The notes below the pieces were generated by a model. The model saw only the letters and a list, made by a program, of their open reading frames with translations, was not told the DNA's origin and ran no database searches. From Hyaloraphidium curvatum SAG 235-1 (taxonomy: Eukaryota > Fungi > Monoblepharomycota), in NCBI GenBank assembly GCA_025558095.1, contig JAIVFI010000021.1, forward strand, positions 434,001-498,000: a stretch of 64,000 nt of DNA. Reading direction: 5' to 3'. Shown here one piece after another: positions 1 to 64,000 of the stretch (the first letter of the stretch is position 1; each line of letters begins with the position of its first letter). The position numbers were made by a program, and so were the translations under genes.

Positions 1-150
1 AACGTCCTGCACATCTTGCATAATGCCTCTGGGTCAATCGATGCTCATACTTAAGATTTCGTCACTTCATCCATTACATCCGCTAGGCTAGGTTGTGTGT
101 TCAAACCTTCTCCGGCGACATGCCGTGATTCAAGCACTGTTGACCACACA

Positions 151-940
151 TCACCTGGGCTTTGCGCACATAGCGCTAGACCATCCTTTGAACGCATACG
201 CTCCATCCCAGCGGCAGCCTGATATCTTCCAGGTGCGCGATTGGGACGTCACGAATTAGCAATGGAGAACAGGGTACGGTCATTTTAGCCACCCCCTGTC
301 CATCTTGGATACCGCAGTTCTCACTGTCAGGAGCACAGCACTGAATGCCGCAGTCCGTGGCGATTCTGGTCAGGCCTCTGGTGGCGGCCCGGCAAATGCT
401 GCTAACACGATGTGTACAACGACTTTTACCGACCTCCCCAGTAGACCGAGTTTCTGAAGTTCACTGTCGATGGATTGCACGTTAGAGCGTTGCGGCTCAA
501 AGCAATAAATGGTCCGCAGTCTATCATTGTCGGTTCCAGTAACGATGGATGGGTGCTAGACTTCGTTGACCTGTAAACACGTGCGTGCCCCACGGCTGCT
601 TAACCGGTTGAATCGTGCTAGACTTTTGGATTCCGGTGTACGGTGCCCAGTAGCCGAGCCACCCGTTGCGGCCAATGTTGCAAGCGATTAGCACGAGCGT
701 CTTGTCTAATCGCGGATCCAGATCATGCAATTTCCGAAGAAGCAGGGAAGTCGGGTACTTGTTACCATCAACTAGGGTTTCTCTCGATATGTTGCGAAAG
801 CGGGATGCGAGCGTTGCCGCGTCGCCTCGCGAGCAGTTTCTTTTCGTTGGACGAAGGGGTGGAGGAGGCGGAGCGAGCTTCACAGCTCGCCACCAGGCAA
901 GAACCACGACAGCTGTAAAAAGCTTGGTAAGATGCGGCAC
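151..940 (-). pseudogene. Degenerate FkbM-like (Methyltransf_21-type) type II membrane methyltransferase
   Basis: ORF 524-940 has an N-terminal signal anchor and a decayed motif I (KTLVLIACNIG). Downstream, in an interrupted frame, WKISGCRWDGAYAFKGWSSAMCAKPR* (stop at 151-153) resembles the C-terminus typical of algal/protist FkbM-like proteins. Stops and frameshifts lie between the pieces. Confidence 0.45.
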
Positions 941-1046
941 TGTCTAGCATTTTGGCCGGTCAGAAGTTGTGAATTCAGAAGAACGTGTGAAATCGATTCC
1001 GTGGCGCCAAGGGAAGTGCTGTCCAACCGCCCCATTATCATTCAGA

Positions 1047-2090
1047 ATGCAAGGCGGTTTGAGGGAATGGAAGCACGCCGTCGTGGCGACAGGCTGCATT
1101 ATTCTCTTGGTCTTCACTACGTACTCCGGGCGTCCCTACGAAGTTTCGGAGCCGATGGCGTCCATGGAAATGCCTTCTGCCTTTGTACGCTATGTTCCTT
1201 CGCTCTGGGAACGGAACTGGGCCGAGTACGTGGGAGCCACCAACACGACGGATCCCTGCCGCAGGCTCCAAGAGGCCACAGAGCAGGAGCGCGTTCGGGC
1301 TTATCTAGCCAGCGCCGGTGCTATCAACAACGGACTGCGGCCGATACACACAGAAAACACGGACGAAGACATCATCCTGTCAAAACTGATCTACCGCCGC
1401 GCTGACGGGTCAAAGTACGCAAGATTCTTAGAGCCCTTGATTGGTGGACTCCGTCATCCGGACATGTGCCTCCCTGGCCAGGTGGAGCAGAATGCCAACA
1501 GGTCCTTTATCATCTATGATTGGAGGGCAAATGGCCAGGAGTCCTTCAAGACGGGGAACAAAAGCTGCTCGGACCAGGTGTTTTACTTTGACATGGGGGC
1601 CAGTACGTGGGCCTCTGGCGGAGGTGGTCCCTCTATTTCCTGGTTTTACGAAATCTACCGCGACCGCGGACTAAAGTTCTCGCGCATGTTTCTATGGGAA
1701 GCCGGTAAACTGGATCCGGTTCCGCTCTTTGCGCAATTCCCAGAGGATGTACGGCCGTTTGTACACTACTACAACATACCTGTGGATCGGGAATCAAACG
1801 GAATGTTCAACAGCTTCAACGCTATTCTGGCAACAGCGACCGAAAAGGACTACGTCGTGGTCAAACTTGACATTGACAACGCTGCCGTCGAAGATGCAGT
1901 AGCCAGCCAGTTGATGGGTTCCCCACAGCTCGCGTCTTTGGTGGATGAGTTCTATTATGAGCACCACACAAATTATAACCCCATGGCCCAGCGGTGGGGC
2001 TGTGATGAGCGCTGCCCCCGTCTGTCTGTTTCGTACAACATATTTACCAAGCTCCGCGGGTTGGGCATTCGAGCACACAGTTGGACATGA
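1047..2090 (+). CDS. FkbM-like SAM-dependent methyltransferase, type II membrane protein
   Basis: Intronless ORF from ATG 1047 with TM segment (AVVATGCIILLVF), FYFDMGAS motif I, and VVVKLDIDNAAVE...VDEFYYEHH motifs. Confidence 0.75.
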   Translation: MQGGLREWKHAVVATGCIILLVFTTYSGRPYEVSEPMASMEMPSAFVRYVPSLWERNWAEYVGATNTTDPCRRLQEATEQERVRAYLASAGAINNGLRPIHTENTDEDIILSKLIYRRADGSKYARFLEPLIGGLRHPDMCLPGQVEQNANRSFIIYDWRANGQESFKTGNKSCSDQVFYFDMGASTWASGGGGPSISWFYEIYRDRGLKFSRMFLWEAGKLDPVPLFAQFPEDVRPFVHYYNIPVDRESNGMFNSFNAILATATEKDYVVVKLDIDNAAVEDAVASQLMGSPQLASLVDEFYYEHHTNYNPMAQRWGCDERCPRLSVSYNIFTKLRGLGIRAHSWT

Positions 2091-2784
2091 TATGATGCGA
2101 AAACTATACACCACCAGCGTTCATTACTGGCTTTCGGGCAACAGGTGTTCTGACCGCCGATCTCCTACTACCCCTCCATGTATTGACGACGACAGCTATG
2201 TTGTGCGGTCCTACAATTGACGCATGAACATTTTCTGAGTCCATCCACCTGCACGGCGGCAGGTGCTGCGGGCCCCTGGCGCTAGAGCGGTTCTCGCACA
2301 GGGCGTCCACTGGTCCAGCATCAAACCGTTCCCGGCAGCCCCGGCGCGCGCCAAACTTCCAAATGAAAAGGAAATAGCGACATGTGCGCCGAAAGTACGA
2401 GCTGTCCACACTTATGTGGGCGATCACGCGCAGTGGTATCTTTCCTCCAACTTCTCTCCGACAGGCGTGTGTGCGGGCCCTCTACAACCATCAATGACCT
2501 CTAGCTTAAACGCAAAGTTTGATTTGGCTACACGCAGCAACACCATGGAACCTTGACAGCGGGTTCGCGGCACGCAGAGTCAGAGCTCGGACATATCTGG
2601 AACATCCTTCACGTTCGGGAGATGGTAGCTCATATGGATATTATTCAGCATTTGCGGCGGTAGTTCGAGCTTTTGCAAGGATTTGGGAGGTGGCGGGGGG
2701 GCGGCGGACCGTCTTGATTTCTAACCCGTAGTCTATGCGTTACGGCACGACATTAACTCCCGAGCTCACCAACATCTTTGCCCC

Positions 2785-4044
2785 ATGCCACAGCATTGGT
2801 TGCAAGCAGCAACATTGGGCGTCGCTCTGCTACTTGTGCCATCGCTTTTCGTGTTTCCGAGGGAGCGGTTAGTGTTTTCCGTGCTGGAGAGCACCGTTCC
2901 TGGAGCCGAACGAGCCGAGAGCTTTAGTCACCCATGGACGGAGCAAGTTCGGCAGGATTTTATTCCTTTTGAGGAGGGCATTTCGCGCACTATGGTTGAC
3001 GCTGCAGAATCAAGCCTGCGGGCCAGAAACATTGTTTACCTGCGAGTCAAAATCGTTGACGGCATTCTGTACGCTGAACCCGCACAGAACAGCAACGATG
3101 TCCATCCCATGGTTCTCATGATTTTGCGCATCCTCTGCCGACGCGTTCTGCCCAACCTCGATTTCGTGCTTTCCTTAAGTGACGGTCCCAGCTTTCCCAG
3201 AACGGGGCCGAGGCTTCCTGCGCTATCTTTCGATCAGAGCTCTTTCGCATGGGACATAGCATATCCGTACTTCTCATTTCTCTGGATTCCAGCGAACAAA
3301 TCGATGGCCGAACCGGTGTATCGACAGGGGAACGTGCCTTGGGATCAAAAGAAACCCCTGGCCTTTTGGCGCGGCAGCTCTACAGCCGGAGCACATACTG
3401 CAACATCGTGGAGGAATGCCTCGAGGTTCAAGCTGGTTTCTTTGTGCCGCATGCGACCGGACTTGTGTGATGCAGGCATGACAAGCCTGGTGCAGATTGT
3501 TGGTGGAGAGCCAGTTGCGAAGGCAATCATGAGCGAGTTCGGGCCCCTTGCCAACAGGAGTGCCGACAACGAGTTCCTCAAATTTAAGACCGCCATTATT
3601 GTGGACGGGAACTTGGGTGTCGCGTCGCGATCTAAGGTTATGTTGCAGGGCAACTCAGTTGTTCTGTGGCAGGAGACCAAGTATCGTGAATTTTTCTACT
3701 CTCTACTTCGACCTTACGTGCACTATATTCCCCTGGCAAAATCATTGGAGGATCTCTACACGCAATTGGAGTGGATTCGCGCAAACGACGGTCGCGCGCG
3801 CCAGATTGCTGAGCGGGGTCAGAGATATGCAATGGATCACTTCCATGCCGACGCCGTGGATGCCTACTTCCATCATGTTTTGGCAACGTATGGCAAGCTT
3901 CAGAATTACTCTGTTGCGTTGTCTGAACAAGAACGGGAGATGAACAAAGTCCGAATTGGCCTCAACAATGGGCAGACCATGCTACTGCATTTTCCGTGGT
4001 GCTCGGCAAAGCTCTTGGAGCAGAATGAAGGCCGCGATCAATGA
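2785..4044 (+). CDS. Glycosyltransferase family 90 (CAP10/POGLUT-like)
   Basis: Signal anchor; motifs LPNLDFVLSLSDGP, PWDQKKPLAFWRGSST, IIVDGN, EFFYSLLRPYVHYIP, ARQIAERG. Confidence 0.9.
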   Translation: MPQHWLQAATLGVALLLVPSLFVFPRERLVFSVLESTVPGAERAESFSHPWTEQVRQDFIPFEEGISRTMVDAAESSLRARNIVYLRVKIVDGILYAEPAQNSNDVHPMVLMILRILCRRVLPNLDFVLSLSDGPSFPRTGPRLPALSFDQSSFAWDIAYPYFSFLWIPANKSMAEPVYRQGNVPWDQKKPLAFWRGSSTAGAHTATSWRNASRFKLVSLCRMRPDLCDAGMTSLVQIVGGEPVAKAIMSEFGPLANRSADNEFLKFKTAIIVDGNLGVASRSKVMLQGNSVVLWQETKYREFFYSLLRPYVHYIPLAKSLEDLYTQLEWIRANDGRARQIAERGQRYAMDHFHADAVDAYFHHVLATYGKLQNYSVALSEQEREMNKVRIGLNNGQTMLLHFPWCSAKLLEQNEGRDQ

Positions 4045-4127
4045 TGGTACGACTAATGAAGACTAAATGAAACCGTTGGCAGAGAGGACAGGTAGTAACC
4101 TTTTCAGCGGTCTGCAGTACACTTCGT

Positions 4128-5540
4128 TCACCCCTCTCTTAAAGCCGCACCCCAGCTCAAAGCAACATGGTCCATGCAAGCCCGCACGGCGGCCCACATT
4201 CGGTCGCCATCAATGGTAACGTCGCCATAGTTGCGCCACAGCTCCCATTCCGATCTGGGGCCCAAGTCCGTGCGCTCCCTAGCACTTTCTCGCGCGCGAT
4301 CCGCCGTGGACAATTCAACATTAGGAGTGATCTCCTCCTTCCGCACATGGTATCTCATGTCCATAAGGGTAGAGAAGTGCTGCCATATGCCACCCTCAAG
4401 GCTTTCCGAGCGGCCTGTGTTCACGTCCCAGTAGTCGATGTGGATGAACGCCGCTCCTCGGGGCAGGAATGTGCACGCAAAGCTCATGGAACCCGAGACG
4501 GTGATGACAACGGCATACCGCCTCATCAGCTGGCACTGCTCCGGCAAAGACAAGGATCCGGGATCCGGGATCAAATCCACGGGTACGGTCAATCGGGCCT
4601 GCAAAAGCCGATGGAGCTCCAAAATGTTTGTGATCGTGCGACGCCCGCGCTTGTGTAGAATTCCGACGCGAAGAGAGGAGAGTGTAGGCAGCCTCGGATA
4701 CCCGGCTGCGACCAAGACTTGGTCGACAAACTCTTCAAACAAGCCATCGTCATCATTGCGCATCCCGTACGCTTCCGTGCCCACAACGAGATTCCGCATG
4801 CACGTTAGGCCCGCACTGATTGGCCGGCGTAGTGTGTCGAGTTTGGCACTGAAGAGCGACGACAAAAGACGAAGCCGAAGGCAGCCTTCATAGAACTCAG
4901 CGTCGTCTGAAAACCATACTCAGAGACAAACTTAGTGGCAGCACGATTGAACTCACATCGCTCGTCCCTGGTCCCATTGCAGTACCAGTGGATCCCGGTA
5001 AGCAGCAACCTGTAACCTCGCGGGCTCCCTAGAAGCTTGAAGCGTCGAATCAGCCTCCAGAATGGAAAGAAGTCGTCGCCTAGCGCGTGGCCGAAGTTCG
5101 CCGGCCAAAACGGCTCGTAGATGAGCGCGACGTCTTCTTCCATCTCTTCAAAGTCGGCCGAGGGCAAATGTTCGTACGTAACGTCCACCGCGATGGAAAA
5201 GTTCGCCGGAATCTGGGCACGCAGGTAGGCAAGCGGCTTTGGCAGGCCAGTGGAGAAATCCGAATCTACGAGGGGCACGTCGGCATGCGACGGCACGCGG
5301 TAGAATTTGATCCGTCCAGAAGTGCGATTCACGCAGACGTTGCGGAAGTGACACCTTCGGTGCCGGGGGTCTTCGGTTCCGGTGCATCGCACCGTCGAGT
5401 AGGGTCCGAGCCGCCCGTTCAAACGAGGGTCGCGTCCAGATGGATGAAGCACCGGACGACCAGTGAGGGACCATAGCAAGAGGAAAGCAAGTGCTGGGCC
5501 AGCAAGCCGGAGTAGGACGCGGCGGAAGTCTCCGAGCATG
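4128..5540 (-). CDS. Glycosyltransferase family 61-like, with a frameshift or unresolved intron near 4865-4920
   Basis: Signal anchor after MLGDFRR; CHFRNVC, PANFGHALGDDFFP, RRTITNILEL, LSLPEQCQLMRRYAVVITVSGS..FLPRGA. Two reading frames; no GT-AG intron restoring phase was found, so it may be a pseudogene. Confidence 0.7.
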
Positions 5541-5616
5541 AACGCGTGCAACCACACCACGGGCAATCAGGGGAAGTGATCGGGGTTCCGCGACTCCAAC
5601 CGACGCCCTCACGGCG

Positions 5617-6897
5617 CCAACGAAGGCCTTGACGCGGCGCTGGAGGCCTTGTTTGAGTTGGTCTTTACATTTGCTGCGGTTTTCGCCTCTGATGTCGCAA
5701 CTACTACCGTTAGAGAGGCCCGGAGTGAAGATGAAGATGGCATTGGGACGGAGGGGAAGCTGGTGCGCCTTTCCCTACCCCTTCTGGCAAAGCTCAAGAC
5801 CAAAATGGCGAGGAAGGCGGTCGCTTCTCGTTTAAATGCGAGACGCCAGCTCGTCACTCCCCGCGCTTTGTACCCATGGACTTTGCCGATCGCCGTGCTC
5901 CCCGTGGCTTCGGAAGAACAGCTGTCGGAAGTCACCACCGGCGCAGAGCTGAATCTCGGGATCGATGTCGTCAACGCTTTCGCGCGGACAGTGTCGACCA
6001 AACTCTCCATCTTTTCGCAGGCCGGCGCTTCTTCTACAAATCCGCGCGTGGCGGTGTTCACGCGGTCGCTGAAGTTTGTGAGCTTCGTGCTCTCTTCGTC
6101 AGGATTCGACGCCGCCCGCTTGGTTATGTTCAACGACCTACTGCTCTTGGTCGCGGATGCCGCTGCAAAGGAGCTCAAGGCATTCTTGGGAGAGGAGGGG
6201 CGCGATCCGACCGACGAGGAGCACGATACTCTATTCCTTCAGGTCTGGAGACTCTCCGTGCATTGGTCTGGCGTGTGTATGGTAGCTAAGCACCTCCGCA
6301 GGTCATGGATTTGGTTGTATCTTCGCTGCGAGAAGCGATCTACTCTGTGGATCCTCGGTCCCCGCTCGTCGCACATTCCAGTTTGAGGCACTACAAGCCC
6401 CAGCTCGCTCGGTTTCTGAGGTCCGCGAGTTCCATTTTGGAAGAGGCGGAAGCGCAGCCGGCCGGAGCCGGCGTTCGCTTGGTGGATTGGTGCAGGGTTC
6501 TGTTCGGTACCGATGTCGACCTACACAACAAAGAGTGTGTTGAGGCTCGCAGAATTGCGACCAAGAAGGTGGCTCGCGCTTTGTCGGCCGTCGAAGCCGA
6601 CGCAGTGACGCATGCGGATACAGAACGTCCTGCTCGACCTCAGATCTTACATTGCAAAGCTGGAAGATCCAGAGCGATACCTTGCGATCGAACAGGACCA
6701 GTTCTCCAGCCCACAGGCGTTCCAAAACTGGCGAAAAGGCGAACGAAAGTATGCGACCGGTTTAGTCAACTCGTTGGTCCTCAGGTACCCGGATCTGCAG
6801 GGGGCCTTGGTGAGTCGCGTTGCAAGATGACACAGATTGAGCTGAAGTGAGGAACGTAAGCAATCATCTGTTGCGGCCCCGCCTCCGTCGCAAGCAT
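5617..6897 (+). pseudogene. Truncated near-identical duplicate of the 5' part of the Munc13/C2 gene (14411-15691)
   Basis: Colinear at a constant offset of 8794 bp with only a handful of substitutions. The start codon reads ACG here (ctcacggcg vs ctcatggcg). Homology stops abruptly after caagcat. Confidence 0.9.
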
Positions 6898-7596
6898 GGA
6901 GGACCGTCGTTCTCCCGTTGGGATGGAACGTCTTGGCAGCCTGTAACTCCTTCGGACTTACTTTGAAGAAATGCGATTCATCGCTTCGGGCCCCCGGGTC
7001 AGATGTACTCATCGGTGCGCCCCCGAACTACATGCGAGTACCAAGTGACGTGTTGGATTCTCAATGACACACCCTGCGCGGAACCCTATTGCCGGCATAA
7101 CTCCACGACGACTGGGGAATGAGGTTGCATTTTTATACAATGATCTCTGATGGCCAAGGTAGTCTTTACACGCCTTTCGAGGTGGGACCTTGGCGGACCT
7201 GAATCGAACTGCAGTCGGCCCAAATACGCGAAATGACGGAGCGACTTGGCGCAATGTTGGCAGTTTCCAGTCGTCATCCCCGTCCCGGAATGGGTTCATT
7301 GTCGCTGGCGGTGGACAGCCGTGGAAACGGTGGGGATGTTCTCGAGGATGGCCGAAGTCCTGGTGTGGTTTCTAGATATATTTGCACATTCTGCCGGTGC
7401 GTTTGACCTCAAAATGTGTAACAACCGCCAGAATCCGGGTTTCGGGAAGTACCCTCTGAGCTGTATGCGGTATGCAGCTATGAAGGATGTCGACCGAAAC
7501 TATGCATTGAGGTAAATTTCGTCGATTTTGGTTAGCTCACACGAGGAATGAATTCCCTTACACCAAACACTTCGGGCGAACAGACGGTTCCTCGAA

Positions 7597-8424
7597 ATGG
7601 TAGCCAACTCCGTCGGCGGTACCCGCCGGCCACTGCCCGTGTTTCTCATTCTCGGCTTCCTGGCTCTCGCTCTGGGCCTCGCCCTCGTCTCCGCGCGCGG
7701 TGGTTCTCCGCCCGACCCTACCGGGCCCACCGTTCTGCCGGCGTATATCGCCGCGCTGCACTCGCTCAGGGCGCGGCTCGCGGCGTCGGCGGCGGCAGGG
7801 CCCCTGGTGTTGGAGGGGCATTCGGGGCAGGTGCTCGAGCAAACGGTGTACTACGCGACGGTCTTGGCGCGGGAGAGGTGGATTCGGAGGGTGTGCGAGA
7901 CAGGGTTCAATGCCGGTGGGCACGCGCACCGGCCCGCTGTGTCGGAGCGTCGTCGTCTGATCTGACTGCGTGGTTGCGCCGCAGGGCACAGCGCCGTCAA
8001 CTTCCTTTCCTCGAACCCGGACGTCCACCTGTATGCGTTCGACCTCCTCGGCCACAACTACTCGCAGGCGGCCCTTGAAGCCGTGTCCGCGCTGTTCCCC
8101 GGGCGCCTCCACGTCACGGGGGGCGACTCCTCCGTCACCCTCCCTGCCTTCGCCGCGGAGCACGGCGGGGGCCTCTGCGACTTTGTCAGCGTCGACGGCG
8201 GGCATTGGTACGAGGCCGCGATCTCCGACCTGCGCAACTTCCGGAAGATGGCCGCGCCGCGGAACCTGGTGGTGATTGACGACGTGGCATGCGGGCAGAA
8301 CTACTGCGAGGGCCCCAAGCTGGCGTGGGAGCAGGCCAAGAGGGAAGGATTGATCCGGGAGTTGGAGTGCTACTCGCTGGAATCTGGCAACAGAGGGTTC
8401 TGCATCGGGAGGTACATCGTGTGA
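7597..8424 (+). CDS. Class I SAM methyltransferase (Methyltransf_24-like), type II membrane; intron 7916-7984
   Basis: Signal anchor; spliced CETGFNAGHSAVNFL; YAFDL; GDSSVTLP; CDFVSVDGGHWYEAAISDL; VVIDD. Confidence 0.85.
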
Positions 8425-9800
8425 TGGTGGTTTATACAGTGGATACCGGATGTGCGGCCGCTGCTCAGTTGTTGGCTGTGTGCTGCGGCGACGGCTCGGT
8501 GGCACGAGGAGATCGAAGGGTAGTGTTCGGGGGGCAGGGCTTCGCTTTTCATGTACATGGCACGCTGATTTGATCCATGTATATTGTACGCTGATTTGAT
8601 CCATGTATATTGTACGCAATGCTATGGTTTTTCAAAACTCTGGCGATCGACAGGCCGCGAAGCTTCCAAAATGAAAGGAATAGAGTAGAGGAATTCCTAA
8701 AGAGGAGCTGAAGGAGGTCGGATGGTCGGGATAGCTAATCGACGGAGGCTCCATCTGCTACATGCAAACACATTTGTCCTCTAGCTTCAGCAAGAGTCGG
8801 TTCATAGATCCGCAGATTGCGAGATCGATCTTGAGGGCCGCCTCTCGGAGCTGAAGAGCAATAAAGGCGCGACTCAACGTCCGCGATGTGGATGAATCAA
8901 GCAATGCATCCCCTGGGAGCAAAAGCTCGTACCAGCGAGGAGATGCTGTGGAAACTTCGTCAGGGAAACTTCGCCAGGGCTTCTTGGCATTGAACTCGCC
9001 GCATTGAAGCCAAGGCGTAGATGGTGACACCGTGCTTGTCCTCATGATTACCATGATAAGGACGAGACAGTGCTCCTTCGCAACAGCATCCAGGAACAGG
9101 GCCCAGGATGTAATCCCCCAGCGCTACAACACTCATGGCCGTGATAGTCGGCACGATAGAGCTTCCATCCATCCTTTTGATCCAGAAAACGAAGTCCACA
9201 ATGCCCAATTGGTCTTCCAGCCGGTCAGCAGTTCGATGAGAAGCGCGAAAGTGCTGCGACGTGTCAAATGCCAGAATGTTCCCACCATGGCCGCCATGGT
9301 GCAATCTACCTGGTCCGAGGGAAGGCATTCATCACTGCCGCCGGCTCTGGTATACCGTTGAACCCAGTCGCCGAAGAAGAAATTTCAGACAGCTGCTCCG
9401 GGCGACGGCAGCAGGACTGGTTCCCGAGCTCAACGGCGCGGACATCGGAGGCGACAGGGGTCAATTACTCGCCGAAATCAATCAAAGCTTTCCGTAGACG
9501 GTCAACGATTGGCTCCAACGGCCGCTTATCCTCCGCGTTTGGCGTCGTCTCCTGGCGGGGCGGCTTGAAACGGCCCCACCGCTACCTCCCGGCTCTGCAG
9601 CCCATCGCACCCCCGCATCCCTTTTCAATCCAACAAAGTGCCCGGGATCAGCTCTGGAACGTGGCCTCCGTCTATCCCGCGGCACGCAAGCAACGCGAAT
9701 TTTGCCAGGAGCCCGAGAAACCGTCGGATCCCCAACAGGGAGGCTCAACGGCCCCAGACCCGATGCACAATGATACGGGTAGCTGGGTGTCTCCGGAGGC

Positions 9801-11882
9801 CGATAGACGGGCTGGAGGCGGCGGGGTCCAACTTTCGGCGGGAGCAAAGTTGAGCAAAGTTGGGGGGGACCCCTGCCTCCACACGTTCTCCTAACGACCG
9901 TTTACAACGGGGCAGCTTTCTCATCTTCAGCCGTTGGGCTGACCGATGCCTTCCGCGTCGGTCCGATTAGGTTGTTGTAGTAGAGCGAGTAGATCAGTTG
10001 CCTCTTGTTTACTACGTCACGTTGTCCAGCGGACCTTTCCCCCGCTTCGCCCTCTTCGACGCCAGTTCCGCGGTCGGCTCAGGCTCAAGCACCTTTGACT
10101 CCGGGCGGCTCGGCACTGACACCTCCTGTGGGCGCAGCTTCTGATTGTTGCCGCGCTTATAGTCCCGCAAGTCGAGATCCTCGTCCGCGACTCCGAGCGA
10201 AGCTGACTGGTTGCCAAAGAGGAAGACGCTGACGGCGTTCTTCACTCCGGCCGATCCTTCATGCGGGGAGAAGCGCAGCCTCTTGCAGATCGGCTTCCTG
10301 GCTGCACACATCCGTGCTCCGAACAGCTTGTCGAACGAGCTCCACAGCGATTTCAGTTCCTCCTCATCGGCAATGCGGACCTGTCCAACGAGGTGGCCGC
10401 GGCCAACGGTCCCCAGCGTCTCCTGGAACAGAGGTCCGTAGTGGCGGTGCGTCCAGGCCGCATCGGCCTCGCCGCGCCCAGCGGCTTCGATGATGAAAAT
10501 CGCGCAGTCCATGGCGGTGAGCGCGCTGCGCACGCTGGCCCTCGAGCCCAGCCTCGCGTCCCTGTCGGCAACGAAGCGACCAAAGATGTCGTTCTCGACC
10601 TTGACCTTGGCCTGGCCATCCACCAAGGGCAGGAAGTCCACGCCCTCGGTGATCTTCTTCGCATTAGCGCCAACGCCTCCGGCGAGCGGGCACTGAGCTT
10701 CGGGTGGACGCATCCCCCGAATCGGCCGCCCTCGGCATGCTGCAGCACCAGCGAGAACTCCATGCGACAACGGATGCAGTAGCACAAAATCGCGTCGTCC
10801 CGCTTCGATATGGTGCGGCGGTAGATGACGAAGGCCGGCAGCGCCGCGGCGAGCAGGTCCTTGAAGTCGTCCTGCAAAAGGACGCGGAGCTCGTCGCGGG
10901 TCCGAGTTGGAACCGCCCCCAGGCGCATCGCCACTTTGATGATGGCGATGTGGATCTTGCGCACTTCTTCCTCGCCCTTGTCATCGCGCGCGATTGCGAG
11001 CTGCTCCACCTGCTCCGCAGCGGTCATGGCGTCAAAGGTTCCGCCAGTGTTGCGGAACGCACAGTAGCGGAGCTTGGTGTGCTCCGCAAGCTGCGCACGG
11101 CGACTGTAGTCTACCCTGCCACCAGCACGATCTTCCGAAAGATTGGACGCCGTATCGCTCTGTGAAGCCAGCTGGAGCCCGACCAGGAACGCCTCTTCCT
11201 CCTCGTCCTCGTCCTCGAACAGCGCGTCGTCCTCCCGCCGCTCGATCCGTCGTCGTCCGCGTCGCTGTGCTCTTCGCCGTTGGCAGCTTCGGCAGCTTCC
11301 GGGGTTGCCACAGCGTAAGCTTCGTCCCAGGTCCTCTCCAGCACAGCAAACCCTTCTGGCAGATCCGCAGGCGTGATGGGGCCGGCGGCCATGACACCCT
11401 GCGGCACGACAAAGTCCTCGAACGACAGCGGGCTTGTGAGCTCTGCGAGGAGGACAAAAGCGGCGTGAGGCAATCGGTTTCGCGACGATTCGCGAGCCAA
11501 CCCACCATCGTCGCTTCCTTTCGCAGGGCTACGGTAAGAGTCGCGGCAATCGGGACGCCTCAGATGCGCCGGCCGAGGTCGAGTGAAGCGCTGCCGCGGG
11601 ACAACGCGCTGCAAAGCGTTGAGAGGGGGAGTAAGGGAACGAGCTTGTGCAACTCACTGTACGAACATTCGACGCGGGACCTCGTGTCCGATTTCCCGCG
11701 AGCCGGGACAGGCCAAACACGTGGCTTAGGAACGTGATGTGACGTTCCCGAGGCTGCGGACGGCGAGGAGGGCCGGGATGGGGCGGCCGGGATGCTGACG
11801 CGGCGCGAGGGCGATCGGCGTGTCGCGTTGGCCGTTCCTGTGAGTCCTTCCGTGAGTGCTTCTCCGATTTTGGAGATCCTGC
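9801..11882 (-). repeat. Internally deleted copy 1 of an orphan gene/element (homologous to 19865-23588)
   Basis: 10013-11520 is the reverse complement of ~22020-23570, and 11532-11882 of 20040-20380. 9801-9838 matches 19865-19900 in direct orientation. Contains frameshifts. Confidence 0.85.
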
Positions 11883-13035
11883 CTCACCTCAAGCACGGCG
11901 GTTCGCGTTTTTCGACTATGCCTGTGGTTCTACCGTTCGCAGGGGTCGTGGTCTGCTCCCTCCTGGCTCTGCCGAGCCCGGGGACGAGATTGAGGCGGCT
12001 TTGGAACCACGGCCAGAGAGCGATTCATGAGCTTGCACTGTAAAGTTCCGTCCGCGAGCCGCTCCTTGACCAGGATGCTGTTGTACATTGCCCGTCCCAT
12101 CAGTGGTGCCTTGATCTCTTCCGCCTGGCGAGCAGTGAAAGCTGCGGGCGCGTCGTTGGGCACCTGCCCACGCAGGTTCCGGGAGATGGTTTCGTCCGCA
12201 TCTGCACTGGCGGCCTGGAGTTTCTTCGAGTACCTGTCCCGCAAGTCGGAGACCATGTGGACAGAGATGCCTTCGTCTGACCATTGAATTGATTTACCTC
12301 GGCTACAACGGCGCCAAGGATCGACAGTTTCTGCTTGATGGCTGCAACATCAGCCATCCCGTGCCGGATATCGGTCGACGACGGCAGGAGGTCCTCGACG
12401 GCCTCGCGACGGAAGCAGAGCCGGGCAGGGGGCTCGGGCGGGATTCGAGGTTCAGGTCCGCCGGGTGAGCGGCTGAACGACGGCAACAACACGGTGAGCC
12501 CGTGGGCGATGCGCTGCTCGCTGCGGACCGGACAGCCGAGGAGCGCACGATGCCCCGATTCCGGTTCCTCCACGCAGACCACCTGGCCCGATGCAGCCTG
12601 CGCCACATTCTCGCCCGTCCGCTTCGTCTCCTCGTCCTCGGGCATGGGAGAGAGGCAATCTCAGTGGTCGTTTGATATCAAATGGGTCGTTGTCAACAGC
12701 GGGCTCCTCGAGTGTGGGCGGTTGTTTGGCGTCGGCTCCCCCGCATGACACGGGGACAAAAGATATCGAGAAGCAATCTGGCCCGAGGCAACAAGGCTAT
12801 CTAGCCCCGGAGGACACGAGGAGTAGGTTGCTCTGGGTGCGTGCGTTGGATGCGCCGTCCTCTTCCCCTAAACCCCCGGGTCCCTCCAAAACACGACTAG
12901 AGACCAAAATGTCACCCGGCATGAAGCCGGAGTATGCCGCGGCGGAAGTCTCCGAGCATGTGCGGGTGCCGGGCGGAGTCATGCAGGGACGCGCGACGTA
13001 GTCATCGCGCGATCGCGCGCGCGTGCAGCGCCAAG

Positions 13036-14347
13036 TAGGGTGCCTGGCACCAAAAAGTTGGGCATGCCCATGGCATGCCCATGGGCACCAATTGCGGATG
13101 CGCTGCCCACCGGGTGCCCAACAGCGAGCCCGTGGAGCGGGCGGGGGAGCCGGTGAAGGACCCGTATCACTTTGCCCACAATGCGGAGCTGATCCAGATC
13201 GTGAGGCCGATTGTGGATGCCCTAGGCCGCCTTGAGCATTCGGACGCGACCCTGGCAGACGTACTGATCGAGTATTCGATGGTTGCTCGGACCTGGCGTG
13301 GTGTCAGTCCCGTTGTGGAGGGTGCCAGGGAAACATTCGCTCTGGCTAAGTTGTCTTTAAATGCCAGAGTCAAGGAGTTTGATCACGCGATCTACCTTGT
13401 TGCTCTCCACCTTTCCCCTGTTCACCGGAAGTTTTCTGTGACTGGGTGCCAGGTCGACGGCAGGGACAAGAAGCGGTGGCTCGAATGGGAGATTGGCAAG
13501 CTGCTGCTTGCTTGGAAGTTCCGACAGGAGGCCAGCTTGTCCGTTCTTGCCCAGCGGGATGACTATTTCTTCGGGCGCAACATGTTCATCGGTATCGACG
13601 GCCAGATTCGGACGGCTAGGGAGTTCTGGGAGACCTGGGGCTTGGGCACTACGGAACTCGTCTTTGTGCGCGAGTTTGCGCTCATGGTGCTTAGCATTGC
13701 GCCGCACAGTGCCGCGACCGAGCGCGTATTTTCCAGTTTGGGCCTTGCAAAGACAGACTCGCGGAATCGAATGAATTCCGCAAAGTTGAAGGAAATCGGG
13801 CTGGTCAAGAGCGCATTGAAGCAGGAGATGAAGACCCTAAAGCCAAGGGTGCAATCTGCCGACGAGAAGCCCTGGAGAACCGAGGGAACCGATGACAACC
13901 TTGCCGACGTCCTGGATTCCTTGACCTTGGGCTCGGGAGCTCCTATCCGGGCCTTGGACCCGGAAAACGAGCAGCACCGAGATATTTTCCACGCACTTTG
14001 GCCTCGCATTGATGCGGAGGAGGAGGAGTTCGAGGTGGGATTTGGGACAACCTCCGTCTTCCGCGCCGCGACAGGGCCCTCTGTCTTGGAGAGTTTCCTC
14101 GACATAAATCAACTGCGCACTGCTGAGGAAGCCCAATTGGCTGCTGCTCAACCGCTGCGGGCTTTTGTTGAGGAGGGGGAGGCACAGATAAGCTTGGAAG
14201 CACTCTTAGCGCAGCATCGTGCACGTTCCTAATAGACTCTCTTCTACAAGTACATGATGGGCATGCCCATATAGTGCCCATGGGCACCGGATCAGGTGAT
14301 GGGCATGCCCGTGGGCACGGTATTTTTTGAGCGTGCCAGGCACCCTA
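13036..14347 (+). mobile_element. Non-autonomous hAT DNA transposon retaining the C-terminal transposase/dimerization region
   Basis: 15-bp TIR TAGGGTGCCTGGCAC (13036-13050) / GTGCCAGGCACCCTA (14333-14347); 8-bp TSD GCGCCAAG (13028-13035, 14348-14355); subterminal GGGCATGCCC palindromes. ORF 13075-14232 has the hATC motif LSIAPHSAATERVFSSLG...RNRMN. Confidence 0.95.
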
Positions 14348-14400
14348 GCGCCAAGGTGCCGCGCTCGCCCGACCGCCCGACCAATAAACGCGACGCTCTC

Positions 14401-17400
14401 ATGGCGCGCCCCAACGAAGGCCTTGACGCGGCGCTGGAGGCCTTATTTGAGTTGGTCTTTACATTTGCTGCGGTTTTCGCCTCTGATGTCGCAACTACTA
14501 CCGTTAGAGAGGCCCGGAGTGAAGATGAAGATGGCATTGGGACGGAGGGGAAGCTGGTGCGCCTTTCCCTACCCCTTCTGGCAAAGCTCAAGACCAAAAT
14601 GGCGAGGAAGGCGGTCGCTTCTCGTTTAAATGCGAGACGCCAGCTCGTCACTCCCCGCGCTTTGTACCCATGGACTTTGCGGATCGCCGTGCTCCCCGTG
14701 GCTTCGGAAGAACAGCTGTCGGAAGTCACCACCGGCGCAGAGCTGAATCTCGGGATCGATGTCGTCAACGCTTTCGCGCGGACAGTGTCGACCAAACTCT
14801 CCATCTTTTCGCAGGCCGGCGCTTCTTCTACAAATCCGCGCGTGGCGGTGTTCACGCGGTCGCTGAAGTTTGTGAGCTTCGTGCTCTCTTCGTCAGGATT
14901 CGACGCCGCCCGCTTGGTTATGTTCAACGACCTACTGCTCTTGGTCGCGGATGCCGTTGGAAAGGAGCTCAAGGCATTCTTGGGAGAGGAGGGGCGCGAT
15001 CCGACCGACGAGGAGCACGATACTCTATTCCTTCAGGTCTGGAGACTCTCCGTGCATTGGTCCGGCGTGTGTATGGTAGCTAAGCACCTCCGCAGGTCAT
15101 GGATTTGGTTGTATCTTCGCTGCGAGAAGCGATCTACTCTGTGGATCCCCAGTCCCCGCTCGTCGCACATTCCAGTTTGAGGCACTACAAGCCCCAGCTC
15201 GCTCGGTTTCTGAGGTCCGCGAGTTCCATTTTGGAAGAGGCGGAAGCGCAGCCGGCCGGAGCCGGCGTTCGCTTGGTGGATTGGTGCAGGGTTCTGTTCG
15301 GTACCGATGTCGACCTACACAACAAAGAGTGTGTTGAGGCTCGCAGAATTGCGACCAAGAAGGTGGCTCGCGCTTTGTCGGCCGTCGAAGCCGACGCAGT
15401 GACGCATGCGGATACAGAACGTCCTGCTCGACCTCAGATCTTACATTGCAAAGCTGGAAGATCCAGAGCGATACCTTGCGATCGAACAGGACCAGTTCTC
15501 CAGCCCACAGGCGTTCCAAAACTGGCGAAAAGGCGAACGAAAGTATGCGACCGGTTTAGTCAACTCGTTGGTCCTCAGGTACCCGGATCTGCAGGGGGCC
15601 TTGGTGAGTCGCGTTGCAAGATGACACAGATTGAGCTGAAGTGAGGAACGTAAGCAATCATCTGTTGCGGCCCCGCCTCCTTCGCAAGCATCGTCGTTCA
15701 TGCCACCGGATCCCGCGACATTTTACCGGCTGCTCCTGGTGCTGGCAGTGAATCACGATGCACCGTCCTATCCCGAAGAGCTGCTCTCGCCGTTCTCGAG
15801 ACAGCTCCTCGTGGAGTGCGCCGTGCGGTGGCGGATCTCTTCGCATCTGAGGGAACTGACTTTTGCGGACGCCATGTTGTCGCGATTCCTGACCCCGGAC
15901 GTTGGACGGGAGATCCGATTCACTGTGTTGTGCGATACCATCAAGCGGACGTTGGATAAGCTCATACGGGAACGGTCGCAGAGTACCTCGGAGGACTTGT
16001 ATGGCCTCCTGCACTTTCTGAACCGGGCGGAAGACTTTTTCCGTTCGCACTTCCTCGCGCACTTTTCGGATTCGCTGTCGCCATCGGCGTCGTCGGCCGA
16101 CGATGTCATAGATAGCTTTGAGATCCTCGAAAGGATCTATGCGGACCCCATCTTCTCAGGATCGACCGCGGACGACGGCGCTGCTGTCGAAAGGGGATCG
16201 GTCCGTGATAGACTCGTGGATCTGCTCCTGGAGGCCATCAACGAAAGGCGAGCCCATTTCCGCTTCCCATAGGGCATGCGCATCAACTGTCGTCTTGCAG
16301 GTACAAGTCGATGGAGAGCGAGGTCGCGGAAGGCTCCCTGAGGGACATCTCGCGCGTCGCCAAGCTCGCGAAAGCCATTCGCATGGAAGTGAACGCCTAC
16401 GTTTGGAGGTATCCCGATCCCCTCTTGGGCTCAGTCAGCGTCTCGGCCTTCGCCACTGCATCTTATCTGCGCCATTTTGTCTTGGAGATGGAGAACCTGC
16501 GACATAGTGAACAGATGGCGGATGGCAACTACACGATAGCCGAAATGCTCGAACTCTACCAGATTGTCCGGATTCTGAAGGACGTGGGATCTGCGGCTGC
16601 AGATGACCCGCAAGCCGTGCACCTCATAGCCGGGTTCGATGTGGAGATCTGGTTCGAGCCTTTTGTTTCGAAATGGCTGCACATAACCGACTTGAAGGTG
16701 GATGACTGGGTTGGAGGCAGTGTCGCGGTAGACAAGGTGTGTTTTTGCAGCCTAATGCGGTGTTCGATCCTCAGCAATGCCTGGCGACAGCTTCGTCCCA
16801 TCCTGCCACCTGCAACAATGCACTCTTCCTCGATTGTGGATATGTTTGCCATATTCCACCAAGCCTTCGATTTCATTCAACAGTTGCGTTGGCCGAATGA
16901 GATTACAAAGGGAAGCTTTCTCTGTTCCTTCTCAAAGGCAAGTTGGTTGCTCTACCTTGAGATCATATAGAGTCTGAGCGTTCTGTCAAGGTCATGTCGA
17001 AGGCATTGGAGAAGTACGTGGCTTTCATGCTGGAACCTTTTCGGAAGCTGGATGCAGATAATCGAAGCACCGGTGCACCGACGGAATTGAATGCCGAGGT
17101 ACGACAGCGGCGTCCCCCGTTTTGTGCTTGCGGATACTGATTGCAATCGTCCAGCTTTGCGTGCGTTTGAACAACCTGCTTGAGGCTTACACTCGCTTCG
17201 AGGCGCTGGTCGATTCCATGGAGATTTCGCACTACTCGCATCTGTTCACGCCCACTCTCGGCGCGAAAAGGCAACGGCAGGCGACTCCGTCCAGCATCGA
17301 GTACCATGTCCAAGTGCTGCGCGCGAGGGACCTTGTCTGCCACCGGAACCGCCCGGAGGACTACTACGTACAGCTTCTGGAAAGTCGCCCATCCAAGCGA

Positions 17401-18455
17401 GAAGTCGGACGCACTCACGTGGTGCAGAACTGCTCGTCCGGGAACCCGACGTGGAACGAGGCATTCCGTGTTGCCGCACCGGCGCGCAATCACGGCACCG
17501 TCGAGCTGGAGCTGAAACTGATGGATAAAGAGAAGCTTTCAGTGAACCGTTTGCACGGCGATACCAAGCTCGTGCTCTCCAGCACCGACGTCCCGGATCC
17601 GAGCCTCTACTCCGCCGACTCGATCCTCGTGCCGAACTTGGACGACTTCCTGCCCCAGGAGATTGCGATACCCATGGACGCGGAAGCCGCCAGGCTCTGG
17701 GTGCGGGTGCAGCGGATCGGTGCGGAGGACGATCCGCGCACCAACAGCGACATGCGCTTCTGGACGGTGCGCACGGCTCTGTTGCTGGAGGAAGCCGTCA
17801 CGGACGCGGTCAGGATCGTCTCCGAATGCGTGGTCCGGCACGTGAGCCCGGCAATCGTTACTTCCCTTGCGAAAGCCGGCACGTCGCCTTCGGGCGACTT
17901 GGAGCACGCGCTCGGACAGAGTCTGGCGTACCTCGATCGATCGTGTGGCATCGTCAACATGTTCTGCTCGGATGCCGTCGGCCGGTGGTTGGAGTCTCGA
18001 CACGGGTTGGGCGTCGACGCTCCGGGTGCGGAGGGCCCAGGGACGGACGAGGACCCCAATTGGCTGGCTCTGTCCATCTGGTCCGAGCTGCTGAGCTCGC
18101 TGAGGAAAGCCATACCATCGCTCGACGCAGCGGCCTCCGCGCTGAACCCCGGTGAGGTCGTGCAATGGGCAAAGAACGTGGGCAAATCGGTCGGGGACAT
18201 GTTTGGCAAGGGCCGCAGGGATGTCGCCGCCGCGGACTCGCGCCAGCGCCGCCGGAGGGAGGGTTTCTTGCACGCCGTGGAGCTGGCCAAGGCCTTGATG
18301 TACTGCGAAGGTGAGCCGGCGCAGCGCGTGTCCGGGGTGATGCTTCGCTGATTGGTCGTGTACCGGAAGTCGATGACGTCCGCTACGGATTTTGCGCAGC
18401 GGAACTGGAACTGGAAGACTACAAGCAGATACGGTCCCTGGCCATTGCGGCATGA
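14401..18455 (+). CDS. Fungal Munc13-homology (MUN)/C2-domain protein, multi-exon
   Basis: Spliced exons give FMPPDPATFYRLLL...ECAVRWRI, FDVEIWFEPFVSKWL, HSSSIVDMF, and C2-like VQVLRARDL...NPTWNEAF. The last exon ends ...SLAIAA* at 18453-18455. Confidence 0.75.
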
Positions 18456-18647
18456 TGTGGGCAAATGCAACGATTGCGGGATACGAGAGGTATGCTGGTG
18501 CCGGGTCGTGGGGAACGATCGGAACCTGCGGGTGGAAGCCCTGCCTGTGCTTCCGACTAGGCGGGGCAATGATGCCGATCCCGCGTCAAACATGGCATTA
18601 GCGGACAACACCCGGCTGAGTGCCAGTCGTGGCAACTTGTGCTGGCG

Positions 18648-19865
18648 GCTCCATCACGGGCGGGAGCAAAATGTAGCTGCGCTGCATCAATGTGAGGAAG
18701 GTGGGATTCGGGCCCACCGCCCCGCTGCGAGCGGCGAGGTGCTGGCCGGGGCGCCCACCACGGGCCGGGAGCACGTAGCTGCTCCATCACGGGCGGGAGC
18801 AAAATGTAGCTGCGCTGCATCAATGTGAGGAAGGTGGGATTCGGGCCCACCGCCCCGCTGCGAGCGGCGAGGTGCTGGCCGGGGCACCCACCACGGGCCG
18901 GGAGCACGTAGCTGCTCCATCACGGGCGGGAGCAAAATGTAGCTGCGCTGCATCGATCTGAGGAAGGTGGGATTCGGGCCCACCGCCCCGCTGCGATCGG
19001 CGAGGCGTTGGCCGGGGCACCCACCACGGGCCGGGAGCATGTAGCTGCTCCATCACGGGCGGGAGCAAAATGTAGCTGCGCTGCATCGATCTGAGGAAGG
19101 TGGGATTCGGGCCCACCGCCCCGCTGCGATCGGCGAGGCGTTGGCCGGGGCACCCACCACGGGCCAGGAGCATGTAGCTGCTCCATCACGGGCGGGAGCA
19201 AAATGTAGCTGCGCTGCATCGATCTGAGGAAGGTGGGATTCGGGCCCACCGCCCCGCTGCGAGCGGCGAGGTGCTGGCCGGGGCACCCACCACGGGCCGG
19301 GAGCACGTAGCTGCTCCATCACGGGCGGGAGCAAAATGTAGCTGCGCTGCATCGATCTGAGGAAGGTGGGATTCGGGCCCACCGCCCCGCTGCGAGCGGC
19401 GAGGTGCTGGCCGGGGCACCCACCACGGGCCGGGAGCACGTAGCTGCTCCATCACGGCCGGGAGCAAAATGTAGCGTCGCTGCATCGATCTGAGGAAGGT
19501 GGGATTCGGGCCCACCGCCCCGCTGCGATCATTCGGGCCCACCGCCCCGCTGCGATCGGCGAGTTGGAGCAAAATGTAGCTGCGCTGCATCAATCTGAGG
19601 AAGGTGGGATTCGGGCTCACCGCCCCGCACGATCGGCGAGGTGCTGGCCGGGGCACCCACCACGGGCCGGGAGCACGTAGCTGCTCCATCACGGCCGGGA
19701 GCAAAATGTGGCGTCGCTGCATCGATCTGAGGAAGGTGGGATTCGGGCCCACCGCCCCGCTGCGATCGGCGAGGTGCTGGCCGGGGCACCCACCACGGGC
19801 CGGGAGCACGTAGCTGCTCCATCACGGGCGGGAGCAAAATGTAGCTGTGCTGCATCGATCTGAGG
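18648..19865 (-). repeat. Tandem array 1 of tRNA-Leu 3'-end-derived units (mostly 133 bp)
   Basis: Core GAGGAAGGTGGGATTCGGG at 18694, 18827, 18960, 19093, 19226, 19359, 19492, 19597 and 19729; truncated core TGAGG at 19861-19865. Confidence 0.95.
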
Positions 19866-20704
19866 CGATAGATGGGCTGGAGGCGGTGGGCGACTTTCGG
19901 ACCAAGCTGTTCCTTCATTAGCCTAGTACACCGATCTCGTTCGTATCGCATATGTGACGACGCTAATTACCTCCTGATAAAGTTGTCCAGCGGACCTCTC
20001 GCCCGCTTTGCCCTCTTCGAGGCCGGTTCCGCGGTCGGAGCAGGATCTCCAAAATCGGAGAAGCACTCACGGAAGGCTTCACAGGAACGGCCAACGCGAC
20101 ACGCCGATCGCCCTCGCGCCGCGTCGGCATCCCGTCCGCCCCATCCCGGCCCTCCTCGCCGTCCGCAGCCTCGGGAACGTCACATGACGTTCCTAAGCCA
20201 CGTGTATGGCCTGTCCCGGCTCGCGGGAAATCGGACACGAGGGGTCACGCGTCGATTTGTCGTACGGTGAGTTGCACAAGCTCGGTCCCCTCTCAAACGC
20301 TTTGCAGCCCGCCCGCGGCACCGCTTCGCTCGCCCTAGGCCGGCGCATCTGAGGCGTCCCTATCGCCGCGACGCTTACCGACCTCCTGGCCACGCGTCCT
20401 CCGCCCCTGCGCGACGCGTTGAACGGCCGCCGCGAGGAGAGGAAGGCGTCAGGGCCCGCGGTCCCGCACCCTCCCGGTAAGGCCACAGCGCGCTGCAGGG
20501 AAGCGGATCTCACCGAGATCGATTGCCAGAGGTTCATTTAGATCGCGGATACGGCCTGCCCATGGACTAGAACGAGGATCTTCCGTCGGACACGGGCTCA
20601 GTGAGTCTGGCCAACTTTAGCACCTTGGCCTCCATTCTGATGTCATCGCAGTTACAGATACCCTACCGTATGTCTCTCGTATATCTCTCGCTATCTCATT
20701 GAGC

Positions 20705-23559
20705 ATGTCGAGTTATTTCATTGAGCACGGAGGCCGGACGGCAGCGCCTCACACGACGGAGCTCCATGCAGGCGCGCTCGAGCTCCTGGTGCGGGCCATG
20801 GAGCCCAAGCTCCGCGCCGCGGGCCTGACTACGGAAATGTGGAAGGTTGGGGCGTCGATTGCCTTGGGGACCGGGCTGCAACGACAGATCGATTTCGCAC
20901 GTGGGACGATCACGCTCGCCGTGGGCCCCGGAGGCGCGCACCTTGCCAGGAAGGCGGATGGAAAGCTCGCATGCTGCAAGAACTTAGGCTACGGGAAGGT
21001 CTTTGCGCCCAACAAAAACGGGCCGTGGGACGAACCCGCCGGTGCCGCACGGCGGCGAGATTGTGCTGTCGGCGGACAAGGACCTGCATCCGTATTTCGG
21101 ACAGGCAAACGATCTGCCGAAGCGGGAGAAGATGGCGCGGCACGGTCGGCAGAGGAAGCTCGGCCCGATACTCCTCCACCTGTGCCTGCGACATGATCTG
21201 CAGCCGTTCGCAAAGGACTGTCTCGAGCATTTCTTCATCACCGTAGGCATGCTCGTCTTCGGGACCAAGATCGCCAACATGGAGCCGTACGCAAGGCTGT
21301 GGTGGGAGGCGCCGCGAGCCTGGAACCCGGACCTGGAGGCGTGGAAGGAGGCCGTGGCACGGCGCGTCGTCATGATCACGAATGCGCCGCCAGTTTGCGA
21401 GTCCGGCAAGAATCCTACTGGACAGCCGTTTCGCATTGGGGCATCGTTGCTGGACTACCGTGCACAGGGCTTCCAGTACTTGCACCAAAAGCTCAGGCTG
21501 GCAGACGTGCTTGCGGCTGATGAACACTGGGATGCGGTCTGCCCTGATCTCAACCGCCTCGATCTCAACGCCAATCAGCTGCACGAGCTGAAGATCCGCG
21601 TTCTGGAGGCAGTCGACAGGGCCGCGCCGGGTGCCACCATTCTCCCGATCACAGGCTTCCGGCCTACGGTGATGATCTCCGTTCCCCCGAGTGAGAACTG
21701 GCCCGGAGGCCCGAGCGCGTTCATTGCACGATCCTGGGCGAGCAGCGTTCTGCTGTTCGAGCACAAGGGCAAGTTCTACTTGGCCTTCTTTGCTCCCGAA
21801 GGGGGTCTGGTTCCGAGGTCCGTCGGCACCCGCAAGGCGGATGCGGACAGCGCATGGACGGAGCTGGCGGACATCATCGGGGAGCTCGCGCTGCTCTCTG
21901 AAGAGCTCGACCGGTCGGGCGTTCGTGCGGGGACGAGAGAGCATGCGGAAAGACTGCGCCAGGTGTACGACGGCCGCGCCCCCGAGCTCATGCAGCGGAT
22001 CGAGAAGCTGGCAGGTCGCCCTGCAAAAGGAAGCGGCGGCGGTGGGTTGGCTTTTGGAATAGTCTTGAAACCGATGGCCTCACGCCGCTTTCGTCCTCCT
22101 TGCAGAACTCACGAGCCCGCTCTCGTACGAGGACTTCGTCGTGCCGCAGGAGGTGCTGAACGCCGGTCCGATCACGCCTTCGGATCTCCCCGAGGAGTTT
22201 GCGCGGCTGGAACGGAGCTGGGAAGAGGCGTACGCGGTTCAGACAACGAAAGCTGCTGCTACCGGCGGTGACGAGCACTGCGACTCGGAATCGGAATGCG
22301 GCGAGGACGACGCGCTGTTCGGAGACGAGGACGAGGAGGAAGAGGCTTTCCTGGTCGGGCTCCAGCTGGCCTCACAAAGCTATGCGGCGTCCAAGCTTTC
22401 GGACGATCGTGCTGGTGGCAGGGTCGACTACAGTCGCCGTGCACAGCTGGCGGAGCACACCAAGCTCCGCTACCGTGCGTTCCGCAACACTGGCGGGACC
22501 TTCGACGCCATGACCGCTGCGGAGCAGGTGGAGCAGCTCGCAGTCGCGCGCGATGAAAAGGGCGAGGAAGAAGTGCGAAAGATCCACATCGCCATCATCG
22601 AAGTGGCCATGCGCCTGGGGGCGGTTCCAACTCGGACCCGCGACGAGCTCCGCAGGCTTTCGCAGGACGACTTCAAGGACCTGCTCGCCGCGGCGCTGCC
22701 GGCCTTCATCATCTACCGCCGCACCATGTCGAAGCGGGACGACGCCATTTTGTGCTACTGCATACGTTGTCGCATGGAGTTCTCGCTGGTGCTGCAGCAT
22801 GCCGAGGGCGGCCGATTCGGGGGATGCGTCCACCCGAAGCTCAAGGGAGGCGAAGCCAAGTGCCCGCTCGCCGGAGGCGTTGGCGCTAATGCGAAGAAAA
22901 TCACCGAGGGCGTGGACTTCCTGCCCTTGGTGGACGGCCAGGCCAAGATCAAGGTGGAGAACGACATCTTTGCTCGCTTCGTTGCCGACAGGGACGCGAG
23001 GCTGGGCTCGAGGGCCAGCGTGCGCAGCGCGCTCACCGCCAAGTTGGACTGCGCGATGTTCATCATCGAAGCCGCTGGGCGCGGCGAGGCCGATGCGGCC
23101 TGGACGCACCGCCACTACGGACCTCTGTTCCAGGAGACGCTGGGAACCGTTGGCCGCGGCAACCTCGTTGGACAGGTCCGCATTGCCGATGAGGAGGAAC
23201 TGAAATCGCTGCGGAGCTCGTTCGACAAGCTGTTCGGAGCACGGATGGGTGCAGCCAGGAAGCCGATCGGGAAGAGGCTGCGCTTCTCCCCGCATGAATG
23301 ATCGGCCGGAGTGAAGAACGCCGTCAGCGTCTTCCTCTTTGGCAACCAGTCAGCTTCGCTCGGAGTCGCGGACGAGGATCTCGACTTTCTGGACTATCGG
23401 CGCACAGTCCTGGCCAACAATCAGCAGCTGCGCCCGCAGGAGGTGCAAGTGCCGAGCCGCGCGGAGCCAAAGGTGCAGGAGCCTGAGCCGACCGTGGAAC
23501 CGGCCTCGAAGAGGGCAAAGCGGGCGAGAGGTCCGCTGGACAACTTTATCAGGAGGTGA
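20705..23559 (+). pseudogene. Copy 2 (longer) of the orphan gene: Cys-x2-Cys motif, acidic tract, basic C-terminus; frameshifts and a premature stop
   Basis: ORF pieces 20705-~21000, 21003-~22040, 22141-23301 and 23311-23559. TGA at 23299 corresponds to GGA in copy 1 (PHEGSAGVKN). No recognisable known domain. Confidence 0.6.
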
Positions 23560-23630
23560 TTAACGTGACGTATGCGATATGAACGAGAATGTTCGGATTG
23601 TGCATGGTTGTATAGATCAATTTGCGGAGC

Positions 23631-23985
23631 TCAAGGGGCACCCGCGATGGCTTCCGACTTGTCCGCAAGCGACTCTACGCCGTTGATGTAGGTGGAGGAG
23701 TCCGCGCCCTGGCCGATGGGGCAGTACAATCCGGCGGGGAAGATGTTCGGCTCCCGCGCGGCCGTCTCCGCCGCGGTCGTCCCGGCGTCGTACACCGAGT
23801 AGCCGCCGAGCACCCGCGTGGTCTGGGCTTGGGTGGTGACGTTTCCGGGGGTCGTTGAGGCCGGCGCGAGGCGGTTCTGGATGGCGAGGGAGTTGGCGGC
23901 GAGCGCGGCCTGCGTCGCGGGGTTGACGGATTGGAGCTTGGCCGTCTCGGTGTTGGCGTTGACGATGTCCATGCCGGCCCTGGGA
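23631..23985 (-). pseudogene. Probable 3' (extracellular loop) remnant of the ABCG gene
   Basis: Same strand and GC3-rich codon style as the ABCG 5' piece; YCPIGQG motif resembles ABCG C-terminal loops. Confidence 0.4.
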
Positions 23986-25130
23986 CAAGGTCAGCGCGCG
24001 TGCTCGAACCGGGACCCCGGATGAAACACACCAGAAAGTTGTGACGGCGACGGCATTGGCCTCCCTTCCACCAAGCAGCGCATGCCTTCGAAGACGGGAT
24101 CGTCCGCCATTCGCTTCACTATATGGGAAAGCAATCCTAAGAACTCGTTTCTGACGGCCTCGGAGCCACGCTCCATGGACGCCTTGATGGCCGGAAGGAG
24201 CACGAACACGACCAAATCGCGGAAGGCGGTGTCGCCCCCCTCTTGGACCGTCTCCGACGCACGATCGACCAGCTTGACCAGACAAAACGCGGCGTTCGTC
24301 CGCATGGAAAACTCCTTCTCGTGCCTCACGCTGGAAACAAGATTGCGGAGCACGGGAATCCATTCCTCGGGAGACAGTTCCCCGTATCTTCGCTCGCTGA
24401 TGTCCGAGAAAGCGGCAAATCGACGGTCAAAGTCGGGCTCCTCCACCTTCCGCGTCGAGAAGGCATTCAAGTCCGCAACGATCGAGGCAACGGCGGCGAG
24501 CCCGGAATCGACGGCGACGAAGGATACAAAGCACTTGTCCAGCGCTGCTCGCCCCGCCTGCGAGTCCATCGACGAAAAACAGCGGGAAACGATCCGGGTA
24601 GCGTTTCGAAGTGAGAAAATCCTGCTCCGTGAGCGCGGCGGGCCCGCGCGAAACGCGCCGTCCATAGAGTCCCAAAGATTTCGGTCTCGCACAGCCTCGA
24701 AAGCCGAGGCAAGCGCCTCGAGATAAGGTCCCAAGCCTCGCCAATCGTGCCTTGGTCAATCCGCATATCTCAAGCCAATCTCGCACAGGTCCAGCATATC
24801 GGATCGCATTCGGCGAGCACCCAGTATGCTTCTCAGAAAATCCAATGCACCGGCCAGAACGAGATCGCGAGCTGCCTCGGACTTGAGAGACCCATCGCGA
24901 GCAACAAAGGCATCGAACAGTTTCCGCAAGCATCCAACAGCACGCGGCAACGAAAGGCGAACGTTCGCCATGCCTCGCAACAGCGAGTACAGCGAGTCCC
25001 AGTGTCCAAGCTCGGCGATAGCTTCGCCGCAGGACTGCAGGACTGTGCCCTCAGCTTAAGCGCATTCAGCAAAGCTGCTCTGCAGTCGAAGGGATCTCAA
25101 CGGGATCCATCGTCCCCAAAGCCCTTGTTC
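23985..25130 (-). pseudogene. UTP20: Internal fragment of UTP20 (U3 snoRNP HEAT-repeat protein)
   Basis: LNAFSTRKVEEPDFDRRFAAFSDI...WIPVLRNL...EFSMRTNAAFCL...RARAL; frameshifted; no start or end (a full gene would be several kb). Confidence 0.75.
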
Positions 25131-25199
25131 GAGTCTTGCACCGAGACCAGGAAGAGGGAAAAGCCGAGGCCAGGAAGAGGCAAAAGCCATCCTCACGAG

Positions 25200-26428
25200 G
25201 TCGAGGGGTTGCTAGGGGTTGCGCCAGTAGCGCATGAGGCAGCGCCAGCCCAGCAGCCGCATTAGTTCCCACCACTGCCTCTCGACAATGTGCCTCACTG
25301 GGCTGTATGTCTGCGACTTCAGCCTGTTGAGCTCGGCGAGGTTCGCGCACGCGAGGGGCGACTTGTCGTAGTAGGTCGCGGCGGCCTGGGTGTTGGCGCT
25401 GATGACGTCGAGGTAGTGTCGATGGGATTCTGCAGCTTCGGCGTCGGGTAGCCCATCGTGCTGAAGTAGGGCTCGGCGGCGGCGACGGGGCCGAAGTAGC
25501 ACGTGCGGCCCTCGGAGAGCAGCATGGTGTTGTCGAAGAGGTTGAAGACGGCCTCGGAAGGCTGGTGGATGACTGGACGTGCGATCCGTTAGGCGTGAGC
25601 TCGGGAAAAGGTGCACGACGGAGCAATTCGAACGCACCAATGACGACGCACACGTTCTCCGACTTGACGTACTTGAGCACGAGCTCCATGGTGCAGCGGG
25701 CGCCAAAGTCGTCCAGACCCCTGTGCAGAGGCGGCGAGGGTCGGCGGCGCGATGGGGCGGAGCGAGGCCTTGCGACTTACGAGGTGGGCTCGTCGAGGAA
25801 GAACATGTGCGGGCGGGCAATCATCTACGCGGCGACTTCGGTGCGCTTCTTCTCGCCCGACCAGAAGCCGCGAATGAGCTCGTCGCCGACGGGCGTGTTC
25901 TGGGCGTTGGTGAGCTCGAGCCCGGCGATGACCTCGTCGACGCGGGCGACGCGCTCCTCGTGGGTCGAGTTGCGGGGCATGCGGCACTCGGCGGCGAACA
26001 TCAGCGTCTCGCGCACGGTCATAGTGGGGATGTGCGCCATCATGGTGGTGCCGCCTCTTGAAGAAGACGTCGGGCTTGGTACCGTTGACGAGGACTTCGC
26101 CGGTGATCTCGCCGAGCGACTTCTGCGACAGGATGTGTGCCGGGGCACCTACGGTCAGCAGCGTGAAATGGCAGGGACGACAACAGACGCACCGAGGAGC
26201 GTGGTCTTCCCCGCGCCCGAAGGCCCGATAATGGCCAGCGATTCTCCGGGCCGGGCAAAGCCGGTGTTGTCGATGAGGGAGTGCACGACCTTGGCGCAGT
26301 TGACATTCTCCCACGTCACGGTGTCTGTGTCCCGAGCGTGCTGGTGAGCGAGGAGTCCGGTGGGCGCAACGGAAATCCGTACAGCCGGCGTGGTCGCTCG
26401 CGGCCGCGGCGCTGGGGTTCGCCTCCAT
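25200..26428 (-). pseudogene. ABCG (White-type) transporter pseudogene, NBD region
   Basis: Walker A AIIGPSGAGKTTLL, TVRETLMFAAECR, degenerate signature RGFWSGEKKR followed by an in-frame stop, FLDEPT, IHQPSEAVFNLFD; several frameshifts. Confidence 0.85.
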
Positions 26429-26572
26429 GTCTGAATGTGCGGCGCAAGTTCCGGGAGAGAACCACAGCGACGGCTATACCGCTACGAGGGGAAAACCCGG
26501 CGAGGATTTCTACAGCTTACTTGTCCCTAAGGACACATCGAGGCGCTGATGCTACCATACTTCCAAGAGTCA

Positions 26573-27819
26573 CACGGGCGGGAGCAAAATATAGCTGCGC
26601 TGCATCAATCTGAGGAAGGTGGGATTCGCCGCCGCCCCGCACCCGGGCGGGAGCAAAACGTAGCTGGACTGGATCAATATGAGGAAGGTGGGATTCGGGC
26701 CCACCGCCCCGCGCGATCGGGCACCATCACGGGGGGGAGCAAAATGTAGCTGCGCTGCATCAATCTGAGGAAGGTGGGATTCGGGCCCACCGCCCCGCGC
26801 GATCGGGCACCATCACGGGGGGGAGCAAAATGTAGCTGCGCTGCATCAATCTGAGGAAGGTGGGATTCGCCGCCGCCCCGCACCCGGGCGGGAGCAAAAC
26901 GTAGCTGGACTGGATCAATATGAGGAAGGTGGGATTCGGGCCCACCGCCCCGCGCGATCGGGCACCATCACGGGGGGGAGCAAAATGTAGCTGCGCTGCA
27001 TCAATCTGAGGAAGGTGGGATTCGCCGCCGCCCCGCACCCGGGCGGGAGCAAAACGTAGCTGGACTGGATCAATATGAGGAAGGTGGGATTCGGGCCCAC
27101 CGCCCCGCGCGATCGGGCACCATCACGGCCGGGAGCAAAATGTAGCCGCGCTGCATCAATCTGAGGAAGGTGGGATTCGGGCCCACCGCCCCGCGCGATC
27201 GGGCACCATCACGGGGGGGAGCAAAATGTAGCTGCGCTGCATCAATCTGAGGAAGGTGGGATTCGCCGCCGCCCCGCACCCGGGCGGGAGCAAAACGTAG
27301 CTGGACTGGATCAATCTGAGGAAGGTGGGATTCGGGCTCACCGCCCCGCACGATCGGCGAGGTGCTGGCCGGGGCACCCACCACGGGCCGGGAGCACGTA
27401 GCTGCTCCATCACGGCCGGGAGCAAAATGTAGCGTCGCTGCATCGATCTGAGGAAGGTGGGATTCGGGCCCACCGCCCCGCTGCGATCATTCGGGCCCAC
27501 CGCCCCGCTGCGATCGGCGAGTTGGAGCAAAATGTAGCTGCGCTGCATCAATCTGAGGAAGGTGGGATTCGGGCTCACCGCCCCGCACGATCGGCGAGGT
27601 GCTGGCCGGGGCACCCACCACGGGCCGGGAGCACGTAGCTGCTCCATCACGGCCGGGAGCAAAATGTGGCGTCGCTGCATCGATCTGAGGAAGGTGGGAT
27701 TCGGGCCCACCGCCCCGCTGCGATCGGCGAGGTGCTGGCCGGGGCACCCACCACGGGCCGGGAGCACGTAGCTGCTCCATCACGGGCGGGAGCAAAATGT
27801 AGATGCGCTGCATCGATTT
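26573..27819 (-). repeat. Tandem array 2 of tRNA-Leu 3'-end-derived units, immediately downstream of the tRNA
   Basis: 13 cores at 26612, 26681, 26767, 26853, 26922, 27008, 27077, 27163, 27249, 27318, 27450, 27555 and 27687 (spacings 69/86/105/132-134 bp), followed by the real tRNA 3' end at 27821. Confidence 0.95.
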
Positions 27820-27911
27820 TGAGGAAGGTGGGATTCGAACCCACGCCCCTTGCGGGACCAGCGTTTTCGAGAACCTGAAGCTGGCGGAATAGACCGCTAT
27901 CCGACTTCCCC
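27820..27911 (-). tRNA. tRNA-Leu(CAG) with ~10-nt intron
   Basis: GGGGAAG-TC-GGATAGCGGTCTATTCC-G-CCAGC-TTCAGG[TTCTCGAAAA]C-GCTGG-TCCCGCAAGGGGC-GTGGG-TTCGAAT-CCCAC-CTTCCTC-A. All stems pair, long variable arm, A73, T4 run ~22 nt downstream. Confidence 0.9.
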
Positions 27912-27925
27912 TAACATTTGTGAAG

Positions 27926-28663
27926 ATGGCGATCCAGAGCATTCCAGACGAAACACAAATTGTGGTCGGACCCAAGCGCGTTCCTCGACGCCCACCCGCC
28001 TCTGTACATCGCATGGCGCGCCCAGCGTCGCCCTTTCCTACGCGGCGCCAGGCGGTTTCGTCCCCGAGCCGCGGCAGCGCTCCTTCGCCGGCCGCTCCGG
28101 AGCAGGGGGAAGCGGACGACGCGCTTCCCGCGTTCCTCGACTACCGCGACGTCGTCGGGGGAGCGCCGAAGCGGCGGCGGGACGCTGCCGCCGACAGCGA
28201 TGCCTCGGATGACGTCCATTCGCGCGAGGCGGGCGGCCTGGCGCGCAGCCACTCGGATTCGCGCATCTTTGCCCGCTGGCGGCGAACAGGCGCCCGACGG
28301 GACGAGCGGAGCGTGTCTCTCGCGCAGGGTGTGGCCAGAAATCTCTTTCCCAGCGATGTCTCACCATCCGCCGCGTCTGGCGCGGACGCGGAGGCTTGGG
28401 AGACGGTCCGATCGAGCGCTCGCGGACAAAAGGATGCTCCCTGCGCAGCCGCCAAAACGGAGGACATGGACCAGCCGTGTGTCGAGGTGGAGTCGCAAGA
28501 ATCGTGGCAGCAGCCTGACGGGGGCGCGATGGATGCGTCTGCGGAGCGTATTGACGGTGCCGGACCAGTTAGGAGTGCGCCGACCGTGGTTCCGGGCGGG
28601 AGCCGGCTGTATGCCGACCCCGTGAGCGACGCGGAAGACGTTGAGATGGAGGACCATGGCTAG
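27926..28663 (+). CDS. Hypothetical low-complexity protein
   Basis: Open frame with a disordered composition and no recognisable domain. Confidence 0.35.
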   Translation: MAIQSIPDETQIVVGPKRVPRRPPASVHRMARPASPFPTRRQAVSSPSRGSAPSPAAPEQGEADDALPAFLDYRDVVGGAPKRRRDAAADSDASDDVHSREAGGLARSHSDSRIFARWRRTGARRDERSVSLAQGVARNLFPSDVSPSAASGADAEAWETVRSSARGQKDAPCAAAKTEDMDQPCVEVESQESWQQPDGGAMDASAERIDGAGPVRSAPTVVPGGSRLYADPVSDAEDVEMEDHG

Positions 28664-28780
28664 CGATCGGGTGACGCGCGTTCGGGTGACGCGCCGGCCG
28701 GCCAGGGACGCGGTCATCGACAGTAATAAAATAAATGGGAAGGTAAACGTGCGAGTTCCCGCCCCCCTCTCCCGCCCGCC

Positions 28781-31512
28781 ATGACGCCGCTGCGGCGCGC
28801 TGCGGCCGCGTGGCTCGCGCTGCAGCTCGCGGTCCTCGCGGCGAGCGCGGCGGCCGGCTGGCGGCGGGACGCGCGTCCCCCTGGCGACGCGGTGGTCGTC
28901 GGGTCCGACGGCGCGTGCGGCGCGGCGGTGCTGGCTGCGCGGCTGCGGGCGGCGGGGTTCGCGCCGCGGCTCGTCGTTGCGGGCGGCGTGCGCGGCGCGG
29001 CGCGGCCTGCGGGTGCTGCGCGGCTGCGCGTCGCCGCGGCGCCGACCGACGCGTCGCCCGCCGTGCGCGCCGCCGCCGCCGTGCTGCGCGCCGCCGCCGC
29101 GCGGCCCCCGCCGCTGCTCGCCGCCGCCGACGCCGCGCCCGCGTTCCTCGCACTCGCCGCGCGCCGCGCGGGCGCCCCCGCGCTCGCGCACTCGGCGGTC
29201 GCCGTCGCAGGCTGCGCAGACCGCGCCGCCGCCTGGTTCCGCGCCGCCGTCGAGGCGCCCGCGGACGGCCCCGCCGGCCCCGTGCCGCTGATCGGCGCAG
29301 CCGCCTACTTCCCCGCAGACCCGCGCGATCTGCACGCCGCCTTCATGCAGCGCCGCACCGCCGAGTGGGCCGACGCGTCCCTGGCGTCGACCCTACCGCT
29401 GATCGGGCCCGCCCTCGCCCTCGCGCCCGCGGGGTCGCGCTTCGGCGTGCTCGTGGTCCTGGCCGCCTCGCCGGCGGCGATGCTCGCCGAGCTGCCGTTT
29501 GTGCTGCCCGCCCTCGGCCCGCTGCTGACTGGCTCCCATTCGCACCTCACCCTCGACTTGGTGGCGCTCCGCCCGACCGACGAGCTCGGCGCGATCGGGC
29601 CGTCTCGGCTGGACGCTCGCTCCCTGTCCACAGCGATCCGGGCGCTGGTACCTCCCGGGTTCCGAAGGTGGAACATCACAACGGATGTGACCGTGGACCA
29701 GGCGCTGGAGCGCCTGGCATCCCCGGCTGCCGAAGGAACACGCCTCGCGGTGGTCCTGCCATGGCCTTCCGAGGACCAAGGTCGGTGCATCTTCGCTTCG
29801 ATTGCGGCACTGGGAGTTCCAGCAGTTGCCGTGCGAGGCGAGCGAGTGTACGCCTCCGCGGAGGACGTGCCCATTGCGGCGTGGCGCGACGGTGCCAGCC
29901 TCCTTCGGGCCGTGGAGGCACTGCTGGCGGGCGAGGCGGGCCGGCCCCATCGCGATCCCGTGCCTCAAGGCGATCTGGCAACGATCATGTCGATCTTGCC
30001 ACGAACAACCGAGCGGCCGCTGATATCCCGCGCAAAGCTGCCCCCCGTTTCCGTGGTTGTGACTGTCCACAATCGCTACGATTTCCTGGAGCAGGCCCTG
30101 CTTTCCCTCCACCGGCAAACGTATCGAGGATCGATCGAGACCATCGTGGTCGACGATGGATCGGAAGAGGCAGCCGCTGCCAATATCACCGCGATCGTAG
30201 CCAGGATACGCGAGTTGCCTGGAGCTGGTGTCGCGGGAAATCGGATGTGGAAGCTTCTTCGGCTCCCGCGGAATGTGTACCTCGGAGGCGCACGGAATCG
30301 GGGAAGGCGTCTGGTCACCGCGCCGTGGATCATGTTCATGGACGACGACAATGTCGGTACGTAATGGAGCTTGCCGTGTGACGTGCGGTCTGAAAGTTTC
30401 GTCCAGCCAAACCGCAGGAGGTGCAAGTCTTCGTCAATGCGCTGCTGTCGTCTCCGGACACGGCAATCTTCACCTGCCAGTCCGATTCCTTCTCGGGCGC
30501 GGACCCTCCCAAGGAACCCGTCGCCAATCCGGCGCTGATCGAGTACAATTTCTTGCCCTTTGGCGGCTCGGCCGCCGGCGGGGTGTTTGAAAACGTCTAC
30601 GGCGATGCCAACTTCATCGTGCGTGCGTCTGTTCTGGACGAGCTCGGCGGATTTAGCGAGGACCGCGCAAGCTTCGAGGACTGGGAGCTTTTGGTCCGGG
30701 CGCAGACGAGCGGTTTCGAAGTGGCGGTCATTCCGGAGGTGCTCTTTTGGAAGCGGACGCTGGGGGACTCGATGCTCCGAGTCAACGCGCGTGGTGCTGC
30801 CGCCGCCTTTGGGTCAGCTTGGAGGACGCTTCGGCCTTACGTCGGGATTCTGCCGGGGAGGATCGGGGGCCGTTTGCTCTCATCCCGGAAGGAAGCTCTG
30901 GCCACCACCGAGTTCGCGGACAGCATTCTCCTGGCCGGGGACTCGTGGGAGCAATGGAGCAAAGTGCAAGGCACGGGCGGGTGGCACGTGGGGTACCGAG
31001 AAAGGACCGCGGCCGCTTTGGGACCGTTTGTGCCCTTTGGCGCAGCTGAACGGACAGCCAGCGGGTGGGAGCTCTTCGGAGATCCTCCGCTGCCCCGATG
31101 GCTGCATGCCTCAAGGGGCAAGCAGCACGGTGCTGTCGGGGACGGCGGCAAGGGGTTCGTCGTGGTGCGGCGCTGGATAAGCTCCGTCGTCGGCAATGGC
31201 GAGGCCAGGTTGACTGCTACGAGACCCGATCACGTGGGATCGTGCGGCGATGGCTCGGAGTTATCGATCGCCGTTCTGGCTCCAGCTTCCGCTTCTACTC
31301 CACGCAGAGTAGCAGATGGTGGCGAGAAAGTCCTCGTCGCCGTCGCGGGCCGTCCGGGCACCGAGACAGCTAGGGAGACTCTGTTGCGACTGAACGTCAC
31401 CGTCAATGTCGGGACCATCGTGGAGTTCCGACAGGACCCTTTGCGCACCGCCGAGTGCGATGAACTGTGGGTCCGGGGGTCGATCGTCGTTTTGCGCGAA
31501 CCTGCACCGTGA
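28781..31512 (+). CDS. Glycosyltransferase family 2 protein with N- and C-terminal accessory domains; intron 30357-30406
   Basis: Signal peptide; VSVVVTVHNRYDFLEQALLSL...IVVDDGS...LGGARNRG...MFMDDDNV; GGFSEDRASFEDWELL. Confidence 0.85.
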
Positions 31513-31614
31513 GACAAGCAGAGCGAGTGGGATACGGGAAAGGCGGCGTTGCTCGCGATCGCGGCGTGGGCACGATGAGTCTGTACTCGTATCAAACATT
31601 CATGTCGGCTTCAA

Positions 31615-33769
<2,155 letters not shown>

Positions 33770-33813
33770 TCACGCGCCGCGCTGCCGGCCCGGCCGCAGG
33801 CGGCATTGGTACG

Positions 33814-34099
33814 ATGCGGCGCCCAATCGAATCGTTGGCTCGCGCGGCGGTCGATTGCTCTGTAACGGTAGATCCCGTGCTCTGTGCCGTGATGCGTCCC
33901 ATGACTCCGTGGCCTGAAGTCGATTGCGTACGGACGTTGCATCGGGGGGAAGGTTGATTCTTCGCAGGACGTGTCGCGCGATGCGTGCGCCAAGGAGTTC
34001 AAGGCGTTCCAGGAATGCTTCAAGAGATCAGTCAGTACATTGAAGGCTCCTACTCGTTTTCTGCTCAAAGCCGGGCAACAGATGCGGCGCGGCCGATGA
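33814..34099 (+). CDS. NDUFAF8-like twin CX9C protein (3 exons)
   Basis: Spliced MRRPIESLARAAVDCSVT/SIAYGRCIGG...DACAKEFKAFQECFKRS/MRRGR*. Confidence 0.7.
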
Positions 34100-34199
34100 A
34101 ACTCGGAAGCGGCGTTCGACACAGCATTGGCGGCAAGACTTCAGCCCAGAGTATTGCCCCGCCGCATGGGGCCGGCACACTCCATGAATCCGCGGGGCA

Positions 34200-36179
34200 T
34201 CAGAGCACTCCTTCATCGTCCGCGAGGCGTTGAATGACGATTCCAGGCTTGTACTGCGGCGAAATGTCAAACATGCTCTTGTCTATCGGATGAGTGCTGC
34301 TGAAATTGTGGAATGTGACGATTGCTTTCAGAACCGACAGGATTGGAAGCTCTGTTCCCTTTGGTCAGCGGAGTTTCGCTACGCCGAAGTGGAACCCACC
34401 AATCTTCACGGGAAAGCCCTCCGGCAACTTGGCACCCATTACCTCCCTCAGCTGAGTCATATGCGAATTACTGCCAAATCCCAGCAAGTCCAGCAGCGGC
34501 ATAATGGTGTCGAGATCCGGCATGGATCCGACCGCCCCAACGGCCTGCGCGTCATTCCCATCTGCAGTCATCCAAAGCTGTGCAGAGAAGTTGTATGAAG
34601 ACTCCTTGACCTTGCGCGGACGCCCTAGATGGACGTAATCCGTGTTCGCTGCCGTAAAATATTCGTTGTACGTGATGGAGGGAAATGGAGGTTGTGGCAG
34701 CGAAGGAACCTGGATCACGGATCTTCAGTCACGCAAAAGAGGGTGAACGAGGTGTTGTAACTCCCACAAACTGTTTGAGACTGTCGTACGACGATGCAAC
34801 GTCGTTCAGCATGCGCTCCACATCTTCCTCCGTCTCGGGCACTTCAACGTCGTCGAAACTTCCAGGAACAGCTCCAGGATCCTCCCCATCTGGTGAGGTG
34901 GAGATGACTGCACTGGTCTTCTCCTTCTCGACCGGCTTTTGCGGAGCTCCATCGGATCCCTTGGCGGTATCGAGGGCGGCCTTTCGCTCCTTCTCCTTCT
35001 TGTCCCACGCTTCGACCTCATCCAAGTGTTCCTTGCGGGTCTTGGAGATGACCTTGATCCCATCCACGTTCCATACTGCCGACTACCCTTTAGCTTATGT
35101 GGCGATAGAAGCGGAAACCGGCATACCGCGGGTCTGGAAAGCACCAACCGCTTCGTTTCGTTCCTCTTTCCGCCACCATCCGGTTGTCGCCCGGGAAAAC
35201 TTGATCTGATCAACTGGCACGTGTGGAACGGTGAAGATGGAAGTTCTCAAGCTGTACGAGACCGTCTGTGCCCGCGACTCCTCGGTATCTTCCCGTTGCC
35301 TCGGCGGGTAGACTGTCAACGTCAGCGTCAAGCGCGAGCTAAGCGCGCGGCTTCCTCCACCTTTCTGGTAGACCTTGTTCTCGTGATCCACCAAGTATGT
35401 CACCGGCCCTTGCTCATCGTCGACCTTGAAGATGATGCTAACATCGCCCCGGATCCAACGCAAGTTTTCGAGCCCAATAAGAGTCGTGTCGACCCGCACG
35501 GATGTGTCCCTTTTCCAGATCTTATACGTGTCACAGGGGCAAAGACGGGCAAGAAGGGGCACCCAGGAAGAAAAGCTCCACGTCATTTCGAGGTAGAAGT
35601 TTGGAACCGTCTAAAGGAGCGCGTCTGAACACGTCGCGCAACTGTCGCACGCAATAATAGAAGCCCACCTTATTGAGCTCTTCGACGATACGCTGGCCTT
35701 TGGCCTCGTACCATGTCGTCAGTTCCTCGTTCCGTTGTGCGAGGATAAGCTCGATCATCTGGCCCGTTTAGCTTAGCCACTGTGCTGCGCACGTGGCAAT
35801 GTGGAATATACCTCTCTGTTGCCGTAGCTCGTTGCTTCTGCGGGACATGGAGCGGCTTCTGTTGGCTTCCGGCGTCTCGCGGCGACCCCGTGTTTCGCCC
35901 ACCCTGCAAAGGCAGCCAGTTGTCCCCGTTCTTGCTCAGCGTCGATGCACCGGCATTTATGAGAAGTTTTGCAATCTCGGTGTATCCCAGCGAAAGTGCC
36001 ATCGTCAAAGGCGTGTGTCCGCGATGGTCGAGGGCGTCGATCCCAGGGTACGGGTGCTGCTTCGAGTAGGGCTCCAAATGCTGCGCCAGTCGCCCGTGCA
36101 TGTTCAGAAACACGAGTCGATGCAGGAAATCATCCTCCGTAGGGTCCAGCGTGTCGAGGTCCACGTCCACGGCCGCCAT
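34200..36179 (-). CDS. ANKRD13-family protein (ankyrin repeats + GPCR-chaperone domain)
   Basis: GHTPLTMALSLG; WSFSSWVPLLARLCPCDTYKIWKR...RVDTTLIG; LPEGFPVKI/ELPILSVLKAIVTF. Confidence 0.9.
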
Positions 36180-36300
36180 CGCTTTGTGAACTTGGAGATG
36201 AGGACTCCCCCTGATCGCCCGGCCACGCCTGTGCCGACGCCTCCCAGTTGAGCTAGCGACAAGCATCAGATTCCATTATCCTAAGCGTTACATTCATGCT

Positions 36301-37040
36301 TCAAATTGGTTTGATCTTGTGCCGTGACGACGAGGATCAGTTTACAGTGAACCTCGAAACGCCGCGATGGAGCTCACCTTGAAATGCAACGCTATCAAGG
36401 AAAACACCAAGCATTTCAGATCCTGCACGAGGTAATAGAATACTCGGAGGCCCTCGGGATCCTGGCTCTGCTGGATGTCAACCAGCGACCCAATTTTGGA
36501 AGTCTGGAGGGTGACCGTCAGAGAAACGCAAGGCGAGCAAACATGGGGCAGAAGGTACGGTGAACGAAATGTGTTCGTTGTCCATCACGATCTCCAGCTC
36601 CTGGCGCCCCACGCGGTCCGGCATGGGCCACGATTTGTCGTCTTCCCTGCACGCCAAGGTTGAACAAAGGCTCACTCGCCCCGAAACCAGCAGGAACATA
36701 CTTCATGATCTCACTCTCCTGAATGATCCGCTTCAGCTCTTCCATGACTGCTGGCCCAACGTGAACTGGAGGTGGGCAGGAAGAGAGTCTCGTTCACCAG
36801 CGTCCTCAAACGGTGGAGCACATCGATGGACGGACCCTCTTTCCTGATCATGGTGTCGTTTTTGTAGTTGGAGTTGTTCGCGTATCGGAGCTTCCCGTCC
36901 GGCCGGAACTCGAACTCGAGGAACTCGTGGCCGAAGCGGCCCATGTGTCCGACGCTGGCCGTAACACTGCCGTTGAGCGCGCGAACGGATACGATTCGTG
37001 CTTGAACACACTAGTATCTGACGTAGAACTCTTCCTGCAT
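36301..37040 (-). CDS. MAGO: Mago nashi (exon junction complex)
   Basis: MQEEFYVRY...[35 protein letters not shown]...[14 protein letters not shown]...KIKPI*. Confidence 0.97.
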
Positions 37041-37142
37041 CGTGGGAAAGGGTCGAACGAGTGGTTCGGTCGATAGCTATAGTGCGGCCCGGCGTCGCGC
37101 AGCCCCGCCCAGCAACCCGCCCACGCCGATTCGAATCCACCC

Positions 37143-37840
37143 ATGCTCACATTTTCCCGTGCCAAGCGCGATGCCAGAACGCTCCTGACTGCTGTAGCCG
37201 ATGTCGGCTATTCTGGACATCGATGCCTTCGCGGCGCGCATGTCGCGCACCGTCCGGACAGATTCGCATCGTCCGATCCCTGGGAAGTCCTCGGCGTACC
37301 GCCCAGTGCCACGCGTGAGCAAGTCAAAGCAGGTTCGTCGCCTGGATCGCAAGCATCTATCTCGCTGATGGGAGTCTTACAGCCTATTTCTCTTTGCTGA
37401 TGGAGCTTCATCCCGACCGCGCGGCCCTCAACGAACGAGACCCTGGCAAAGCCAAAGAACAGCTCTTCAAAGTCATGGCGGCGTACGAAATGCTGCGGAG
37501 ACACCACCGACAGACCTCCATGGACAAGCACCGGGCGATGAGGCGGGACGGGGTGCGGACCGGTTTTCCGAACCCTCCGGGGGGCACCAGGCGGTGGGGC
37601 CAGCGTCGGCATCCTTTCGAGAGGACGTACGAAGACGTTGCATTCGGGGGCCAACAGGGAGCGGCTACTTCTGTGCACCAACATGGTCGATGGGCCATCG
37701 AGACCAGAACGAGGAATCGCGCGCTTCTGGTCTGGTTCGGCTCCATCTGCTCGTATTTTGCCTGGGATTTTTCGGAGTTCAGGAAAGGATCGCAGCGAGG
37801 GACCCCGTTCCCGCAACTCCAGATCAGGAGCGTGCGATGA
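37143..37840 (+). CDS. J-domain (DnaJ) protein, probably mitochondrial
   Basis: DPWEVLGVPPSATREQVKA/AYFSLLMELHPD...AYEML; one intron. Confidence 0.8.
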
Positions 37841-37842
37841 TT

Positions 37843-39540
37843 CTATGGCGCGCGGTGTTGGACCACGAAGCCTCGGTACATGGCGTGTTTCCTGTCGAAG
37901 TCTTGGTGGAGATGAGAAAACCCTGCATCGATCACAACCACGATCTGCGCCAGGTTGAACATGAGCGTCACGGCATAGAAGAAGTTGCTGTTTGCCGATC
38001 CGGCCCAGATCCAGAGGAAGTGGACCGTGGGCCCCAGAATGGCGCTGAGCAGAAAGAACATTGCGGTGGCAAACGGGTTGCGCATGTCTGATGGATGGGC
38101 GCGTGAGGCGTTGTGTGCCTCGAAAGGAGGCTACAGTACCCACACTCGACAACTCCGAGGTGGATCACCAGCAACGGGAAGTACAGAAGAGTGTCGCCCA
38201 GGGAGGGATAGGAACGAAAGATCGAGATGGTGCTCATGATCATGGCGGCCGCAAAGCTTGGGTTTTCCCTTTGGTGATCGGACTTTTAGGACATAGCCTG
38301 CATGCTACCACAAGTACTCGCTTCCATTTGAGTAGAATCGGTGTTGTGAAGACTACTGCTTGAAGTTGGAAGACGATGAGGAAGAACCTCCTGAAGTCTT
38401 GAAAGATCTCGATGAAGAAGTACCACCATAGTCCAGCATTCGGTGTCAGATCCCAAACAGACAACCTGACAGCGTCTTGCCATCAGAGAAGTATGAAACC
38501 GGTCCAAAGCGAGGCCCTCTCACAGGAAACTGTATACGCTACGAAGGAACGCCCACGACCCAGCCGCGAACCGCGACAGCACCAGCAGTACTCCCAGGCA
38601 TTCAGCATAGAGAAGCGCACCCTGCCCGGTTGGTTTGGGTGATCGTCCAGATTGTGTTCAGGACCCAGTTCGCATTTTCTCACCTTGGTTGACGCCTCAG
38701 TCATCAATGCTAGACAGGGCAGCAAAAGGAGTGTCGGATGCATTGACAGGTAAGACACCGCTGCCAGCGAAAACATCGACAGATGCCAGTAGCCTGAATG
38801 GCGATGCTGTTTGGCGTCCCGTCATATGTTTCTCCGCCCCATGCAACCTACCCTCTGCCGCAGAGGCGATAGCAACTGAGACAGCAACATTGCTAAAGCA
38901 TGACGTGGATCGCGCGATGCAGTTCGCAACCGAAAGGGGGTTGAGGAGGAAAGCAAGTCCTCCGGCCGAAGGGCCGATCCTTCTCGTCAGCGCTTGGAAC
39001 TCTATGCGCCCCGCTGCCTTCATCGACATCGCTTCGCCGATCAGCTTGTCGCGAGCATTCTCCTCGGCAGATATCCGTTGCTCGATGACATCGGCGTTCG
39101 GAATGGCACGGCCGAGGCGGACCAGAGCAACCGCGGTGACGGCGTCGGAAGCCGCATAGATGACGGACACGACCAACGCTGGCAAATTCTGAAGGAACTC
39201 GAAAAAATAGAGCATCAGCGGAGGCTGGAGAGTGCGCAGTTGACGTTAGCTTCTTGAAGGCTGACTGACGTGCTCCTGCACCGTACATGGTGCAGGAGGT
39301 CTCCATCGTAAGCAGAAAGGCCGCTCCGCCTAAGGAAGACGCCCTCTTCCACTGCGGGATACCGGAGGAGTTTCATTCATTCGCCGTTCGAGGCTTGAAC
39401 GCGCGTGGCCTACAGCGCTGGTAGCTGGAATCCGGAGTCGAGAGCTCGATTCGTCCGACGAGCGAGTCGCGATCCATAACAAGGGGAAGAACGATTCGCA
39501 AGAGGAAGCCAAGGAGGAATAGGAGCCGAGGGCTCGGCAT
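37843..39540 (-). CDS. GAB1: GPI transamidase subunit PIG-U/GAB1
   Basis: RIELSTP, LLNPLSVANC, DLTPNAGLWWYFFIEIF, SYPSLGD, LWIWAGSANSNFFYAVTL. Confidence 0.92.
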
Positions 39541-39988
39541 CCTGTCTCGCCGCGGGACCAGCGCAGTCGGTGCGCGCGGAGCAAGTCCCTGGCTGCACCA
39601 CAAATCACACATCTTCTCCTCTCCGACCCCTTCCTCTTCGATGGAACGAACCTGCACGGTAGGGCAGAATCCCGCTTAACTTTGGCCACGGCTGGACCGC
39701 TGCGAGGGCGGAGCTGGTAAGGACGATCTCGACATCGCGGAGGCTGATCTTTCATGGAGGTACCTGAGCGCCAAAGCAGAGACCCCATGGACGACCATGA
39801 CGAGCAAGGACATATTCTAACGGAGCATCTTAATCACGATCGTTTGAGTTGCTTCACTGAAGGAATACACGGAAGGGAGCTGCGTCAGATAGGTCGCGAA
39901 GAAACGTTCAAACCTGGAGCGGTGGCCAAAACTCACGCTGGAGAGAGGAAGCGTTAGTGCAGGCCTGGCGGAGGAGACGAAACACCGA

Positions 39989-40528
39989 CTAGTTCACGCT
40001 AATGAGGTAATCCGCCAGGCCTTCGACGACCTTCGTGCACTCCCCAGGCTGGATAGGCTCCTCGTACTCCCCGATGATCACCGCTTGCTTCGTCTTCACG
40101 CAGGCAATGCCTCCCGCACCTGCGCATCCTTAAGAATGCCATTCATGGCAGTTGGACCAGACGTCTTACCCTTCTTGCCATAAATGGAGCGGTCGTCGGC
40201 CCTGAGCACGATGTACTTTCGGATGTGAACAGAAACTGAGTAGTAGTTAATCGTGATGAAGCAGTTCAAGGCACCTTCACGCCTGCAAGAGTGAGACCGC
40301 TTGCACGAGCCCCCGACGGGTCCTTGAAGGCCTTGAAGAGAGCTTGAAACTCCGGCGCCGAAATCTGCAGTTCCACATGGAATCGCGCCCGAAGCACATC
40401 TACACAGCCCAACCGACCGCGAAGCCCTTCGATGTTGCCCACAAGCTCCCGTCGTGTCCGTGAATCGCGGCCTTGGTCACCTTCGCGGTCCCGAGGAGGT
40501 TGTTGTCGACGTACGCTTGCCAGGACAT
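39989..40528 (-). CDS. PFY1: Profilin
   Basis: [14 protein letters not shown]...[15 protein letters not shown]...[36 protein letters not shown]. Confidence 0.95.
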
Positions 40529-40724
40529 CTTGGCGAGTCGGCCGCTGCGCGACATGAGATCCGAGAATTAAAAGCAGACTGGACGGATCTCACGTTATCA
40601 GAAAGGAGAGTGGAACAAGCTGTCTGCGGGCGCCGGGGTCGGAGTCCGAGTCCGATAAACGCGCGCGGGCGCCGCCGACGCGGTGGCCGACGCGTCCACA
40701 CACGACAGGTGGACGCGCCAAATC

Positions 40725-42178
40725 ATGTCTTTTCTATTCAAAACGAAGCCAAGAGCTCCACCGGATCTCGTGCGCCAGACCAAGGATGCAATTCATCGGA
40801 TCGAACGCGACCCTGAGCGGAGAAAGGTGTTCTAGATCACTGAGGCCACTAGATTCTTCAGACTCAATCGGAGCTTTCTCACGCCCTACTTCTCTCGTGC
40901 AAGCCCGCGGAAGACCTTGCCAAATGCCTTTTGGAAATGAAGCGCGTTCTGCATGGTGGCGGAGGTGGCTTCCATCCACGCGCGCTGCGCAGATTCGGCG
41001 GCGTCGAAGCCAATCGTAAACCGCACAGATACGCCCCCGAATCCGGAACAGAATTCCCTCCTAGCCCAGGAGATTTACTCGCAGGACATTCTTCCTCTCG
41101 TTGTGGCTAATATGGGGAGCCTTGATTTCGAGGTACACTCGTCCGCGCCCCCATGGCCTCGGAGGCGTTCATATCGTTGTTGGGATGTCCCGCTGCAGTC
41201 TCGCAAGGATGTTGTTCAAATACTCGGCAGCTTGCTTCGAAGACAAATTGGCACAAGGTTCCCAACCGTGGAGTACCTTGTGTCGAAGGAGGATACCCTC
41301 GCCCTCCTCGTCTGCGGGTTGTGTTCGTGCCTGAAGGCTGCTGCACACAATCTCATGCGTTTTTTGTCCAGATACGATAATCCAGATATCGCATTGCACT
41401 GCGGGGCCATCTTGCGCGAGGTTGCAAAACACGAAGCGTTGACCAAACTGATCCTGACGTCGCAATCCATTTGGTGCTTCTTTCGTTGGCTCGATGCTCC
41501 GGCGTTTGATCTTGCGAGCGACGCATGGGCAACGTTTCGAGTAAGCTCAAGTTTCATTACCGAATCTTCGTGTCCTGAAAGTCGTCCAGGAGCTGCTGAT
41601 TTGCCACAAGCAAATCGCGTTCGAGTTCTTGAATGCCAACTTCGCGGACGTGAGTCCCTCAAAAGACGTGCACCCTCGCGCTAATGTGGCTGGATGATAG
41701 TTCTTTGCTGGCCTTGGCAAGCTGCTGGAGTCTCCTTCGTACCTGAGTCGATTGCTGTCGCTGCGGCTCTTGTCCGAAATTCTGCTCGAACGCACGAATC
41801 ATCCGGTTTTGGAGCGTTGGACTTCGGATGCCGACCACCTGAAGCGAATCATGACACTGCTACGTGACAAGAGCCGCGGGATCGCAACGGAAGCGTTTGG
41901 CATTTTCAAGGCATGCCTTCTTCCAGTGAAAAAGAGACCATCTCGTTGACGCTACAGGCCGTTAGATCTTTGTTGCGACGCCGGACAAAAGCCCCGCGAT
42001 CGCGGACATTCTCCGGAAGAACAAAGAAAGGCTCGTGTTGTTCTTGGGGTCATTCGCTGATCGATCAGGTGCGTTCCGTCAGACGACCGGGGAGGTGCCT
42101 CCGTAACTTGAACGCCCAGACGACGAGCGTCTCGTAGAGGAAAAGATGTCAATTCTTCAGCAGATCGAAGCGATGTGA
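40725..42178 (+). CDS. HYM1: Mo25/CAB39/HYM1 family protein
   Basis: MSFLFKTKPRAPPDLVR; LAQEIYS; RKDVVQI; YDNPDIALHCGAILRE; FDLASDAWATF; SLRLLSEILLER. Confidence 0.93.
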
Positions 42179-42188
42179 CCCGTTTACA

Positions 42189-43337
42189 TCAAGTCTTTGG
42201 CTTCTTCGCGTTGGCCGCATGGGAATCCGCTCTCGGCTTGCGCTTTACTAGGGCGGAATTCAGAGTTGCAGCCTCGGCAGCCCGTGCGACCGGCATCTCG
42301 CCCGCGTTTGCATCACCGTTCCCGGCGACTGCAACGTCAACAACAACAGATCCTCTTGGCCATGTCGCCAATACATTGCTCGATGACGTGACACTGAGCT
42401 GCTGCGATGACCAATCGCTGACGGCCAGTGCCGTCGTGAGCGTGCTCCACTCTTCGTCGGTCAATGAGTTACGGGATTCAGTGTCATTGGCCGCGGAAGC
42501 TGGCTCATCCAAGAGCACCCAAAGAAAACCACCTCCTCCGGCATCCTGTGCCAATCCACCGACTTCCCAGAGCTCCTGGACGGTAGTGTGCTTCCCAAGC
42601 TCCTTCAAAAGGCGTCCTTTGGGATCGTCCGCAAACGCATGAATGACATCCGCGGCATTCGCAAAGGGGTCATATGGGTACCCAATCGTCCAACCCAGTT
42701 CGGCCGCAGTACGAAGCGCCTTTGACGCGGATGCACCGTCTTCTCCGGGGACATACGCCGTTTTGCTCGCCCCAACGCAATCGCGAACGGCCAGGTCCAA
42801 AGTGAGGAGCCACCATCGCGTCAGCTGGGCCGGCTGCAGCACTTGCTTGGAATTGCGCTTCGACGAGAGAGGGAAGATGTACTCGGGCTGCGGCCTCGCG
42901 AAGCAATGGATGCTTGTGTGCTTCTTCCGAGACAGCGCGAGCAAGAGCTTCAAGGACGCGGCCACGCATGCCCGAGTCATCGACGGCCGTGAAGACGGTG
43001 GGCGGATGCCGGTGGAATCGACCTTTTCCACGTGCAGGATGCAGGTGTCGGGGGAGCTGTACTCTGCGACAACCATGCCCGCTACCAGAATCTCGTCCCG
43101 GGACTGCCCCGCCATGTTCGCTCCCTCTTGCTTCGAGCCGTCGACGACGTCCACGGGGGCAGTCCCGTCGGCGGTGGAGTATAGGAACAGCCACCTCCTC
43201 CGAGTCCAGGGACCCGTGTCCCGCGACACGGGAGGATCGCAGGCCGCGGCGGGAGACGCAGCCGCGCGGAAGCGCACTGTGGTAGGAGCCGCCATGGCGG
43301 GAAGAAGATCGCCAAGGAGCTTTGCGGCGGAATCCAT
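42189..43337 (-). CDS. RTT109: Histone H3K56 acetyltransferase RTT109
   Basis: LHVEKVDSTG, IHCFARPQPEYIFPLSS, LTRWW, FADDPKGRLL. Confidence 0.85.
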   Translation of the reverse strand: MDSAAKLLGDLLPAMAAPTTVRFRAAASPAAACDPPVSRDTGPWTRRRWLFLYSTADGTAPVDVVDGSKQEGANMAGQSRDEILVAGMVVAEYSSPDTCILHVEKVDSTGIRPPSSRPSMTRACVAASLKLLLALSRKKHTSIHCFARPQPEYIFPLSSKRNSKQVLQPAQLTRWWLLTLDLAVRDCVGASKTAYVPGEDGASASKALRTAAELGWTIGYPYDPFANAADVIHAFADDPKGRLLKELGKHTTVQELWEVGGLAQDAGGGGFLWVLLDEPASAANDTESRNSLTDEEWSTLTTALAVSDWSSQQLSVTSSSNVLATWPRGSVVVDVAVAGNGDANAGEMPVARAAEAATLNSALVKRKPRADSHAANAKKPKT

Positions 43338-43413
43338 CTCGGTCTTCTTCGTTTGGTTGTGAGCTCGATGGGGCGAGTGACAGTAGTAGGACATCACCGA
43401 CAGACCGACAGCG

Positions 43414-44165
43414 ATGTGCGACTCCAGCATGTGCGACTCCAGCCATATGGACGCAGCCCTGTTGCAGGCATGTTTAAGCAACGCACGTGTTGGGAGGGTC
43501 CTGAGATGGCCGGCAGGCGGAGTCGGCTCTGGAGGTGGACGAGGTGCCCGTTGGCTGCGTCGTTGTCGATTCCTCGGGCAACATCATTGCCAGCGGGAGG
43601 AACGCGACAAACGAGACGCTGAATGTAAGAATGGTCATCGTCAGAAGCTCTCCCGCAAGCCGAGTCGTTGCTGCAGGGGACGGCCCACGCCGAGTTCGTG
43701 GCAATCAATTCTCTGGAGCCGCGGGACTTCACCGATTGCGAGCTCTACGTAACGGTGGAGCCGTGCATCATGTGTGCCTCTGCCTTGAGACAGCTGCGGT
43801 TTCGAAACGTGTTTTTTGGCTGTTGGAACGAAAAGTTCGGCGGTTGTGGGGGTGTGACGAGAGTGCATGCGGAGTAAGGCCGGCGAGGGATGGCAAGGTT
43901 GCATCGCTAAGTGGATGTGATCCAGGCCCAGCTCTCCAGATCCTATTCTAAAGGCATATGGCGGCCACGGCAAGAATGAGGCGATCATGCTTCTGCGGCG
44001 GTTCTACCTCAAGGAGAACTTCAACGGTAGGCCACGATTCCCGGCACGTGAATCCGCATTGAGCTCTTTGAAGCTCCAGAGCCGAAGAAGAAGTCTAATC
44101 GGACATTGAAGGAGCTGGATAAGGGGGGGGGTTGGCTTGACAGGCAGCACAAGAGATATCAATAG
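43414..44165 (+). CDS. TAD2: tRNA-specific adenosine deaminase subunit TAD2/ADAT2
   Basis: EVPVGCVVV...GRNATNETLN/GTAHAEFVAI...TVEPCIMCASAL...NEKFGGCG...LLRRFYLKEN. Start codon uncertain because of a 15-bp tandem duplication at 43414-43443. Confidence 0.92.
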
Positions 44166-44237
44166 CTTCTACTACTCTACCATACATTCTTCCCCAGTCT
44201 TCTCCGTCTTCTCCCCCCGTCTCCGACGAGAGACGCA

Positions 44238-45939
44238 ATGAGGCTGTCGATAACAACGGAAGCCGGCGAGCTCCACAGCCTGTCGTTGCCTCCGTCCTTG
44301 GATCTTGCGTCCCTGCGAGCGCTCGTCGCTGCGGAACTCTCGGCTGCCAACGCGAGCTCCGTTGTGCTCTTGCACAATGGCGCGGTGCTCGACGGCGACG
44401 CCAGGACATTGCTGGAGCTGGGCGTCGTGGAAGACGATATTCTACTCGTTCGCATCGGCCCAACGAGACCGGCTGCGGTGGCGGACACCGCGGAGCTTGC
44501 GAGACTTCAGCTGCTCGCGGATGCCGGAGCCCTGGAGCGGCTCGCAAGGGCTCAGCCGGCTGTGGCGGACGCGGCCCTTAACAACCCCACTGAGTTCCGA
44601 AGGATGTTTCGGGAGCTGGAACGGGCTCGTCGGGAGGCCGAGGAGCGGAGGGCCACCGAACTGGTGGGTACGCGTTTCCAACGCGCGGATATCTGCCTCC
44701 TGATTCGTCGCACACGGGCAGGCGCGGCTCGACAACGCGGATCCCTTCGACATGGAAGCGCAGCGCAAGATCGAAGAGATGATACGGCAGGAGCAGGTAC
44801 AGGAAAACATGGAGGTGGGACGGCGTGGCGGCTTGCAGCCGTCCGACGCTCACTTGCATGCGGTGTCCTCTTCGTTTGCCATTTGTGAAGCTTGCGATGG
44901 AGCACAACCCTGAGGCTTTCGGCCGGGTGACTATGCTGTACATTGACTGTCAAGTCAACGGCCACAGCGTGAAGGCCTTTGTCGACTCTGGTAAATTCCG
45001 TCGATGGCGAGAAAGTGGCGCAACGTAACGAAGCCGTGCATTCTAGGTGCGCAGGCAACAATCAGTTGAGTCAGCTTGTCATCTAGCGATCGTCTCCGGC
45101 TTACTTTCTGGTCCGCCGGTTCCGGCCTTTTGCTTCCGCCAATCGCCCAGTGAGCCCTGAATGTGCGGAAGCATGCGGGTACGTCATCGAGTGCTAAGCA
45201 GACGCGCGTGCGCTGGAGATTAATCGGAACCGTCAAAAGAATCATGCGACTTTTGGACTCGCGCTTCGCTGGCATTGCGCGCGGCGTAGGGACCGCCAAA
45301 ATCCTCGGGCGCGTGCACTCTGCGCCTATGAAGGTCGGGGACAAGTACTTTAGCTGTTCGTTCACGGTCATGGAGGGCAAGGGGGTGGATCTGCTCTTTG
45401 GCCTCGACATGCTCAGGCGGCACCAGGTTGTTCTGCCCGCCAAACTTCTGACCAACTCACCTGACCTGCTGCCTCAACGTGCTTCAGGCCGTGATTGACT
45501 TGGGAGAGAACTGTCTCCGGATGTACGATCAAGCGGTGCCTTTCCTTTCGGAGCATGAGCTACCCGAAAAGGCGCGCTGGGAAGGGGCCGACGAAGCCGA
45601 TCCGGCGGCGGAAGGGGCGGTCACCCCGGGTTCTCTCGCAGCGGCCGGTGGCCCGACACCTGCAGCCGCGACCGCTGCAGCCTCGCCTGCGGTACAGGCA
45701 CCGCAGCAGCCCCAGCCCAGCATCACGCTACCGGTGCCGGCCTCGCGGATCGCCCCATCTCGCGGCAGCGTGAACGAGGAGCACGTTTCCACGCTCATGG
45801 CTCTTGGAGCGTCGCGGGAAGAGGCAATCAGGGCCTTGGAGTGGGTTTCGCGCCTGGGATGCTGTCACTGGCACTTATGCTGCAGCTACGCAGAGCCGCA
45901 GGGGGGAACGTAGACCTCGCTGCGTCGCTGATGTTTTAG
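44238..45939 (+). CDS. DDI1: DNA damage-inducible protein 1 (UBL-RVP-UBA)
   Basis: N-terminal UBL; [13 protein letters not shown]; [28 protein letters not shown]; [12 protein letters not shown]; C-terminal UBA. Confidence 0.95.
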
Positions 45940-46184
45940 CCGGGGTGCCGGGTATGCTGGAACATGGGTCGTTTGCAGTGTGGCGTTCTGCGAAGCAATG
46001 ATTCCTGAAAGCCAGACTCCTTCCCCGCGCGGCCTCGAAGCTCCCTTTTTTGCCTTGTCGTCCGCCTCGCGGAGGGGTCGATGGAGTGTTCCTTCGCAAA
46101 AGGAGCCGAGAAATGGAAAAGACAGAGTGTTGGCCAGGGCCTAAGAATCATTCTTCAGTGCCTGATTCCTCCGGTTGAAGCATT

Positions 46185-46270
46185 CCGACCTTGGCGCAGT
46201 TGGTTTAGCGCATGGCGCTGTAAAGGCTTGTGGTACGCCGGGGTCCCGTGTTCAAATCACGGAGGTCGGA
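46185..46270 (+). tRNA. tRNA-Tyr(GTA) with ~11-nt intron
   Basis: CCGACCT-TG-GCGCAGTTGGTTTAGCGC-A-TGGCG-CTGTAA[AGGCTTGTGGT]A-CGCCG-GGGTC-CCGTG-TTCAAAT-CACGG-AGGTCGG-A; C1:G72 and A73 Tyr identity; TTTT just downstream. Confidence 0.92.
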
Positions 46271-46779
46271 ACTCTTTTCGCGTTGTTCCCGAGCCATGTC
46301 TTCAGAGGCAAACTGATCTACTCGACGCTGACTCGACGTGTTGGGCTCCGTTTAGCGTTTTTCGGAGTCGGAGCGGGTCCATTGTCCTCAAACTGGTCGG
46401 CAGCCCCAGTGCCACCGTGATGCGTGAAGATTTTACTCTGCCGTGTGTTTCTCACGCCTAAATGAACCCAGCCTCGACTGCTTTTTTCTTTGCTCCCTCG
46501 AGCTCCTTGGGGGTTGGGGAGTTTTAGAGGCAGGGCACTGGGACTAAGGGGATGATGTGACGTGATGATCGAGGTGCGCCTTTCGGCCGCGGTGCTGTCC
46601 CATCTTCTCCAGCCTGCGCCCCGCCTCGGCGTAAAAACGATCTAGAGCGTGGGATCCCGTTGCTTGGGCCGCTTTTCCGCGGAGAATCTCTGGGCCGCTT
46701 TTCCACGGAGAATCTCCCTCTGGGACCCCGGCGTCTCCCAGCCTACCTCACCCGCACGAAATGGGAGCTGACGTTGGAC

Positions 46780-48100
46780 ATGTCTGACAAACTGCGTTCA
46801 TGGTGGTCCGGGACGTTTGGGGATGGGACCGCTGCGAACGGGACTAAGGGGTCCTCGGGGCTTCATGCGACGGTGTCTTCGCTTCAGCCGGTGACTGTGC
46901 CAGCTCGGCGTCGGATCTTTGTCAATCTCCCTCAGCCTGACTCGTTTTTGGATGCTGCTGGCTTCCCCTCCGTGCAATTCCCGAGCAACGAGGTCTCCAC
47001 AGCCAAGTGAGTGCCTGGACCGCTACTGAATGACGTGCATCTGGAAACTCCTGGCAGATATTCAATCATCACCTTCCTACCCAAGAACCTCTGGGAACAG
47101 TTCCATCGCATTGCGAACGGTAAGTGTCGCGGTTCTCCGTCGGAAAGCCGACGATTTGACGCGCCGCCCAGTGTTCTTCCTGGCCATGGCGGTGTCCCAG
47201 GTGTTCCCGGTCTTCCAGGTCACCAACGCGTTCATGCCCTTCGTGCCCCTGGTCATCGTGCTCACGCTGACGGCCTTGAAGGACGGATGGGAGGACTACA
47301 AGCGCCACAAGTCGGACAAGGAGCTCAACAACAGCTTGACGCGACGTCTGGCCCGGCATCACAACGTGAACTACCTCGCCGAGGAGCTGGACGACCGTCG
47401 GCCGTGCTTTGATGGTACCTTGTTCTGGAAGACCATCGACAACCTGCTGGCGGTGCTGCCTTGCTGCGAGTCGTGCCTGAGGCCCCACATGCAGCGCCGC
47501 AGAGCCAAAGTCCTTGCCCGCCAAGATGAGCTGCTACGGGAGAACCATGGGTACGCCGTGGCGGATGCGCCTAGTTCCTTTTCGAAACCTGAAGCGTACG
47601 AAGAGGAATGGCCGGTCGTGACTTGGTCCGACCTCCGTGTCGGGGATTTCGTCTTTTTGAGGAAAAACGACCTGATCCCGGCCGATGTGGTGGTTCTGAG
47701 CACGTCGGATCCGGATAACCTGGCTTACGTGGAGACAAAGAACCTCGACGGCGAGACGAACTTGAAGTCAAAGGTCGGGCCTGTGGATCTACGGTTTCTC
47801 GACAGTGCCTACTCGTGCAGGGGCGCTAGATTCTGGCTTGACTCCGAGGGACCGAACCTGAATCTCTATACCTACTCTGGAGTAATAATGATTCCAACCG
47901 CCGCCGCCGCGGTAGGCGACGGATTGAACTCTTTGCACAGGTCGCCTTTGGCCGATCCCGCCGTTGACATGGGCGCCAAGGGCGCGGCGGAAACCAGCTC
48001 TATTCCGCGCGGCGTACCTCTGCCGGAGCACGCGGTTTCGCATTATGCGCGGAATGAATCTAATCCCTATATAGCAGACGACCTACAGTACCAGGAGCGC
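46780..48100 (+). pseudogene. 5' portion only of a P4-type ATPase (phospholipid flippase)
   Basis: FPSNEVSTAK/YSIITFLPKNLWEQFHRIAN, LKDGWEDYKRHKSD, LRVGDFV, IPADVVVLSTS, YVETKNLDGETNLK. No DKTGT phosphorylation domain follows. Confidence 0.85.
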
Positions 48101-48149
48101 TCCACTCATGCGCCTCCGGTCACGCCATGGCTTGGGCCCGCGCCTCCCC

Positions 48150-48819
48150 CGCGTTCCGCGCCCACCACATGCAAGACCCGGAGCTCTTCATCGCCGCCGC
48201 TCATTGCTTCGGGCTGCCCCGCATCGGCCGCCGCCACGTGCTGCAAGTGCAACCTCACGCTGGGCTCCCACGTCGTCGCCCACGCGCTCTCTTGCTCCTC
48301 CGGGGAATGGCTCCGCATCGGCAGTGGCTACGGGCGCCACAACCGCTGTCGCGATGCACTCAAGGCCCTGGTCGAGGAACCGCCCCGCGCCGCGCTCTCC
48401 GCCAAGATCGAGCCCAACCTCGCCCTGGAAGGTATCCCGCGCGCCCAGAACGCACCATTTGCAACCCCACGCGCATCTGGCACCGCTGGCACCCCTTCCT
48501 CGGCCGAGCAGAACCGGGCCGACCTCCTGATCAACCATTCCCTCACCAACGAGCGCCTCCTCGTGGACCTGTCGATCACAAACGACTCCTGTTGACGTAA
48601 TGGTGTCCGAGGTGCTCATGTCCCGGAGTGCTGACGGACAGACAGACGGTTGCCGAAGCATCGCCCGTTCCAGGTTTTAGTGTCGATGGCTTGCGCGCAC
48701 TCTTCACCTGCCGCGCACGCCAGCGCCTTTCCGTGGCATGCATGAAGGGCAACGCAGCCATCTATACCGCCTTCAAGGAGAAAGGATACCAAGTTCCGTC
48801 GGCCGCCGACGCGGCCTAA
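48150..48819 (+). mobile_element. 3' remnant of an RLE-type (CRE-like) non-LTR retrotransposon
   Basis: CCHC-type knuckle CKC...HALSC, RHN motif, RADLL...VDLSIT (PD-D-like nuclease core), C-terminal QRLSVACMKGNA; internal deletion and stop. Confidence 0.75.
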
Positions 48820-48865
48820 TTTATTGTACCGGCTAGCGCGTATTAGATCCGTCATGCATTAATCC

Positions 48866-49861
48866 CTATCCCGGCTCGGCCATCGGATCCACGATCGTGA
48901 CGTTGCAAGGGCTGCCTGCTTGGCCCTGGCTCGTCGCTTCCCGCACCGCCTTTTCGCGCGCGCGTTCCAACCCAGCCCTGCCGCCGGCCTCGGCACCCTG
49001 CTCCTCCCACTCGCAAAAATCAACGAGGCTCCCGGCCTCGGATGGCGCGATCGCGTGGTGCTGACCGATGCATCCGTGCTGCCCCAGATCTTGGAGCGGC
49101 AAGGGCGAGGCTCCGGCCGCCTCGAGCAGATCGCACCGCACTAGAAAGGCGTCCAGCATGTTCTGCACGTACGCGAGGCCGTACCCGTACGAGGTTGCCA
49201 GCATGTTCACCGAGGCGAGACCGGCGCCATACACCTTGGTGTAGTGGTTCGTTCCGTTGCGCATGTGGACCCCGGCGCCTTTCGCATCTGGTGCCACCGT
49301 GAGGCACGACGAGGCGGGGAGGTTGGAGTTGTACTCGATGGTGACGAGGCGGGGACGGTATCCGCACCGGAACAAGGCGCGCAGGATCCAGAGATCGAGG
49401 CCGTCGACGTCCACCGACAGATAATCGAGGTCCTGAGGCACGCGGTAGGTCCGGAACAGTCCGCACACGTTCTCGGGCGACAGCATGTGTTTCCGCAAAT
49501 TGATTGTAGCGTTTTCGTTGCCTCCATCCATGAGAAGTCCCCGCCAGCCTCGTAGATGAAGCTGGTAGGTGTTGGCACCGCTGCCCCCTTCGAAAGATAG
49601 AGCGTTGAAACCAAACTCCACGTAGAAAGGCTCAAGGCTGGTGCCAATAGCCTCAAAAATGGACCTTATGGCACCGTCTTGGCCGGCCTGCGAGGTGATC
49701 CTCGCCGGCACGACGCGGAGAGCCGGCAAGGATCCGGGCAAAGGGCAGACGGGAACGTGGGGCCCCGCAGAGAGTAGTTGCAGTATGTAGACCGTTACCA
49801 GACATCCAGCAACAGCCAACCACGACCGAGCTGGCCACCATTTGAACACCGCCGCCACCAT
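48866..49861 (-). CDS. FkbM-like (Methyltransf_21) type II membrane methyltransferase
   Basis: Signal anchor; SQAGQDGAIRSIF, FYVEFG, GWRGLLMDG, DYLSVDVDGLDLWIL, YRPRLVTIEYN. Confidence 0.85.
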   Translation of the reverse strand: MVAAVFKWWPARSWLAVAGCLVTVYILQLLSAGPHVPVCPLPGSLPALRVVPARITSQAGQDGAIRSIFEAIGTSLEPFYVEFGFNALSFEGGSGANTYQLHLRGWRGLLMDGGNENATINLRKHMLSPENVCGLFRTYRVPQDLDYLSVDVDGLDLWILRALFRCGYRPRLVTIEYNSNLPASSCLTVAPDAKGAGVHMRNGTNHYTKVYGAGLASVNMLATSYGYGLAYVQNMLDAFLVRCDLLEAAGASPLPLQDLGQHGCIGQHHAIAPSEAGSLVDFCEWEEQGAEAGGRAGLERAREKAVREATSQGQAGSPCNVTIVDPMAEPG

Positions 49862-51189
49862 CTAGGCCCGGACACAGGTTGGAGAAGGGAACCGGCGCGT
49901 CTCGAATCTCGCTTGCAGCTCTCCCACAAAAATCTCTCGGGATCCAATCACAGCAGATGAAGATGTGCCAGGAGAGCCGTTCCGGGCTGCCGTCACTCGG
50001 AAGCTGTTTGTTTCAACGCGCGCGATAGGACGTGTGGGCGCTGGGGTGCGGCACGCCCGTACGATAAATCGTATGGCCCGCCAGCGCGGCTTCCTGTTCT
50101 CCCCGCCCGAAATGGCAACCGCGGATCCAGCCGTCACGGCGACCACGTTGAATTCAAGATTTGCTGCATCGGCGCCGGCTACGTCGGTACGTCCCCCGTC
50201 TGCCGCTACCGCGGCGCGTCGCTCACGGGCCCGAGAGGCGGCCCGACCAGTACCGTCATTGCATATGACAGAGTTGGTCAAGGCCCCCACCCACGGCCTC
50301 TCCCAACATGCCGACGGAACGATGCCGGAGTTGCCTAGATGAGAAAGAAGCTGGATGGGTTGGATGGATGGACTCGGCTATTTTCAACCGCGCCGTACGA
50401 TGCAGTGCTCGATTAAGTTCCGGGCACGCGTTGGACGATCTTTTGCGTCACCGCGAGGGCTCCCATGCGGCGAACATTGATGCCGTCGCTGCGAAATAGA
50501 GACATCTCCCCCCAGCTTCTTTCGATTCGCTGTTCCGTGAAATGGCGCTTCCCATCAGGGAGATGAACAAATCCTGGAGAGTCAGGGAAGTGTCCCAGGA
50601 GTCAGACACCCGCGAGGAGCTGACGAGCTGGCCGCGCAGCGAATCCTGTCGCGGGCCCAATGTGCATGAGCTCCGCCAAAGTTGTTTAAGAGCTTCAGGC
50701 CCGCAGTGACCGTCTAGTACCCGCCAACAGCGACTTCACTGCTACGCAGTTCCGTCGGCATAAGTGCATGAACAAGCCCGCGTTCGCCTTGACGGGCGCC
50801 TGATCCTGGACAGCGCCAACCTGAGGACGATTGGGTTGCAAGGTCAAGGTGATTAGCCGCCCGAGTAAAGCCACAGCACGAGACGGCGGGATCCTTAAGA
50901 TACAGGGCAGTCGTGTCAGGCACATTTGCGGAGTTTCCGCGCACGGTTGGTCGAGCGCTAAACGTCACCACCACTGAAACAACTGCAGGCATAGAGACAT
51001 TACCCGCGCACGGCTTCGACCGCCGGACACATTCGAGGACTTCCGGCTCCAGCACCAGACGGGTTGGGAGTGTAGATATCTTCGAGTTTGCGGACAGCTA
51101 TCAGCGGCAGTCAGGTTCGCAATTCTCCCGCACGGTGCGTGCGAAGTTTGTACGAAAAGTGATAATAATTGAGCTGCCATGTCACCTGC

Positions 51190-52350
51190 TTACTGCGCCG
51201 CGGCCAGGTTCTTGGCCATCCTTTTGAAGCATTCTTCATAGGCCACATGCACTTCGGGTATCTCGATTCCGTATCTCCTGGCAGCTTCCACGAGCTTGTT
51301 CGTGTCCTAACGCGGCCATCAGAGGCCATCCTAAACCGCTGGGGCCCGTGCGACCTACCAGCTCGCAGTTGGACCTCCCGGCCTTGAGGATCTTTGCCTG
51401 CTCATCCACCGTAAAGTTCTTCCATTCGAAGTCCGGCCTGACGTACTTCTTGTACAGTGCGAGCACCTCGTTGTGCGAGATGGCACCCGGGTTGGTGAAA
51501 TTGTACACGCCCGTGTGCCGGTTCAGGGCCAGCGTGATCGCCACCGGGAGCAGATCCGTGAGCATCGTCATCGAGTTGGGGATGTTGACCACACGCTCGT
51601 ATTTGGAGATCTTGGTGACGAAGCTCCGCGGGCTCAGGTCGTCCGAGACGGGCATGCGCAGACGGAGGGTGAGCACGTTGTCGTACGGGGCGAGGAGCTG
51701 ATTCCGGGCGGGCAACGGTGGTCAGCCGCCGAAGGGGGGAATGGGGAGCCGAAGGGGCCCACCTTTTCCACCATGGCCTTGGTGTAGCTGTAGAACGAGC
51801 CCGAAAAGTTGGCCGGGTCCTCCTCGGTGAACGGTACCCCGTGCTCCTTGTGCACGTCGTCGTAGTGGTAAATGCAGCCTATCAAGTTGCCCGCGGGACA
51901 CATTGGCACCATTAAGCACCGGTAAGGCCGTTCGGGAGCCCGGAAAGCCCACCCGTAGCAAAGTTGGTCATGTGAACGCCCTTGAGGTAGCAGCAGTCGG
52001 CCAGGTTGAGCGTGCCGATGACGTTGGACCGGATCGTCGCCTGCTTGTTGTCCTCGCACCAGTCGACGTTGGGGCGGCCCGTCTACGCGGGTTTCGTCTG
52101 TTAGGGAGCGGGTTCCCGCCTCGGGACCAACGCGACCCACCACGCCAGCGCAGTTCAGCACGTGCGTCGGCTTCAGCCTGTCCAGCTCCGCAAGCAGCTT
52201 CTCGCGCTCTTCCATGCGGCACTCGCTGGCGTGCACCGCGTAGCCCTTTGCCTTGAGCATGTCGATGATCATGCCGCCGATCCAGCCCTTGGGGCCGACG
52301 ACGAGGAAGAGGGGCGCCGCGGCGCCGGAGGTGCTGTCAGTCGTCGCCAT
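51190..52350 (-). CDS. UER1: Bifunctional NDP-4-keto-6-deoxyglucose 3,5-epimerase/4-reductase (NDP-rhamnose synthesis)
   Basis: GPKGWIGG, KPTHVLNCAGV/TGRPNVDWCEDNK, GSFYSYTKAMVE, LRLRMPVSDDLSPRSFVTKI, GVYNFTNPGAISHNE. Confidence 0.93.
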
Positions 52351-52483
52351 GCCGAGTCTGGAGGGGGGTGCAATTTGATTCTCCGTTTGGCCAGTGTTTG
52401 GCCTGACGACGTTGTGCGGGTTCGCTGATGGGCTGGGGCGGTTGTCCCCCCTGCAGTTTTGTCACATCCGACGGCGCATCGGC

Positions 52484-53374
52484 ATGGCCCGGCGGCGCAC
52501 GCTGGCCGCGGTGGCGGCGCTTGCGGCGGTCGCGCTGCTGCTGCGGTCCCCGCGGGCGCCGCCGCCGCCCGCGCCGCGGCCGTGCGGGCCGGCGCCGGGG
52601 CCGCTGGAGCTGCCCGCCGGGCGCGGGCGCGGCGTGTTCGAGGTGACGGCGTGCGCGCCGCTCGGGCTCGCGTACGTCCACCCGTTCAAGAGCGGCGGCA
52701 CGGCGCTGCACCGCCAGCTCGCGCGCTTCTGCCGCGCCGGGGCGGGCGCCGGCCGCGACGTGTTCACGTCGGGCGCGCACGGCGGCGGCCTGCTGCCGCC
52801 CGACGCGCTCGCCGCCGCGTGCGCGTCGCCCGGCTGGACGTGCTACGCCGGCGTGCGCGACCCCGTCGACCGCTTCCTGTCGGGCTTCCACTACGCCATG
52901 GCCCTGCGCGCGGACCCCGCGCTGCGGCCGTTCCGCCTGCCGCAGGGCGCACCCCGCAGCAGCTCGATCGCCGCGCTGCTGGGCGTGCTGGCGCTGAAGG
53001 AGAACCGCACCGAGCTGGACTCGCACCTGCTGCCGCAGTCGGCCTTTCTGCCCAGGCCGGGCGCCCCGCTCGCGGCCTTCAACCTCTCGCACGCAGACGA
53101 GGCGCTGCGGCCGCTGCTGTGCCGCGCACACGCGTGCTTCTGGGCGCGGCGCGGCGCCTCGCGCGCTCCGGACTGCCCCTACGAACGGCTCGAGAGGTCG
53201 CGGAGCAAAGGCGCGCGGGACGCCCTGCGGCCGCAGTACGACATCAAGGCCTCAGAGCTGTCCCGCGGCACGATCGACAGAATAGCGGCGCTGTTTGCCG
53301 AGGACTACTGCCGTTTCAGCCTGCCGAAACATCCGTCGGCGTCGCGGGCGGTGGATTGCACTAGCCCGTCCTGA
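52484..53374 (+). CDS. Sulfotransferase family 2 (carbohydrate sulfotransferase-like), type II membrane
   Basis: Signal anchor; 5'-PSB YVHPFKSGGTAL; 3'-PB VRDPVDRFLSGF; HLLPQ; FAEDYCRF. Confidence 0.85.
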   Translation: MARRRTLAAVAALAAVALLLRSPRAPPPPAPRPCGPAPGPLELPAGRGRGVFEVTACAPLGLAYVHPFKSGGTALHRQLARFCRAGAGAGRDVFTSGAHGGGLLPPDALAAACASPGWTCYAGVRDPVDRFLSGFHYAMALRADPALRPFRLPQGAPRSSSIAALLGVLALKENRTELDSHLLPQSAFLPRPGAPLAAFNLSHADEALRPLLCRAHACFWARRGASRAPDCPYERLERSRSKGARDALRPQYDIKASELSRGTIDRIAALFAEDYCRFSLPKHPSASRAVDCTSPS

Positions 53375-53399
53375 AGCCCGCACTGGGTGGTCTGCAGTT

Positions 53400-56227
53400 C
53401 GCGTTTGCGGCCGGCAAGTCATCGTGCCCACTCTTGCGAAATGCCCCGCTTGCTCCGTGTAGCGGCGGCACTGTCACAGCTGGGAAAGAGCGTGCCGAAG
53501 TCTGGGAAACCGGAACGGTGTTTAGGCGGCTTCGTCGCCACGGATGACCACCAAGCGCACCTCGGGAAGGTCGCTGTCCGTCCTCGCTGATACTTGCCAA
53601 AGACGCCGGCGATGATGCCGCTCTGGAAATCCACGGAGAGCTGGTTCGCCCCTGCATCACCAAAGTGATGCCGTTCGACGACCTCGTGCAGAATCAGGTT
53701 CTCAATTCCCCGCTCAACTGCCCCAACCACGGCGGAAAGGCCTCTTGTTCCCAGGTTCTGGTCGCATACGGCGAGCAGTTCAGCCAGCAGGGACAGTGGC
53801 CGCGAGAGCTCCGGGGACACGTTCGCAGCCAGTGGGCCGTGCCCCGCCGGCGGCGCACCCGGGTCCTCCCCGGGCACTTCGTCGTCCGTGGCGTCGCTGT
53901 CTTCCCCCGCGTTTGCTCTTGACCAGCTGCGTCTATGCCCTCAAACGTGTGAGACTGCAGCTTCCAGGCGACGCGCACGGTCGCCCCACTTTCGCAGGTA
54001 CGGTCGGAGAGCACGAGCGACGGTGTTTGTGATGCCCCGGCCGAGAATGGAATAGAGACGGTCCGTGGCATCTTCGTACTGCGCGCCAACGCCCGAAAAG
54101 ACAGAGGCCGTGACATTGGAATGTGCCGCATGCGGTGCTTCGTTCACCAGGTGGCTCCAAAGCTCCAAGTAAGGCTGGTTTGCTACGTGAGCTCTGCGCT
54201 GAGTTGCGGAGCTGCGTGCAATCACCTACCAGACTTTCGCCCCAGTCGTGCATTGCCGACGACAGGTGCTCCAGCGAACCTATCCAGCGGCAGACGGCAG
54301 TAACTCCGGCACCGTCCAGGCGCACGGACTCTGTCGCCGAGATGGAGAACACCGGGCCCGAAAGGTTAACCAGCTCGCGGGCCTCCCGGAGCACGTCCTC
54401 GAGGTAATCCGCCAGCAATACCAGGACAACCTCGTTGACAAAATACAGGCGGTGCCGAAAGTCCGGCAAGAGAATAAAGCGGCTTGCCAAACCTTCGATC
54501 AGCAAGACGAGCTCGTCGGACGAACGCGAAGGGCGAAGCTCGTCGCTGGCAGCCTGGTCCACCGACGATGCCCGTTCCCACGCCGAGCCTTCCTGGGAGC
54601 CACGCAACGTCTGCGACAGTGCCTCCATCGCACCTGTCGGGACCGCAGTTGAGCAAGAGACCAACGGGCACACCGCACGAGAGACCTGTCTTTTCGATCC
54701 TGACCCATGCCTCAAACCAGTCCCGATCGCCGGTAAGCTGGGCACCCAGACCCTCCCAGCGAGCTTGTGACGTGCCGATGGGCCGATAGGCAAAATCGGT
54801 CCGCATGAGATCGTCGAATAGGAGGGTCTCGTGCACGTAGTGCGGGACGAGCTGCGATTGCTTCAGCAGAAGCGCCATATCGGTTCGAATACGCTCGGCG
54901 ACGGGCACAAGAAGGAAGAAAACGAATTCGTTCTCGAATGGGGGAAAGTAAGGCGGAAGTAGCCATCGACCGTTGGGCATACACACTTTGGCATCGACTC
55001 GGGCGAGCCCAGTTGCGTTCAGCATGGGCTGTACTACTTGCGTCAGGAAAGCCTTGTGTTCCCGGACCAGCTCCGCGACGTGGTGATACATCCATTCGGG
55101 CTGCCGCGAGTTCGGGATGTGAGGGAGTTGTTGCGGTCCATTGAGCTGGAGTGTCTGCACGTCACACGTAAGTCCGGCCCACCTTGTCGAGGCGGTTTGT
55201 CGGTCGCGATCCGCAGAAATGATACCGCAATCGAACTGCGAGGGGCTCGGCAAGTACACCAAGCGCCATGATCGGCTCGTGGTCAGAGTCCACTGGCAAG
55301 CTGCTGATGGTCCGAACCATGGCCCTCGGCTTTGGGACGTAGCTGCGACAGACTTCAGCGACTCATTATCGCCGTCGGTTCGCGAGCACTGACGGCCGTT
55401 GAAAAGCCAGCAGGTCCGTAAAGGAGTCCCTGAACGCGGCGTTCGCTCCATCGACGGTCTGGCCACGGGCGAGATCGCCAGCAAACTGCTGCATCTTCGT
55501 CACGGACGGCCACCCGATCTGCTGGGACGCCTGCGATAAGCGCCTGGAGAGGACGACTCATTAGGCACGTCATTTCGCGCGCGGGTGCCGTTTGATGGTG
55601 ACCTTGACAGCCGCAGCCTCAAATCATCGAAGCTCTGCGTCAGCATCCGCGACGCGGCCCTAAAGAGACGGTCGCAGCTCCCTGCCGTGTCCGCATTCGG
55701 GCCACCTATCGACAACCAGCAATCGTAAAGCGAAGCATAGCCTTGTAGGGCTTGCTTTAACAACGACGTGTCGGCACTTGTTGCGACCTTGAACCTGAGC
55801 CTACTTGTCACCGAGCCGAAGCCAAGCGAGCAGCAAGCTCGGCACCGTACCGGAGCGTCTCCAGCTGCACAGCCGTTTCCAAGAAGCTCCTCGAAGCTTT
55901 CGTGCAGAGCAGAGCCTGTTGCAGCGATCCCAGCCGTTCCGCCAAGTGGTCTGCGGCGCGCGCACCATGGTCCTCGCTGCCACGCGATTCGCGAGCCACA
56001 GAGCGCTTGTTGGTGTCTAACCGGGCGCCGTCTCCGTCGGCTCGCAGAAGGGAAGCCTCAAGACGCGTGCAAAGGGTCCTCGACGTAGCAAGTAGCGCGG
56101 CCAAGATGCCTTCGAGCGCCGACACTCGCTCCCGGCAGTTCTTGGCCGCCCCCGCGAGTCGAGCAGAAGAGCCATCGCGGTCTGGAACGCGCGCGTCCAC
56201 CACTTCCGCAAGGAGACGTGACGGCAT
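53400..56227 (-). CDS. TIP20: RINT1/TIP20 family ER tethering protein, multi-exon (3' end approximate)
   Basis: RQPEWMYHHV, HYVHETLLFDD, WFEAWVRIEK, RHRLYFVNEV, MHDWGE, FGDAGANQLSVDF. Confidence 0.8.
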
Positions 56228-56552
56228 CTCGTGCCGACCCGGCCGAGGACCCGATGACAGGGAACCGGCCGACGCGTGCCAGTACGCGTTTTGGCCAGCT
56301 CTGCCGCGTCCGGCCGTTGGCTACACAGCGGAGCCAATCATCAGTCAGGCGTCACGATCCCGTCCCAATCACCTAACCCCACCGGATGATCCGATCTCCG
56401 CAAGGGAGCCACCCCGGCCGCACAATCATTCTCTCGAGATCGCACGGGGCCGAAGGGGGCGGGATCGCATGCTATGCTGTTTCACTGTCCCTTGGGCGCG
56501 CCGAAGGCGCGGTGTCTGCAGTGGCCTTGCCCAGCAAAGGACGACAAGTGCT

Positions 56553-56811
56553 ATGGAGACACTGTCGCAGACGTTGCGTGGCTCCCCGCGAAGGCTCGGC
56601 GTGGGAACGGGCATCGTCGATGGACCGGGCTGCCAGCGACGAGCTTCGCCCTTCGCGTTCGTCCGACGAGCTCGTGTTGCTGATCGAAGGTTTGGCAAGC
56701 CGCTTTATTCTCTCGGACTTTCGGAACCGCCTCATTCGTCAACGAGGTTGTCCTGGTGTTGCTGGCGGATTACCCAGAACGTGCTCTGGGAAGCCCGCGA
56801 GCTGATCAACC
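56553..56811 (+). repeat. Inverted, decayed partial duplicate of TIP20 coding sequence (54364-54628)
   Basis: atggagacactgtcgcagacgttgcgtggctccc... is the reverse complement of 54628 leftwards, with small indels. Confidence 0.9.
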
Positions 56812-57043
56812 CGTCCTATCCATCGCTCTGGCAGAGGTGCGCATCAAAACGGTACTGGAACCTTGCTTCCGCTGATAAGGAAGCAAGGAAAATGGAATTT
56901 CGCCCGGGGTTGTTCTCTTCTCCTTCCTCTGCCTCCTTTCCCTCCTCCCCTTTCCCCTCCCCTTTCCCGCAAAAGTTTCGGTTCAAAGAAGATGGCGAGG
57001 ACGTATCCGAAGGGGAGCTGACCCTCGTGCGGAGGAAGCTGTA

Positions 57044-57215
57044 GACGACGGGAATGTAGGAATGACGGACGATGATTGGATCCGGAACCGACGATTTGGC
57101 CAAGACTTGCCGCGAGGCCAAAAAGGAAAAGTTACTTTTAGCCATCGACGACGGGAATGTAGAATGACGGATCGGAACCGACGATTTGGCCTGGACTTGT
57201 CGCGAGGCCAAAAAG
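57044..57215. repeat. Imperfect direct duplication of the tRNA-Phe 3' trailer including the T5 terminator
   Basis: 57044-57125 and 57147-57215 both read gacgacgggaatgtag...ggaaccgacgatttggcc...cgcgaggccaaaaag. Confidence 0.85.
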
Positions 57216-57222
57216 ACTAAGG

Positions 57223-57295
57223 TGGGACTTCCGTGGATTGAACACGGGACCTTAGCATCTTCAGTGCCACGCTCTCCCAACTGAGCCAAAGTCCT
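57223..57295 (-). tRNA. tRNA-Phe(GAA), intronless, A1:C72 mismatch
   Basis: AGGACTT-TG-GCTCAGTTGGGAGAGC-G-TGGCA-CTGAAGA-TGCTA-AGGTC-CCGTG-TTCAATC-CACGG-AAGTCCC-A; TTTTT downstream. Confidence 0.85.
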
Positions 57296-57382
57296 ATACC
57301 TGCGTACGAAATGAAGTATCGTACTTGAAGTCCGATGTATCGTACTTCAAGTCCGATACCTGAATGCGTATTGTCGGCCAAA

Positions 57383-57434
57383 AGTTGGGAGAGCGTTAGA
57401 CTGAAGAAGTACTCTGAGGTCATCTACAGGTCCC
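57383..57434 (+). pseudogene. Internal fragment of a different, intron-containing tRNA-Phe(GAA)
   Basis: AGTTGGGAGAGCGTTAGACTGAAG[AAGTACTCTGAGGTC]ATCTACAGGTCCC; acceptor stem and T-loop absent. Confidence 0.75.
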
Positions 57435-58915
57435 GATTTGTTGGCCCTGGGCGCGAATAGCAATCCTCAACGCTGCTTGCTAGTGTGGAGGACGCGAAAG
57501 TGCTTCGCAGCAGGCTGTGCAGCACGGACTCGTGAGGTTGGGGTAGGCGCGCCCGATACGGAAGTATCGGGTCGCTACCTCGCGTCGGAGCCACCTTGAT
57601 TCGCATAGCGAGCTTGATCTGGTGTCCTGTCAACGAAAGGTTGCTGTGTGCGCCGGCTCTTGGCCAGATCTTCTCCGACGAAGGCCTGGCCGCCCCCCTG
57701 ACCGCATTTGGAACGCTCATTCAGTTTCGTCTTTCCTCTACTGCTTTCCAGTTGATTCGCTGGCCAGCGCGACGTTGTCCGGAAATGGAGGTTGGCGAGC
57801 AGCTTTTCAAACCAAGCCCGTGGAAGTTCCAGATCTAGTCCCCAGTGCGCCGCTGCCCCTCAGGCTGCTGACTCCGAGGTAACCGTCCGCGCGAGAGGTT
57901 CAGGCGGGGCATGGGTGCGACGAACACGCGACTCGGCACGGTGCTCGAGGTGGTGCTTTGTGGCGATGCTTCGCCTCATTTTCCCTCCTCCTCGGCGCCT
58001 GCCTGGCGTTTGGAAGTCTTCGGATCTTTGAAAGGCAAAGGTTCTGAGCGACGGAGGCGGTTGGGGAGGGCGGAAGCGCCGGGCGCCCGACAGCTTGAGG
58101 TCCGCGTCCAGCCCACGTCCCAGCTGCCTCCTCTTCCTGCATCGCACCTCCTAGCGTTCGGGAGGTTTCGTAACCTCCGGAACTCTGATTCTGAGCTCTG
58201 AGGAGGGGCTGAAGAGGACGGGAAGAGCCCGGAGAACGGTTTTGTTTGATTGTGAGTCGACGTACCTGACATTCTGAGGCTCTGAGGACCTCGTACAGTC
58301 TGACCTGCCTCCATGCCGGGAGAACGAAACCGGCATGCAGCATCCCAGGTATGCACGAGGCCAAGTCAGTATTGGAAGAAGCGAAGAAGCTGCTGGCAGG
58401 TGTGGATGGCGTACTTGATGCTTGATGGATCGGTCCAGAGAGCTCTGATCTGCTTCAGCTAGACAAATCATCGACTTCACATTCTGGCCGGTCACGTTCA
58501 TGATTTTATGATTGCTTTTTGGCCTCAAAATGGTGTAAGAACCGCCTGAATCCGGGTTTCAGGAAGTACCCCCTGCGAGACTAACCGCATCACCCCTGCG
58601 AGCAGTATGCAGCAGGATGTCGAACGGGACTATTTACAAGGTCAGTCCCCCCAGGTTATGCAGTCGAACCAAAAGGTTCATTCTTTTGCTTACAAATGTG
58701 CACTCGGTCTCTTCCGAGGAGACGAAGTGCACATTTGTAAGCAGCAAATACTTAAGAATTTTACCATACACAACAGAAAATTCTAATCAATTCAGCGCAA
58801 GACCAGATTCAGCGCCAGCAGCTCCCCAGTTCTCTCTATCATTCATCTTGTGGTTCTAGATATCATAGCTGGAATAGATCTCTACATCTGCCTGTTTGTG
58901 GGAAACATTGCATCA

Positions 58916-60298
58916 TCAGATCTCACGAAGCCCTCCTAGCTTCTTCCACCGGGCTTCCAGTGCCAACCAGCTCCTTACCCAGTCGCAGATGTTCAGGGGA
59001 TCGGCCTTAGGCCCGGTTCCAGCATCCTGGACCAAATTCCCCTCTGAGGCACGCCCAACGCTTTCAAGAAAGCCCCGGATGCCGTGGGGAGCTTTGAGCG
59101 GCTCCCGTGCCGATCTAAGCAGCTGTTCAAACGCTGGGCCTGATTTGTATTCCGATCCAAGGCGAACCACTTCCATGGCGCAGGGGGAGAAAATGATGGT
59201 GTGAAATACTCCCAGCAAGAGCAGAAAATCATCCTTGCTGTGGTTGTCGCCCAGCAAGTCCAGTGGGCGGCCCGCAATGCGCCCGCAACCTCCCAGGCCG
59301 CCCCCATTATGCGGTTCCCAAACACTGTCTGCAGCCTGATGGACTCCAAGTCCCCGCCGGGCATGGCGGATCTAAATACCTCCGAGTGCCACCTGGAGCC
59401 GTTGGCATCGATGAAAAAGTGCCTCTTTGACTTGTGGGGGATCTTCAACACCGTGCTCATGTCCTTTGGCCTCATGGGGTCCGCCTCTAAGACTTTGGAA
59501 ACGTACTGCCCGACACCCCCCTGACTAATAACACCGGGATTCATCAGCAGATTGTGCAGGAAGTACTCTGGCAACTTCATCTGCCTGGACAGGGCAGCAT
59601 AGTTAGCTTGAAGCATCCAACATGATGAGCTACAGGGACGGAAGTTGAGCGTCCAAACTGCTGCTGAGCGCGCGACCCACGCACCGGATGGCCATAAACA
59701 CCCTGGTGACATTGGAATGTGCGATCAACTCTGCGGCTGCAATGGTGCCGTCTTTGATTGCCGCAGAGCCTGCCCGCATTCCCATTGCACCTGCTCCCTC
59801 TGCTGCTGTCCTGAACACCTCTTGATCTACAACCCCAGGTTCTCTCATGACCCTCTTCATGTTCTCGGGCAAATCTTCCGGCTTTTGGGTCATCAGCGCC
59901 TCAAGATAGGATGCCAAACCATGAGCAAAAGCGCCGCCGGCCTTGGCAGCCAAGGCGGCTACGGCCCCGGAGGGGGCCTTCCTGCCGCCGGCGGCTGCTG
60001 ATTTGTCTTCCTGGGCAGGTAAGCCGCCGAGAACATTTCCAAGAGACTCAAGAAGCGCAACAGAAGAGCCCCGAATTGCATTCCCCGGCACGAGTTGGCT
60101 TTCGCCGGAGCTTCCGGTCTCCGTTTTGGGGCCGGCAAGTCCGGGTTCGTTTGAAGGGGCGTGAGAAACTCGAAGCCTTTTGGATTCCTTGCTCTCCGAG
60201 TCTTTCAGTTCAAGATCCCGTGCACCCCGCTTCAGCGGGCTCGATTGGGTTGAAGAGGAGGCTGAGGAGCGTAACACGCGTGCTGGGACATCCGGCAA
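58916..60298 (-). pseudogene. Orphan ORF series (59630-60298, 58993-59712, 58916-59257), probably one disrupted or spliced gene
   Basis: Consecutive same-strand protein-like ORFs; no recognisable domain. Confidence 0.35.
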
Positions 60299-60943
60299 AC
60301 CAATGATTCTCCTTCAGCAGCATCCACTACCATTAAGTCAGGGGGGAGTTCCACAGCACGGCGACGGCTAGGCGTAACTGGAGGCGATTTCTCGTGAATT
60401 GATTAGACTAACGTACATATGGTGGAGATAATCTAATAGGACCGACCATCCGACGGTTTGAGCTGAATAGGCAACGCGGCTGCAATCCCTTGGACCCTTT
60501 GGAGGACTGCCCAAAAGTTAATTATAGATTTTTTTACAAGCCAGATGGCTCAATGAACTGTTCCAAACGCAATGGCGTCGTCGAACGAGCCCGTTTAAGT
60601 TGATTATGGGAGGTACGAGGAGGCAGTTTAGCGTTGTTTCACCACATAAACAAGGTCATGTGAGCTGAAGCCCACGGAGCCCTTCATCAATCTCTGTCTC
60701 CTCTGTCGACTTTGTCCTGCGACGATGCCCGAGTTCGAGCAGATTCTTACCATGTTTCTTATTTTTGCTTTGATGGGGATATGTCCCGAGGAAAACACCG
60801 AGCTCCACGTCGACGCCGAGGGTCACTTCAGCATTCACAGGGGCTCTGGTGGCGATGGAGGTAATGTTCTTTAGCGCCTGGTACCGTGGAATCGTTGCTC
60901 AATTTGCTATGTTGGTTTTTTCTGTTCAGGACCATCGAGACCA

Positions 60944-62708
60944 GTGAGCTCTATACCCGGAATCAAGGACTTTGCAACGGCGCTCTACGAGTTTCTGGAC
61001 AAAGATTGCTTGATTCCCGATCTATTGGCGCAGGTGGCCGCATGTGCCGCGAAAATCAGGCTCGCTGGCGGATTGGCCTCGCAGCTCTCCGGCTTCAAAG
61101 CGGCCCTCGACCGCAAGAAATCCAACAACAAAGGGGCAGTCGAGTTTCTGAATGGCGCTTACAAACGATGCAAAGAGGATTTGGAGGATCTGGTCCGCGG
61201 TTTGGACGAGGCGGTCGGAAAAATCCTGGATGAAGGAGACTTGGGAAATAAGCCCGCACTCTTTGCGGCGCATGTTGCCAGCCTGCTCCAGGGGCACGTG
61301 CAGGAGGAGCTGCGCCCGAACCTCGTTTTGGCCAGGGTCCTGATCGAGGGGGAATGGAAACCCGTGTTTCTCCGCCGTTTTGTTGCCGGCACTTCAGTCA
61401 AAAACGAGAAGAAGAGGCGCCAGGATGAGGATGGTGGCGGTGGGGACGGAGAGGCCGAGGATGGCGGGGACGGCGTTGCTGGCGATGATTATGCCGGCCG
61501 TTGGGACGACGATGACATGCTGCCGGACGCACCGCATGATGTGCGCTCGGAGATGAAGCGCGTGGAACGCCAATTCCTTTCCATACCTGCCAGGTTGGGG
61601 CGCCAAATAGTGCGCGCGCGTGACGCCGGTGCCACGATCCCAGACGTGATTCTGAAAAGGGTGAAGGAGCCCGGTGGAAATTGGAAGCAGGGCGCCGAAC
61701 TCACGGAGGCCCTGGCCGGCTTGAGCGCAGCGGTTGCTCACAAGTACCTCTGCACGGAGAGCATGATTGCCCTAAAGCCGCTGGTTCCTGGGGTTGGAGA
61801 CCCTCTGAAGCCGAGTGATCTGAAGCGGCCCAGAGATGATTCCCTCCATCACGATGCGGTGAAGGAACTCGGCGCCAAGGAGGCCCGCGAACTGTGGGAG
61901 CGGACCCTGGAAGGACACTCTGTAATCCTCAATACGGACCCGGAGATCGAGGGAACATTGCCGGGCGTTCCGTTCGCCGTCCTGCTCGACAGGAACAATT
62001 TCGGCCCGCTGGTGAGAGGCGAGCTGACCAAGACGAACCTTAGAATGCTCATTGTACTGCAGAGCAAGGGCGTGGGTAGACCTTCTCCGGGATTTTGCCG
62101 CCTTTTGCGCCGAAGATCTGATTTTCGCTCTCCTATTCTAGCTCAAGGTCCCTCCGCAATTGCCCGTGGTCTGGCGAGTCTTGGGCAACGTCAGGATCCG
62201 TGTCATTCCAATGGGCAAGGGAATCCAGGTCGAGTACATGTTTGATCCGCCCTTCGACCCCGCGGAAGACCTGGGCTCGTTGAAGTACCAGATCGGCTTG
62301 CCTCCCCGTGACGGTCGCGAAGAACAGCTCCGCGTCTTTGTGGATTATGGAATGTCGTCAAAAACGTTGTTTCAACGTAACTATCCCAATCATCGTTGGA
62401 ACCAATCATCACTTATCATTGACATAGGCACGAACCAGTTACAGGCATGCGGCCTACAGGTCAGCGAACACGTCCTCAAGGGTCAGGCCCTTCACAGCAT
62501 CACTGTCCAGGTCAGCAGCATCGACGATGAGCCGGATCTGCCTCAGCATGTTGTCGCGCTGCTTGGTCGAGCCCGCCTTGCTCGTGTGCCAGGAGTTGAG
62601 CGCAGCTACAGCATGCAAAGGGGTGGCCTCGAAGAAGATTGCGCAGTGCGTGTGCCTGAGAGAGTTGCACTCCTTTCCCCCAGTGGTGCCGCTGACTGCT
62701 CGCCCTGA
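60944..62708 (+). CDS. Orphan protein (helical N-terminus, acidic/Gly linker); probable intron ~62077-62140
   Basis: 433-aa ORF continuing into the 62160-62708 frame; no recognisable domain; start not defined. Confidence 0.4.
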
Positions 62709-63977
62709 GCCCCACCTGCCGTGATCGAGCTCCTCCAACTTATCCTTCCTGAAGAACGGCCTTGGGGCACCAAGGGCTGCTTGAAGCTCCTGAATATCGG
62801 ACATAAGAGGAAATCAATGAACCTCCAAAGTGCATAGATCATAACTTGCACCCACCGAGCATTTGTGCTCTCTCACTTTCACACCTTGGGCTCCTCCTCG
62901 CGGAACAAAGGAACCTTGCTTGAGCACCCTGCAGTGTCTGCACCAAAAGAACTCAGGCTCACTGTCCTCTGCCGAAGCCTCATTGGGGTACGGGCAGACG
63001 ACAAAGGAAGTCCGGGGGAGGTCCGGCAGAGCTCCTCGGATCAAATCTCCAATGAGAGCCTCGACGCCCTTCCACTTGCCACCCTCGGCCTGCGCTTGCT
63101 GTTGTAGCTCTTGATGAGCAGGGTCATCTGCTTTAGGGTTCTGAGCTCCAAAGAAGCCGGTGTCAGCGTTCTTTGCTCCCCCAACGGAAGCGTTCTCGAT
63201 CGTCCGGGCGTCATCCTGCAAGCCGGGTCAGCAAGCACGTAATGCTGTTGTGATGAGCTCTATACCCACCTTCTGGAACTGCGAAGGCGTGTGTTGCCCC
63301 CCCTGGCTCCTCCCTTCGTGGCCTCCAAACATCTGGCTCTTGACCTTGACCACAACCTCCCGCAGTAGGCGGTCCTCCTCCGGATCCGTAAGCTTGTTGG
63401 CACCACTCTCCTCAGGGTCGAGCAGGCGCAGGCCTTGCACAGTTGTGAAGTCCTCTGTAGTGTCCATTTCCATTTCGAACTCGGCAGGCTCCTGGCCCAG
63501 TTGGTCCCCAGCAAGCAACCCGCCCTCAACGTCACGCCCCTCTATCTTCGAAACAACGCGGATCCCAAGAGGAGTTTCGAGAAGTTCAGCCCTGATCTTC
63601 CGGGCTCTAACGGTCAGGGACCCCAGTAGTCCGTTGAGGGATTCGAGCATCGGCTTCCCAGCCTTGGCCTTGTCGAGCTCCTTCTTGAGCAAGGCCGGGT
63701 CATTGGAGGCGAACTCGGCGTACAACACGAGAAGCTCCGCCAGGTCATCCAGTCCAGATTGAACAAGGAGATCCAAAGCCTCCTGGACGGCTGCAGAATC
63801 CGCTACAATAGGGTACCTGGCCGCAAAGACGGGCCCTAGACCCTGAATGAGCTCCATTGCTGCCTGGTATCCGATGTCCATGCGCAGCAGGGCTTTGGTA
63901 ACGAGGAGGTCGCCCGCTAAGGCCTGGCTGCCCGGTATCGCAGGGAACACGTTGGGAGAGGAAAACAGCCTCAGCAC
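62454..63977 (-). CDS. Orphan protein with a WCxxCR motif; possible distant relative of the 20705-23559 family; probably starts beyond the window
   Basis: Same-strand ORFs 63228-63977, 62814-63221 and 62454-62804, separated by a stop or putative introns. Confidence 0.4.
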
Positions 63978-64000
63978 ACTGGATGTAGAAACACGTTAGA

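Follow-up and report, generated by a model that had tools for sequence, protein, structure and literature searches.

We identified a tRNA-Leu(CAG) gene on the minus strand at positions 27820..27911 of the window, the whole 64-kb stretch of DNA analysed here. The gene matches the Rfam tRNA model at 43.7 bits against a cut-off of 29. Manual parsing of the cloverleaf gives an acceptor stem of 7 bp, a D stem of 3 bp, the anticodon CAG with G37, a variable arm of 13 nt, a T-arm with a consensus B-box and the discriminator A (A73). Both the A and the B box are intact. In the Rfam alignment, 13 nt are inserted within the anticodon loop, and the manual parse, on which the exact placement depends, assigns a 10-nt intron to the canonical 37/38 site (27865..27874, minus strand). 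We retain the identity and strand proposed in a preliminary description of this DNA. ARAGORN called the gene SeC(tca) with introns off and Phe(aaa) with introns on, both of which we regard as miscalls when set against the Rfam match and the cloverleaf. A tRNA-Leu(AAG) paralogue shares 80% identity with the gene. From its cloverleaf, long variable arm, A73, intron site and B-box, the gene is predicted to be a functional eukaryotic tRNA-Leu gene. No partial tRNA matches were detected elsewhere in the 64-kb window.

The gene anchors, as unit 0, an array of 13 direct copies of its own 3' end and trailer (array 1, 26573-27819, minus strand), delimited by 17-mer matches, TRF and unit typing. The 17-mer, which covers the 3' strand of the T-stem and the acceptor strand, has 23 matches in the window, where 0.21 would be expected by chance; 14 lie within 26611-27836 (the gene plus 13 copies) and nine within 18693-19744. 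Both the count and TRF uphold the earlier reading of a gene followed by 13 copies of its 3' end, and the composition then proposed for the unit, T-arm plus acceptor 3' strand plus a trailer with a T-run, also holds, with a T4 run present in every unit. The copies are direct and head-to-tail, with units of tens to hundreds of bp, as expected of a locus-born minisatellite. The coordinates given earlier (26573-27911, gene included) enclose a real array, but a sister array at 18648-19865 had been missed.

Units in array 1 measure 132-134, 105, 86 or 69 nt. Read from the gene, the first four are 134 nt (trailer of the gene itself), 132, 105 and 132 nt long; 69/86/86/69/86/69/86/86/69 follow, and a partial unit closes the array. 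By unit typing, the proximal block (27355..27819, minus strand) consists of the gene trailer followed by units of 132, 105 and 132 nt (A, A' and A) and is near-identical to the start of array 2. In the distal block (26573..27354, minus strand; TRF and unit typing), two types of unit, B of 86 nt and C of 69 nt, succeed one another as C B B C B C B B C before the partial unit. TRF reports periods of 86, 133, 155, 241 and 396 nt in the arrays at identities of 91-97%, the last of these being a higher-order repeat within the distal block (2.0 copies, 97%). Four of the five B units are identical to one another, as are three of the four C units. Together with the 396-nt period, this identity suggests that the distal block expanded recently and in multi-unit steps, as would result from multi-unit exchange.

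The gene's T-loop is preserved in none of the 13 copies: seven read GGTGGGCCCGA, two read GGTGAGCCCGA, and four have lost the 5' strand of the T-stem (GGCGGCG) and with it the T-arm hairpin. Most units do retain a 5-bp T-stem hairpin. A 31-mer that had been quoted as present in each repeat is found exactly in seven of the 13; in two the corresponding sequence is GGTGAGCCC, and the four copies without the 5' T-stem strand lack it. The copies contain no A-box, and the B-box is broken in all of them, either replaced by GGCCCGA or missing. The founding junctions are eroded, and on manual reading they share at most 3-4 nt.

Array 2 (18648..19865, minus strand; 17-mer matches and alignment) contains nine copies of the same family in 133-nt units and has no tRNA gene ahead of it. 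It starts with the last 4-5 nt of the tRNA sequence (CCTCA), and the homology between the two array starts begins at exactly this point. Over the first ~470 nt past this point the arrays hardly differ, with ~430 nt at 100% identity (versus 19395-19840), and the odd 105-nt unit is common to both. On manual reading, the flank on the distal side of array 2 still looks like the tail of a 133-nt unit and thus probably represents the ancestral trailer context.

The unit is the gene's own 3' part joined to its own trailer, derived from adjacent DNA and absent elsewhere in the genome: all 24 genome matches to the unit family (31.9 Mb, 55 contigs) fall inside arrays 1 and 2. This confinement to one locus led us to reject a tRNA-derived SINE or other dispersed element. 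A retroposed copy was likewise set aside, as we find no dispersal, no A-box, only a broken B-box and no 3' tail.

Between the arrays lies a mosaic insert of 6.7 kb (19866..26572), characterized by Pfam searches and piecewise genome matches. It comprises a multi-copy orphan gene, represented by two pieces whose order is rearranged, and two UTP20 fragments copied from contig C5 at 93-96% identity (Pfam UTP20_N, E = 2.4e-40), and it also contains a multi-copy gene family. Within the orphan-gene part, four long ORFs match no Pfam family at E 0.01 or better. The orphan gene displays third-codon-position bias, and the ORF with this bias had no match in the Atlas. We infer that template switching or a break-repair type of process gave rise to the insert as a complex duplication-insertion, which came back in at the 3' end of the tRNA, and we do not regard it as a cargo island.

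Short-read contigs from three runs of two studies (X1-X3) match the array exactly at 26383-26621, 26599-26709 and 26995-27105, among other places, and so support the unit sequences, although they cannot confirm copy number. These matches bear on the suspicion of an assembly artefact, affecting either the array as a whole or its copy number together with the duplicated 470-nt block, since highly similar units and a 430-nt block that recurs at 100% identity 8 kb away are hard to assemble. That explanation appears extremely improbable: contigs of the three runs agree exactly with the unit variants and with the sequence where the array ends and the insert begins, the two arrays have distinct unique flanks, and an equivalent architecture, built from different sequence, is seen at many loci.

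The X1 run, which is RNA-like, also yields contigs inside array 1; these may or may not stem from the read-through RNAs suggested in the preliminary description. One of its contigs, with 0 differences, corresponds to the first exon of a downstream minus-strand gene (26383..26621), so that exon 1 of this gene begins inside the last array unit. Intron joints in X1 at 26324>26383 and 26122>26193 have CT..AC ends, and the joints of this run, GT..AG on the minus strand, span 25572-26383.

Half-gene arrays at other tRNA genes

We examined 31 tRNA genes, 28 from a genome-wide Rfam search (with 2.5 kb on each side) and three in the window, drawn from 281 first-look tRNA candidates. Direct downstream copies of a gene's own 3' part and own trailer occur at seven of the 31. 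In addition to Leu-CAG (units of 69-134 nt), these are Leu-AAG (260 and 395 nt), Ile-AAT (134 nt), Arg-CCT (165 nt), Ala-CGC (172 nt), Leu-TAA (130 nt, diverged) and Ser-CGA, where 148-nt units form ~21.5 copies at C14:468663-471851 and a detached inverted copy of 4.6 units lies 72 kb away. An eighth array, of 151-nt units, follows an Ala-AGC-like gene at locus L051. The preliminary description had left room for a one-off neutral minisatellite with no counterpart at any other tRNA locus; the recurrence at other sampled genes contradicts this, and the Leu-CAG array is a real feature that forms part of a genome-wide pattern. The recurrence also supports, and extends to further genes, the reading raised there of a record of recombination at the tRNA.

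Partial 3' copies of other kinds lie near four further genes of the 31. For Met, Thr-AGT and Lys-CTT this is a single 5'-truncated copy, inverted and 0.6-1 kb away, in which the B-box is retained, and the Asn tRNA has a direct partial copy 2.2 kb downstream. Extra 3'-end copies are thus found beside 12 of the 31 genes, those at L051 belonging to the neighbouring Ala-AGC-like gene. The mirror form, in which upstream flank and the 5' half of the gene are copied, was found at four of the 31 (Arg-CCG, Ser-CGA, Thr-CGT and one called Ala-TGC). These copies terminate in the anticodon arm or in the intron, and at Arg-CCG two tandem copies of this type, with a period of 141 nt, immediately precede the gene. 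At C21:665245 there is a solitary 5' half of tRNA-Leu that ends in the anticodon loop; we also examined one extra locus, L065, with a match to the 5' part of tRNA-Leu.

Other minisatellites are scarce in the window and at 29 loci. With a period of at least 40, TRF detected nine arrays in total in this DNA, eight of which overlap or directly adjoin a tRNA gene, a tRNA-like gene or sequence derived from tRNA, and the ninth lies ~420 nt upstream of a tRNA gene. The 64-kb window itself contains only two such arrays, both of the Leu-CAG family. Introns are present in 19 of the 31 sampled tRNA genes, and the intron load and length variation of tRNA genes in this fungus are unusually high. The Rtt109 and GT90 domains mark the source of this DNA as a fungus. 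Separately, eight full-length dispersed matches to 5S rRNA genes are present among those listed, which are uninformative on partial copies, and a cluster of B-box motifs at 781-nt spacing was observed on contig C2.

In all seven aligned arrays, homology to the gene begins at mature positions 38-52, a stretch that opens with the anticodon stem (its 3' strand) and closes with the variable region. Copies of the 5' type stop at positions ~28-40 or within the intron. Taken together, these limits indicate that the breakpoints cluster between the A and B boxes. Intronless tRNA genes show the same break pattern.

The clustered breakpoints could be read as a trace of RNA, as a copy that starts near position 38 starts at the beginning of the 3' exon, at the anticodon-loop cleavage site. 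By such a route, a 3' exon or 3' tRNA half with read-through trailer would have been reverse-transcribed and the cDNA built in beside the gene, and the T4 terminators are probably leaky. This seems very unlikely to us. The unit ends lie off the T-runs and show neither A-tails nor CCA, the mirror 5' arrays include at least 100 nt of untranscribed upstream flank, intronless genes behave alike, and the copies are not dispersed.

The anticodon arm is also a classic sublocation targeted by prokaryotic integrases. The clustering there might accordingly mean that the repeats are scars of site-specific integration, left by an integrative element or nuclease that targets the anticodon-loop region and would duplicate the tRNA half at every event, with the 6.7-kb insert as its cargo. 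The two arrays do bracket a mosaic that holds the codon-biased, multi-copy orphan gene, and the genome has nine serine-recombinase matches. However, the units are made of native trailer only, with no foreign DNA; array 2 opens with the last 4-5 nt of the tRNA and not with a 3' half; the ORFs of the supposed cargo have no recombinase match in Pfam or the Atlas; and the insert is a patchwork of fragments from elsewhere, as template switching or break repair would give. The tyrosine integrase family Phage_integrase (PF00589) had no Pfam match in the genome, and no serine recombinase (Resolvase, PF00239) was found near the arrays, the matches lying on other contigs or far away. Given these results and the confinement of the unit to its locus, the repeated integration or att scars envisaged in the preliminary description are quite unlikely.

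Changes between gene and copies are unevenly distributed. We compared each gene with the commonest copy of its array, leaving the diverged Leu-TAA array out of the counts, and found 16 differences at positions 44-51, nine at positions 52-58 (the B-box core), one at positions 59-73 and eight in the first 30 nt of the trailer. Every array has at least one lesion within 52-58. Among them are a C insertion, seen in Ser-CGA as well as in Leu-AAG, the deletion of a T and a change of TT to CC. In addition, no pairs of intact B-box motifs (consensus GGTTCRANYCC) spaced 90-200 nt apart were found genome-wide. Judged by what is known of Pol III promoters, TFIIIC should no longer bind to sites with such lesions. 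Extra TFIIIC sites of the ETC or ex-B box kind were rejected as an identity for the repeats, given that the tandem copies have no intact B-box consensus. The cluster of differences near the junction could also be neutral, reflecting conversion tracts that end at heterology and not selection on the B-box.

We also considered whether the array is a functional element linked to Pol III that provides back-up terminators, a chromatin boundary or small RNAs from the T-arm hairpins. The T4 run in each unit and the 5-bp T-stem hairpin in most units would suit such a role, as would the near-identity to the gene of the 15 nt past the T-loop (the single difference at 59-73), the array-derived contigs of the RNA-like run and the start of the downstream gene's first exon in the last unit. 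We nevertheless regard a function of this kind as improbable, because the B-box, the TFIIIC site that a boundary function needs, is broken in all copies, which speaks equally against the stacked insulator suggested earlier. The hairpin is lost in four of the 13 units, and with the 5' acceptor strand absent the copies offer no substrate for RNase Z or RNase P. Unit lengths and sequences vary freely among loci, the mirror-image 5' arrays have no terminator, and the identity within arrays is better accounted for by recent expansion.

Discussion

We propose that these arrays are minisatellites born at the tRNA loci themselves. A break or stall at the centre of the tRNA gene would lead to a tandem duplication, which unequal exchange would then expand, and copies with a working B-box would be lost, making the arrays by-products and neither insulators nor integration scars. 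We give this account roughly an even chance of being correct. It begins from the suggestion that the centre of the Pol III-bound gene, from the anticodon arm to the variable region, is a recurrent breakpoint in this fungus. Repair of a lesion at this site, be it a stalled fork, an Okazaki flap left unprocessed or a double-strand break, would create a tandem duplication of a segment running from mid-gene to 70-400 nt into the flank, leaving the intact gene and an adjoining half-gene with its flank. Unequal sister-chromatid exchange or slippage might then expand and homogenize the units, generating higher-order periods and detached secondary arrays. Selection would keep the first copy, the real gene, intact, while copies with a working B-box, and hence the ability to bind TFIIIC, would not persist.

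A DNA-level event with one end in the tRNA gene accounts for both the 3' and the 5' forms, for the locus-specific units and for rearrangements on the kb scale with ends at tRNA halves. There is precedent for its components. In yeast, tRNA genes are replication-fork barriers, sites of R-loops and evolutionary breakpoints (PMC7990762), and microhomology-mediated tandem duplication of 10-500 bp, promoted by defective Okazaki-fragment processing, seeds tandem repeats (bioRxiv 10.64898/2026.02.28.708716). The unit lengths here, mostly 130-172 nt, are near nucleosome or Okazaki fragment size, which we offer as a lead only. Loss of Pif1-family helicases was rejected as the cause, as the genome has five PF05970 matches. 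Two observations weigh against the locus-born account. A protein barrier at the B-box predicts breakpoints downstream, whereas those seen lie 10-20 nt upstream of the B-box. A strict loss of B-boxes is at odds with the three inverted partial copies 0.6-1 kb from their genes, which retain theirs.

Alternatively, the centre of the tRNA gene (the anticodon loop or intron site) may be an actively targeted site of cutting or recombination, the agent being an unrecognized nuclease or integrative system. We see only a slim chance that this is so. On this reading, the agent would leave half-tRNA direct repeats around kb-scale cargo, seed the half-tRNA satellites and perhaps also drive the intron load and length variation. 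If a dedicated enzyme does act in this way, it would represent a new kind of tRNA-gene targeting in eukaryotes.

Under the locus-born minisatellite account, the genome may be of use in several respects. Footprints of tRNA-gene fragility are rarely visible, and this genome seems to preserve them at nucleotide resolution, with about one third of the sampled tRNA genes flanked by copies of their own halves and with breakpoints between the A and B boxes. It may therefore provide a natural system in which minisatellites are born at a defined, protein-bound site. The dead B-box in every tandem copy may provide an in-genome readout of selection against ectopic TFIIIC sites. For annotation, the repeats call for caution, as half-tRNA repeats mimic att scars and 'genomic islands'.

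Our literature searches found no paper describing nuclear half-tRNA minisatellites, although several known systems resemble them in part. Downstream of E. coli tyrT lie direct repeats with units of ~178 bp that hold the 3' end of tRNA-Tyr, in about three copies. They are known from one locus in a bacterial operon and are transcribed and processed into rtT RNA. The likeness is in the layout, a tRNA gene followed by direct repeats of its 3' end and downstream sequence; the difference is that the bacterial gene has no internal promoter, so that the question of the B-box does not arise. A tRNA 3' part or B-box is also duplicated downstream of the gene at the att sites of prokaryotic integrases and in the ex-B boxes of Dictyostelium. 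The att repeats lie on either side of a foreign element with an integrase gene, with the integrase crossover at the anticodon loop or T-loop, and the ex-B boxes are intact TFIIIC sites. Here, in contrast, neither an element nor an integrase is present, and no tandem copy has an unbroken B-box.

Tandem partial copies that adjoin a functional tRNA gene have been described as trnF pseudogene arrays in the plastids of Solanaceae, Brassicaceae and others (PMC3786074). Those arrays have units of 32-73 bp, lie upstream of one gene and mostly lack the acceptor strands (PMC3786074), whereas the arrays reported here are nuclear, occur at many tRNA genes and have units in which 70-400 nt of flank accompany the acceptor 3' strand. 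In microhomology-mediated tandem duplication, as proposed for the arrays studied here, a single-copy segment of ~10-500 bp duplicates and then expands, but that process acts genome-wide, microhomology suffices for it, and tRNA is not mentioned (bioRxiv 10.64898/2026.02.28.708716). In the fungus, the middle of a tRNA gene fixes one end of the segment. The tRNA-gene barriers of yeasts share with our observations a Pol III-bound tRNA gene as the site of instability and coinciding rearrangement breakpoints (PMC7990762). In yeasts, however, the evidence consists of fork pausing and synteny breaks, often attributed to nearby Ty or LTR elements (PMC7990762), whereas here the breakpoints can be placed to the nucleotide within the gene, and minisatellites made of half-genes are left behind. 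The phenomenon is best placed as a new form of tRNA-gene-associated instability combined with minisatellite birth.

Array edge and the interval between the tRNA-Leu-derived arrays

In the contigs of X1, a short-read run with RNA-like character, exon 1 of the minus-strand gene downstream of the tRNA-Leu(CAG) array covers 26383-26621, beginning within the last unit of that array. The array may therefore supply the promoter or 5' UTR of that gene.

A second array of the tRNA-Leu-derived family occupies 18648-19865, where it comprises 9 copies of 133-nt units. No tRNA gene stands in front of it, and it begins with the terminal 4-5 nt of the tRNA. The two arrays are separated by a 6.7-kb mosaic (19866-26572) containing fragments of UTP20, copied from contig C5, which sit nested inside a multi-copy gene family. 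A rearranged multi-copy orphan gene is also present in the mosaic. Comparison of the ORF at 22141-23301 (plus strand) with its paralogue at 10021-11532 revealed a third-codon-position bias. Near the orphan-gene paralogue at 10021-11882, the ORF at 13075-14232 gave a weak match to a hAT dimerisation domain and may be part of a hAT-like transposon.

tRNA-derived sequences elsewhere in the genome

At L065:2508-2541 (C21:665245), a tRNA-Leu gene is represented by its 5' half alone, which ends in the anticodon loop and is situated 5 kb upstream of the gene for tRNA-Leu(AAG). The flank upstream of this half-gene appears as the loose end of one X1 contig. The 148-nt satellite of tRNA-Ser(CGA) has a detached, inverted copy of 4.6 units at C14:544278-544958, 72 kb away from the main tRNA-Ser(CGA) array; the two share their terminal partial unit. 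On contig C2 (1108610-1111744), an intact B-box motif (GGTTCGAGTCC) recurs five times at intervals of exactly 781 nt, which may reflect complete tRNA genes repeated in tandem.

ARAGORN predicted introns of 9-54 nt in 19 of the 31 tRNA genes sampled (loci L037-L064 and the window), a very high intron load. These introns are positioned at the site where the half-gene breakpoints cluster.

Serine recombinases

The Resolvase (serine-recombinase) domain is matched nine times in the genome, and four of these matches score identically; the nine include matches at C9:339269, C9:539598, C22:421710, C4:373085, C34:542991 and C46:168839. A multi-copy serine-recombinase gene is unusual in fungal genomes.
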